Below, in pieces: positions 1 through 43,663 of a DNA stretch of 43,663 nucleotides. Under the pieces are notes generated by a model, which saw only the letters and a list, made by a program, of their open reading frames with translations, searched no databases and had not been told where the DNA came from. Position numbers and translations under genes: made by a program. This DNA is from an uncultured Candidatus Poseidoniales archaeon (GTDB lineage Archaea; Thermoplasmatota; Poseidoniia; Poseidoniales; Thalassarchaeaceae): assembly GCA_964645485.1 (NCBI GenBank), contig CAZXZO010000016.1, forward strand, positions 1-43,663, written 5' to 3'. Position 1 is the first letter of the stretch. Every line of letters starts with the position of its first letter.

Positions 1-572
1 AGTTCGCCATCTGGTGGTTTACCAGTTTTCAAATCAGCAACAATCCAACCAACTGTATTTCCATCCTCGTCGCGGTCAGCAATCAACAAGTCAAGTCTAC
101 CCATCAATCTACCACATGAAGAGCGAAGAGTACCTTCTGCAGACAATACCATTTCCTGAATATCTCGCCACTGCCCTACAGTTATGGATGTCAAAGAAAC
201 CTGCTTGTATCCAGCTTTCGAGAATAGTATATTCAAAGCGCCAATCAATTGTTTTTGAGCCTGTTCAAATTCTTCTTCTTTCCATTTTGGATGGCGCGCT
301 GTGTTGAAGAATTTCTCTCTTTCATCATCCCATTGTCTTGTAAGAATTGATTTTGCTGTGGCTGGAAGCCATCCATCCTCTTCAGCATCTCTGCCACTAA
401 GATCAAGATTACATAAATCCTCAACCGAATCGTGAACTGCTGTACCCAGGGAAGCAGCCATGCCTGCCTTGCGCGGTAAACGTTGACGAGATAACCAAAA
501 TTTTCGTGGGCAGGCCTCAAAATTATTCCAAGCAGAGGGGGAAAGTGAATGCGACCTTCTCCTGTTTACCAT
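1..572 (-). CDS. PD-(D/E)XK nuclease family protein (RecB-family/Cas4-like), 3' end runs off the window; absent from the ORF track
   Basis: Manual translation from ATG at 572: MVNRRRSHSLSPSAWNNFEACPRKFWL...LGTAVHDSVE...LMGRLDLLIAD...WIVADLKTGKPP; open to the window edge; SD-like GGGGTGA 7 nt upstream of the ATG. Confidence 0.85.
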   Translation of the reverse strand, partial: MVNRRRSHSLSPSAWNNFEACPRKFWLSRQRLPRKAGMAASLGTAVHDSVEDLCNLDLSGRDAEEDGWLPATAKSILTRQWDDEREKFFNTARHPKWKEEEFEQAQKQLIGALNILFSKAGYKQVSLTSITVGQWRDIQEMVLSAEGTLRSSCGRLMGRLDLLIADRDEDGNTVGWIVADLKTGKPPDGE

Positions 573-651
573 GTCCAATTCACCCCTGTATGACAAGCCC
601 GTCTGACTATCTGCAGAGTGCCCCAAGCATTAATGCCATCGGCGTCAACGG

Positions 652-1455
652 GTGACTATGGCTGACCTACCTTTAGTCAAAGTTGATGATAGCATTGATG
701 CAAACGGGGCTATGGTGGTGTCATGTTTTCCAACCGTAAGTATGGTATCAAACATCGTAGCACATTTTTTGGTTGAAAGTCTTGATCTACAATTTGTCGG
801 TGGCGTTCGAGATTCGAGACTACCTGCTGTATGCTTGGTTCAAGATGGTGAACCATTACCACCTATTCGAATTTATGCGGGTGAACCGAATTGTACAATT
901 GAAGGGTGTGACAAGTTGATTGTTGTGCTATCAGACATTCAGGTTCACGGACGTTTAGCACTACCACTTACCGAAGCCCTATTTGCATGGAGTAAGGAAG
1001 CAAATATTAGTTCAGCAATCTTGATTGACGCCTTTGCTCATGGTGTTGAATCACCTCATGAATTGGTTGATGATGATGATTCAGATGAGACTATACTCGG
1101 TATAGGTGCTACTGAGTCCACCCGCGAAAAACTAACCGAAATGGGTGTTCCTCTACTAAAACACGGGGTTGTAGGTGGTATGACTGGTGTAATGATGGGA
1201 GAAGGAAGACGCCGCGGAATAGAAATTAGTGCAATTTTAGCAGAAGCAAATCCTGCTATTCCTGATGCTAGAGCAGCGGCAAGAATTATTGAGAAACTCA
1301 ATTTATTATTCCCTGCAGTCACACTTGATGCAGAACCACTCATTGAAGAAGCGGCAAGAATTGAAGAACAAATCAAGGCGATGCTTAGTCACCAACTCTC
1401 TGCAAGTGATGAGGGCGATGATGATGATGGTCCTTCTGCAATGCTCTACGGCTGA
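652..1455 (+). CDS. PAC2-family proteasome assembly chaperone-like protein
   Basis: FPTVSMVSNIVAHFLVESLDL, GGMTGVMM, ILAEANPAIPDARAAARIIE, LIEEAARIEEQIK and acidic tail ending MLYG (HbYX-like end). Start may be ATG 658. Confidence 0.85.
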   Translation: MTMADLPLVKVDDSIDANGAMVVSCFPTVSMVSNIVAHFLVESLDLQFVGGVRDSRLPAVCLVQDGEPLPPIRIYAGEPNCTIEGCDKLIVVLSDIQVHGRLALPLTEALFAWSKEANISSAILIDAFAHGVESPHELVDDDDSDETILGIGATESTREKLTEMGVPLLKHGVVGGMTGVMMGEGRRRGIEISAILAEANPAIPDARAAARIIEKLNLLFPAVTLDAEPLIEEAARIEEQIKAMLSHQLSASDEGDDDDGPSAMLYG

Positions 1456-1461
1456 TCTCGA

Positions 1462-3711
1462 TTAGAAATCAGAGAGTGAGGTTTGTCCATTTCCGCCTTG
1501 GTTTTCTGATTCCTCTTCTTCATCCTTAGGTTTGTCAAGTTTTGGCACTGTTTCTTGCTTTACTTCACTAGGTGATGGCGTGATTTTACCAATCATGTCA
1601 CTTAGTTCTTGCTCGGACAAGACTTTGACACTCAATCGGTTTGCTTTGTCAAGTTTTGAGCCAGCATTTTCGCCAGCCACCAAATAATCTAGTTTACCAC
1701 TAACTGAAGTTGTAGTTTTGCCCCCAACCGATTTGATTTGTAATTCAACCTCTTTCCTAGGCCTACTCAAAGCGCCAGTCAAACAGAAGGTCAAACCAAG
1801 CAGTGAGCCTGTTGCTACTCGCTTCTCAACATCTGAAATGGTGAGTGCCTCATTGAGTCTACTAATCACATCTTGCCGCTGTGCAAGTCCATTCAACAAT
1901 CGCTCAGCAACCGTTGAACCAACACCATCGATTTCAATCAATGACGCTATCGCATCGTTGTGTTTTGCTTGATTACCATCATCATCTGTTGCTGGCGCAT
2001 CATTTCTATGCTCAACTAATTCCATCAATGATTCCAAACTACCAACATTTTCAGCAAATGCTTCAGCCAATTCTGGCCCTATTTTTGGTAAGCCAAGGGC
2101 TGCTAAAAATTGTGTTAATGTCAGATTTCTTGTAGCCTCAATTTCCGCCAACACATTAGAGGCTGATTTCTCAGCCATTCGCTCAAGTGTGAGTAAATTT
2201 TGCATATCTAAATTATACATATCTGCAATAGAATCTACTAAACCTGATTCAGATAACTGTTCGGCTAATTTCACACCGATTCCATCCATTTCCAATGCTC
2301 GGCACCAATAAATTAGCGAGTGTACCTGACGAGCCCCACATGACAAATCTAAACATTTGAGAAAGGCTCCATCAATTACCAAATCATTGTCACATTTAGG
2401 GCATTTGTCTGGAATATTTATCGCTTCTTTTGGTGGTAATTTACCATCGAATTCTTCGCCGTTAGCATGCTTCCTTCCGACCAAATCAGCTTTGGTAGCC
2501 CGACCTAATGATTCTATCACTTTAGGAATGACGTCGCCTCTACGAACTACTCGAACTTTGTCACCGACATTGATCCCCAGTCTCTCTACTTCCCCTGCAT
2601 TATGGAGAGTCGTTTTTTCAACAGTCACACCAGAAACCACCACTGGGGCAACATGTGCAACGGGTGTCACTGCGCCCGTGCGTCCGGTTTGCCACTCAAC
2701 CCTCATTAGTACCGTTGTAGCCTGTTCGGGAGGGAATTTCCATGCTAGAGCCCATCTTGGATGGTGAGCAGTCATGCCCAGTAATTTTCGCTTTTCAAAA
2801 TTATCAAGTTTGAACACAATCCCATCAATTTCCCAATCAAAATTATCACGGTTTTCAGTATAATCAACAGTTAAAGCAACCATTCCTTTGCAAACATCTT
2901 CTGCACTTTCAGACTCAATAACTGTATCTCCAGCAATTGAAATTCCTTGCTCTTGTAACCATTTTGCTGCTTGAGAATCCGATTTCATAAATTCAGGTTC
3001 AGGTGAATCTGGATGACGTGAATCTGCGCCTACAAACCTTACATCATATGCATAAAATTCGAGGTGCTCTGCTTTGGCTTTACCAGTTTCAATGTGTTTT
3101 TGACGCAATGCTCCTGCAGCCAAATTTCTTGGATTCGGAGCAATTTTTGCATATACATCACGAAATATTGCAAGTGGCATTACCACCTCGCCGCGAACAT
3201 GGCAATCACCTGGCCACGGGATTTCAAATGGAATATTGGGTATACGCCTAGCATTTGCTGTTACATCTTCACCCCTTTCACCACTTCCTCTAGTGGCTGC
3301 TCTGACCAATTTTCCTCGTCTATATTCAAGTGATAGTGCTGAGCCATCCAATTTTGGTTGGGCGATAAATCTCCTGCCTTGAGCAGTAGTCTCTGTAACA
3401 AAATGACGGATCTCATCTTCTGTCGTTGCCTTATCCAAACTACGCATTGGAAACATGTGCACCACTTTTACTGAACCAGGAGCAACATCGGCACCCACCA
3501 TGTTGAGTTGTGGGTGTTGAGGGGATATTCGCTTCAACTCATCCCATAATTCGTCAAATTCAGCATCCGTTATCTCGGGTGCTGCAAGATTGTAGTAAAG
3601 GTGAGAATGATGGGCTATTTCAGTGGCTAACTCTTGTATTCTGGCTAGGAGTGAGTCAGCCTCGATTTCACCCTCGGATGAACCGTCATCACTCCCCTCG
3701 CCGGCCATCAT
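1462..3711 (-). CDS. ligA: NAD+-dependent DNA ligase (bacterial type)
   Basis: Domain Ia YYNLAAPEITDAEFD; adenylation motif QPKLDG; RGSGERGEDVT; EIDGIVFK; OB fold RRGDVIPKV; C4 zinc finger CPKC...C...C; HhH repeats; BRCT GLTFCLTG...AGSKLDKA. Confidence 0.97.
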   Translation of the reverse strand: MMAGEGSDDGSSEGEIEADSLLARIQELATEIAHHSHLYYNLAAPEITDAEFDELWDELKRISPQHPQLNMVGADVAPGSVKVVHMFPMRSLDKATTEDEIRHFVTETTAQGRRFIAQPKLDGSALSLEYRRGKLVRAATRGSGERGEDVTANARRIPNIPFEIPWPGDCHVRGEVVMPLAIFRDVYAKIAPNPRNLAAGALRQKHIETGKAKAEHLEFYAYDVRFVGADSRHPDSPEPEFMKSDSQAAKWLQEQGISIAGDTVIESESAEDVCKGMVALTVDYTENRDNFDWEIDGIVFKLDNFEKRKLLGMTAHHPRWALAWKFPPEQATTVLMRVEWQTGRTGAVTPVAHVAPVVVSGVTVEKTTLHNAGEVERLGINVGDKVRVVRRGDVIPKVIESLGRATKADLVGRKHANGEEFDGKLPPKEAINIPDKCPKCDNDLVIDGAFLKCLDLSCGARQVHSLIYWCRALEMDGIGVKLAEQLSESGLVDSIADMYNLDMQNLLTLERMAEKSASNVLAEIEATRNLTLTQFLAALGLPKIGPELAEAFAENVGSLESLMELVEHRNDAPATDDDGNQAKHNDAIASLIEIDGVGSTVAERLLNGLAQRQDVISRLNEALTISDVEKRVATGSLLGLTFCLTGALSRPRKEVELQIKSVGGKTTTSVSGKLDYLVAGENAGSKLDKANRLSVKVLSEQELSDMIGKITPSPSEVKQETVPKLDKPKDEEEESENQGGNGQTSLSDF

Positions 3712-3806
3712 ACAGCGATGATGGCGGGCCCTCTAAAACTCATTGATTGAAGTGGCTTTTTTACTAATTTCAAGGGCTAATTACACCACTTTTCAACACA
3801 AATGTA

Positions 3807-4358
3807 CTATTCTTCTGATTCGTTGACAAATAAATGCCATTCATCACTTTGCAGAGCCTCAATTCTTGCAGCCACTTGCTCCAAATCAGATAACGTTCCA
3901 CCAAGTGGGAGTGGGGCAAAAATCCACCATCCTTTGCGTTGCAAGACAATCCTGTTGCCACCATTCCATTCATCCCAACGCAATGAATCCCATGGATATT
4001 GAAATCCATCAGCAAAAAGATGTGTTTTACTGATTGAATACCGTTTCGTCATCATCAACCAAAGACAATGAATCCCAAGCAAAATGTCGTAAATTAAAAC
4101 TGAAATTACCGGGGTACCACTACTCTCAACAAATGGCCAGGGCAGCGCCATCATGATTCCAAGGGTGATTAACGAAGTGCCGTTTCTCATTATTTCTCTT
4201 GAAGAATCTGATTCCCATGCATAACCACCAGAACTGAGCGAGCCTAGTGAACTAATTTCTTCTTTTGTGCGTAAAAGACGGTATCCATCATACAGCACTA
4301 TTGTTGCAACTAAACAGACTACAGCCCAAGCCACGGCTGTGGTTTGGTCAAGTGCCAA
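3807..4358 (-). CDS. Hypothetical membrane protein (about 3 TM helices plus soluble C-terminal domain, possibly bacterial PH-like)
   Basis: 183-aa ORF with three hydrophobic segments; TTG start 9 nt after the upstream stop with SD GAGGTGG. Confidence 0.7.
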   Translation of the reverse strand: MALDQTTAVAWAVVCLVATIVLYDGYRLLRTKEEISSLGSLSSGGYAWESDSSREIMRNGTSLITLGIMMALPWPFVESSGTPVISVLIYDILLGIHCLWLMMTKRYSISKTHLFADGFQYPWDSLRWDEWNGGNRIVLQRKGWWIFAPLPLGGTLSDLEQVAARIEALQSDEWHLFVNESEE

Positions 4359-4367
4359 TTTTCCACC

Positions 4368-7300
4368 TCAAACGCCATCTTGGTCGCCAAATTCTGAGCG
4401 TGAACCACGCAAGAAAATTACTACCACTACAATGATTAGAACAAAGACTGGTAATACTACCGAAGGTGATAACAAACCACCACCCTCAGAACCGCTGTCA
4501 GCACCAGTGATAGATGGATTTAGAGGGTCTGCATCTGCACTATCCAATGTACCATCGTTGTCATCATCGTCGTCTTCAATCAAATCTGTTTCACAATTTG
4601 GTAACAATGAATTTGGCATACCATCCATATCATGGTCTGAATGTGCACAAGGGTCGGTTGGGAATACATCTCGAGCATCAGAAATTCTGTCATTATCATC
4701 ATCATCATCGTAAATATCAGGCCCACAATAGCGGTCCTCAGTCAAATCATACCAAGCATTTGGACCATCGGTTGAACAGGAATCTATGAAATCGCCATCA
4801 GCATCATCTAGCACGACTGTGATTGTCATCGCATCCTCTGCAGTTCCACCCCAAGCATCTGTTACCTTTACAGTAACAATGTAAACACCAACTTCTCCAA
4901 GACTAGAGACAGAACCCGAACTCCCCGTGAACATTTGAGTTCCTGGAGGATTTTCTCCTTGTGCGCGCATATACCAAGTGTAACTCAATTCTTCATCTAG
5001 TACACTATCTGCATCATACCCTGTAGCACTAAAGTTGACCTCTGAGCCCTCTTGTACTTCTTGTCCCAAAAATGGCAATGTTATACTCACCTGTGGGTCA
5101 ATATTCTTAGTTAATTCAACCATAACCTGACGGTCTGAAAATTCACCGGGGATAAACGAGCCTTCACTCTCAACATAAGTTGGAGCATTTGCTCTCCACA
5201 CGGCCACCCCCGCAACGGTTGTACCAGACTCCGACCAACTTTGGTAAATTATTGGAATTGTTGCACTTCCTGAACTTGTGTTTGCGTTGATTGTCTGGTC
5301 ACTGATTGCTCCATCAAAAGCATTGACAGTAACAACCAAAGATGCTTCAGTAAGGATAGCACCGGTATCATCAGTTGCGACCAATTGCCAAGTTGAGCCG
5401 ACAACGACTGTTGCTGCATCACTAACCAATATATTGGATGAATCCATTGCCACAGGATTCCAAATTTGTGATACGAATTCTTTGCTTCCTGATGCCTCTA
5501 TCGCTCCTTGAATTGTTTCTGATTGGGAAATAAAAGCCAATCCATTTGCAGCATATGCTGTCTGTGAATCATGGGTGTTTCCACTGAATGTAGTCAGTGG
5601 CATCTCCAAATCACCCTCTTGTCCACTCAATAGAACTGAAGTCGCATAATTATCAAAACTACATTCTGATACTTGTGAAGCATCTGCCCTTGCCCCTACA
5701 ATTTCTAGAGCAACACCTGTGCCATCACCCTGAAAATCAACATTGTTTATGTTAATCGTGCTGTGGTCAATTACCAATCCTAGAGGACCCCAGATATTAC
5801 TATCAGACAGTGTGAATAGGTCGGACCATTCTACTGAAATTGCTGGTGTCAAAGTCTGTCCAGTAAGATTCGCTCCAGATATCAAGAGAGATGAATCAAC
5901 CATCTCTAGATGCATAGCTGGTCCACTTCCATCGTGGTCGTTTCCATCAATATCAATTACAGAACCACTGCTTCCCCGAAGGTGAAGCCCTTTCTCATTT
6001 CCAGTTCCAAGGGTGATATTACTGAAATCAATAGATGATTGTGTCAGTAATGCTGCTGACTGACTACAATCTTGGATGACTGTATTACTCAATGTAATTT
6101 GACCTCCGTTGCCGAAAATACAATTATCAGACTGATGTAAAAGTGAATTTGAAACCGAAATTTCCCCAGAACCACTAACAAAAATTGGTGCATTTGAGAG
6201 AATCATTCCTTCAAGGTTAGTTGTTGATGCAGATGGGCCGATAGTCAGAGAACCACCCATCAATTGGCTATCTGACATTACCGCTGTGCCTCCATCTAAC
6301 AGTGATACCCCATTCCAATCACTGCCAATAATACTGGCTTGTGAGGCTTCCAACACACCACTTACTGAGATTCCTCTATCAGCCTTGACACTGAGAGATG
6401 AATAAGGTTGAAGCGTTAGAGTTGTTCCTGTTGTAATCGTAAGATTATCATCGAGATAGTAGGGTGTAAAAGCGGCATCAAGGCGCAACCATTCTGCTAA
6501 GTATCCACCACTAACTGTTGACATCATGATATTGACTGAAGTTGGTGCGGTTGGGTCCCAACTACGAATCTGACTGTGTCCATTTCTCAGCACATAGACT
6601 TGTAGAAGGCCTGTACTTGAATCTGAAACTTCAGTCACATTGCGATAAGTTGCTGAAAAAAGTGCAATACCATCTTGATTTGTATCCACCTGATTTCCTT
6701 GCACTGTTACTGTTGCACCTTCAACAGGTTCACCGAAATCAACTACTCTAATTTGAGCGATATTACTTAGTGAAAAATAGCCACCCATTGAGGGATGAAT
6801 TGTACCTGCAACAGTTCCATCATAGATATTTAGTCGGCAAGTTTGTTCTAGGTAAAAATCCCCTTCAACATGCAAACCAGACCAGACATGTTCTGTTAAC
6901 GAGCAACTGTGATGAACATCGTTCTGAACTAGTAAGCCAGCCCCAACTCCTTCAATTGCATTCGGGCCAGTCGTCCTTACTACTGCATCAGTTGAACCAT
7001 TTTCACCAATTAATTTGCCACTTCCTTCAACTATGATTTCACCATTTGGCACGGCCAAATGTGCATTCTTCAAAGTTAGAGATGCAGATGTTGAAATCGT
7101 CACATCGCCTCCAGAGGGTGCAGTGTAATTATCGCCAATTAATACCGCATGGACGCCAATTGGAATTACCCACGCACCGGTGGTTGGAATTACCGGGAGT
7201 TGTAAGTTTCCACCCGGTGGCGAAATTACATCTGTGACGCCATAAACCCCATCATCTGCAGAAACATCGCTTCCACTAGTCAACAACGGCAAAACAACTT

Positions 7301-9077
7301 CACCATTTGAGTCCGTTATCTCATTGAATCCATGGGATTCAACATTGACACCAACAATTGCGATATCAGAAAGATCTGTAACTGATATTGTTGATTCTGT
7401 AAATTCATCTGCTAAAGCCATGTTGACACGGGCATTTGAGCCACCAAACAGGAGAGTCCCGTCTCCTTCAGCATCCCAAAGCCCATTGGAGGATTGGGCC
7501 GGAAGATTTCGTACGATTGCCGTTTGGTCGATGTTGACCAAAAGTGTGGACCCACCGTGCGACGCACCTGTCCAGTCAGATACGTGTAAATCTCCATCAA
7601 CCACGTGAACCCCGTGAAGTGAACTACTTGTGGCGAGAGAATCAAGGGCTACTGAACCCCCATCAATGTGAATCCCGTTACCGGCCTGAACACCACCCAT
7701 GTTTACACTAAGAGAACTTCCACCCAACTCACAATCTGTACGGCACTGCGCTCCATCAGACCAACCTGAGAGGGTTAATCCATCAACAACCACAACTGCC
7801 CAAGTTACCGCTAATCCAATAGATGATGAATCTGAATAAAGATAGCCTCGCGAAATGCTTGTTGTGTCAAAAGTATGTTTTCCACTAATCAATTCTAATC
7901 CGTTTGATGACGAATCAGTAGTCAGTGTTGAATCATCCCAAGATGAATCTACCCCTGAAAAATAACCCATATCCGAGGTTGCGGAAAAGGTTGAAGATTC
8001 GCTTTCAAAACTCCCTGTTCCGCTGATATCAAAAACCGAACCACTGGTTGAAATTGAACTATCCTCGATAACGTTCAATCCACTTCCTGTAAACCGTAAT
8101 CCACTATCAAAACCACTGAGAGTAGAATTGCTGATGGTGAATGTGCCAACAGTATCAGCGGCAACCATCCATCCGGTAGCCCCACTGCCATTAATCACAA
8201 AATTATCAAGAGTGACATCACCAACACTACTGCCCACAACTAAGCGGTCTAGGTTTTCACCCACCACATCTTCAATCTCTAACCCATCACTGTTTATCGC
8301 ATCAAGCAATAGAGTTGAATCATCTACGCGCAAAGAATCTACAGTAAAAGAAGAGATACCGCGACTAAGAACAGAAATTGAAAGATTGTCGAAATCAAGA
8401 TTAGAAGCCCCACCATTTGAACCGTCAAAAATTAACAAACCTATACCTGATTGAGAAACCTCCAAACCATTGAGTGTAAGGGAACCACCATTTTCAACCC
8501 CATTACCTGAGGCCGAAACCGAAATCGAATTTGCTAAGGCACTACCCCCGCTAACAACAGAAATACAGGTGAAATCTACATTTTCACAATTTAAGTCCGA
8601 TATAGATGCACTGCCACTTATGTCGGTACCGATGTATGAATACTCAACAGTAATGTTGTCTAAAATTGCTGAACCTGCAACATCAAAAATCGTGCGTCCT
8701 CTTGAGACCGTTACCCACGATGCATCAATGTCACCACTTGATGATACAAGAAATCCATCCCACCATCCAGTATTGCTATTGAATCCGCCTGGGTTGTTAT
8801 TATTCGTAATTGAAACGGGACTCGCTTGTGTTCCCAAAATTTCAACTGTTCCGTCTACTGTAATTAGATAGTCGCCAGTAACTGTAATTTGTGTTCCCGC
8901 TTCAATTGTCAGGGTTCTAGATGCTGTGACAAGAATATCATCATCAATTGTTACTGAACCAGACCAATGTGTATCTGCTGAAATCACTGTTGCTTCTGTA
9001 GCAAAAGGAAACGCTGCAAAAAAGGAAGTTATCATCAATAAAGTCAGAGTCATTGCTCTCACTGCACTGCCGCTCAT
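4368..9077 (-). CDS. Large cell-surface protein: signal peptide, right-handed beta-helix modules, Ig-like linkers, PKD-like domain, TSP3-like Ca-binding repeats, C-terminal TM anchor
   Basis: N-terminal hydrophobic signal; TLTIEAGT..GT..PVSIT...WDG beta-helix cap; S/G/D/T-rich repeats; GVYIVTVKVTDAWG; DDADGDFID, DDDDDNDRISD, SDHDMDGMPN, DDDDDNDGTLD; terminal hydrophobic helix followed by R. Confidence 0.85.
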   Translation of the reverse strand: MSGSAVRAMTLTLLMITSFFAAFPFATEATVISADTHWSGSVTIDDDILVTASRTLTIEAGTQITVTGDYLITVDGTVEILGTQASPVSITNNNNPGGFNSNTGWWDGFLVSSSGDIDASWVTVSRGRTIFDVAGSAILDNITVEYSYIGTDISGSASISDLNCENVDFTCISVVSGGSALANSISVSASGNGVENGGSLTLNGLEVSQSGIGLLIFDGSNGGASNLDFDNLSISVLSRGISSFTVDSLRVDDSTLLLDAINSDGLEIEDVVGENLDRLVVGSSVGDVTLDNFVINGSGATGWMVAADTVGTFTISNSTLSGFDSGLRFTGSGLNVIEDSSISTSGSVFDISGTGSFESESSTFSATSDMGYFSGVDSSWDDSTLTTDSSSNGLELISGKHTFDTTSISRGYLYSDSSSIGLAVTWAVVVVDGLTLSGWSDGAQCRTDCELGGSSLSVNMGGVQAGNGIHIDGGSVALDSLATSSSLHGVHVVDGDLHVSDWTGASHGGSTLLVNIDQTAIVRNLPAQSSNGLWDAEGDGTLLFGGSNARVNMALADEFTESTISVTDLSDIAIVGVNVESHGFNEITDSNGEVVLPLLTSGSDVSADDGVYGVTDVISPPGGNLQLPVIPTTGAWVIPIGVHAVLIGDNYTAPSGGDVTISTSASLTLKNAHLAVPNGEIIVEGSGKLIGENGSTDAVVRTTGPNAIEGVGAGLLVQNDVHHSCSLTEHVWSGLHVEGDFYLEQTCRLNIYDGTVAGTIHPSMGGYFSLSNIAQIRVVDFGEPVEGATVTVQGNQVDTNQDGIALFSATYRNVTEVSDSSTGLLQVYVLRNGHSQIRSWDPTAPTSVNIMMSTVSGGYLAEWLRLDAAFTPYYLDDNLTITTGTTLTLQPYSSLSVKADRGISVSGVLEASQASIIGSDWNGVSLLDGGTAVMSDSQLMGGSLTIGPSASTTNLEGMILSNAPIFVSGSGEISVSNSLLHQSDNCIFGNGGQITLSNTVIQDCSQSAALLTQSSIDFSNITLGTGNEKGLHLRGSSGSVIDIDGNDHDGSGPAMHLEMVDSSLLISGANLTGQTLTPAISVEWSDLFTLSDSNIWGPLGLVIDHSTININNVDFQGDGTGVALEIVGARADASQVSECSFDNYATSVLLSGQEGDLEMPLTTFSGNTHDSQTAYAANGLAFISQSETIQGAIEASGSKEFVSQIWNPVAMDSSNILVSDAATVVVGSTWQLVATDDTGAILTEASLVVTVNAFDGAISDQTINANTSSGSATIPIIYQSWSESGTTVAGVAVWRANAPTYVESEGSFIPGEFSDRQVMVELTKNIDPQVSITLPFLGQEVQEGSEVNFSATGYDADSVLDEELSYTWYMRAQGENPPGTQMFTGSSGSVSSLGEVGVYIVTVKVTDAWGGTAEDAMTITVVLDDADGDFIDSCSTDGPNAWYDLTEDRYCGPDIYDDDDDNDRISDARDVFPTDPCAHSDHDMDGMPNSLLPNCETDLIEDDDDDNDGTLDSADADPLNPSITGADSGSEGGGLLSPSVVLPVFVLIIVVVVIFLRGSRSEFGDQDGV

Positions 9078-9181
9078 ACATCGCCGATGAGGTGCACCCC
9101 CTTCAATCTCTTCGGCTATCCGTCTTTTCGCCTATCGACGAATTCAGATTGCTGCTTTGGCTTCTTTGAATAACGCAAATC

Positions 9182-9203
9182 TGGTGGGCCCGTCCGGATT
9201 TGA
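9182..9203 (-). repeat. Duplicate of the tRNA-Pro 3' end (att-like direct repeat), carrying CCA
   Basis: 9185-9203 tgggcccgtccggatttga is identical to 9366-9384; on the minus strand it reads TCAAATCCGGACGGGCCCA followed by CCA (9182-9184). Confidence 0.92.
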
Positions 9204-9365
9204 TGTTCAACCTTGCTTGTGAAAGCAGATTAGGTTGAACATGCGAAGGATGCTATGCATCCGGAAGCAACTGAGAGTTGGACGATTTTCAACCGAATTT
9301 CTTTTGAGGAAACTCGCAGTGAAAATCCGGCGAACCATCAACCCCAATCATGTTGGAATCTTAGA
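9204..9365. mobile_element. Putative micro-island or remnant of a tRNA-Pro-integrated element (162 bp, non-coding, hairpin-rich)
   Basis: Lies exactly between tRNA-Pro and the duplicate 3' end; no integrase; contains 11-bp and 6-bp inverted repeats. Confidence 0.55.
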
Positions 9366-9440
9366 TGGGCCCGTCCGGATTTGAACCGGAGTCTAACGGC
9401 CCCCAGCCGTCAAGTATTGGCCAAGCTAACCTACGGGCCC
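9366..9440 (-). tRNA. tRNA-Pro(GGG), no encoded CCA
   Basis: GGGCCCGTAGGTTAGCTTGGCCAATACTTGACGGCTGGGGGCCGTTAGACTCCGGTTCAAATCCGGACGGGCCCA: acceptor stem GGGCCCG/CGGGCCC, anticodon loop CT-GGG-GG, T-loop TTCAAAT. Confidence 0.95.
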
Positions 9441-9449
9441 GGTTTTCAT

Positions 9450-9656
9450 TCAGGGTTTGCGATAAACAGTGAATGGAGCAACTTCATCGATTAACTCTAC
9501 GTGTGATACGAAAATTCTGCGACAGCAGTACCTTTCCACACCAAGTTCATCTAGGACAATATTTGCATCTTCGCCATTGTCGGTTCTTAGTTTGTAATCA
9601 GCCCAATGCTGTCCGATAACATTACCACAACTGAAACATCTTACTGGAATTAACAT
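9450..9656 (-). CDS. rpoN: DNA-directed RNA polymerase subunit N (Rpo10)
   Basis: MLIPVRCFSCG...RYCCRRIFVSHV; true start is ATG 9656 (the track's N-terminal extension overlaps rps9). Confidence 0.97.
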   Translation of the reverse strand: MLIPVRCFSCGNVIGQHWADYKLRTDNGEDANIVLDELGVERYCCRRIFVSHVELIDEVAPFTVYRKP

Positions 9657-9666
9657 ATTTTTCACC

Positions 9667-10122
9667 TCATCTATACGACTTCTGCCACTTCTTGCGAGCA
9701 CCGCGACCTTGTTGGTGTTTCGGTTCTTTTCTTCGTGGGTCATTAACAAGCAAACTGCGGTCAAATCGCAAAAACTCATCTCGAAGTTCCTCATCATCTC
9801 CCTCAGCACCACCGTTGTACTTCACCAAGCCACGTGCGATTGCAGTGCGGATTGCGTCAACTTGACCCATCACACCGCCACCGATTGTATTGACATTGAT
9901 ATCGACATTGCCTTTTCCAGAATCTTCACCAATTCGCCTCATTGCTTCGGCGATAACCAAAGGTTCCATTGCCTTTTGACGAGCAAGTTCTGGTTCAAAA
10001 ATTTCGATTGGCTGACTATTTACTCGGACTCGGCCTTTACCTGGCTTAACAGTCGCCCGAGCAATTGCAGTCTTGCGCTTGCCACTAGTTTCTACTGATA
10101 ACTTCTTTTTTCTTGCCATCAA
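9667..10122 (-). CDS. rps9: 30S ribosomal protein S9 (uS9)
   Basis: [38 protein letters not shown]...[11 protein letters not shown]. Confidence 0.98.
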
Positions 10123-10613
10123 AAGTCACCTCCAGCAACTCTTCCTGCAGGAGCACCTAGATTCTCAGATATCTTGCCTAATCGCACAAATCTCTGAGGT
10201 AGTGGTCTTGTCAATTTTGACATGTCTCCTCTCTCATGGCCTTCGGGAAGTTCCCCTGTCACGAGATGATTTGGACAACCCATTACTACACGCAAATTGC
10301 GTAGAGCCGCTCGTCCACTACTCTTCTTCTGGTAAGGTAGCATTCCTCGTACGGTTCTCTTGAGAATCTTATCAGGCATACGTGGGAAGAACGGACCCTT
10401 ACGGGCGTGGTTCAACTCGTACTTCTTACGGTATGTTGCAAAAACGGCCTTCTTTGAACCGGATACAACTGCACTCTCAGCATTAGTGATGATTACTCTA
10501 TCCAGAGTTCCATCCTTTTGACCGTTAAGAAGAATCTTTGCTACATGGCTAGCCAAGCGGCCGATTACCATATCAGTAGCATCAAAAACGTAGGTTGTTG
10601 CTTCCTCATCCAA
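10119..10613 (-). CDS. rpl13: 50S ribosomal protein L13 (uL13)
   Basis: [38 protein letters not shown]. Confidence 0.97.
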
Positions 10614-10971
10614 GGATAAACACCCCCGTTCCTTTTGGATTCTTATCCATTAGTTCAGCGATCGTCATTGTTTTGCCGCCAGCAGCCTCGATTTTTTCCC
10701 GTGCTTGAGCACTGAAGCTGAATGCGGCTACAGTCTGCTTCCCGCTAACCTCGCCACTACCAAGCAGTTTGCCTGGAATGAGAACAAATTTCTCATCCGC
10801 TGCGTGCCTGCTTAGGCGACTTAGGTTGGGTTGCGACCAATTGCTGCGGCTCTTCTCAAGTCGCAACGCCACATCTCGCCACAATGCTGCACCGGTGTTT
10901 CGAGACTGAACCTTTAGCTGATCAATTAGATCAATCAGGGCTTCGTTCGTCTTCACTTTTTGTGCACTCAT
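10606..10971 (-). CDS. rpl18e: 50S ribosomal protein L18e (eL18)
   Basis: KTNEALIDLI...LWRDVALRL...NLSRL...LIPGKLLGSG...FSFSAQAREKIEAAGG; ATG 10971 preceded by GGGAG. Confidence 0.96.
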   Translation of the reverse strand: MSAQKVKTNEALIDLIDQLKVQSRNTGAALWRDVALRLEKSRSNWSQPNLSRLSRHAADEKFVLIPGKLLGSGEVSGKQTVAAFSFSAQAREKIEAAGGKTMTIAELMDKNPKGTGVFILG

Positions 10972-11132
10972 AGTAACTCCCTCGATGTATTGGGCGACTC
11001 GGCGACCAGCCGACCCGTTAAGAACCCACCGCGTGAGTTTTGCAAGGCCCCTACGGGGCCAATTGTCAATACCTATCTGAGGCGCTTGGGGAAATGATTG
11101 AAACATATGGCCGGAATCGGAGAACGATTGAA

Positions 11133-11582
11133 ATGGCTGACTGGCGTGAAATCATCAACAATGCACTAGCGGATGGAGAAGCAGATCCCATCACCTTATT
11201 CCGCAAATATGAGGAGGCTGCTGAAGCCGCAATTGAGGAGGCTCAGGGTCGCCTAGAAGACTCATGGACTGAACCAAGTCAAATGATGGAAACAGTGTAT
11301 GGTGCAATGGTTGCATACTCCAATCAAGTGTTAGCGAGAAGGGCTGCTGAAGATGTTGAAGCGGGTAGTTTAGACCACGCATTTCGTACTGGACAAGCAT
11401 ACGGTGTTTCGTGTGTGTTAAACCACATTATTGATCGTCTAAGAGACCCTTCGAAGACTAGTCAACTCGCCGCGCTCGACTCGTTTAGTGACAAGATGCA
11501 TGATGACTTGCTCAAGGATGTCAACGACATTGGATTGACTGTTGAATTGTTAGATGCAAAAGGACGGGTCTTGACAGACTAA
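11133..11582 (+). CDS. Hypothetical acidic alpha-helical protein
   Basis: Clean ORF divergent from rpl18e; probable start ATG 11133 (MADWREII), since the longer track ORF starts inside the promoter gap. Confidence 0.7.
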   Translation: MADWREIINNALADGEADPITLFRKYEEAAEAAIEEAQGRLEDSWTEPSQMMETVYGAMVAYSNQVLARRAAEDVEAGSLDHAFRTGQAYGVSCVLNHIIDRLRDPSKTSQLAALDSFSDKMHDDLLKDVNDIGLTVELLDAKGRVLTD

Positions 11583-11651
11583 TTCTTATTGCGCCAGTAG
11601 CTTGCCGAAGGACACACTGAAAGCCCTTTGAAATAGATAAATTGTTTCAAA

Positions 11652-11834
11652 TCAGACACGGCGGTATTCTTCCAGCCACGCTTCCATTCCTCTAGTTGCA
11701 TTAATTAATGTAGGAGCCCAAAGACCCACAAATATACCCTGCATCTCATCACCTTGAACAAAATAAATATACAACGATCCTGCTATCGAGAACATACTCG
11801 CTATTAATCCCATTTTTGCTAAATTTCCAACCAT
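11652..11834 (-). CDS. Small two-helix membrane protein (60 aa) with GIFVGLWAPT motif
   Basis: ATG 11834 preceded by AAGGTGG; two hydrophobic segments. Confidence 0.65.
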   Translation of the reverse strand: MVGNLAKMGLIASMFSIAGSLYIYFVQGDEMQGIFVGLWAPTLINATRGMEAWLEEYRRV

Positions 11835-12042
11835 ATTTTTCCACCTTAAATTAAACCACTTTGGTTTTATTAATAAGGAAGTGTTTATGTCCATAGATTC
11901 GCATACAACAATATTCTGTAATGACTGCAAAACACCTATATTTATTTCAATCACGGTGGATAATTAGTCATCATCTTTGTCTCTATTTTCTGTGGGGAAT
12001 CATTGTACACGCTCATACAGCGTAATCCATCAAAATAACTCA

Positions 12043-12831
12043 TCAAATAGGGGCGGTCATATTCCACTGTGTATTGGGTTTGTGCCAATCTCTCACTTGA
12101 TCTGTTTCAAGGCGGAACTGTAAGCCATCTCCAACCTCTATTTCTAAATCCATTAGTTCAAATGGCACGTTAAGTTCATTGGTTCGAAAAGTGTCATCAA
12201 AAAGAACCACCTGTTCCACAACCGAACCATCCGAGGTACGTTCGAGAATAACACGAAGATGACATTCCTGTAACGGATTACGAAGGGAACATGATTCACT
12301 ACTACCGTCGTGCTCCACAGACACAACCCCTTCGAAAGAAACATTGCCAACAGCAGGTAGGATATCTATGACAGTGGATTTTGCTGTAGGGGCGCAAACA
12401 CATTCCATGTTGTCTGATTCCACTGTCCCCTTCCTTTCCACAGTGATTTCAACCGTTGCGAACTCGATTGAATCAAGCGAGGTTGATGTGGCGGTGACTG
12501 TGTAGCGACCTGGTTCGGTGAAGGTGTGAGATGTTGTTATTCCAATTGATGTAGTTCCATCGCCGAAATCCCACGTCACAGCACTACCAGAGTTTTTACT
12601 CTCGAATAAGAATTCGTGGAGGCGTTCTGTAACCACATCTTCTTCATTGTTGTCCCCATCATCTACCTCCAAAAGTGTGTATTCATTAACTCCATACACA
12701 ACTGGTGCTTCAATTGAAAAAAGGCCAGAACCTGAAGATTTTGGTGATGTAATAGTTGTTAATGCAGCACCCATTGCTGCACTGAGCATCAAAAATAAGA
12801 CTATCGTGGGTGCTGAAATAGCGTACTTCAT
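12043..12831 (-). CDS. Secreted or membrane-anchored PKD-domain protein
   Basis: N-terminal hydrophobic segment; PKD signature VTWDFGDGTTSIGITTSHTFTEPGRYTVT. Confidence 0.85.
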   Translation of the reverse strand: MKYAISAPTIVLFLMLSAAMGAALTTITSPKSSGSGLFSIEAPVVYGVNEYTLLEVDDGDNNEEDVVTERLHEFLFESKNSGSAVTWDFGDGTTSIGITTSHTFTEPGRYTVTATSTSLDSIEFATVEITVERKGTVESDNMECVCAPTAKSTVIDILPAVGNVSFEGVVSVEHDGSSESCSLRNPLQECHLRVILERTSDGSVVEQVVLFDDTFRTNELNVPFELMDLEIEVGDGLQFRLETDQVRDWHKPNTQWNMTAPI

Positions 12832-12928
12832 GGTCTTAGGATATTTGATTACTTTATGAACATCTGTTTCAATCCATTATGAGGGCATGCTCATTTATTT
12901 CTTACTTGTTTGTAATAATCTAAGATTT

Positions 12929-13366
12929 TCAACCACGATGATATGGTGAACCGCGCTCAACCTCACTAGCGCGATATAGTTGTTCAAGTAAGACTACAGC
13001 AGCCATTTCGTAAGTCATTGTCAGAGGGCCCAAACTGAGTGTTTGATGATTCTCTACAACTGATTTCTCAAACCCATCAACAGGGCCAATTGCAAGGTGA
13101 GTGCTAGTGTTGGATAACTTCCATTTTTTCCATTGCTGTACGAACCACTCTGTTGAACCACTGTCACCATTTTCATCAAGCAGAATCAATGAATCTCCAG
13201 CGGCTGCATCCTGCAATTTTGCTAGATACTGCTCATGATTCAGTTTCTCAGAATGCTGATGAACTTTCAACCCATTAGTAGCAAGTCGCTCACGGTAAAT
13301 ATCAACTAAACGGCCGTAGGATTTCTCCCGTGGCCGCCCATGGGTGTGCACCACTATCCGTCCCAT
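12929..13366 (-). CDS. rlmH: 23S rRNA (pseudouridine1915-N3)-methyltransferase, SPOUT family
   Basis: ILLDENG, LAIGPVDGF, SLGPLTMTYEMAAVVLLEQLYRA...GSPYHR match RlmH motifs; likely start ATG 13366. Confidence 0.88.
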   Translation of the reverse strand: MGRIVVHTHGRPREKSYGRLVDIYRERLATNGLKVHQHSEKLNHEQYLAKLQDAAAGDSLILLDENGDSGSTEWFVQQWKKWKLSNTSTHLAIGPVDGFEKSVVENHQTLSLGPLTMTYEMAAVVLLEQLYRASEVERGSPYHRG

Positions 13367-13447
13367 ACTATCCCGGAGTAAGTGTTTGACCATCATATTT
13401 CTCTAACTCACGATAGCCTCAAGACAGTCGGCGGTCAGGGTTAACTC

Positions 13448-13771
13448 ATGGGATGGTGGCCTTTCACTCGAAAAAGAGTTGACCTCTCTAATGACCCGCA
13501 AATCAAAGGTACGAGAACTTGGTTACTAGATTTACAAGCACTTTGTGAAACCCATTACGACGACCGAATTAGTGGGGTTCGGGCAGTAGAAGCACTACAA
13601 GAGGAGTGGCATCAAGCACACAAGATGTTGGAACTTCCAGATTTACTATTCGAGGGCTTAGAAAAAAGAACTCAAGAACTCCTAATTTGTGATGATGAGA
13701 AATGGATTTTACTTCTCAATGATGAAGCTTTTTGGCAACCAGGTTGGCGTCCTTCAAACAAACATGATTGA
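13448..13771 (+). CDS. Hypothetical protein
   Basis: 107-aa ORF whose stop overlaps the next start (ATGA). Confidence 0.7.
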   Translation: MGWWPFTRKRVDLSNDPQIKGTRTWLLDLQALCETHYDDRISGVRAVEALQEEWHQAHKMLELPDLLFEGLEKRTQELLICDDEKWILLLNDEAFWQPGWRPSNKHD

Positions 13772-14532
13772 CCATTGGGTTCATCACCGAGTTATTACCG
13801 GCAGTAATTGTGGATAACGTTGGGTGGGTGGTGCTGTTAGCATTTATCGGCGGAGTTTTAGTATATTTCAGCCGTGACCAACCATTTCCTGAAATCTCAA
13901 GAAAGCATGGATTAATCCTACTTTCAATTGCTGGCTTACTTTGGATTTCTGCTGCTTCGCCCCGTCAATTTGACCAGGCTAGAGTTGCCGCTACAATCGT
14001 TACGATAGCTGGAGGCTTCCAGATGTTAATTGGGGCATGGCATATTGCGATTACAAATCGAGATGTGATTGTCGGCCCGCTTGCCGGCGTACTTCTTTGT
14101 GTAGGTACTGGTGCCCTATTTGCTGAAGATTGGGCATTTTCTTCCACTACTGAGCAGGGGACTGCATTCGTTACGCTATCAATATTAATTTTGCTTGAAG
14201 TCTATCTTTTCTTCAAAGGAATGATTGTTGGAACTACCGCTAGAATGTGGTCAGCTGCAGGCTTACGCCAAGTTGAACGTGGATTACTATCCGGTAAACG
14301 AGGAGCCATAGGCAACTTTGAGCGGGCTTGGGATTTTGAAGAAGAATACATCAATGCTATGAGCCATTTGGCGCTCACTAAAATCCATAGCCACCTTGGA
14401 AATAACGAGTTGGCATCAGAACATCACGAAAAATTACAACGATTGGGTGGTGAGGAATCTATGGATTCTGCTTGGATTGACGCTTTGGAGACTTCTCTTT
14501 CTCGTTTGAAAGGGATGAAAAGTGAAGAATAA
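13768..14532 (+). CDS. Hypothetical membrane protein (about 5 TM) with a C-terminal TPR-like helical pair
   Basis: Five hydrophobic segments, then GAIGNFERAW...AMSHLALTKIHSHLGNNELASEHHEKL. Confidence 0.75.
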   Translation: MTIGFITELLPAVIVDNVGWVVLLAFIGGVLVYFSRDQPFPEISRKHGLILLSIAGLLWISAASPRQFDQARVAATIVTIAGGFQMLIGAWHIAITNRDVIVGPLAGVLLCVGTGALFAEDWAFSSTTEQGTAFVTLSILILLEVYLFFKGMIVGTTARMWSAAGLRQVERGLLSGKRGAIGNFERAWDFEEEYINAMSHLALTKIHSHLGNNELASEHHEKLQRLGGEESMDSAWIDALETSLSRLKGMKSEE

Positions 14533-14625
14533 TTCTTTTGATATTTAATTGTAAAGTGGGTTCTCCCGTTACAAATACGGGGCAATTTTATAACACATGA
14601 AGGTTAATTTACATATGGTGATAAG

Positions 14626-14883
14626 TTGATAATCGCTAAAAATAGGAATGCAACCATAATTGGTTGGGGAGCGGTAATTAGCTGGTTTTGCGCCAGTATA
14701 CTCTCACAAGCCGCTTTCATCGGAACCCATGGTGTCCCTTACGAAGCAGAAGCAATGCTTGGTGCTCTTGGCCCATGGTCTTGGATTCTAGTCACTATTG
14801 AATTAGGCGTCTGGCTAATGGTTGGAACTTTAGTATTTCAAAAATTAAATATTAAGCAAAGGTTTCGGCCTCAAATGACGTAA
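14626..14883 (+). CDS. Small hypothetical membrane protein (2 TM)
   Basis: 85-aa ORF, TTG start preceded by GGTGA, two hydrophobic helices. Confidence 0.6.
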   Translation: MIIAKNRNATIIGWGAVISWFCASILSQAAFIGTHGVPYEAEAMLGALGPWSWILVTIELGVWLMVGTLVFQKLNIKQRFRPQMT

Positions 14884-14940
14884 TTATCCGAACCTCATGT
14901 TTGATAACATGGGGCAAACCCCACCGAATTGAGGGTTGTA

Positions 14941-15576
14941 ATGGTTCGAATCACCAAAGTCCATACCGGGATAGGTGATAGAGGGACTACCGTTCATCTA
15001 GATGGTAATACTGTTTCAAAAGGAGATTGTCGACTAGAAGTGGTCGGCAGTATTGATGAATTGAATTGCCTTATTGGAATTGTACGAATGGAATTGAGTC
15101 GAATGCCCGATACCACCCAAGATGGTGGACCTCGGACAACTGTATTGGTTGTTCAAAGGAAGTTTGACAAAACACTTGCTCATTTGCAACAGGAATTATT
15201 TGACCTTGGTGCAGAATGCTCTACCACACCTGATTCCATTCCAGAAGGGATGCAAGTTCTTCCCGCTGAATCATGTGAACGTTTGGTAAATGAAATGGAT
15301 GAATGGTTAGAAGACCTTGAACCTCTATCTTCATTCATTTTACCAAGTGGAAATGCGGTAGTAGCAAATCTCCATCTTGCTAGAGCAGTGGCGCGACGGT
15401 GTGAGCGCCGGTTAGCAACCCTTAGAGATGAGAATGGCGACGATTCTGTACGAAATACTAGTCTAATGTATCTCAATAGGCTGTCAGATTGGCTATTTGT
15501 TCTATGCCGAGTTATTTCTTCACGATTAGGCGAAGATGAAGAATTATGGGTACCACTAGGAAAGCGTAACCCATAA
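14941..15576 (+). CDS. pduO: ATP:cob(I)alamin adenosyltransferase, PduO type
   Basis: ITKVHTGIGDRGTT, GSIDELN, LQQELFDLGAE, FILPSG, LARAVARRCER, YLNRLSDWLFVLCR. Confidence 0.93.
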   Translation: MVRITKVHTGIGDRGTTVHLDGNTVSKGDCRLEVVGSIDELNCLIGIVRMELSRMPDTTQDGGPRTTVLVVQRKFDKTLAHLQQELFDLGAECSTTPDSIPEGMQVLPAESCERLVNEMDEWLEDLEPLSSFILPSGNAVVANLHLARAVARRCERRLATLRDENGDDSVRNTSLMYLNRLSDWLFVLCRVISSRLGEDEELWVPLGKRNP

Positions 15577-15584
15577 TCGAAAAA

Positions 15585-15983
15585 TCAGCGGCTCTCATAG
15601 TGCTCTTTTGCCGCCGCGAGTACGCTTTTGGAGTTGTCAAATGTTAATTGTTGCATCGCATCGGCCCAAGAAAGCCAGAGAAACCCGATATGTTCACTTG
15701 ATAATTTAACTATCATCTCATCTGTCTTGGCAAGGAACCAGTGAACCTCTTTGTGAATTATTTCTCCCTTGTGGGTGAATTCATATTGAGTGCGTCTTTG
15801 GAAATTTGGAATTATAGTCGCTGAGTCAATCCCGGTTTCTTCTGCTAATTCTCTCAATGCAGTGTCCTCAAACGATTCATCCTGCTCGACGTGTCCTTTC
15901 ACAAAGTCCCAATGTCCTTGTGGATATTGTAAAACCAGGAGCATATCATAGTTAACCAAAACTAGGCCACATGATGTCTCCAT
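15585..15983 (-). CDS. NUDIX hydrolase, bis(5'-nucleosyl)-tetraphosphatase (Ap4A hydrolase)-like
   Basis: HWDFVKGHVEQDESFEDTALRELAEETG Nudix box; LSSEH...WL; likely start ATG 15983. Confidence 0.88.
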   Translation of the reverse strand: METSCGLVLVNYDMLLVLQYPQGHWDFVKGHVEQDESFEDTALRELAEETGIDSATIIPNFQRRTQYEFTHKGEIIHKEVHWFLAKTDEMIVKLSSEHIGFLWLSWADAMQQLTFDNSKSVLAAAKEHYESR

Positions 15984-16078
15984 GACGGATGCGATGAGGT
16001 GCTGTTCCATATTCATTGCGAGTATGAATGACGATTGGCATCAATACGGCTATGGTGCTGATTAGTCCCCGATAATAT

Positions 16079-17107
16079 GTGCCACCACTGACGCTCATCA
16101 AATCGCTGGACATTCGGCTTATCGTTGCTGATGGTGATCTAGATGGATTGGTGGCTGGAGCAGTTCTCAAAACCGCGTGGCCTGAGGCTGATGTGGTATT
16201 CTCTCATCCTGCTGAAATCCGAAGTGGCTTTCTAGATGATATAATTGATGAAAACACAGCACTTTGTGACCTACCTTTCCATCCAAAATGTGGCCTGTAC
16301 ATTGACCATCATGCGACAAATAAACCAACTGAAAAACAAGAAAGTGAGTTTACACAAAAAGGCAGATACATCCACTGGCGCGACGCTGATTCGGCAGCTA
16401 GGGTTGCTTACGAATTATTTCTACCATTATTTGACCTCTCAGCACTAACTCCAATTATGGATATGGTGGATAAATTAGATGGTGGACGCATTTCAACAGA
16501 CGAATTTCTTTCTGATGACCCTGTTGTCTGGATTTCAAGAACTGTGACTTCATCGGACCAAGAATATTCACGCTCACTACTCAATAAACTGGTTGCTGGT
16601 CAAAAAGTTGCGGACATTGTAGAAGAACCCGACACGGCTATTCGTATTGAAGCCATGAGAGAGGAAATGAAAGAAATTAGAAGTATTTTAAATTCTAAAT
16701 CAACTATTGAAAATAGATTAGCAATCTGTCAAATTGAAGAAACTGGATTACGAACCAACGGCTACCTCGTCACTGCCCACTTTGGAAAAGAGTGTGATGC
16801 GTGTCTTATCGTCCATGGCTCTAAAGAAGGGAAAATAGGTGATGGGGACTCATGGCCACTCTCTGCATCATTTTATTCAAATTCTTTTTTACACCCCGAA
16901 GGTGGGGTATTTGACCTCTCAACTTTAGCAACAATGTTTGATGCAAATGGAGGGGGCCACAGGAACGCTTGTGGATGCCGAATAATGCCGCTGAGTGAAC
17001 TCGGTGAAATCGAGGATAGAGAGTTACAAGGTGTGGATTTAGAACGCAATTTGAGTCATTGGATGAAGGCTTGGAACGAAGGTCAAAACAAGATCCAAAT
17101 TAACTAG
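16079..17107 (+). CDS. DHH/DHHA1 family phosphoesterase (nanoRNase-like)
   Basis: ADGDLDG, ALCDLP, YIDHH, SAARVAYE, GGGHRNACG. Confidence 0.85.
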   Translation: MPPLTLIKSLDIRLIVADGDLDGLVAGAVLKTAWPEADVVFSHPAEIRSGFLDDIIDENTALCDLPFHPKCGLYIDHHATNKPTEKQESEFTQKGRYIHWRDADSAARVAYELFLPLFDLSALTPIMDMVDKLDGGRISTDEFLSDDPVVWISRTVTSSDQEYSRSLLNKLVAGQKVADIVEEPDTAIRIEAMREEMKEIRSILNSKSTIENRLAICQIEETGLRTNGYLVTAHFGKECDACLIVHGSKEGKIGDGDSWPLSASFYSNSFLHPEGGVFDLSTLATMFDANGGGHRNACGCRIMPLSELGEIEDRELQGVDLERNLSHWMKAWNEGQNKIQIN

Positions 17108-17138
17108 CGAATTCTGTGCTCTGACTTCATTATTTTAG

Positions 17139-17609
17139 TCACTTTACTAGCAATTGAAACAGGTAAATGAACCCTAAAAAAGCGTGTAAAAGGATTAGAA
17201 CCATCATCACATCACTAGCCCTCCCATGGCGTTGCAATTCTAAAGCATGTTTTTGCCCAGATTCCCTCTGTTTTTTGACTAGTCTTCCTTTCTTTACTAC
17301 GATTGTTAAAACTACAATTCCCACTACACCAAACCAACCGTGAAGTGCACTAGGGAAAAGGGAGAAGTAACCTTCTCCGTCGAACCACCCAACACTAAAA
17401 TTTACAATAAATCCAACTGCGATTACAGCTAACGCTGAACGATATAATGTCTCACCGACTTGCTCGTGAGATTCTCTCGCTTCGATTGCTTGTTGGCCTC
17501 TTAATTCTCGTCTGTTTTTTCTATGGCTATATTGTTTGTACATCCAGTAAATTACAATCAAAGAAAAGAATGGGTGTAATAGCAGAATTACCACTTCACC
17601 AGCACTCAT
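17139..17609 (-). CDS. Four-helix membrane protein with conserved-looking histidines (DUF4079/cytochrome b561-like)
   Basis: Four hydrophobic helices with His at LLHP, HEQVG, LHGW, RHGR, LHAFLG. Confidence 0.65.
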   Translation of the reverse strand: MSAGEVVILLLHPFFSLIVIYWMYKQYSHRKNRRELRGQQAIEARESHEQVGETLYRSALAVIAVGFIVNFSVGWFDGEGYFSLFPSALHGWFGVVGIVVLTIVVKKGRLVKKQRESGQKHALELQRHGRASDVMMVLILLHAFLGFIYLFQLLVK

Positions 17610-17649
17610 GTAATCGCTGAAAGGGTGTCAACTTTTCATCATGTAGCAT

Positions 17650-17668
17650 GAGTTCCCTTAGGGAACTC
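17650..17668. promoter_or_regulatory. 19-bp palindrome in a divergent promoter (candidate operator)
   Basis: GAGTTCCCT-T-AGGGAACTC: perfect 9-bp arms around a 1-nt centre. Confidence 0.6.
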
Positions 17669-17724
17669 TATCGTTGGGTTGATGTACACCAAGCGTTGCG
17701 GAAGTGAATTATTGGAGGAGTAGT

Positions 17725-20700
17725 ATGACACGACAATTCCTTCAAGAGTGCCTCGAAGAGTCTGAAATCAGGGGTCGTGGTAACCCTGGAAGAAGGCTGG
17801 CGACAGCCCCCACAACTGATGCATGGGCGATGATGGGCGATGAGTGGCGTGGTTTGATTTTCAACCTACTCAAACATGATGCTGAAAACAATTCAGCAAC
17901 TCAAGGGAAGGGGAAGAAAAGAGTTGGTCGTCGCGGCGGTCGTGGTGACCGGATGATGATGCAGCATTGGGATTTAGAAAATACCGAATCATTACTTAGT
18001 GGTGAAAGCGATGCAGATTATCGCCTTGCTGCCTTACTGATGCACAAGGCTCAGATGGAAGATGAATGGGACAACAGTTGGAATTCCGTGCTGAACAAAT
18101 TACGCTCTCAATGTGAATCTCAAGGGGTTCACCCTGTGTTTCACAAATTAGCATCTACCTTCCAACCAGTGCTTGGAGAATTAGGAGTGTACGATTCTGT
18201 TGAAGTCAAAACTGAAGATGATGCTTCTTGGCTAGAATCTTGTAGAATGGACCCAAGCGATTGCCATTTACTTACTGAATTACTTGGGCCACCTATTGGA
18301 ATTCAACTAAAGGCAACACAATTAGCACCCCTCAAAAGATTGTACGACTTGATGAGTAGGAAAGGCGTAGTCAAAGCACAATGGCTATCCCGCCATCTAG
18401 ATTCAAGATTAATGGAAGAAAAAGATGGTTCTAGTGGGCTTCTTGCCGCAATCCTTGCCACTGCTGCAGAACTGGATGAGGTTGATTCAAGATTTGAACA
18501 CCTAGCAAAGGAAAAAGGAATTATCGGTGATATTGCTGCAAATCAACTCCTTCTAATTAACATCAAAGAAGGTGGCAAGAATGTATGGAAGGATTGCATC
18601 TCGCTTCCACAAGGAAACTCACTCAATGATGCATGTCGTGCCCACGCATGGGCCAAAACCCCTGAGGGTGGAGGTGATTTGTCTCTCGAAGAACTAGAGA
18701 AGGGGTTGGACGAGTTGAACACTTGGTGTGAAATCCGTGAAGTGGAAATGGATAGTTCCAATCTAAAATGGGCTATTGTAGATTCAATGGTAAATGCTGA
18801 TGATTCTGAGGGCTCTCGTCAACATTTTTCCAGCCTAGTTATCAATTCAAATCAACAACTCGAAATTGCCTTGAGTTTGCTCAATTCTTCTTGTCATGAT
18901 ATTGTCGTGGAGAAGATAGAAAAAATAATTGAAAACGAATCTGAACTTGATTTTTCAATTCTATTACGTCATGAATCAATCCCGATAAACATTAGATTGA
19001 CGGTTTCTGAACTGCTTGGAATCAGCGGTGGCGCAGATCAAGACACAGAAGAGATGATGCTAGAGTTATATGTCTCTACGGGTGATATTCAGGGGCTTGC
19101 TACCTTACTTTCATCGCGTTCTGATTCTGCTCAGGTTCATCCTCATTTGACACTAGTATCTGCTAGATTAATTGATGCAGGCTCAGATAGAGACTTACTC
19201 AATTGGGCAAGCCAGGCTCGACGAGAGGCTTTTCTGGTTTTATCAGATGTTGAATTACCGAATTTCCTTTCACCCGCTGCCTTTGCTCTTACTTCTCTAC
19301 TTGATGGGGGTATTGCAGACCTTGAACAGGTTAGTTCCTTACTCAACTCAGAAGGGCTCCAATCATTCAAGCAGTGTCGTAGGGCAATGATGGAAGATGG
19401 GGACGGACTTGTACCTCAACCAATGCTTTTGAAAATGGAGGATAGTCTATCATCTACAGAGATGGGTAAAATTGAGAGAATGTTATTCAATCAATTGATC
19501 CTCAATCTCAAGTTGAATCGGGCTGACAGCCTATTACAAATTGCTGAAAGGGAAAGTCACAAAGAAGCTGAAGAAATAATAGAAGAGGTGCTTACAAGTG
19601 CACCTCCTACATTCCGTTTGATGAGAAATGTGAACGCCCAAGTACTAGAACATGGGGTTGCTAGTAGTGCTCTAGAAAAATGGTACAAGAGCAACAATGC
19701 ACATTCGATGGAAGCATCAATTGCATCTGGGAGATATTCCGAAAAAGGTGGGAATAGACTCCAGGCAGCGAGATCCTATCAAACAGCCGCCACCCGATGT
19801 GATAACTTTGAGTTGCGACAAAAATTGAACAAAGAGGCGCTGATATCTTATGCTCACGCTGGTAACTGGCCAGAAGCCATTGAATTACTAGAATCTGAAT
19901 CTGGCTTGAAGGCGAACATCACTGAAAGGTTCAAACTCTATCTGCAGGTAAATGATGAGGCTGCTAGAGGTAATCTTGAGAAAGCCAAGAAAACAATTCT
20001 GACAAATGTCTCAGAGACGACAATTATTGAGAAGAAAAACGATGATGGGGAAACTTACGAAGTTGAACAAATCACTCATTCAGAAGAGGAATTGAACCTC
20101 CACCTAACCTATCCATCTATCCACAGACTTCCCGGAGAACCCTACCGAGGCAGGGTACTTGCAGCCATCAACCAAGTACAAAAAGGTAGAAAACGCAGAG
20201 GCGCAGATATTGAACAAGTATTCCAAAGAGCACTCGGCCGGAAAGAATTCACTGAAATTTTCAGCGTGGCCAATCGAGCCGCTGATGAGATGGGCCCACA
20301 GCATGGATTGCTGATTTACGAGCGGGCGATGAATAGTGGAAAGTTCGATGTTGCTGGTCTAAAACGACTCTCCGAAATGCAGAGAACAATGTACTCAAGA
20401 ACCGAGCAGGTGATTCCCGTACGTCAGAGAATCCACCTCAATAATCTTGCATTGAAACCTTTGGTGGTAGTTGATACCAACCTTTTGGTGGATGCTCTGG
20501 CAGAACGAATTCTTCGTGAACTTGAAATTGAACGTGAAGTGCCAATGCATCTTGATAGCAGGAGAGAATTCCACAAGACTTTGCTTTATCGAAGTCAACA
20601 AGGCAGGATTGAAATGTTCATTCCAGCAGCGACCAGAAATGAATTGAGGAACATCGCGGCTATCCCTGGAAGAATGAGGAAAATATGTGGAGACAGATTA

Positions 20701-21144
20701 ATTGACCCTAAATTATGGGATGAAAAAATCACCGATAAATCACTCCTTGCATTGGCTGATGCCGTCATTGGGGAATATAATTCTTGGAATCCTGAAACCG
20801 GAGCAAACATCAATGAATTAGTTCAGAATCAACGACCGGAATTTGAATCATTCTTTGTCAACCTAAAGAAGGTATACTCAGATATTACAGATTCAAAAAT
20901 TAATAGAGGCCACTCTCAAGCAAAGCGGCAAGAAATCGATGGAGAAGCGCTTTACCCAGAAGCAGGGGATGTAGATATTATGTTGTTTTCAGCCTATCTT
21001 GCTAGCCAAAGTTTGGAAGGATTTGGCTCTATCCTTGTCGCCTCTCGTGACTCTGATTTTACTGTTCCAGCGCGGGCTCTTCAGGAAAGATTCGGGTTCG
21101 TAACAGTCGATAATGCTCAGGCTCTTTCCAGCTATACCCACTAA
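17725..21144 (+). CDS. Large helical/TPR-like repeat protein with a C-terminal PIN ribonuclease domain
   Basis: ATG 17725 preceded by GGAGGA; PIN motifs LVVVDTNLLVDAL, IPAATRNEL, GDVDIMLFSAYL, LVASRDSDF; TPR-like QAARSYQTAA...ALISYAHAGNWPEAIELL. Confidence 0.78.
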   Translation: MTRQFLQECLEESEIRGRGNPGRRLATAPTTDAWAMMGDEWRGLIFNLLKHDAENNSATQGKGKKRVGRRGGRGDRMMMQHWDLENTESLLSGESDADYRLAALLMHKAQMEDEWDNSWNSVLNKLRSQCESQGVHPVFHKLASTFQPVLGELGVYDSVEVKTEDDASWLESCRMDPSDCHLLTELLGPPIGIQLKATQLAPLKRLYDLMSRKGVVKAQWLSRHLDSRLMEEKDGSSGLLAAILATAAELDEVDSRFEHLAKEKGIIGDIAANQLLLINIKEGGKNVWKDCISLPQGNSLNDACRAHAWAKTPEGGGDLSLEELEKGLDELNTWCEIREVEMDSSNLKWAIVDSMVNADDSEGSRQHFSSLVINSNQQLEIALSLLNSSCHDIVVEKIEKIIENESELDFSILLRHESIPINIRLTVSELLGISGGADQDTEEMMLELYVSTGDIQGLATLLSSRSDSAQVHPHLTLVSARLIDAGSDRDLLNWASQARREAFLVLSDVELPNFLSPAAFALTSLLDGGIADLEQVSSLLNSEGLQSFKQCRRAMMEDGDGLVPQPMLLKMEDSLSSTEMGKIERMLFNQLILNLKLNRADSLLQIAERESHKEAEEIIEEVLTSAPPTFRLMRNVNAQVLEHGVASSALEKWYKSNNAHSMEASIASGRYSEKGGNRLQAARSYQTAATRCDNFELRQKLNKEALISYAHAGNWPEAIELLESESGLKANITERFKLYLQVNDEAARGNLEKAKKTILTNVSETTIIEKKNDDGETYEVEQITHSEEELNLHLTYPSIHRLPGEPYRGRVLAAINQVQKGRKRRGADIEQVFQRALGRKEFTEIFSVANRAADEMGPQHGLLIYERAMNSGKFDVAGLKRLSEMQRTMYSRTEQVIPVRQRIHLNNLALKPLVVVDTNLLVDALAERILRELEIEREVPMHLDSRREFHKTLLYRSQQGRIEMFIPAATRNELRNIAAIPGRMRKICGDRLIDPKLWDEKITDKSLLALADAVIGEYNSWNPETGANINELVQNQRPEFESFFVNLKKVYSDITDSKINRGHSQAKRQEIDGEALYPEAGDVDIMLFSAYLASQSLEGFGSILVASRDSDFTVPARALQERFGFVTVDNAQALSSYTH

Positions 21145-21254
21145 TTTATGATTGAACGTAACAAGGTTGTTTGATTAATTAGATAGTGGTTTGCTGTGTT
21201 AATTGAAATTTGATGCTATTTTGGTTATACAAATCCTCTCTACAGGACCTTTCT

Positions 21255-22253
21255 CTATTCTTCATCGACTAGGTTTGGATTTGAGTTTAGAGACTCTCCT
21301 AAGCGACTCATGATTACAGTTGCTGATTCAATACTTTTCACTGTCTCAACGCTCTTCCCTGCAGAGAAGTATTTCTTCATCTTGTCCGAGCTCTTACTTT
21401 TACTCTTAGATATTTTACGAATCCTGATGAAGGAATTTGCATTCAAAAACATCCTTGCTTTGTGTTTAAATCTACTATTCAGAAGTTTACGAGTAAACCA
21501 AGTATTCTCTTGTTTAAAATTAGGTGACTTGATCACTGAAATTGGAACTCCTGTCAATCTATTGGTCCAAGTAATATCATTCTCTCCAGCACCAACAATT
21601 GCATCTTTGTAGTCATTGGAAGTGTTACATTCGGTGGTAGCAATGAATCTCGTACCCATCTGCACTCCGTCATAGCCAATTTCAAGGGCCTTGTTGAGTT
21701 CTTCTTCACTACCTACTCCTCCAGCACAAATCAATGGTAAATCCATGTCTGATAATTCATCATACATTTCTTCCATAGAACTTGGTCCAAGATGTCCACC
21801 TGCACGGTTGTTGACACAAATTAGCCCATCAACTCCACAATCCCGACCTTTCTCTGCCCATTTACGGTTAGTGACATCGTGGTAAACTACACCACCATAA
21901 GCATGCACTTTCTCACAAACCCAATCTGGCTTCCCCAATGAAGTGACGAAGAACCTGATACCTTCTTCAAGAGCAATATCAATCCATCTAGACATCTTCT
22001 CAAAATATTTCTTACTACCCTTTTCAATCAATGCATTGAATCCTATTGGTTTATCTGTCAAAGTTCGCATCAAGCGAATTCCTTCGCGTAAATCATGCCC
22101 GTGGACATAAGTCAATGATACTGGTTGCATAATTGCCAAACCACCTCCTTCTGATGCGGCCGCAACTAGCTCAGGGTTTGAACAAGGATACATAGCCCCG
22201 CAAATAATTGGATGCTCTACACCTGCATGTTTGGTGAACCGGGTACTTACCAT
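21255..22253 (-). CDS. Nitronate monooxygenase/FabK-like FMN-dependent oxidoreductase
   Basis: PIICGAMY, KPIGFN, RAGGHLG, PLICAGG, GYDGVQMGTRFIAT. Confidence 0.88.
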   Translation of the reverse strand: MVSTRFTKHAGVEHPIICGAMYPCSNPELVAAASEGGGLAIMQPVSLTYVHGHDLREGIRLMRTLTDKPIGFNALIEKGSKKYFEKMSRWIDIALEEGIRFFVTSLGKPDWVCEKVHAYGGVVYHDVTNRKWAEKGRDCGVDGLICVNNRAGGHLGPSSMEEMYDELSDMDLPLICAGGVGSEEELNKALEIGYDGVQMGTRFIATTECNTSNDYKDAIVGAGENDITWTNRLTGVPISVIKSPNFKQENTWFTRKLLNSRFKHKARMFLNANSFIRIRKISKSKSKSSDKMKKYFSAGKSVETVKSIESATVIMSRLGESLNSNPNLVDEE

Positions 22254-22261
22254 TCTCTCAC

Positions 22262-22759
22262 CTAGTCAACTAACACGCGGAAGTTCCACTTGAATATCCA
22301 TTCGGAGACGATATCCCCTGACTTGTCCCTTCCTGTAGACTTGAGAATACACTCTACTGGTTCTCCAGATTGCATACTCCTCTCAATGGCTCGACGGGCG
22401 GTGGCGACCTCTTCACAGGTAAACGTGATACGGCCTTTTGCTGTTTTAGTGAAAGATGCTTCAGTACCCACCACGAACATCCGTAACTTCTCCGGCATAG
22501 CACGTGATATTGCAAAGGGAACTGCTCCAGTTGACAGTTCTGCACCCATGCCTTGTACAGCCCAATACATTGTTTTGAACGGATTTTGTGAACGCCATCC
22601 ACCTGGTATTGATGTCTTACAAATTTCGTCGTTTATATCTTCCATTCGAATGCCTGCTAATCTTGCTGTGGGCATTGAAACTAGAGTGAACATCCTGAGT
22701 TTAATTAAGCCAAGAAGGCTTCGATACTCAGCCGCTAACTTCTGCTCCTCAATTGCCAT
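22262..22759 (-). CDS. Hotdog-fold protein (DUF4442/PaaI-like thioesterase)
   Basis: SQNPFKTMYWAVQGMGAELSTG, ASFTKTAKGRITFTC. Confidence 0.82.
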   Translation of the reverse strand: MAIEEQKLAAEYRSLLGLIKLRMFTLVSMPTARLAGIRMEDINDEICKTSIPGGWRSQNPFKTMYWAVQGMGAELSTGAVPFAISRAMPEKLRMFVVGTEASFTKTAKGRITFTCEEVATARRAIERSMQSGEPVECILKSTGRDKSGDIVSEWIFKWNFRVLVD

Positions 22760-22762
22760 GAG

Positions 22763-23011
22763 TTACCTCATTAAAGAATTGACAATATTACAATATTCTT
22801 GCATTGCTTCGACCTCAGAAGTGCCATTAACTTTGCACCAAGCCTTGTGCTTGGCACGGTCTTTCATTCCCCCTCGGGGTTTGCCGTCACAATTACCTTC
22901 AGTAGCCTGTTTATACAATGCATATAGGCGTAATAGTGTGTTATTATCTGGCTTAGTAGTTAATCTCCACACCTTTTTTGTTGCACGCTCAAATCTTCTT
23001 CTTAAACTCAT
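22763..23011 (-). CDS. Acyl-CoA-binding protein (ACBP)
   Basis: KPDNNTLLRLYALYKQATEG...KP...RAKHKAW...G...EAMQEY: the ACBP YxxYKQA and KxxAW ligand residues. Confidence 0.92.
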   Translation of the reverse strand: MSLRRRFERATKKVWRLTTKPDNNTLLRLYALYKQATEGNCDGKPRGGMKDRAKHKAWCKVNGTSEVEAMQEYCNIVNSLMR

Positions 23012-23013
23012 AA

Positions 23014-24063
23014 TTATCCTTCCATCGCTCCTCCAAGTTGAGGCTTTAGCCAGGCCTCTAGAATTGACTTCCTTTCCTCACTATCAACTGCAGATGTATG
23101 AGGTTGAGATACTAACAAATGTACTGATGCAGAATCGTCTAAATGCGATTTGATGAGATTGTAATGTTGTATACCAAGACGATTGTCACGCCGTGCTTGC
23201 ATCAGTAATATAGGGACTCTTGGAATGCCAAAATGTGGAACTTGAGCCGTAGCGTAACGAATAGAAATATTTGGGTGGATTCGTTCGTGTTCGCGGCGAA
23301 GGATTTGGCGCACCCACGGTTTGAACATATGCAATTGGGGTGGTAGAATAGACTCTACTGCTAGTGGAAATGACGTGGCTGGAGATTCCAACATTACTCC
23401 GGCCAAACGACCTTCCCACCATCCTTTTGGGTTGGCACCTAACCAAATGCAAATGAATCCTCCAACGCTATGACCATAGAACCATACTCTCTTTGGAAGG
23501 TTAGGGCCCAACTTATTTTCCAGTGATTCTAACATAGCCTCAATATCTTCAGCAACTTTGAGTAATGTCCAATCCTTCCTTCGGTCACATTCACCATGAC
23601 CACGTAAGTTTAGACCTACGACATTTGCTCCAAGTTCTGCTATATGCGTTGCTCTGGACTCCACATTCCGAAGTGATGAACCTCTCCCGTGGAGTATGAC
23701 AACAAGATCTTCTTCTCCACCGTCAACTTCGAGCAGGTGTGCCGTCTTCACATCCCCGCCCCAGCCCACATACCTGAAGGGAGCCCATCGGGGGTCGACC
23801 AATTTCCCACTCACTGGGTCTGGGGTCGTTAAAACAAAGCGAATTACCAAGCGCCGGAAAACTAACCAAACAAATACGGGTAATGAAAGTCCAGCCATCA
23901 CCCAAGCAATTGGATTGGATGCCCAACTAGGAATTAGAAACAGAGCAAGTCCTTCTGAAAAAAGAATGAAAGTAAGTAAATCGGGTAAAGCAGGAGTATA
24001 CCTCACTTCTGGCTGGAAATGGTTTGTTACTAGACCATATTTGTCTTCTCTTATCAATGTCAC
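23014..24063 (-). CDS. Membrane-anchored alpha/beta hydrolase (lipase/esterase-like)
   Basis: Two N-terminal TM helices; HGRGSS; nucleophile elbow GHSVGG; candidate Asp (RRDN) and His (QPHT). Confidence 0.85.
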   Translation of the reverse strand: MTLIREDKYGLVTNHFQPEVRYTPALPDLLTFILFSEGLALFLIPSWASNPIAWVMAGLSLPVFVWLVFRRLVIRFVLTTPDPVSGKLVDPRWAPFRYVGWGGDVKTAHLLEVDGGEEDLVVILHGRGSSLRNVESRATHIAELGANVVGLNLRGHGECDRRKDWTLLKVAEDIEAMLESLENKLGPNLPKRVWFYGHSVGGFICIWLGANPKGWWEGRLAGVMLESPATSFPLAVESILPPQLHMFKPWVRQILRREHERIHPNISIRYATAQVPHFGIPRVPILLMQARRDNRLGIQHYNLIKSHLDDSASVHLLVSQPHTSAVDSEERKSILEAWLKPQLGGAMEG

Positions 24064-25865
24064 ATCATCGCCTCCGGATAGTCCATCAACGATTTTGGAC
24101 CAGATTGAATTTTGGCTGCAAGACTGATGGTTTCGGGATATATTCGCTTGAAGAAGAATCGGGCACTAGCTAATTTTGCATCATAAAATGGGTCGCCTTT
24201 TTTCTCGATGCTAACTTTCGCCATCTTCGCCCACATATAAGCCAGCAAAACATTACCGAAGTAGCGGCAGTAGTCAGTTGCTCCTGCTGCTAAGAAGTGA
24301 GGGTCTGCCATCCCTTCTGAAATCATTAGTAATGTGATTTGTTGCAGTCCTCTAACACCTTGGTGGAGTGGTTTATTGAATTCCTCCATCTCTGGATTAT
24401 CTCGATTCTCTTCAATAAACTCAGTCAAAGGCCACAATAAATGACGCAAATTCTTTCCGAATCCTTGAGTAATTTTTCGACCTGCAAGGTCAAGAGCTTG
24501 AATTCCGTTTGTCCCTTCCCAAATCTTAGAAATCCTAACATCACGGTAATACTGTTCTACTCCAAACTCCGTACAGTAACCAGCCCCCCCCATTACCTGC
24601 ATACAGGTACTCGCAGTTTCGCAGGCTAGGTCTGTGAAGTGGGCTTTAACGATGGGTGTAAATAACGCTACTAACGCCTTTGCAGGCTCTGAGATATCTG
24701 GGTCATCGCTGTGCATCTGGTCTAACAAAATACCAGTCCAGACTGCAAGAGCTCTACATCCTTCGTTATTGACCTTGGCTTCTAGCAGCATCCTACGGAC
24801 ATCCGGATGAACTAGGATGTTGTCGGCTGGCTCAGTCGGCTCGTGAACCCCTTTCAAATCTCGACCTTGGCGCCGCTGCCTTGACCAAGCCAATGCATTC
24901 TGATATGCAATCTCACCAAGGCCAAGGCCCATCATTCCTGTAGCAACTCGCTCACGATTCATCATCTGAAACATTAGCGGCATTCCACCGTGCAGTGGTC
25001 CAACCAGCCAACCTACACTCTGATCAAAGTTCATTGCACAAGTTGGAGAGGCATGAATTCCCATCTTTTCCTCGCTACCTGAGCAAGTTACCCCATTATT
25101 CTCTGACAACAACTCATGAGAAATATCTTCAACACCTCCTGATTGCCATTCTGCGGGTAAATACTTGGGGACTAAGAACAGAGAAATGCCCTTACTACCT
25201 TCAGGGCCACCAGGGGCCTTCGCAAGCACCAAGTGGACTATGTTTTCGACCATGTCATGCTCCCCGTAAGTTATGAAAATTTTAGAGCCGGATATTCGGT
25301 ATGTGCCGTCATCCTGCGGTTCGGCTTTTGATGAAATGATGCCGAGATCTGTTCCTGCATGTGGCTCAGTCAGGCACATGGTACCAGCCCATTCCCCAGA
25401 AGCGATGTGGGTTGCAAAGTAATCGATTAAGTCCTGTCTTCCATGGGATACTAAGACCTCATAAACTCCAATGGTGAGAGCAGGTAATACGCTTAGAGCC
25501 ATACAAGCAGAAGTACCGAACTCAGCCCATGTTACTGTTTGAAAGAAAGTTGGAATTCCCATGCCACCGTGCTCAGGTTTACACGATGTAGATAGCCACC
25601 CTTCTTCGATGCCTTTTCGATATGCATCTTTGAACTCTTGTGGCATTGTTATATTACCATCTTCAAATTTGAGACCTTCCCTATCACCCAGGGCATTGAT
25701 TGGTAGCCAGACATCTTTGGTATGATTAGCCCACCCATCCATCAGCATAGAAAGGAAGTCTGCATCAAAGTCGTCAAAGCCTAGACCATCCATTGAGCCT
25801 ATCGCATCAAAGATTTCATTGAATAGAAAATCGTACTCGCGGACGGGGGGATTCCAAACAACCAA
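24060..25865 (-). CDS. Acyl-CoA dehydrogenase (long form with C-terminal domain)
   Basis: GTMCLTEPHAGTDLG, GSKIFIT, EEKMGIHASPTC, QVMGGAGY, IWEGTNGIQALDL. Confidence 0.95.
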   Translation of the reverse strand: MVVWNPPVREYDFLFNEIFDAIGSMDGLGFDDFDADFLSMLMDGWANHTKDVWLPINALGDREGLKFEDGNITMPQEFKDAYRKGIEEGWLSTSCKPEHGGMGIPTFFQTVTWAEFGTSACMALSVLPALTIGVYEVLVSHGRQDLIDYFATHIASGEWAGTMCLTEPHAGTDLGIISSKAEPQDDGTYRISGSKIFITYGEHDMVENIVHLVLAKAPGGPEGSKGISLFLVPKYLPAEWQSGGVEDISHELLSENNGVTCSGSEEKMGIHASPTCAMNFDQSVGWLVGPLHGGMPLMFQMMNRERVATGMMGLGLGEIAYQNALAWSRQRRQGRDLKGVHEPTEPADNILVHPDVRRMLLEAKVNNEGCRALAVWTGILLDQMHSDDPDISEPAKALVALFTPIVKAHFTDLACETASTCMQVMGGAGYCTEFGVEQYYRDVRISKIWEGTNGIQALDLAGRKITQGFGKNLRHLLWPLTEFIEENRDNPEMEEFNKPLHQGVRGLQQITLLMISEGMADPHFLAAGATDYCRYFGNVLLAYMWAKMAKVSIEKKGDPFYDAKLASARFFFKRIYPETISLAAKIQSGPKSLMDYPEAMM

Positions 25866-25874
25866 TTTCTCACC

Positions 25875-28217
25875 TCAATTTCTTAACGGCTTTCCTTTCA
25901 CCAGCATGTGCTCCATTCTTTCCAACGAAGATTCATGGCGAGCTAGCCTTCCAATTGCTTGGCGCTCCAACTCGAGAATATCCTCTTCCAACAGAATATC
26001 GACCATATCAGTTTCACCACCTGAGAGAATCTCAGCTAATTCATCTGAAACTATCACATCATGGGGGGTAGCCCTGCCTGAACGAACTAAGTCAGAAACT
26101 GCAAGAGCAAGTGCTGCCTTACCAGTTCGCCCGGGAAGAGAATATACGTGTGGTTCGGGGGGTTGATAATCAATTGATAATTCAAGCACGAGTTGTTTTG
26201 CATCGTGGATGAGGCGTGTTCTATTCATGGTAATTCTATCATTATGGGTAAGATATCCTATATCCTGTGCTTGTTGTGCTGACTTGGCCACCTTTGCGAG
26301 TCCAATGGTTTCGAATGCACTTGTAACTGGCCCCATTGGACCACCTGCAGCATACCCATTCTTAGCAAGCCTCCCGAGCATTTCCTTACAACCACCCCAA
26401 GCAGGAATTATTCCAACTCCAACTTCTACAAGACCGATATAAGACTCTGAATGTGCCTGCACAGCATCAGAGTGGAGCAGAACCTCACACCCGCCTCCAA
26501 GACACATTCCTGTAGCTGCTGAAACTACAGGCACGTCGGCATATTTCAATGCAGAATATGTCTCTTGACCAAGTGAGATGAACTGTTCTAATTCCTTCCA
26601 GGCACCCAGGTTAACTGCGAAAAGTGCTAAGCCTAGATTGGCTCCAGCACAGAAATTTTTCCCATCATTTGCGATTAAAATACCCTTCCAATTATCGGTT
26701 TCTGCTAGATCAACTGCGGAAAGAAGCATCTCCATACTAAGAGGATCCATTGCGTTCATCTTAGAATGATATTCAACAAGCAGCACACCATCACCTGCAT
26801 CCCAAATACTAGCGCTCGCATTTCTCTCAAGAGGAGAACCGCGCCGCTTTAAATCCGCAATTGCAAGGGTTTCGGGGGGTCTATCCAAGACAACCTTGTT
26901 CCCGTTTACATCCATGTAATTCGGCTCACCATCGATGATTTCATGAAATGTTGAACCCTTAGCAAGGAGTAGTAAGGTTGGCACCTCACGCTCACTTGCT
27001 TCTAAGGCTCTGATTAACCAATCTACTCCTAGTTCATCTATCATCTCAAAGGGTCCCTTCTTCCAATTGTAGCCGACACGCATCGCTAAGTCAATGTCAG
27101 CTACTGAATCCGTCACCTCTGGGACAAGGGTAGCAGCGTATGACAGTGTATCGAGAAGTATTTCTCGAAGAAATGAAGACCCTTCGTCTGGGTGTTCCAA
27201 TAATCTACGAAGTCCTTGTTTGCCCATTTTTGCAGATGGGAAGGCTGCCCTTCTTTCGGCGGTGGTATACTCCCCGGTTACTAAATTTCTTGCCTCCTTT
27301 ATGCGTTGCCCGCCATCGGTGTTAAGGCGGTAGAATCCGCCCTTTCCTTTTCGCCCAGTATAACCATCAGTAACCATCTGTTCAATCATTTCTCCCCCCT
27401 CACCGGCAAACCGATGTATTGCATCAGATTGGTTGAGATTGGTAAGCAAACTGTCCATGATGTGCGGGATTAGGTCAATACCTACAAGGTCCATTAAACC
27501 AAACACTGCTGTTTTTGGAAGACCTATTGGCAACCCTAACATAGCATCTGCCTGTTCTACTGTGAATCCTCTTTGGAGTGTCTCATAAATCGCCCTTTGA
27601 ACGAAAAAAATACCCAACCTGTTACCAATAAAGCCAGGACTGTCATTGCACAAAACTACCTGTTTCCCTAGGCGGACATCAGCGAATTGAGTAAAACGTG
27701 AGAGTAACCTTTCTGATACCTCCGAGCCTGAAACCACCTCGAGTAAGGGCAGATATCTTGGTGGGTTAAAGAAATGAGTGATTAGAAATCTTGAAGCAAG
27801 ATTCTGATTCATTCCCTCCACAAGAGCTGAGCGGGGTAAGGTCGAGGTGTTTGATGAGAGGACTGCTTCGGGATTGAGGTGTGTTGCGAGATTAGAATAG
27901 ACTTGATGTTTGACATCCAAACGTTCGACTACGACTTCAATTGCCCAATCTATGTCAGAAAGTAAATCGAGATTATCTTCTAGATTTCCAACCTTTATTC
28001 TAGAGGAATATTCGGGGTGCATCAACATTTCAGGGTTCGCCTTCGCCATTGATTGAACAGCACTTTTTGCAAGTGCATTCCTGCCACCATCTTCTTTCAT
28101 ATCGGGTGGAACAATGTCAAGAAGTAGGACTTCACAACCAGCGTTAGCACAATGGGCAGCAATCCCAGCCCCCATTACTCCTGAACCGATAACGGCTACT
28201 CGCTGAATTTCAACCAT
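25875..28217 (-). CDS. 3-hydroxyacyl-CoA dehydrogenase/enoyl-CoA hydratase fusion (FadN-type domain order)
   Basis: VAVIGSGVMGAGIA, EVVVERLDVK, SSNTS, HFFNPPRYLPLLE; crotonase half FCAGANL, LGGGCE, GLVEVGVGIIPAWGG. Confidence 0.95.
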   Translation of the reverse strand: MVEIQRVAVIGSGVMGAGIAAHCANAGCEVLLLDIVPPDMKEDGGRNALAKSAVQSMAKANPEMLMHPEYSSRIKVGNLEDNLDLLSDIDWAIEVVVERLDVKHQVYSNLATHLNPEAVLSSNTSTLPRSALVEGMNQNLASRFLITHFFNPPRYLPLLEVVSGSEVSERLLSRFTQFADVRLGKQVVLCNDSPGFIGNRLGIFFVQRAIYETLQRGFTVEQADAMLGLPIGLPKTAVFGLMDLVGIDLIPHIMDSLLTNLNQSDAIHRFAGEGGEMIEQMVTDGYTGRKGKGGFYRLNTDGGQRIKEARNLVTGEYTTAERRAAFPSAKMGKQGLRRLLEHPDEGSSFLREILLDTLSYAATLVPEVTDSVADIDLAMRVGYNWKKGPFEMIDELGVDWLIRALEASEREVPTLLLLAKGSTFHEIIDGEPNYMDVNGNKVVLDRPPETLAIADLKRRGSPLERNASASIWDAGDGVLLVEYHSKMNAMDPLSMEMLLSAVDLAETDNWKGILIANDGKNFCAGANLGLALFAVNLGAWKELEQFISLGQETYSALKYADVPVVSAATGMCLGGGCEVLLHSDAVQAHSESYIGLVEVGVGIIPAWGGCKEMLGRLAKNGYAAGGPMGPVTSAFETIGLAKVAKSAQQAQDIGYLTHNDRITMNRTRLIHDAKQLVLELSIDYQPPEPHVYSLPGRTGKAALALAVSDLVRSGRATPHDVIVSDELAEILSGGETDMVDILLEEDILELERQAIGRLARHESSLERMEHMLVKGKPLRN

Positions 28218-28229
28218 AAATCACTCCTC

Positions 28230-29366
28230 TCAGTCTATTTTCTCCAACACCGTGGCGATGCCTTGCCCACCACCAATACACATTGTGACTAGTGCTCTGG
28301 TAGCACCATTTTTTTGTAATAATTGAGCGGCTTTACCAGTAATTCTCGCGCCGCTAGCGCCAAGTGGGTGGCCTAGAGCAATTGCCCCACCTTCTAGGTT
28401 CACTTTTTGAATATCAATTCCTAACTCTTCGATTACTGCTATTGATTGTGCCGCGAATGCTTCGTTTAATTCAACTATATCTATATCATCAAGTTCCAAA
28501 CCTGCACGCTTGAGAGATTTAAGGCTCGCCTCAACAGGTCCGATTCCCATTAAATCGGGATTACAACCAGAAACTGCAGAAGATACAATGCGAGCGAGTG
28601 GGGTTAATTCATTTCTCTTAGCGAATTCTTCACTACAAATTAACAAGAAGGCGACTCCATCAGTTAAAGGAGAAGATGTTCCTGCGGTAACTGTACCATT
28701 TTCGTCAAATGCTGGTCGAAGACTTGAGAGGGTATCAACATCAGTATCTGCACGAATACAACCATCAACCTCAACAAGCCCATCTTCAGTGGGGATGGCT
28801 ACAATTTCATTTGCTAACGACCCCGATGCTTGAGCACTCGCTGCCTTTTTGTGACTCTGAACTGCGAATTCTTCTTGACGCTCTCTTGAAATATTTCTCT
28901 GATCTGCAAGATTTTCAGCCGTTATACCCATTGATGTGAAAGCCTCGGGATATTCAGATACAAGTTTTGGATTTGGCATCGGATTAAATCCAGTCATTGG
29001 GATTCTAGTCATTGATTCAACCCCACCACAGATGAACGCCTCTCCGGCGCCCATCGCTATTCGACCTGTAGCATCGTGAATCGCTTGCATAGATGAACCA
29101 CAGAAGCGGTTGATAGTGACTCCACCAACTGTATTTGGCAAGCCAGAAAGAAATGTTATCATTCTCGCAAGATTGAATCCTTGCTCACCCTCTGGAAATG
29201 CACAGCCAACAATAACATCTTCAATCAAGTCCGAACTTATTCCAGCTCTTTCAATCAATTCTTTGACAACAATCGATGCGATGTCATCAGGTCTCATTCT
29301 AGCTAGTCCGCCTTTTCGCGCAGGCGTGAAGGGCGACCTTACATATCCTGCAATAACTGCTGCCAT
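28230..29366 (-). CDS. fadA: Acetyl-CoA C-acyltransferase (3-ketoacyl-CoA thiolase)
   Basis: NRFCGSS, NEAFAAQ, GAIALGHPLGASG, MCIGGGQG. Confidence 0.95.
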   Translation of the reverse strand: MAAVIAGYVRSPFTPARKGGLARMRPDDIASIVVKELIERAGISSDLIEDVIVGCAFPEGEQGFNLARMITFLSGLPNTVGGVTINRFCGSSMQAIHDATGRIAMGAGEAFICGGVESMTRIPMTGFNPMPNPKLVSEYPEAFTSMGITAENLADQRNISRERQEEFAVQSHKKAASAQASGSLANEIVAIPTEDGLVEVDGCIRADTDVDTLSSLRPAFDENGTVTAGTSSPLTDGVAFLLICSEEFAKRNELTPLARIVSSAVSGCNPDLMGIGPVEASLKSLKRAGLELDDIDIVELNEAFAAQSIAVIEELGIDIQKVNLEGGAIALGHPLGASGARITGKAAQLLQKNGATRALVTMCIGGGQGIATVLEKID

Positions 29367-29399
29367 GTATTATCATTACTTGGTGTAATAATTAAATCG

Positions 29400-29455
29400 T
29401 CTAGTTATTTCGAGTTCATCTAGTTATATCTCGCACATCAAGTGTGCGTGAACTC
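29400..29455. promoter_or_regulatory. Repeat and inverted-repeat cluster upstream of the fatty-acid operon
   Basis: Direct repeat TCTAGTTAT at 29400-29408 and 29419-29427; nested inverted repeats GAGTTCA/TGAACTC (29412-29418, 29449-29455) and CGCACA/TGTGCG (29432-29437, 29443-29448). Confidence 0.45.
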
Positions 29456-29482
29456 ACCAATGCAAATTTTCGTTAGTTTACA

Positions 29483-30712
29483 TCACATGTGAGATATGAT
29501 TGCATCACCAAACTCGCTACATTTGAGAAGGGTTGCATTATCCATTAGTCGCTCAAAATCATAGGTTACTGTCTTAACAGAAATCGCTCCTTCCATGCCC
29601 TTCACAATTAGGTCTGCAGCCTCATCCCAGCCCATGTATCTCAACATCATTTCTGCAGAGAGAATTAGAGATCCCGGATTCACTTTATCTTGGCCTGTGT
29701 ATTTTGGAGCAGTACCGTGTGTTGCCTCAAAAATTGCAATTCCTGTATCATAATTGATATTCGCTCCCGGTGCTATTCCGATTCCTCCAACTTGTGCAGC
29801 TAGTGCATCTGAAATGTAATCACCATTGAGATTCATTGTCGTCAAAACAGAGTACTCTTTTGGTCGAGTTAAGACTTGTTGTAGCATTGCATCTGCTATT
29901 ACATCCTTGATGATAATTTCTTTACCTGTGTTTGGGTTAACCATAGTACACCATGGCCCCCCGTCTAACAAAGTAGCACCAAACTCATCTTGAGCAATTT
30001 GGTAACCCCAATCCCGGAAACCACCTTCAGTGAATTTCATAATATTCCCTTTGTGAACTAGTGTAACGCTTGGTAAATCTTGCTCAATAGCATATTGGAT
30101 TGATGCTCTGACAATTCGCGCTGTCCCCTCTTTACTGATTGGTTTGATGCCAATCCCTGATGAATCAGGGAAACGAATTTTCGTGACCCCCATCTCATTC
30201 TGGAAAAAGTCAATCACCTTACGAACCTCATCACTACCTGCTTCCCATTCAATACCCGCGTAGACGTCTTCGCTATTTTCTCTGAAAATAATCATGTCAA
30301 CAGCACCTGGGTCCTTTACCGGACTTGGGGTGCCTTGGTACCACCTTACAGGGCGTACACAAGCAAAGAGGTCTAACTGCTGGCGCAGAGCAACGTTGAG
30401 ACTACGGATACCACCGCCAACAGGTGTTGTTAGTGGGCCCTTGATTGAAACAAGTCCTGCTCTCATAGCAGATTTGGTTTCTTCAGGAAGCCATTCACCT
30501 GTTGCATTGAATGCCTTTTCACCAGCCAGAACTTCTTTCCATTCAATTTCTCGCTGGCCGCCATAAGCCTTCGAAATTGAGGAATCAACGACTTTCCGCA
30601 TCACTGGAGTGATGTCAATACCAATTCCATCACCTTCGATGAAATTGATTACTGGGTTATCGGGTACAATCAATTTGCCACTTTCCATTGTGATTGGGCT
30701 GCCAGATGTCAT
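29483..30712 (-). CDS. icd: Isocitrate dehydrogenase, NADP-dependent, E. coli-like
   Basis: [64 protein letters not shown]. Confidence 0.97.
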
Positions 30713-30806
30713 TATTTCGGCCGACCGGCCCCCCCTTCATCAATGCAATGGATAGGAGGGAGATTCTATCGCAAACATATTCTCTAAGACTCTCTTCGGT
30801 AAAAAC

Positions 30807-31193
30807 ATGGATTCGTTGGTAGAATGGAATGGCGGAAAGAGTATGACTTGTACCGATAAACAAGGGATGACTATGGATTTGGCGTGGGGTGGAGAAGGTG
30901 TTTCTCCTGTTACTGCAACTCTACACTCTTGTGGCGCTTGTAGTCTAATTGATGTGATTGTGGGTTTGAAAAGCCGAGAAGTGGAAAGTGCTTCGGTTAG
31001 TCTAGACTTAGAACGTTCAGATACAAATCCCAAAGTATTCACTAAAATTCACATGGTATACCGCGTTAGCGGAGTTGACTTACCCGAAAAATTGGTCAAT
31101 CGCTTGGTACAACAAAGTCATGAAAAGTATTGTACGATATCTAATATGATAAAGCACACCGCTGAGATAACTTGGGAAGCAATAGTTGAGTGA
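30807..31193 (+). CDS. OsmC/Ohr family protein
   Basis: SPVTATLHSCGACS...FTKIHMVY...SHEKYCTIS with the two conserved Cys. Confidence 0.88.
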   Translation: MDSLVEWNGGKSMTCTDKQGMTMDLAWGGEGVSPVTATLHSCGACSLIDVIVGLKSREVESASVSLDLERSDTNPKVFTKIHMVYRVSGVDLPEKLVNRLVQQSHEKYCTISNMIKHTAEITWEAIVE

Positions 31194-31670
31194 TTACTCG
31201 TCTTGGTCTATCAGACCGATTGTTTTTGCAACTGGAACAAGTAGCGCTGGAACTCTAGCAATTTCTCCTGCCTCTTCTCCTTCAAGCCACACACCCTCTG
31301 CATATGGTAGGCCTAATCCTAGTTGACTCATCCACGAATGGCTAGCAAGCCATCTCTCTTTTGACAGACCTGCTAACATAGCGGCTTTACCCATTGCTTT
31401 GGAAACATCATAACTTGCCGGGTCATCTAAGAAAGTAAGAGTACCCACCCATGCGGCCAATGCTTGGTCTCCACAACCAAAACCTGCTCTGGTTAGATCG
31501 TAGACCACATTTTCTTCAAATTGTGATTCGATTTCTGCTCGGTCTGAATTTGATAACCCAATCATATTCTGCATGGCATCAAGAAGTCTGATGCTGTGGA
31601 GAGATAGTGCCCCGTCACTGCACCATGCTAATTCTAATGCATGCCAAAATGGTGTGTTTTCTGAATTCAT
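31194..31670 (-). CDS. Hypothetical protein with an N-terminal TerB-like motif
   Basis: LELAWCSDGALS...LL...IGLSNSDRAEIE; start overlaps the upstream stop. Confidence 0.65.
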   Translation of the reverse strand: MNSENTPFWHALELAWCSDGALSLHSIRLLDAMQNMIGLSNSDRAEIESQFEENVVYDLTRAGFGCGDQALAAWVGTLTFLDDPASYDVSKAMGKAAMLAGLSKERWLASHSWMSQLGLGLPYAEGVWLEGEEAGEIARVPALLVPVAKTIGLIDQDE

Positions 31671-32431
31671 GATGAACGCTCCAACATGCTTTGGAGCATC
31701 TCTAAGTGTTGCTCAAAAGAGATTCCTAATTCATCGCGCTTACGGGCTAACAACTTTGCTTCAGCGGGGTCAAGGATTCCGTCTATCCAACATGTTGACA
31801 TCAACATTTCATAAGCAACATTGGGTGTTGTTGCCGGTACTTCTTCCTCTGGTGGCTCTTCAACTTCAACTTCTTCAGCGACGGGTTGTTCCTCTATCTC
31901 AGGCTCGGTAACCTCTTCTTCAATAACCTCACCATCCAAATTAAGGGTTGATTCTGAAGCAAGAAATCCATCTCCATCTACAAGGTCTTCTTCCTCTTCA
32001 TCGTCATCATCCATGAACGCTGATAATGGATCAGAAGTTGAGACATTGTTAGCACCGAATGAACCACCCATACCACCACTAGCAACACCTAGTTCGGCAA
32101 ATGGGTCAATTTCTCCGTCGTCATCTTCACCCACTAATGTGTTCAGGGCATCTGATAATTGGCCAGTTGAAGGAAGGGTGTCATTTTCCATTGCTTCGCG
32201 TACGCGCTCGCGTGAGCGGTGCAATACAGCCTCTCTACGGCCACCCCAATTACCTCCATCTCGATGATTTTCAATGTGTGACATTGCCGCTTCATGGTCT
32301 TCAGCATCACATTCGAGCGTTTCTTGAACTTGTGAAATCAAGCCCTCATCTTTTCCATCTTCGGACTCAACGCTGAGGATCATTGCAGCATGGAGTATTT
32401 GTTCTGGTGCAAGCATTTCAATCAACCACAT
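31667..32431 (-). CDS. Hypothetical acidic protein with a C-terminal TerB-like motif and long D/E-rich linker
   Basis: YEMLMSTCWIDGILDPAEAKLLARKRDELGISFEQH; central DDDDEEEED/EEPPEEE low-complexity linker. Confidence 0.7.
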   Translation of the reverse strand: MWLIEMLAPEQILHAAMILSVESEDGKDEGLISQVQETLECDAEDHEAAMSHIENHRDGGNWGGRREAVLHRSRERVREAMENDTLPSTGQLSDALNTLVGEDDDGEIDPFAELGVASGGMGGSFGANNVSTSDPLSAFMDDDDEEEEDLVDGDGFLASESTLNLDGEVIEEEVTEPEIEEQPVAEEVEVEEPPEEEVPATTPNVAYEMLMSTCWIDGILDPAEAKLLARKRDELGISFEQHLEMLQSMLERSS

Positions 32432-32791
32432 CTACCAGCCGGTTACCGACTAATAGCAACTGCTAGGACACATCCTTCAAATGCGTTCCCGTTCATCGTC
32501 CACCCCCTTATTCTCTTAATTTTTTTATTTTAAGTGGAAATTTACATGGATTTTATTCATCAAATTGAGAAAAAACATTGTAGGATGTTCAGGTGATTCC
32601 GCATGCGTTGATGAAAATGTTCAGTTCTGGAAGTCAATAAAATTCACCTTCAACTATACTCTCCATCCCCTCATATTTGCTAACTATTAAGAACCCTCTC
32701 GTGGGGCAAAAGAATCCCGCTCGCACAATGTTGGACACTTACCAAGTCACTGCATGTTTGAGAAAGGGATATTTGGACCGGAGGACAAGAT

Positions 32792-35700
32792 ATGCAAACA
32801 CCAGCGAGGGAATCTGTAAACGCCGGCGACACGGAAAGTGGATTAATTATTGAGCGAAGGTTCACCTCACCGAACAAACCCGTTCAAGAACTATTTGAAT
32901 GGTCTGAGACAGATATTGATTTGAAAGATGCGAAAGGTAATACTGTTCGTAAAATTGAAAATATTGAATTTCCAAAGGGGTTTGATGGAGTCCCTGGCAA
33001 GGTTGCCGCTGACAAGTATCTGCGCAAGGTCGTCCCTGGAATGGACTATCTAGTAAAAATCCCTGAAGATGGCGTCCCTGAATGGCTTTGGCGCTCAAAG
33101 CCCGATGAGAAAAAGAAAGCGAAGGCAAAGAATTGGAGTGGAAAGGAAACTTCAGGATGGCAACTTTTCCATCGATTAGCAGGGTGCTGGACATATTGGG
33201 GATGGAAGCACGGATACTTTGCGAGCGAAACCGATGCGCGTGCTTACTATGATGAAATGTGCTACCTTTTGGCAAGTCAACGCTCGGCCCCTAATAGCCC
33301 ACAATGGTTCAATACAGGATTACACTGGGCATATGGAATAGAGGGCCCACCTCAAGGACATTGGTATGTTGACCCAGAAACCGCAGAGGATTGTAAATCG
33401 ATAAACGCGTACGAAAGACCCCAACCCCATGCATGTTTCATTCAGAGTATTCAAGACCGATTAGTAGGTGAAGGCGGGATTACAGATTTGGTAGCCCGTG
33501 AAGCATTATTATTCAAATTCGGTTCTGGCACAGGTAGCAACTTTAGCAACATTAGGGGAGATGGTGAACCACTTTCTGGTGGTGGTCAATCTAGTGGCCT
33601 ACTTTCATTCTTGATGATTTTAGATAAGGCGGCTGGAGCAATTAAGTCAGGCGGAACTACTCGCCGTGCAGCAAAAATGGTCACCTTAGATCTTGACCAC
33701 CCAGATATTCAACAATACGTCAACTGGAAAATGAAGGAAGAAGAGAAAGTTTCAGCCTTGATTGCTGGTGCGGCGGCTCTCCAGAAAAATGCAAACAACA
33801 TAATGGATGCAATCAATAATTTTGATGGCGATGCTGGTATGAGCACTGAAATCACAGAAAATATTGAGTTAGCAAAGGCGGTAAAGAAAGCAGTTAATGC
33901 AAGCATTGCTCAACCTCACATCAAGCGCATTATTGACCTCGCAAAACAAGGCCACACTTCGATGAGGTTCGAGCAGTTCGATGCAGATTGGCAAGGCCAA
34001 GGATACCTCACGGTTTCAGGGCAAAACAGTAACAATTCAGTACGCGTGCCTAACCAATTTATGGAAGCAGTTGAAACCGGAAAAGATTGGAATCTTTATT
34101 GGCGAACTGAAAAGAATGCTGCTGAAGAAGAAGCGCGTGAAGCTGTACCTTGTAAGACAATGCCCGCTCAAGAGCTGTGGGACGATGTATCTCACGCAGC
34201 ATGGTCGTGTGCGGACCCTGGTGTTCAATTTGATACGACAATAAACGATTGGCACACCTGTCCAGAAAGTGGTAGAATCAATGGTTCTAATCCATGCAGT
34301 GAATACATGTTTTTGGATAACACGGCGTGTAATTTAGCTAGCATCAACCTGCTCCACTTCTACGACAAAGAAAGAGGGGTATTCAACATTGATGATTATG
34401 TTCACACTATTCGACTTTGGACTGCTACACTCGAAATATCTGTACTAATGGCACAATTTCCATCTCAACAAATATCTCGGCTCTCCTATGACACACGAAC
34501 TCTAGGGCTTGGGTACTGTAACATTGGCTCGCTCTTGATGCACATGGGAATCCCCTATGATGACCCGCGTGGGTATGCAATCTGTGGTGCACTTACATCA
34601 ATCATGACTGGTGAAACATACAAAACTTCAGCCGAGATGTCATCTTTCCTCGGCCCATTCAATCTCTACGAAAAAAATCGCGACCCTATGCTCAGAGTGA
34701 TGCGTAATCACCGCCGCGCTGCCTACGATGTTGCACCTGAAGAATATGAAAATCTATCAGTTAACCCTATGGGAATTGATGCAAAACAATGTCCTAACGA
34801 TTTGTTGGATGCTGCTAGATCAGCCTGGGATCAAGCGGTAATGATGGGTGAAGAACATGGTTACAGAAACGCCCAGACTACTGTGATTGCACCAACCGGG
34901 ACAATTGGATTAGTAATGGGCGCAGACACTACTGGTGTTGAGCCAATGTTTTCAATTGTCCAATACAAAACGCTTGCAGGTGGTGGAACACTCAGAATCC
35001 CAGCAACTGGGTTACAGTCTGGTCTTTCCAACTTAGGTTATAAAAAGCGAGAAATTGATGATATCATCAACTATGTTATGGGAACTGGTACATTCTCTGG
35101 ATGTGCCACCATCAACACCGCTTCTTTAGTTGAGAAAGGTTTCACAGAAGAAGAATTCGCAAAAATGGATGACTCTTTCAAAGATGTGTTTGATGTACGA
35201 AGTTTAGCTTCACCAAATGTATTGGGTGAAGATTTCTGTAAAGAATCACTTGGACTAACAGAAGAACAGTTGGCTGACCCATTTGTAGACGTTCTTAGCC
35301 TGCTTGGATATTCTAATGCAGATATCTCGGCAGCAAATGATTACCTATTTGGAAAGGCGACTATCGAAGGTGCACCATATCTCAAAGATGAGCATTTACC
35401 AGTATTTGACTGTGCTCAACCCTGTGGTGCTTATGGAGAACGATCTATTCGCTGGGAAGCCCATGTTGACATGATGGCTGCTGCTCAACCATTCATTTCG
35501 GGAGCAATTTCAAAGACAATCAATATGCCACCAGATGTTACTATTGATGATGTCCAAGAAGCCTACATGCGTAGTTGGAAAACAGGTAACAAAGCGTGTG
35601 CACTTTACCGAGATGGAAGTAAGTTGTCTCAACCTTTGATGTCATCTTTGATACCACCTTCAATGGGAATTGAAGAAGAAGATGAGGAAGAAGAGGAAGT

Positions 35701-36415
35701 TTCTGTTGTCATCAAGAAGGTGGCAGAGAGGCTACCTATGCCAGCACCACAGGCCCAGATGGTAGCGGAATCTATTACCCAAGGATATGTTGCAACTCGC
35801 CGACCACTACCTGATAGTCGTGGTTCATACACTATGAAAGCAAGAGTTGGCGGACATACAGTCTACTTGACATCAAGCACATATGAAGATGGGAAAGTTG
35901 GTGAAATCATGATTACTACTTCTAAGGAAGGAGCCGCCTGGCGCTCAATGCTCAATCAATTTGCAATCGCTGTTTCAATAGGATTACAATATGGTGTCCC
36001 ACTCGACGCTTTTGTCAAGTCATTTACCTTCCAAAAATTCGAACCTAGTGGAATGGTTCAAGGTGGAAGTAACCGAGTCAAGATGGCCACAAGCATAGTT
36101 GACTATCTATTCCGTGAATTGGGAATACAATATCTTGGACGAGATGATTTGGCACAAGTATCTGAGGAAGATTTGGATGCAATGTCGATTAGTAGACCTG
36201 AATCCACTCCTGATGGAATTGTCAGACATGAAGGTGAGAAGCGAGATATCCAACTTACCCTAGACGTTGAATCAGAAGAACAAATGAAGATGAGGATTGC
36301 CAAAGAACGAGGATTCACTGGTGATATTTGTGCTACTTGTGGTGGCAGTAGAATGCAACGCAGTGGAACTTGTCTCAAGTGTGCTGAGTGTGGCTCAACT
36401 ACTGGATGTTCATGA
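32792..36415 (+). CDS. nrdJ: Vitamin B12-dependent (class II) ribonucleotide reductase with C-terminal TSCPD-like and Cys-rich tail
   Basis: PNSPQWFNTG, HACFI, SNPCSEY (thiyl Cys), ACNLAS, IAPTGTI, C-terminal CATCG...GTCLKCAECGSTTGCS; SD GGAGG. Confidence 0.96.
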   Translation: MQTPARESVNAGDTESGLIIERRFTSPNKPVQELFEWSETDIDLKDAKGNTVRKIENIEFPKGFDGVPGKVAADKYLRKVVPGMDYLVKIPEDGVPEWLWRSKPDEKKKAKAKNWSGKETSGWQLFHRLAGCWTYWGWKHGYFASETDARAYYDEMCYLLASQRSAPNSPQWFNTGLHWAYGIEGPPQGHWYVDPETAEDCKSINAYERPQPHACFIQSIQDRLVGEGGITDLVAREALLFKFGSGTGSNFSNIRGDGEPLSGGGQSSGLLSFLMILDKAAGAIKSGGTTRRAAKMVTLDLDHPDIQQYVNWKMKEEEKVSALIAGAAALQKNANNIMDAINNFDGDAGMSTEITENIELAKAVKKAVNASIAQPHIKRIIDLAKQGHTSMRFEQFDADWQGQGYLTVSGQNSNNSVRVPNQFMEAVETGKDWNLYWRTEKNAAEEEAREAVPCKTMPAQELWDDVSHAAWSCADPGVQFDTTINDWHTCPESGRINGSNPCSEYMFLDNTACNLASINLLHFYDKERGVFNIDDYVHTIRLWTATLEISVLMAQFPSQQISRLSYDTRTLGLGYCNIGSLLMHMGIPYDDPRGYAICGALTSIMTGETYKTSAEMSSFLGPFNLYEKNRDPMLRVMRNHRRAAYDVAPEEYENLSVNPMGIDAKQCPNDLLDAARSAWDQAVMMGEEHGYRNAQTTVIAPTGTIGLVMGADTTGVEPMFSIVQYKTLAGGGTLRIPATGLQSGLSNLGYKKREIDDIINYVMGTGTFSGCATINTASLVEKGFTEEEFAKMDDSFKDVFDVRSLASPNVLGEDFCKESLGLTEEQLADPFVDVLSLLGYSNADISAANDYLFGKATIEGAPYLKDEHLPVFDCAQPCGAYGERSIRWEAHVDMMAAAQPFISGAISKTINMPPDVTIDDVQEAYMRSWKTGNKACALYRDGSKLSQPLMSSLIPPSMGIEEEDEEEEEVSVVIKKVAERLPMPAPQAQMVAESITQGYVATRRPLPDSRGSYTMKARVGGHTVYLTSSTYEDGKVGEIMITTSKEGAAWRSMLNQFAIAVSIGLQYGVPLDAFVKSFTFQKFEPSGMVQGGSNRVKMATSIVDYLFRELGIQYLGRDDLAQVSEEDLDAMSISRPESTPDGIVRHEGEKRDIQLTLDVESEEQMKMRIAKERGFTGDICATCGGSRMQRSGTCLKCAECGSTTGCS

Positions 36416-36434
36416 AGAACATAGTGTGCTTTTA

Positions 36435-37151
36435 TTATTCGAGAACTTGAGGCACAAGGACTCTTGCCGGGTGACAATTTATCCAACGTAGTGTTAATTC
36501 ACGAAGTTGGTTCGATTTGAATGAATGCTGACGATGAAGACCATGGCCTGTTGCCTTGTTGAAAATTCCATCATCAAGGCCTGCACTTATTGCCATTCTA
36601 GTGATTGCAATTTTTGCCGCTCGGACAACATTTGCAGCGTATCGCCGACTTGCTTCATCTTCAAATTTAATTCCTAAGTTGCGTGCTAAATCCCCTTGAG
36701 TAACACCATCTTCTTCTTGAGCAATCATTCCTATTATGATAAATTGGTCTCGCACATGTCGGTCCCACCTGCGGAAATCTCCGGAATGTTCATCAGAGCC
36801 TGCTGCAAACTTTTCTGAAAGAGTTTCAAGCCAGGATTTGTTGGTTCCTTTGAATCGATTAATGTTGAAACTGTTGCATACTGTAATATCAAATTTAGAG
36901 TTTGATTGAAATTCAAGAAGTCCTTCAAATCGTTCACTCTTCCATTCATCAAGAAGCCAGTATTCTAACCTTCGACTTGCTTTTGGATCATGGCCTGTGG
37001 CTCTATTCACACCTTGACGAAGTAAATCAGGTGCGACCTGTCGAAATGAGTCGGGGTCCTCCTTTGCCCATGTAGAGAATGCTTCTGTGAGCCTTTGGAT
37101 TCTCTTTTTTTCGAGTGAATCCTGTTTTGATATTTGCTCGCTATTAGTCAT
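36435..37151 (-). CDS. Hypothetical protein, possible C-terminal winged helix-turn-helix
   Basis: 238-aa ORF, SD GGTGA; GVTQGDLARNLG...AANVVRAAKIAITRMA resembles an HTH. Confidence 0.65.
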   Translation of the reverse strand: MTNSEQISKQDSLEKKRIQRLTEAFSTWAKEDPDSFRQVAPDLLRQGVNRATGHDPKASRRLEYWLLDEWKSERFEGLLEFQSNSKFDITVCNSFNINRFKGTNKSWLETLSEKFAAGSDEHSGDFRRWDRHVRDQFIIIGMIAQEEDGVTQGDLARNLGIKFEDEASRRYAANVVRAAKIAITRMAISAGLDDGIFNKATGHGLHRQHSFKSNQLRELTLRWINCHPARVLVPQVLE

Positions 37152-37248
37152 GCAATCACCATTAAGGGTGTATTATGATATTACCCGGCACTATTTGAAA
37201 GATATTGTATAATGTACATGAATACTTCATGTTAGTTTGAATTCTGTA

Positions 37249-37491
37249 TTAAGCCATTTCTTTGCGCCATTTCCATAAAATCTCTATTTCTGACTCAATA
37301 TCAAAAGATTCGCCGACAGTTCCTGCCCGCTCAAGTCTAGATTTGATAACTTCGATAAATTCATCATCGACTGGTTCACCGACTATCCGTTCTGCAAATT
37401 GGGCAATGCTGATGCCCGCTCCTGTAGCAATTGCATGCTCGACTCGTCGCTTCTCTTCATCATCCTCTGGAGGTCTCACAAAACGACTCAT
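37249..37491 (-). CDS. Small acidic hypothetical protein (80 aa), third gene of the E1-JAB operon
   Basis: ATG 37491 overlaps the JAB stop (ATGA) with SD GGAGGTGA; MSRFVRPPEDDEE...LWKWRKEMA. Confidence 0.78.
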   Translation of the reverse strand: MSRFVRPPEDDEEKRRVEHAIATGAGISIAQFAERIVGEPVDDEFIEVIKSRLERAGTVGESFDIESEIEILWKWRKEMA

Positions 37492-38021
37492 GCGTTCACC
37501 TCCGATTCCCATGGTGAAAGTCCCATCTCAACATGTTGGGTTGGTTCGTTACTCCAATGAATTAAAGGTCCGCTTTCTGCAAGGGGTTCGGTAGCAGGTT
37601 GTTCATCCCATACTGATACTTTCATTTGATTACGACCAAGAACGATGGCCTTGCGGATAATTCTAGCCGCACTTGCGACCGCTAATGTTTGTCGATCCGT
37701 AAAACTCCAATACGAATCTCCACTTGGATGAGTATGAGTCCATATTTGAAATGGAATAATCGCGCCTTTTGGTGGGTTCAACCCGACTCGTGAAATTGTC
37801 CCCCAATCAATGTAGCAATTCCCTACAGCATCAATCAACATGCTGACTTCCATACCAACTGTTTCACTGATGGAATAGAACCGTGGCCACATATTATTGA
37901 TACCCAAATACGCCATCGTTTCTCTTACCTCATCGCACCACACATCGCCCCTGTCAAGGGCTGCTTTCAGGTCGTCTAGTGAATGCAATACAGGTGTTAC
38001 GGGTGGCTTTGCTTCCATCAT
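37488..38021 (-). CDS. JAB/JAMM (MPN+) metalloprotease
   Basis: Exact JAMM motif: E (MEVSMLID) ... H-T-H-P-S-G-D-S-Y-W-S-F-T-D (HxH-x7-S-x2-D). Confidence 0.85.
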   Translation of the reverse strand: MMEAKPPVTPVLHSLDDLKAALDRGDVWCDEVRETMAYLGINNMWPRFYSISETVGMEVSMLIDAVGNCYIDWGTISRVGLNPPKGAIIPFQIWTHTHPSGDSYWSFTDRQTLAVASAARIIRKAIVLGRNQMKVSVWDEQPATEPLAESGPLIHWSNEPTQHVEMGLSPWESEVNA

Positions 38022-38692
38022 TCGTCACCTCCAGCAATCAGTTCAGGAACTTCTGGGAATTCCAACTCCCCAAATGTTAGGGAATACATGCGAGCGGGTG
38101 TCGGCCGGAAAGGCATGCCACTAAGTTCGCGAAGATTCTGAACCAGCCATTGAGCACCATGGGCAGCAGCAAGTGCATAGCCCATCTGTACATTTCCTGC
38201 CTTGATTGAACCTGGTATCTGACAAGAAGCAGGGGCTTGGTCAAGGGGCGTCATCATCTCAACTAGGTTCGAATCACTCTGGTAATCAAGAGCAATCATG
38301 CCATCTCCACCACATCTCAAATCTAACCAACGCTCCGATTTGTTGTGAACAAGTGCTCTTGCTGCTGGTCTGTCAACAGCAACCACAACCACGTCATAAC
38401 CATCAAGTTGTGACACCTTCTGTAATTTCTCACCAATCGGTTTCAGCGTCAGTGCAGAGGATAGGAATGGCGCTAATCTCTCTGCAGAAGAATTAACTTT
38501 GAGACGGCCAATCATTCTAGGCTCGTGTCTCTGGTGTGCAAGATTGCCAACCTCGACTCTGTCATCATCCATTAGGTGGATTTGAATCCCACCCATTCTT
38601 CTCGCTATGTCTCCCGCAGTCAGTGCGGGAATAAGCAAATCAAGCAGTTGGCTCCCGATGCCACCTGCGCCTACAACTAATACTCTAATCAT
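38018..38692 (-). CDS. ThiF/MoeB/E1-family adenylyltransferase lacking CxxC zinc motifs
   Basis: VLVVGAGGIGS, MDDDRVEVGNLAHQ, GRLKV, VVAVDRPAAR; candidate catalytic Cys in PASCQ; ATG 38692 preceded by GAGGAG. Confidence 0.9.
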   Translation of the reverse strand: MIRVLVVGAGGIGSQLLDLLIPALTAGDIARRMGGIQIHLMDDDRVEVGNLAHQRHEPRMIGRLKVNSSAERLAPFLSSALTLKPIGEKLQKVSQLDGYDVVVVAVDRPAARALVHNKSERWLDLRCGGDGMIALDYQSDSNLVEMMTPLDQAPASCQIPGSIKAGNVQMGYALAAAHGAQWLVQNLRELSGMPFRPTPARMYSLTFGELEFPEVPELIAGGDE

Positions 38693-38779
38693 GAAATCAT
38701 CTCTCCTCAATACTATTCAATATCTTGACAATATATTAACGATGTAAACAAAATCATGATTTCATAGGGAATCAGCGTA

Positions 38780-39955
38780 ATGTATGAAAGCGAAATTGAT
38801 TCTCGGGGATATATGCCTGATTCGGCACTTCAGACGTTTGAAGAAATCGGCCGAATCCCAGCCAGAGTCCTTGGTTACTTGTTATCCGACAATGATGGTG
38901 AATTAGTTGATAACGACACTCCATTCAATGAAAGACTACGATTGATTAAACGGGAAGAGAAGTTAATTTGCATCCGCGCCGCAATATATGGAGTTCTGTG
39001 TGGAATAGGTATTGTATGGATAACATATCTAGCTAGATCTTTGGAGCCAAGTAACCTAACTACAGACTTAAAAGCCACCACCATATACTTCGCAATTATC
39101 ATCGGTTCAGGAATTATCCTGACGACAATTGAATTATTTTTCATCTATGTTGATACGATTCAATCCGCTAGAAAAATCGCACTTATTTCCGGCCTTCGCC
39201 CAGCAATAGTAGATGATGATGATGTTACTGATGAACTGATTGTTTCCTTAATGTATGCTGGCCTGAAAGCACCAAACTCACATTCCCCTCTTTACGGAAT
39301 TAACCCTCGGGAACATATCAATAAATTATTCCTAATTTTTAGCATGGTAGCACATAAATCAAAGGTTGCAATATCTAGAATTATTCTAAAATCACTTTAC
39401 CGACGCCTTCTCGTGAGATTGGGTGGGAGAACTGCATCCCGTACCGTAATTGAAACAGCATCTATTCCAGTATTCGCTTTATGGAATTTTATTGCAGTCA
39501 GAAGAGTGATGAAAGAAATTAGAATTCGTACAACATTTCCACTTTTAGTGGATGATTTAGAAAATAATTTGCTTCCAAACGGTTTCAATAATTTGTCAGA
39601 AATACAACAAAAAGCCACCCTTCTAGCAATCAAATCTCAAGTAACAGGGGTGGCTGATTTTCACCCTAACATCAAGTTATTTGTTGAAAGAATGTTGGCT
39701 GGTAGTTATCATGGAAATGAAGACGTTTTTGAAAACATAAAGGGTGATTTCGAAGAAATCATTGCAACCATGAGTCAAGAAGAGCGTCGAATTCCTCTTC
39801 GAATTTTTGGTGCTGTCTGTGGCATGGATGGAAGATTGAAGAGACGTGTGCGGGCAGAATCAAGACGCTTATCCACTATTTGCCCTGAGCATGATGAACA
39901 CTCACTAAAGAAATGGAGAGACCACTTCATGCATGGAACACCAATCCCTGCATGA
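38780..39955 (+). CDS. Hypothetical membrane protein (recalls the Leptospira LBF_2804-like family; unverified)
   Basis: 391-aa ORF with RAAIYG TM region and TTIELFFIYVDTIQSA; family recalled from memory. Confidence 0.6.
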   Translation: MYESEIDSRGYMPDSALQTFEEIGRIPARVLGYLLSDNDGELVDNDTPFNERLRLIKREEKLICIRAAIYGVLCGIGIVWITYLARSLEPSNLTTDLKATTIYFAIIIGSGIILTTIELFFIYVDTIQSARKIALISGLRPAIVDDDDVTDELIVSLMYAGLKAPNSHSPLYGINPREHINKLFLIFSMVAHKSKVAISRIILKSLYRRLLVRLGGRTASRTVIETASIPVFALWNFIAVRRVMKEIRIRTTFPLLVDDLENNLLPNGFNNLSEIQQKATLLAIKSQVTGVADFHPNIKLFVERMLAGSYHGNEDVFENIKGDFEEIIATMSQEERRIPLRIFGAVCGMDGRLKRRVRAESRRLSTICPEHDEHSLKKWRDHFMHGTPIPA

Positions 39956-40048
39956 GCCTCTCCTACCAACGTAATCAACAAAATACTGACAAAAAGAAAA
40001 ACACCGGGTTATAAAAAGAAACTACAGTAGCCCCAACCACTGAGGTGT

Positions 40049-40525
40049 ATGCCGATGACGTCACTTTTTTCTACAGTAAACAGCTTCCTTGAAGAAGATG
40101 GTTGGAATTTTGAGTCATTCAAAAATGACGGTGTGTTACGCGCCATATTCTCTAGTGATAAACAGGAGTGGGAGTTACTTACCCTAGTGCGCGAGGAGTT
40201 AGAACAGATCATTTTCTATTCTCATGTAACGGAATCCTCAACCCCAAAACATCGCCGTAACGAAATGTGCCTCCTACTGAATAATCTAAACAATCGTACC
40301 GTTTATGGCGCTTTTGAAATGGATATTGATGAGGGCGAAGTGATGTTTAGAACCGCTCTTGACCTTGTTGAAGTCTCGCCTTCGTATGAATTAATTCGTA
40401 ATTCACTATACACAAATCTTGGAACTATGGAACGCTATCATGGTGCTTTAGTTGCCTTGATGATGGACGATAATGTGACTGCCGACGTCGCCGCAGCGAT
40501 TGCTGCTGGCGACGAATCTGAATGA
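40049..40525 (+). CDS. YbjN-domain protein (T3SS-chaperone-like fold)
   Basis: VNSFLEEDGWNF...REELEQIIFYS...LLNNLN...YGAFEMDIDEGEVMFRTAL. Confidence 0.8.
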   Translation: MPMTSLFSTVNSFLEEDGWNFESFKNDGVLRAIFSSDKQEWELLTLVREELEQIIFYSHVTESSTPKHRRNEMCLLLNNLNNRTVYGAFEMDIDEGEVMFRTALDLVEVSPSYELIRNSLYTNLGTMERYHGALVALMMDDNVTADVAAAIAAGDESE

Positions 40526-41196
40526 TTCTTTTAAGGGTCAAAATGATGTGTGATGGTCATTCTCACCAATCCATGGCCGCGCCAAAGGTTCACTCAAGTG
40601 GCCCTGGCGCAAATCTTTCTGCTGCATATTTTGATGCTCGTTATCAAATTCTAAGACAACCTTTGGGGTTTCCACCAAGTGCCGCAAATCTTCCCGATGA
40701 TGATGTGGCTATTCACGCTTGGATTGAAATTAATGAAACAGAACAGGGTGTGGGAGTAGTTGCAGTGGGTAGAATCCATTTAATTCCAGCAGATTCAACT
40801 GGTGCGTGTGCTGACACAGATGATGAAAACGCAGCCCATTGCCCAGATTTCCCACCGCTTGGAGAGCATGGATTTAGTGATGTATGTGGCAACGAATTCC
40901 CAAGCCCCCAATCACTGCGTCCAGCAGTGCAAATTAGACAGATGGGGACGTTGGAAAATCATCAGCGAAAAGGGTACGCTGGAATGGTCTTAGCCAACCT
41001 TGAAAGTGAAGCAGTTTCTCATTGGGGAAAATGTACAGGATTCCTTCAAGCAAGAGCACATGCAATTCCATTTTATGAATCGCAAAACTGGACATGTTTT
41101 GGTGATGAATACATGGTTGAGGGAATAGGGTTGCACCGTTCAATGTGGAAACCTCTGAATGAACCACGAAACCCCGATACTCTAGTGGGAATATAG
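40522..41196 (+). CDS. GNAT family N-acetyltransferase with internal insertion
   Basis: RYQILRQPLG, VAVGRI, motif A IRQMGTLENHQRKGYAGMVL, ARAHAIPFYESQNW. Confidence 0.85.
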   Translation: MILLRVKMMCDGHSHQSMAAPKVHSSGPGANLSAAYFDARYQILRQPLGFPPSAANLPDDDVAIHAWIEINETEQGVGVVAVGRIHLIPADSTGACADTDDENAAHCPDFPPLGEHGFSDVCGNEFPSPQSLRPAVQIRQMGTLENHQRKGYAGMVLANLESEAVSHWGKCTGFLQARAHAIPFYESQNWTCFGDEYMVEGIGLHRSMWKPLNEPRNPDTLVGI

Positions 41197-41215
41197 GATA
41201 GTAGGTGAGGGTGGC

Positions 41216-41959
41216 ATGGAGCAAGAAGGCACCGGTGAATGGTTGCAAAGGATGTTGGGGGAAGAAGCCGATTTACGACTACCCAAATCTAGTGCAGAAA
41301 AAGAGGAAGAATACCTGACAAAGTGTCCACACGTCACCTTATTTGGTGAGCAAAGACCTGCCGCTCATTGTGAATTACGGCGCTGTGGGGGGGCGCTGGA
41401 ATTGTGTACTGCAATCGTTGACCCAGAGAAGCGTGGAATTGGACTTTCTCACGAGTTAGTGAGGCTCTCATTAGAACGAGCAGCACAAGACCCAATCGTG
41501 TCAGGACAAGCACTTGGTGACCATTCTCCTCCGTTGATTTTTTCTTTTACGCGCTCCGCGGCATTTGCAACGAGTTTGACAAAAGGTGGATTTAGAATAC
41601 AGCCAGCCCGTCGGAGGTTTTCTCGACTGTTTTTGTGGCGTAGTGCGTCTTCTAACCTACCATTATTCGTACAACTTGGGTTGGCGAAGGAAAGATTAGG
41701 GAGGGCGTTCAAAATGTTGTTCAAAGACCGTAAAAAGGCAAAGCAACAGGTCGGTAAGGTGGGGGAATACCATCTTTTCACAAGAATTGCTGGCACTTTA
41801 CCAGACCGGGAAGAACCTATGACAACAGATGGAATTGTTGCTTTGGGAATGAATGTGGTTCGGGTAACTGATGAAGACTTGGTTGATGAAACTGAATTAA
41901 AGCAACAAAGGTCGCAAATTTCGGAGCAAAAAGTTCACGCGTGGGATGAGGGCGAGTGA
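41216..41959 (+). CDS. GNAT-like protein (ArgA-type motif A)
   Basis: ELCTAIVDPEKRGIGLSHELV; later SLTKGGF. Confidence 0.7.
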   Translation: MEQEGTGEWLQRMLGEEADLRLPKSSAEKEEEYLTKCPHVTLFGEQRPAAHCELRRCGGALELCTAIVDPEKRGIGLSHELVRLSLERAAQDPIVSGQALGDHSPPLIFSFTRSAAFATSLTKGGFRIQPARRRFSRLFLWRSASSNLPLFVQLGLAKERLGRAFKMLFKDRKKAKQQVGKVGEYHLFTRIAGTLPDREEPMTTDGIVALGMNVVRVTDEDLVDETELKQQRSQISEQKVHAWDEGE

Positions 41960-41988
41960 ACATCAATCATGATTACAACAAACAAGTT

Positions 41989-42065
41989 TGGAGCGCCGGA
42001 GGGGATTTGAACCCCTGTAAAATGGATTTGCAGTCCATCGCGTAACCAGGCTTTGCTACCGACGC
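41989..42065 (-). tRNA. tRNA-Cys(GCA), CCA encoded
   Basis: GCGTCGGTAGCAAAGCCTGGTTACGCGATGGACTGCAAATCCATTTTACAGGGGTTCAAATCCCCTCCGGCGCTCCA: anticodon loop CT-GCA-AA, U73 discriminator. Confidence 0.95.
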
Positions 42066-42218
42066 TTGGTATTGTCGCCGAAAAAGGGATACTATTTCAA
42101 CACGAGCAAAGAATTGTTTTGCTAGATACATCGATTAATTGTGGCGGCAAGTTCTTTCAAGACTGCTTGCTCGCTAAAGCACCCTTGACACACTAATCGG
42201 GTTGTGGGAGATGATTGA

Positions 42219-43364
42219 ATGGTTGACATCGCTGAGCATTTTGTTGATTTGCCTGCTGGAATCAAACCATTTCTAGCCGCCCCACCTCCTGATGTAGTCC
42301 GTTGGACTGTGGGCGAACCCGGGTTTGATACACCTCAACCAATCGTTGAGGCGGCTATTAAATCCCTCAATGAGGGAAATACAAAATACACCCGTTCAGA
42401 AGGTTCTCTAGAACTATGTGAACGCTCAGCCGACCGCCTCCGTGAGCGCTATGGCATACCTGCAACAACAGAAAGTGTGATCATTACTCCCGGAGCAAAG
42501 CAAGCCCTACTCTACACTTTCATGGTTTGTTGTGAGCCGGGTGATGAAGTCATTCTCCTTGCACCTGCATGGCCATCATATGATATCCAATGCAGAATGT
42601 TACAACTAAAGCCCATACATGTTCCAGTCAACAAAGAAAATTTCCACCCCGACGTTGATGCAATTGAAGCGGCTATTACTGACAAAACCAAGATGCTCGT
42701 GGTAAACTCACCTAACAATCCTACAGGGGCTGTCTATACCCCTGAGGAAATCACCCAACTTTTGGAAATCGCCAAGAAACATGACCTCTGGTTAATCTCT
42801 GATGAAATATACGCCCGTCTCAACTGGACTGAATGGCCCCATCTCTCACCTGCTAGTCTTGCGGGAGGGGAGGAGCGAACAATCGTAATCACTGGTTGGT
42901 CGAAGTCTTTTGCCATGACTGGTTGGAGAATAGGGGTTGTCTCTGGACCCGAAAAAGTCATGCAAGCAATGGGGAAATTGCAAGCAAATGCCTGTTCTCA
43001 TATACCTTCATTTTTAATGGATGCTGCATTAGCCGCACTGGCATCTGAAATTGATGGTGCTGTTGAAGAATTCAAACAGAATTACTTGATACGTAGGCAA
43101 ATATTGATGGATGGAATTGCCGCAATTGAAGGACTTTCAATGCCCGAGCCTGAAGGCGCATTCTACGGATTTGTTGATATCACAAAAACTGGAATGAATT
43201 CCACCACCTTTGCAACAAGAGCATTGAATGAAGCAAAGGTGCAATTAATTCCAGGTGGATTACTTGAGGGTGGAGAAGGATTCGTCAGGATTTCATATGC
43301 TTGTGATGAAGACGCATTACGAGAAGGTCTCAACAGGATTTCAAACTGGGTTTCAACTCTTTGA
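42219..43364 (+). CDS. PLP-dependent aminotransferase class I/II (aspartate aminotransferase-like)
   Basis: VGEPGF, TPGAKQAL, NSPNNPTGAVY, SDEIY, GWSKSFAMTGWRIG, PEGAFY, VRISYA. Confidence 0.95.
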   Translation: MVDIAEHFVDLPAGIKPFLAAPPPDVVRWTVGEPGFDTPQPIVEAAIKSLNEGNTKYTRSEGSLELCERSADRLRERYGIPATTESVIITPGAKQALLYTFMVCCEPGDEVILLAPAWPSYDIQCRMLQLKPIHVPVNKENFHPDVDAIEAAITDKTKMLVVNSPNNPTGAVYTPEEITQLLEIAKKHDLWLISDEIYARLNWTEWPHLSPASLAGGEERTIVITGWSKSFAMTGWRIGVVSGPEKVMQAMGKLQANACSHIPSFLMDAALAALASEIDGAVEEFKQNYLIRRQILMDGIAAIEGLSMPEPEGAFYGFVDITKTGMNSTTFATRALNEAKVQLIPGGLLEGGEGFVRISYACDEDALREGLNRISNWVSTL

Positions 43365-43414
43365 CAGGAAAAATTGTTGTGACAAGTCAATTAGTTAGAA
43401 AAGGAGTGGTCGGT

Positions 43415-43663
43415 GTGACAAAACCAATTCTCTACTCTTTCAGACGATGCCCTTATGCAATTCGTGCCCGGATGGCAATAATTCGCTCAAATACAGATGT
43501 CGAACATCGAGAAGTTTTGTTGCGAGACAGGCCAAACCATATGATGGATATTTCTCCAAAGGGCACGGTACCCGTCATGCAATTGGCTGATGGAACAGTG
43601 ATTGAAGAAAGTCTAGAAATCATGCAATATGTTCTCAATTGGCAATTAAATCAAGATGAAGAG
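43415..43663 (+). CDS. Glutathione S-transferase N-terminal-domain protein, 3' end runs off the window; absent from the ORF track
   Basis: GTG 43415: MTKPILYSFRRCPYAIRARMA...EVLLRDRP...SPKGTVPVMQLADGTVIEESLEIMQY. Confidence 0.9.
   Translation, partial: MTKPILYSFRRCPYAIRARMAIIRSNTDVEHREVLLRDRPNHMMDISPKGTVPVMQLADGTVIEESLEIMQYVLNWQLNQDEE

Follow-up and report, generated by a model that had tools for sequence, protein, structure and literature searches.

The window analysed here is a 43,663-nucleotide stretch of the genome of a marine group II archaeon (Candidatus Poseidoniales; contig CAZXZO010000016.1). Its minus strand carries three overlapping genes in the order E1, JAB peptidase and a gene for an 80-residue protein, with a further gene beyond them:

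38018 to 38692, minus strand: E1-like gene with a ThiF fold, 224 aa, recognised by Pfam ThiF and by its predicted structure.
37488 to 38021, minus strand: JAMM/MPN+ zinc peptidase (JAB), 177 aa, with a JAMM motif; its start overlaps the E1 stop (ATGA).
37249 to 37491, minus strand: acidic four-helix protein of 80 aa, ATGA-coupled to JAB and found in hosts only.
36435 to 37151, minus strand: 238-aa protein with a weak wHTH-like (MarR_2) signal, a probable accessory by co-occurrence.

Both ATGA stop/start overlaps on which the original prediction had built the operon are exact on the minus strand (38018-38021 and 37488-37491), and the third protein does have 80 residues. A Shine-Dalgarno sequence of one type had been assigned to all three genes. 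This holds for two of them, JAB and the 80-aa gene, which are both preceded by GGAGGTGA, but not for E1, where the weaker GAGGAGAG lies upstream of the ATG at 38692. The Glu-Val pair that ends both E1 and JAB was rejected as a functional motif because it is encoded by the GAGGTGA Shine-Dalgarno sequence of the next gene. As had been noticed, the locus itself contains neither a ubiquitin-like (Ubl) modifier gene nor an E2 gene, and E2 families in Pfam and PADLOC gave no match to any of the four locus proteins. Within the genus, the operon occupies a stable chromosomal position between ribonucleotide reductase and GNAT genes, with a flat GC profile.

The E1-like protein scored 54.6 bits against the Pfam ThiF model (PF00899, cut-off 28.1), which places it in this superfamily, and the predicted ThiF-type features (GxGGIG, D42, K65, D107 and R112) are all present. 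Its AF2 model is confident (pLDDT 91.7). Foldseek searches with this model returned E1-like enzymes for all of the top matches at a probability of 1.00, with PaaA, UBA5, ThiF, MccB, MoeB and Cap2 about equal at a TM score of ~0.6. Judged from the predicted structure, the window E1 truly has the E1 fold and is not close to any of these named enzymes. It has no CxxC zinc site, rhodanese domain or N-terminal Arg-finger helix; it contains the string APASCQ, and both the missing CxxC and the PASCQ cysteine had been read correctly from the sequence. Among 27 host and viral E1s (the viral copies are described below), the P-loop, D42, D44, N50, Q54, K65, D107 and R112 are invariant, and so are W122, D124, R126 and S156-C157-Q158. 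The cysteine highlighted by the original prediction (Cys157) is therefore fixed in hosts and viruses alike. It is located in the loop after strand 131-136, which we take to be the position of the ThiF-type crossover-loop cysteine, and the ATP/Mg-site residues presumably map onto their counterparts in MoeB. Two arginines that contact the ATP phosphates in canonical E1s are missing from the family: the NLxRQ arginine is replaced by His in hosts and mostly by Tyr in viruses, and the other is lost with the N-terminal Arg-finger helix. Because of these two losses, we treat adenylation by the minimal E1 as an assumption.

Curated equivalog models all rejected the E1 by wide margins. The best of them, PRTRC ThiF (TIGR03736), reached 58.8 bits against a cut-off of 144.75 and aligned with residues 2-121 only, so the proposed likeness to PRTRC-type ThiF does not extend to family membership. 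The view that the protein is no ordinary UbaA/MoeB proved correct: the model of the SAMP-activating E1 UbaA (NF047750) gave 35.7 bits against a cut-off of 450, with the alignment spanning ~115 N-terminal residues. Elsewhere, the same genome encodes a separate canonical UbaA-like ThiF paralog (392 aa, 257.5 bits), a MoaD/SAMP-type protein with GG as its last residues and a further Prok-JAB; the window set is thus additional to these. Some host E1s have a C-terminal Myb-like extension, for which c-Myb repeats were the top eight PDB matches in a profile search (best E value 0.0033), and one host E1 carries an HRDC domain. The AGGDE ending of the window E1 was considered as a built-in Gly-Gly tag and dismissed, as it is not conserved.

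The predicted JAMM motif of the JAB protein is exact. Glu-58 together with HTHPSGDSYWSFTD (HxHx7Sx2D) makes up the complete catalytic signature E ... HxH x7 S xx D, and residues E58, H96, H98, S106 and D109 do not vary, either among 14 host sequences or in a set of 23 host and viral sequences. The protein scored 12.3 bits against Pfam Prok-JAB (PF14464, gathering cut-off 25), and 12 of the 23 family members matched this model at E ≤ 0.01 (best 6.8e-5). The family is rare, its profile retrieving only 145 representatives among 1.84 billion proteins.

AF2 predicted four helices and no strand for the 80-aa protein (pLDDT 72, dropping under 50 for residues 1-9). Its N-terminal tail, predicted to be disordered, holds R6, P8, D10 and E13, which are half of the eight invariant residues; no Cys, Ser or His is invariant. 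The C-terminal sequence varies, and the model places it inside the final helix (H65-79 of the 80 residues). Homologues fell into more than 463 clusters, and among the matches listed all came from Poseidoniales or unclassified Euryarchaeota. Fold searches yielded a Z score of at most 5.1 in VIA-align and only the protein's own family in the Atlas. An RHH fold was rejected since the AF2 model contains no strand, and a NepR match of 16.5 bits was set aside as weak and attributable to chance. Prediction of a complex of E1, JAB and the 80-aa protein returned a score of 0.00, which counts neither way. The 238-aa protein was found in 36 of 47 system-positive genomes and in none of 16 system-negative Poseidoniales or 238 other Thermoplasmatota genomes. 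Its gene adjoins the operon in three genera (g1, g3 and g11) and the tag gene described below in one genome (G289). It is a probable accessory component; a role as an E2-type carrier was discarded for want of an invariant Cys.

Eight other Poseidoniales genomes, drawn from both main families of the order, share the E1-JAB-small gene order down to ~45% identity, and the overlaps are retained in them along with the internal Shine-Dalgarno sequences. Such recurrence means that the locus anatomy is not due to chance. It also settles in the affirmative the question of conserved order in relatives, on which the original prediction had staked itself. The E1, the JAMM protein with its active motif and the coupled small helical protein form a real conserved set. 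E1 itself was present in 34 of 41 relatives. The hosts are Candidatus Poseidoniales, among them the MG-II genome CM001443. Across 301 Thermoplasmatota genomes, the JAMM protein occurred in 47, made up of 10/21 and 37/42 genomes in the two Poseidoniales families. Some lineages encode E1 and JAB as a single fusion protein, in the order E1-then-JAB.

A dedicated tag for these enzymes is encoded in the same genome, on another contig. An alignment of host and viral tag sequences, used to search the window's own genome, gave one match (78.4 bits, E value 4.4e-22), a 73-aa protein ending in VGG-HI and located between ftsZ and rpl15e (G000:C42:1637-1858). In four genomes (G121, G185, G093 and G134), a homologue lies directly upstream of E1 or of the E1-JAB fusion, and the small helical protein follows. 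The tag gene also fills the position upstream of E1 in genus g11; the corresponding position in the window is taken by a low-GC LBF_2804-family gene instead. Host and viral tags align with an invariant G-H, W, F, V, P and G and end in P-x-x-V-G-G. The C-terminus consists of GG plus 0-2 residues in all 37 viral and in three of the four aligned host homologues, the fourth host sequence ending in AAG. The family has both a Ubl-type Gly-Gly end, bare or with a short tail, and linkage to an E1. Searches of the tag against Pfam and PDB profiles found no match, the ThiS/MoaD model does not recognise it, and hhalign against the genome's own SAMP was not significant. The tag presumably adopts a beta-grasp fold.

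Tag and peptidase are co-distributed. The tag was detected in 44 of 63 Poseidoniales genomes, all 44 of which also carry the JAMM protein; no genome has the tag alone and 16 have neither, counts that describe related genomes and not independent events. In each of four genera (g12, g15, g5 and g7), a single genome is devoid of both tag and JAMM and its congeners possess both. Neither was found in any of the 238 non-Poseidoniales Thermoplasmatota genomes searched. MGIIb genomes (G026 and G040) encode the tag as head-to-tail di- or tri-tag polyproteins with VGG at every junction, and cutting at these junctions would be an obvious job for the JAMM peptidase. A di-tag is encoded in the MG-II genome CM001443. 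These findings overturn the central inference of the original prediction, in which the lack of a Ubl gene at the locus pointed to a stripped-down writer/eraser pair acting on a non-canonical modifier: a diglycine tag exists on contig C42, its relatives adjoin E1 in sister genera, and it is co-distributed with the JAMM protein.

Tag, E1 and JAMM genes are also present in viruses. Distant relatives of JAB turned up on marine contigs rich in small genes that run in one direction, and a scan of IMG/VR identified at least 311 magrovirus-like contigs carrying the JAMM protein. An E1 gene lies upstream of it on the same strand, adjacent or one gene apart, in 76 of 85 loci examined, and the viral E1s scored 78-106 bits against the host E1 profile. 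The viral tag family has 68 aa and ends in A-I-V-G-G plus 0-2 residues; it was found in 35 of the 47 viral loci whose upstream sequence exceeded 7 kb. Conserved neighbours include a TFIIB-like protein, a chaperonin, an ATP-dependent DNA ligase and a Myb-like DNA-binding protein, the gene of which sits between E1 and JAB in 36 loci. Five of the viral records are 94-98 kb long, are rated 100% complete and encode PolB. These features are consistent with magroviruses (Philosof et al. 2017, PMC5434244).

At ~186 aa, the viral E1s lack most of the C-terminal subdomain, the part that docks the Ubl in MoeB and ThiF. They form one clade (SH-aLRT 94) in a tree that, with a sole and very distant outgroup (branch length 6.6), favours neither direction of host-virus transfer. 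No homologue of the 80-aa protein was detected in the viruses by HMM search or in an hhalign comparison with 60 viral gene clusters (best probability 4.7%). The GenBank phage collection contained no match to the viral JAB. Models for ThiS, ubiquitin, Prok_Ub and UQ_con found nothing in the five complete viral genomes, although the UQ_con result carries no weight because its control was silent too; the viral tag is missed by the known Ubl models because it is too divergent for them.

Taken together, these data support a reading, to which we give a probability of roughly 0.68, of the three window genes as the enzyme core of a dispersed, Poseidoniales-specific Ubl system from which the tag gene has become separated in this genus. 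The biochemical steps that we infer for it are as follows. The JAMM peptidase would cut the tag precursor after Gly-Gly, removing two residues in this genome and separating the di- and tri-tag units in MGIIb. The minimal E1 would then bind ATP and adenylate the exposed Gly carboxylate, and the acyl group would probably pass to the invariant Cys157 in the crossover loop. Transfer to target lysines could proceed without a recognisable E2, as in archaeal sampylation, and the JAMM peptidase may also take the tag off its targets. For the proteins of 80 and 238 aa, we propose an accessory role confined to hosts, as a regulator, an adaptor or a target. The location of the viral set beside TFB-like and Myb-like genes, together with the Myb-like and HRDC fusions of host E1s, hints at DNA-bound or transcription proteins as the targets of tagging.

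The same components could instead serve sulfur transfer. An E1-adenylated diglycine protein would become a thiocarboxylate donor for a cofactor, tRNA or small molecule, as in ThiS/MoaD, CysO-Mec+ and QbsE-QbsD, with the JAMM peptidase maturing the carrier only and no protein being tagged. Operons of Ubl, E1 and JAMM without E2 are indeed the classic layout of JAB-matured carriers (Iyer et al. 2006, PMC1779556, table rows 4a-4e), and a tag ending in Gly-Gly plus a short tail and an invariant cysteine in E1 agree with this chemistry. However, neither hosts nor viruses have a rhodanese, cysteine desulfurase, SirA or biosynthetic gene linked to the system, and the genome already possesses the 392-aa canonical ThiF-family E1 (257 bits) and a MoaD-type carrier. 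Head-to-tail poly-tags and viral carriage beside transcription and replication genes would also be better accommodated by tagging. Protein tagging is more likely than sulfur transfer in light of the poly-tag precursors, the lack of a linked sulfur-metabolism gene and the viral gene neighbourhood, and we consider a pure sulfur-carrier function distinctly unlikely. A different proposal, in line with the non-canonical modifier or target of the original prediction, makes the 80-aa protein itself the substrate: the E1 would adenylate a carboxylate of its acidic N-terminal tail or its C-terminus and the JAMM peptidase would cut it, in the manner of MccB/PaaA or of a Pup-like modifier outside the beta-grasp fold. 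Its gene is always translationally coupled to JAB, the invariant R6, P8, D10 and E13 lie in the predicted disordered tail, and PaaA and MccB rank high among the structural matches of the E1, level with all other E1s. What makes this proposal very improbable is that the enzymes have a cognate diglycine tag with which they co-vary, and that viruses keep E1, JAMM and tag with no homologue of the 80-aa protein. The variable C-terminus of that protein is predicted to be held in the last helix and to offer no free tail, and the 224-aa E1 has no peptide-clamp or RRE domain.

The JAB-E1 pairing also brings to mind anti-virus defence modules such as CBASS Cap2/Cap3, Bil or Bub; in that case, the viral copies would serve as counter-defence. 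Bacterial E1/JAB systems mostly function in defence (bioRxiv 10.1101/2024.11.21.623953), viruses of the same hosts carry homologues, and PADLOC E1-E2 models as well as the NCBIfam 6A-MBL cap2_3 model weakly match the Rossmann half of the E1. Against this, the operon has the stable context common to the genus and the flat GC profile noted above, and most of the genomes sampled from two families contain it. It is accompanied by no E2 domain, CD-NTase or effector, and PADLOC matched neither JAB nor the proteins of 80 and 238 aa. The viruses, moreover, carry the whole set including the tag and not just an eraser. Nothing points to anti-phage defence for this operon, and we regard such a function as scarcely probable.

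The tagging system proposed here is none of the UbaA/SAMP, PRTRC, CBASS, Bil and Bub systems. The main texts of the magrovirus papers examined do not mention ThiF, JAB, ubiquitin, adenylyltransferase or MoeB, and literature searches on magrovirus with ThiF or ubiquitin and on Poseidoniales with ubiquitin-like found no description of the system. In logic, it resembles the sampylation of Haloferax volcanii (SAMP1-3/UbaA/HvJAMM1), which likewise employs an archaeal diglycine tag, an E1 with no known E2/E3 and a JAMM protein that both trims and removes the tag. Unlike UbaA, the window E1 has neither the CxxC nor the N-terminal helix and falls far below the UbaA cut-off; the tag of the window genome is not matched by ThiS/MoaD, and this genome has a separate UbaA-like E1, SAMP and Prok-JAB of its own. 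To our knowledge, the poly-tag precursors, the 80-aa partner and the viral copies have no SAMP counterpart. Of the curated families, PRTRC ThiF (TIGR03736) is the best-scoring one, matched by 27 of 27 host and viral E1s with the best E value of any family, and a phage protein named PRTRC_ThiF is a close structural match (TM 0.69). In contrast to a PRTRC protein, however, the E1 aligns only through its N-terminal half, and the other PRTRC families match none of the five proteins scanned.

Type II CBASS Cap2/Cap3 and Bil (BilABCD) similarly combine a writer containing an E1 adenylation domain with a JAB eraser, and the Cap2 fold matches at a TM score of ~0.6. The differences are that Cap2 and BilB supply an E2, that Cap2 targets the tail of a CD-NTase and that these systems reside in mobile defence islands, none of which is seen here. 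Bub (class 6e; Iyer, Burroughs and Aravind 2006, PMC1779556; Ye et al. 2024, bioRxiv 10.1101/2024.11.21.623953) shares a poly- or extended Ubl precursor and a JAB fused or adjacent to E1, and both systems have sister lineages with peptidase/E1 fusion proteins. Bub includes an E2, a fusion in the order peptidase-then-E1 and an E1 without a catalytic cysteine, and uses oxyester chemistry (bioRxiv 10.1101/2024.11.21.623953). The Poseidoniales system, in contrast, has the E1-then-JAB fusion order, an invariant cysteine and no E2 that we could see, and its hosts are archaea and their viruses.

A bolder extension of the tagging scheme, speculative and in our estimate unlikely, is that hosts and magroviruses each run an E2-independent tagging system of poly-tag precursor, minimal E1 and JAMM peptidase aimed at the transcription-initiation or DNA-bound machinery. 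The virus would thereby re-programme host transcription with a writer, eraser and tag of its own, and specificity or regulation would be left to the 80-aa and 238-aa proteins, which only hosts have. If true, this would be the first archaeal virus-versus-host contest fought with ubiquitin-like tags.

The locus also offers a lesson for annotation: the tag gene of an apparently orphan E1-JAB operon can lie at a different site of the same genome. More broadly, these archaea would possess a second ubiquitin-like system, distinct from SAMP/UbaA and characterised by a polyubiquitin-style precursor, a very small E1 and the presence of the same set in viruses. Such a system would broaden the known range of prokaryotic ubiquitin-like machinery, supply a compact E1 for mechanistic study and make the interplay of viruses and hosts in this uncultured group accessible to tests.

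The LBF_2804-family gene of the window is flanked by the E1 gene and a YbjN-like gene, and GC in the 39-40 kb bin at this gene is low (0.384).

Window 38780-39955 (+): LBF_2804-family protein gene (NCBIfam, 191 bits)
Window 40049-41959 (+): YbjN-family protein gene (48.9 bits), then two GNAT-like acetyltransferase genes (weak matches)

The LBF_2804-family gene is missing from the corresponding site in three other Poseidoniales genomes (G001, G005 and G134), and in G134 that site is filled by the gene for the tag, the small diglycine protein of the proposed ubiquitin-like system. The window copy looks like a recent insertion. The YbjN-family gene and both GNAT-like genes are syntenic with the E1-JAB operon in genera g1 and g11. 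In genus g10, the gene directly upstream of E1 on the same strand (L016:5658-6668 (-); L017:5657-6661 (-)) resembles, by eye only, Taw1/TYW1, a radical-SAM wyosine enzyme; conservation of this gene does not extend to the other genera.

Several host E1s (P0029, P0032, P0033, P0047, P0013, L013:4776-5630 (-) and P0030) carry C-terminal extensions. One extension type is a Myb/SANT-like helix-turn-helix identified by profile, with c-Myb repeat 3 as best matches, and the extension of one E1 is an HRDC domain (63 bits).

The magrovirus-like loci, which have their own E1 and JAB, also contain two small gene families.

L024:6991-7209 (+), for example: conserved 72-aa gene immediately preceding that for the viral chaperonin
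L028:7227-7442 (+) and L036:7554-7778 (+), for example: 74-aa Cys/His zinc-ribbon-like family, adjoining E1 in some viral loci

Judged by eye, the 72-aa product looks GroES-like; Philosof et al. (2017, PMC5434244) had expected no co-chaperonin in magroviruses. Several members of the 74-aa family terminate in GG plus one residue. Magrovirus-type E1 and JAB were also found on contigs assigned to MAGs of Altibacter and Maricaulis (L126, L127 and L128); these are probably mis-binned viral contigs whose E1/JAB are not bacterial genes.

The tag gene of the window's own genome (G000) is remote from its enzyme genes, and MGIIb genomes encode the tag as polyproteins.

G000:C42:1637-1858 (= locus L136:1501-1722): diglycine tag gene, with ftsZ on one side and the L15e ribosomal protein gene on the other
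L137:300-737 (-) and L138:257-1120 (-): MGIIb head-to-tail di- and tri-tag polyproteins

The head-to-tail arrangement in these archaea is similar to that of polyubiquitin.
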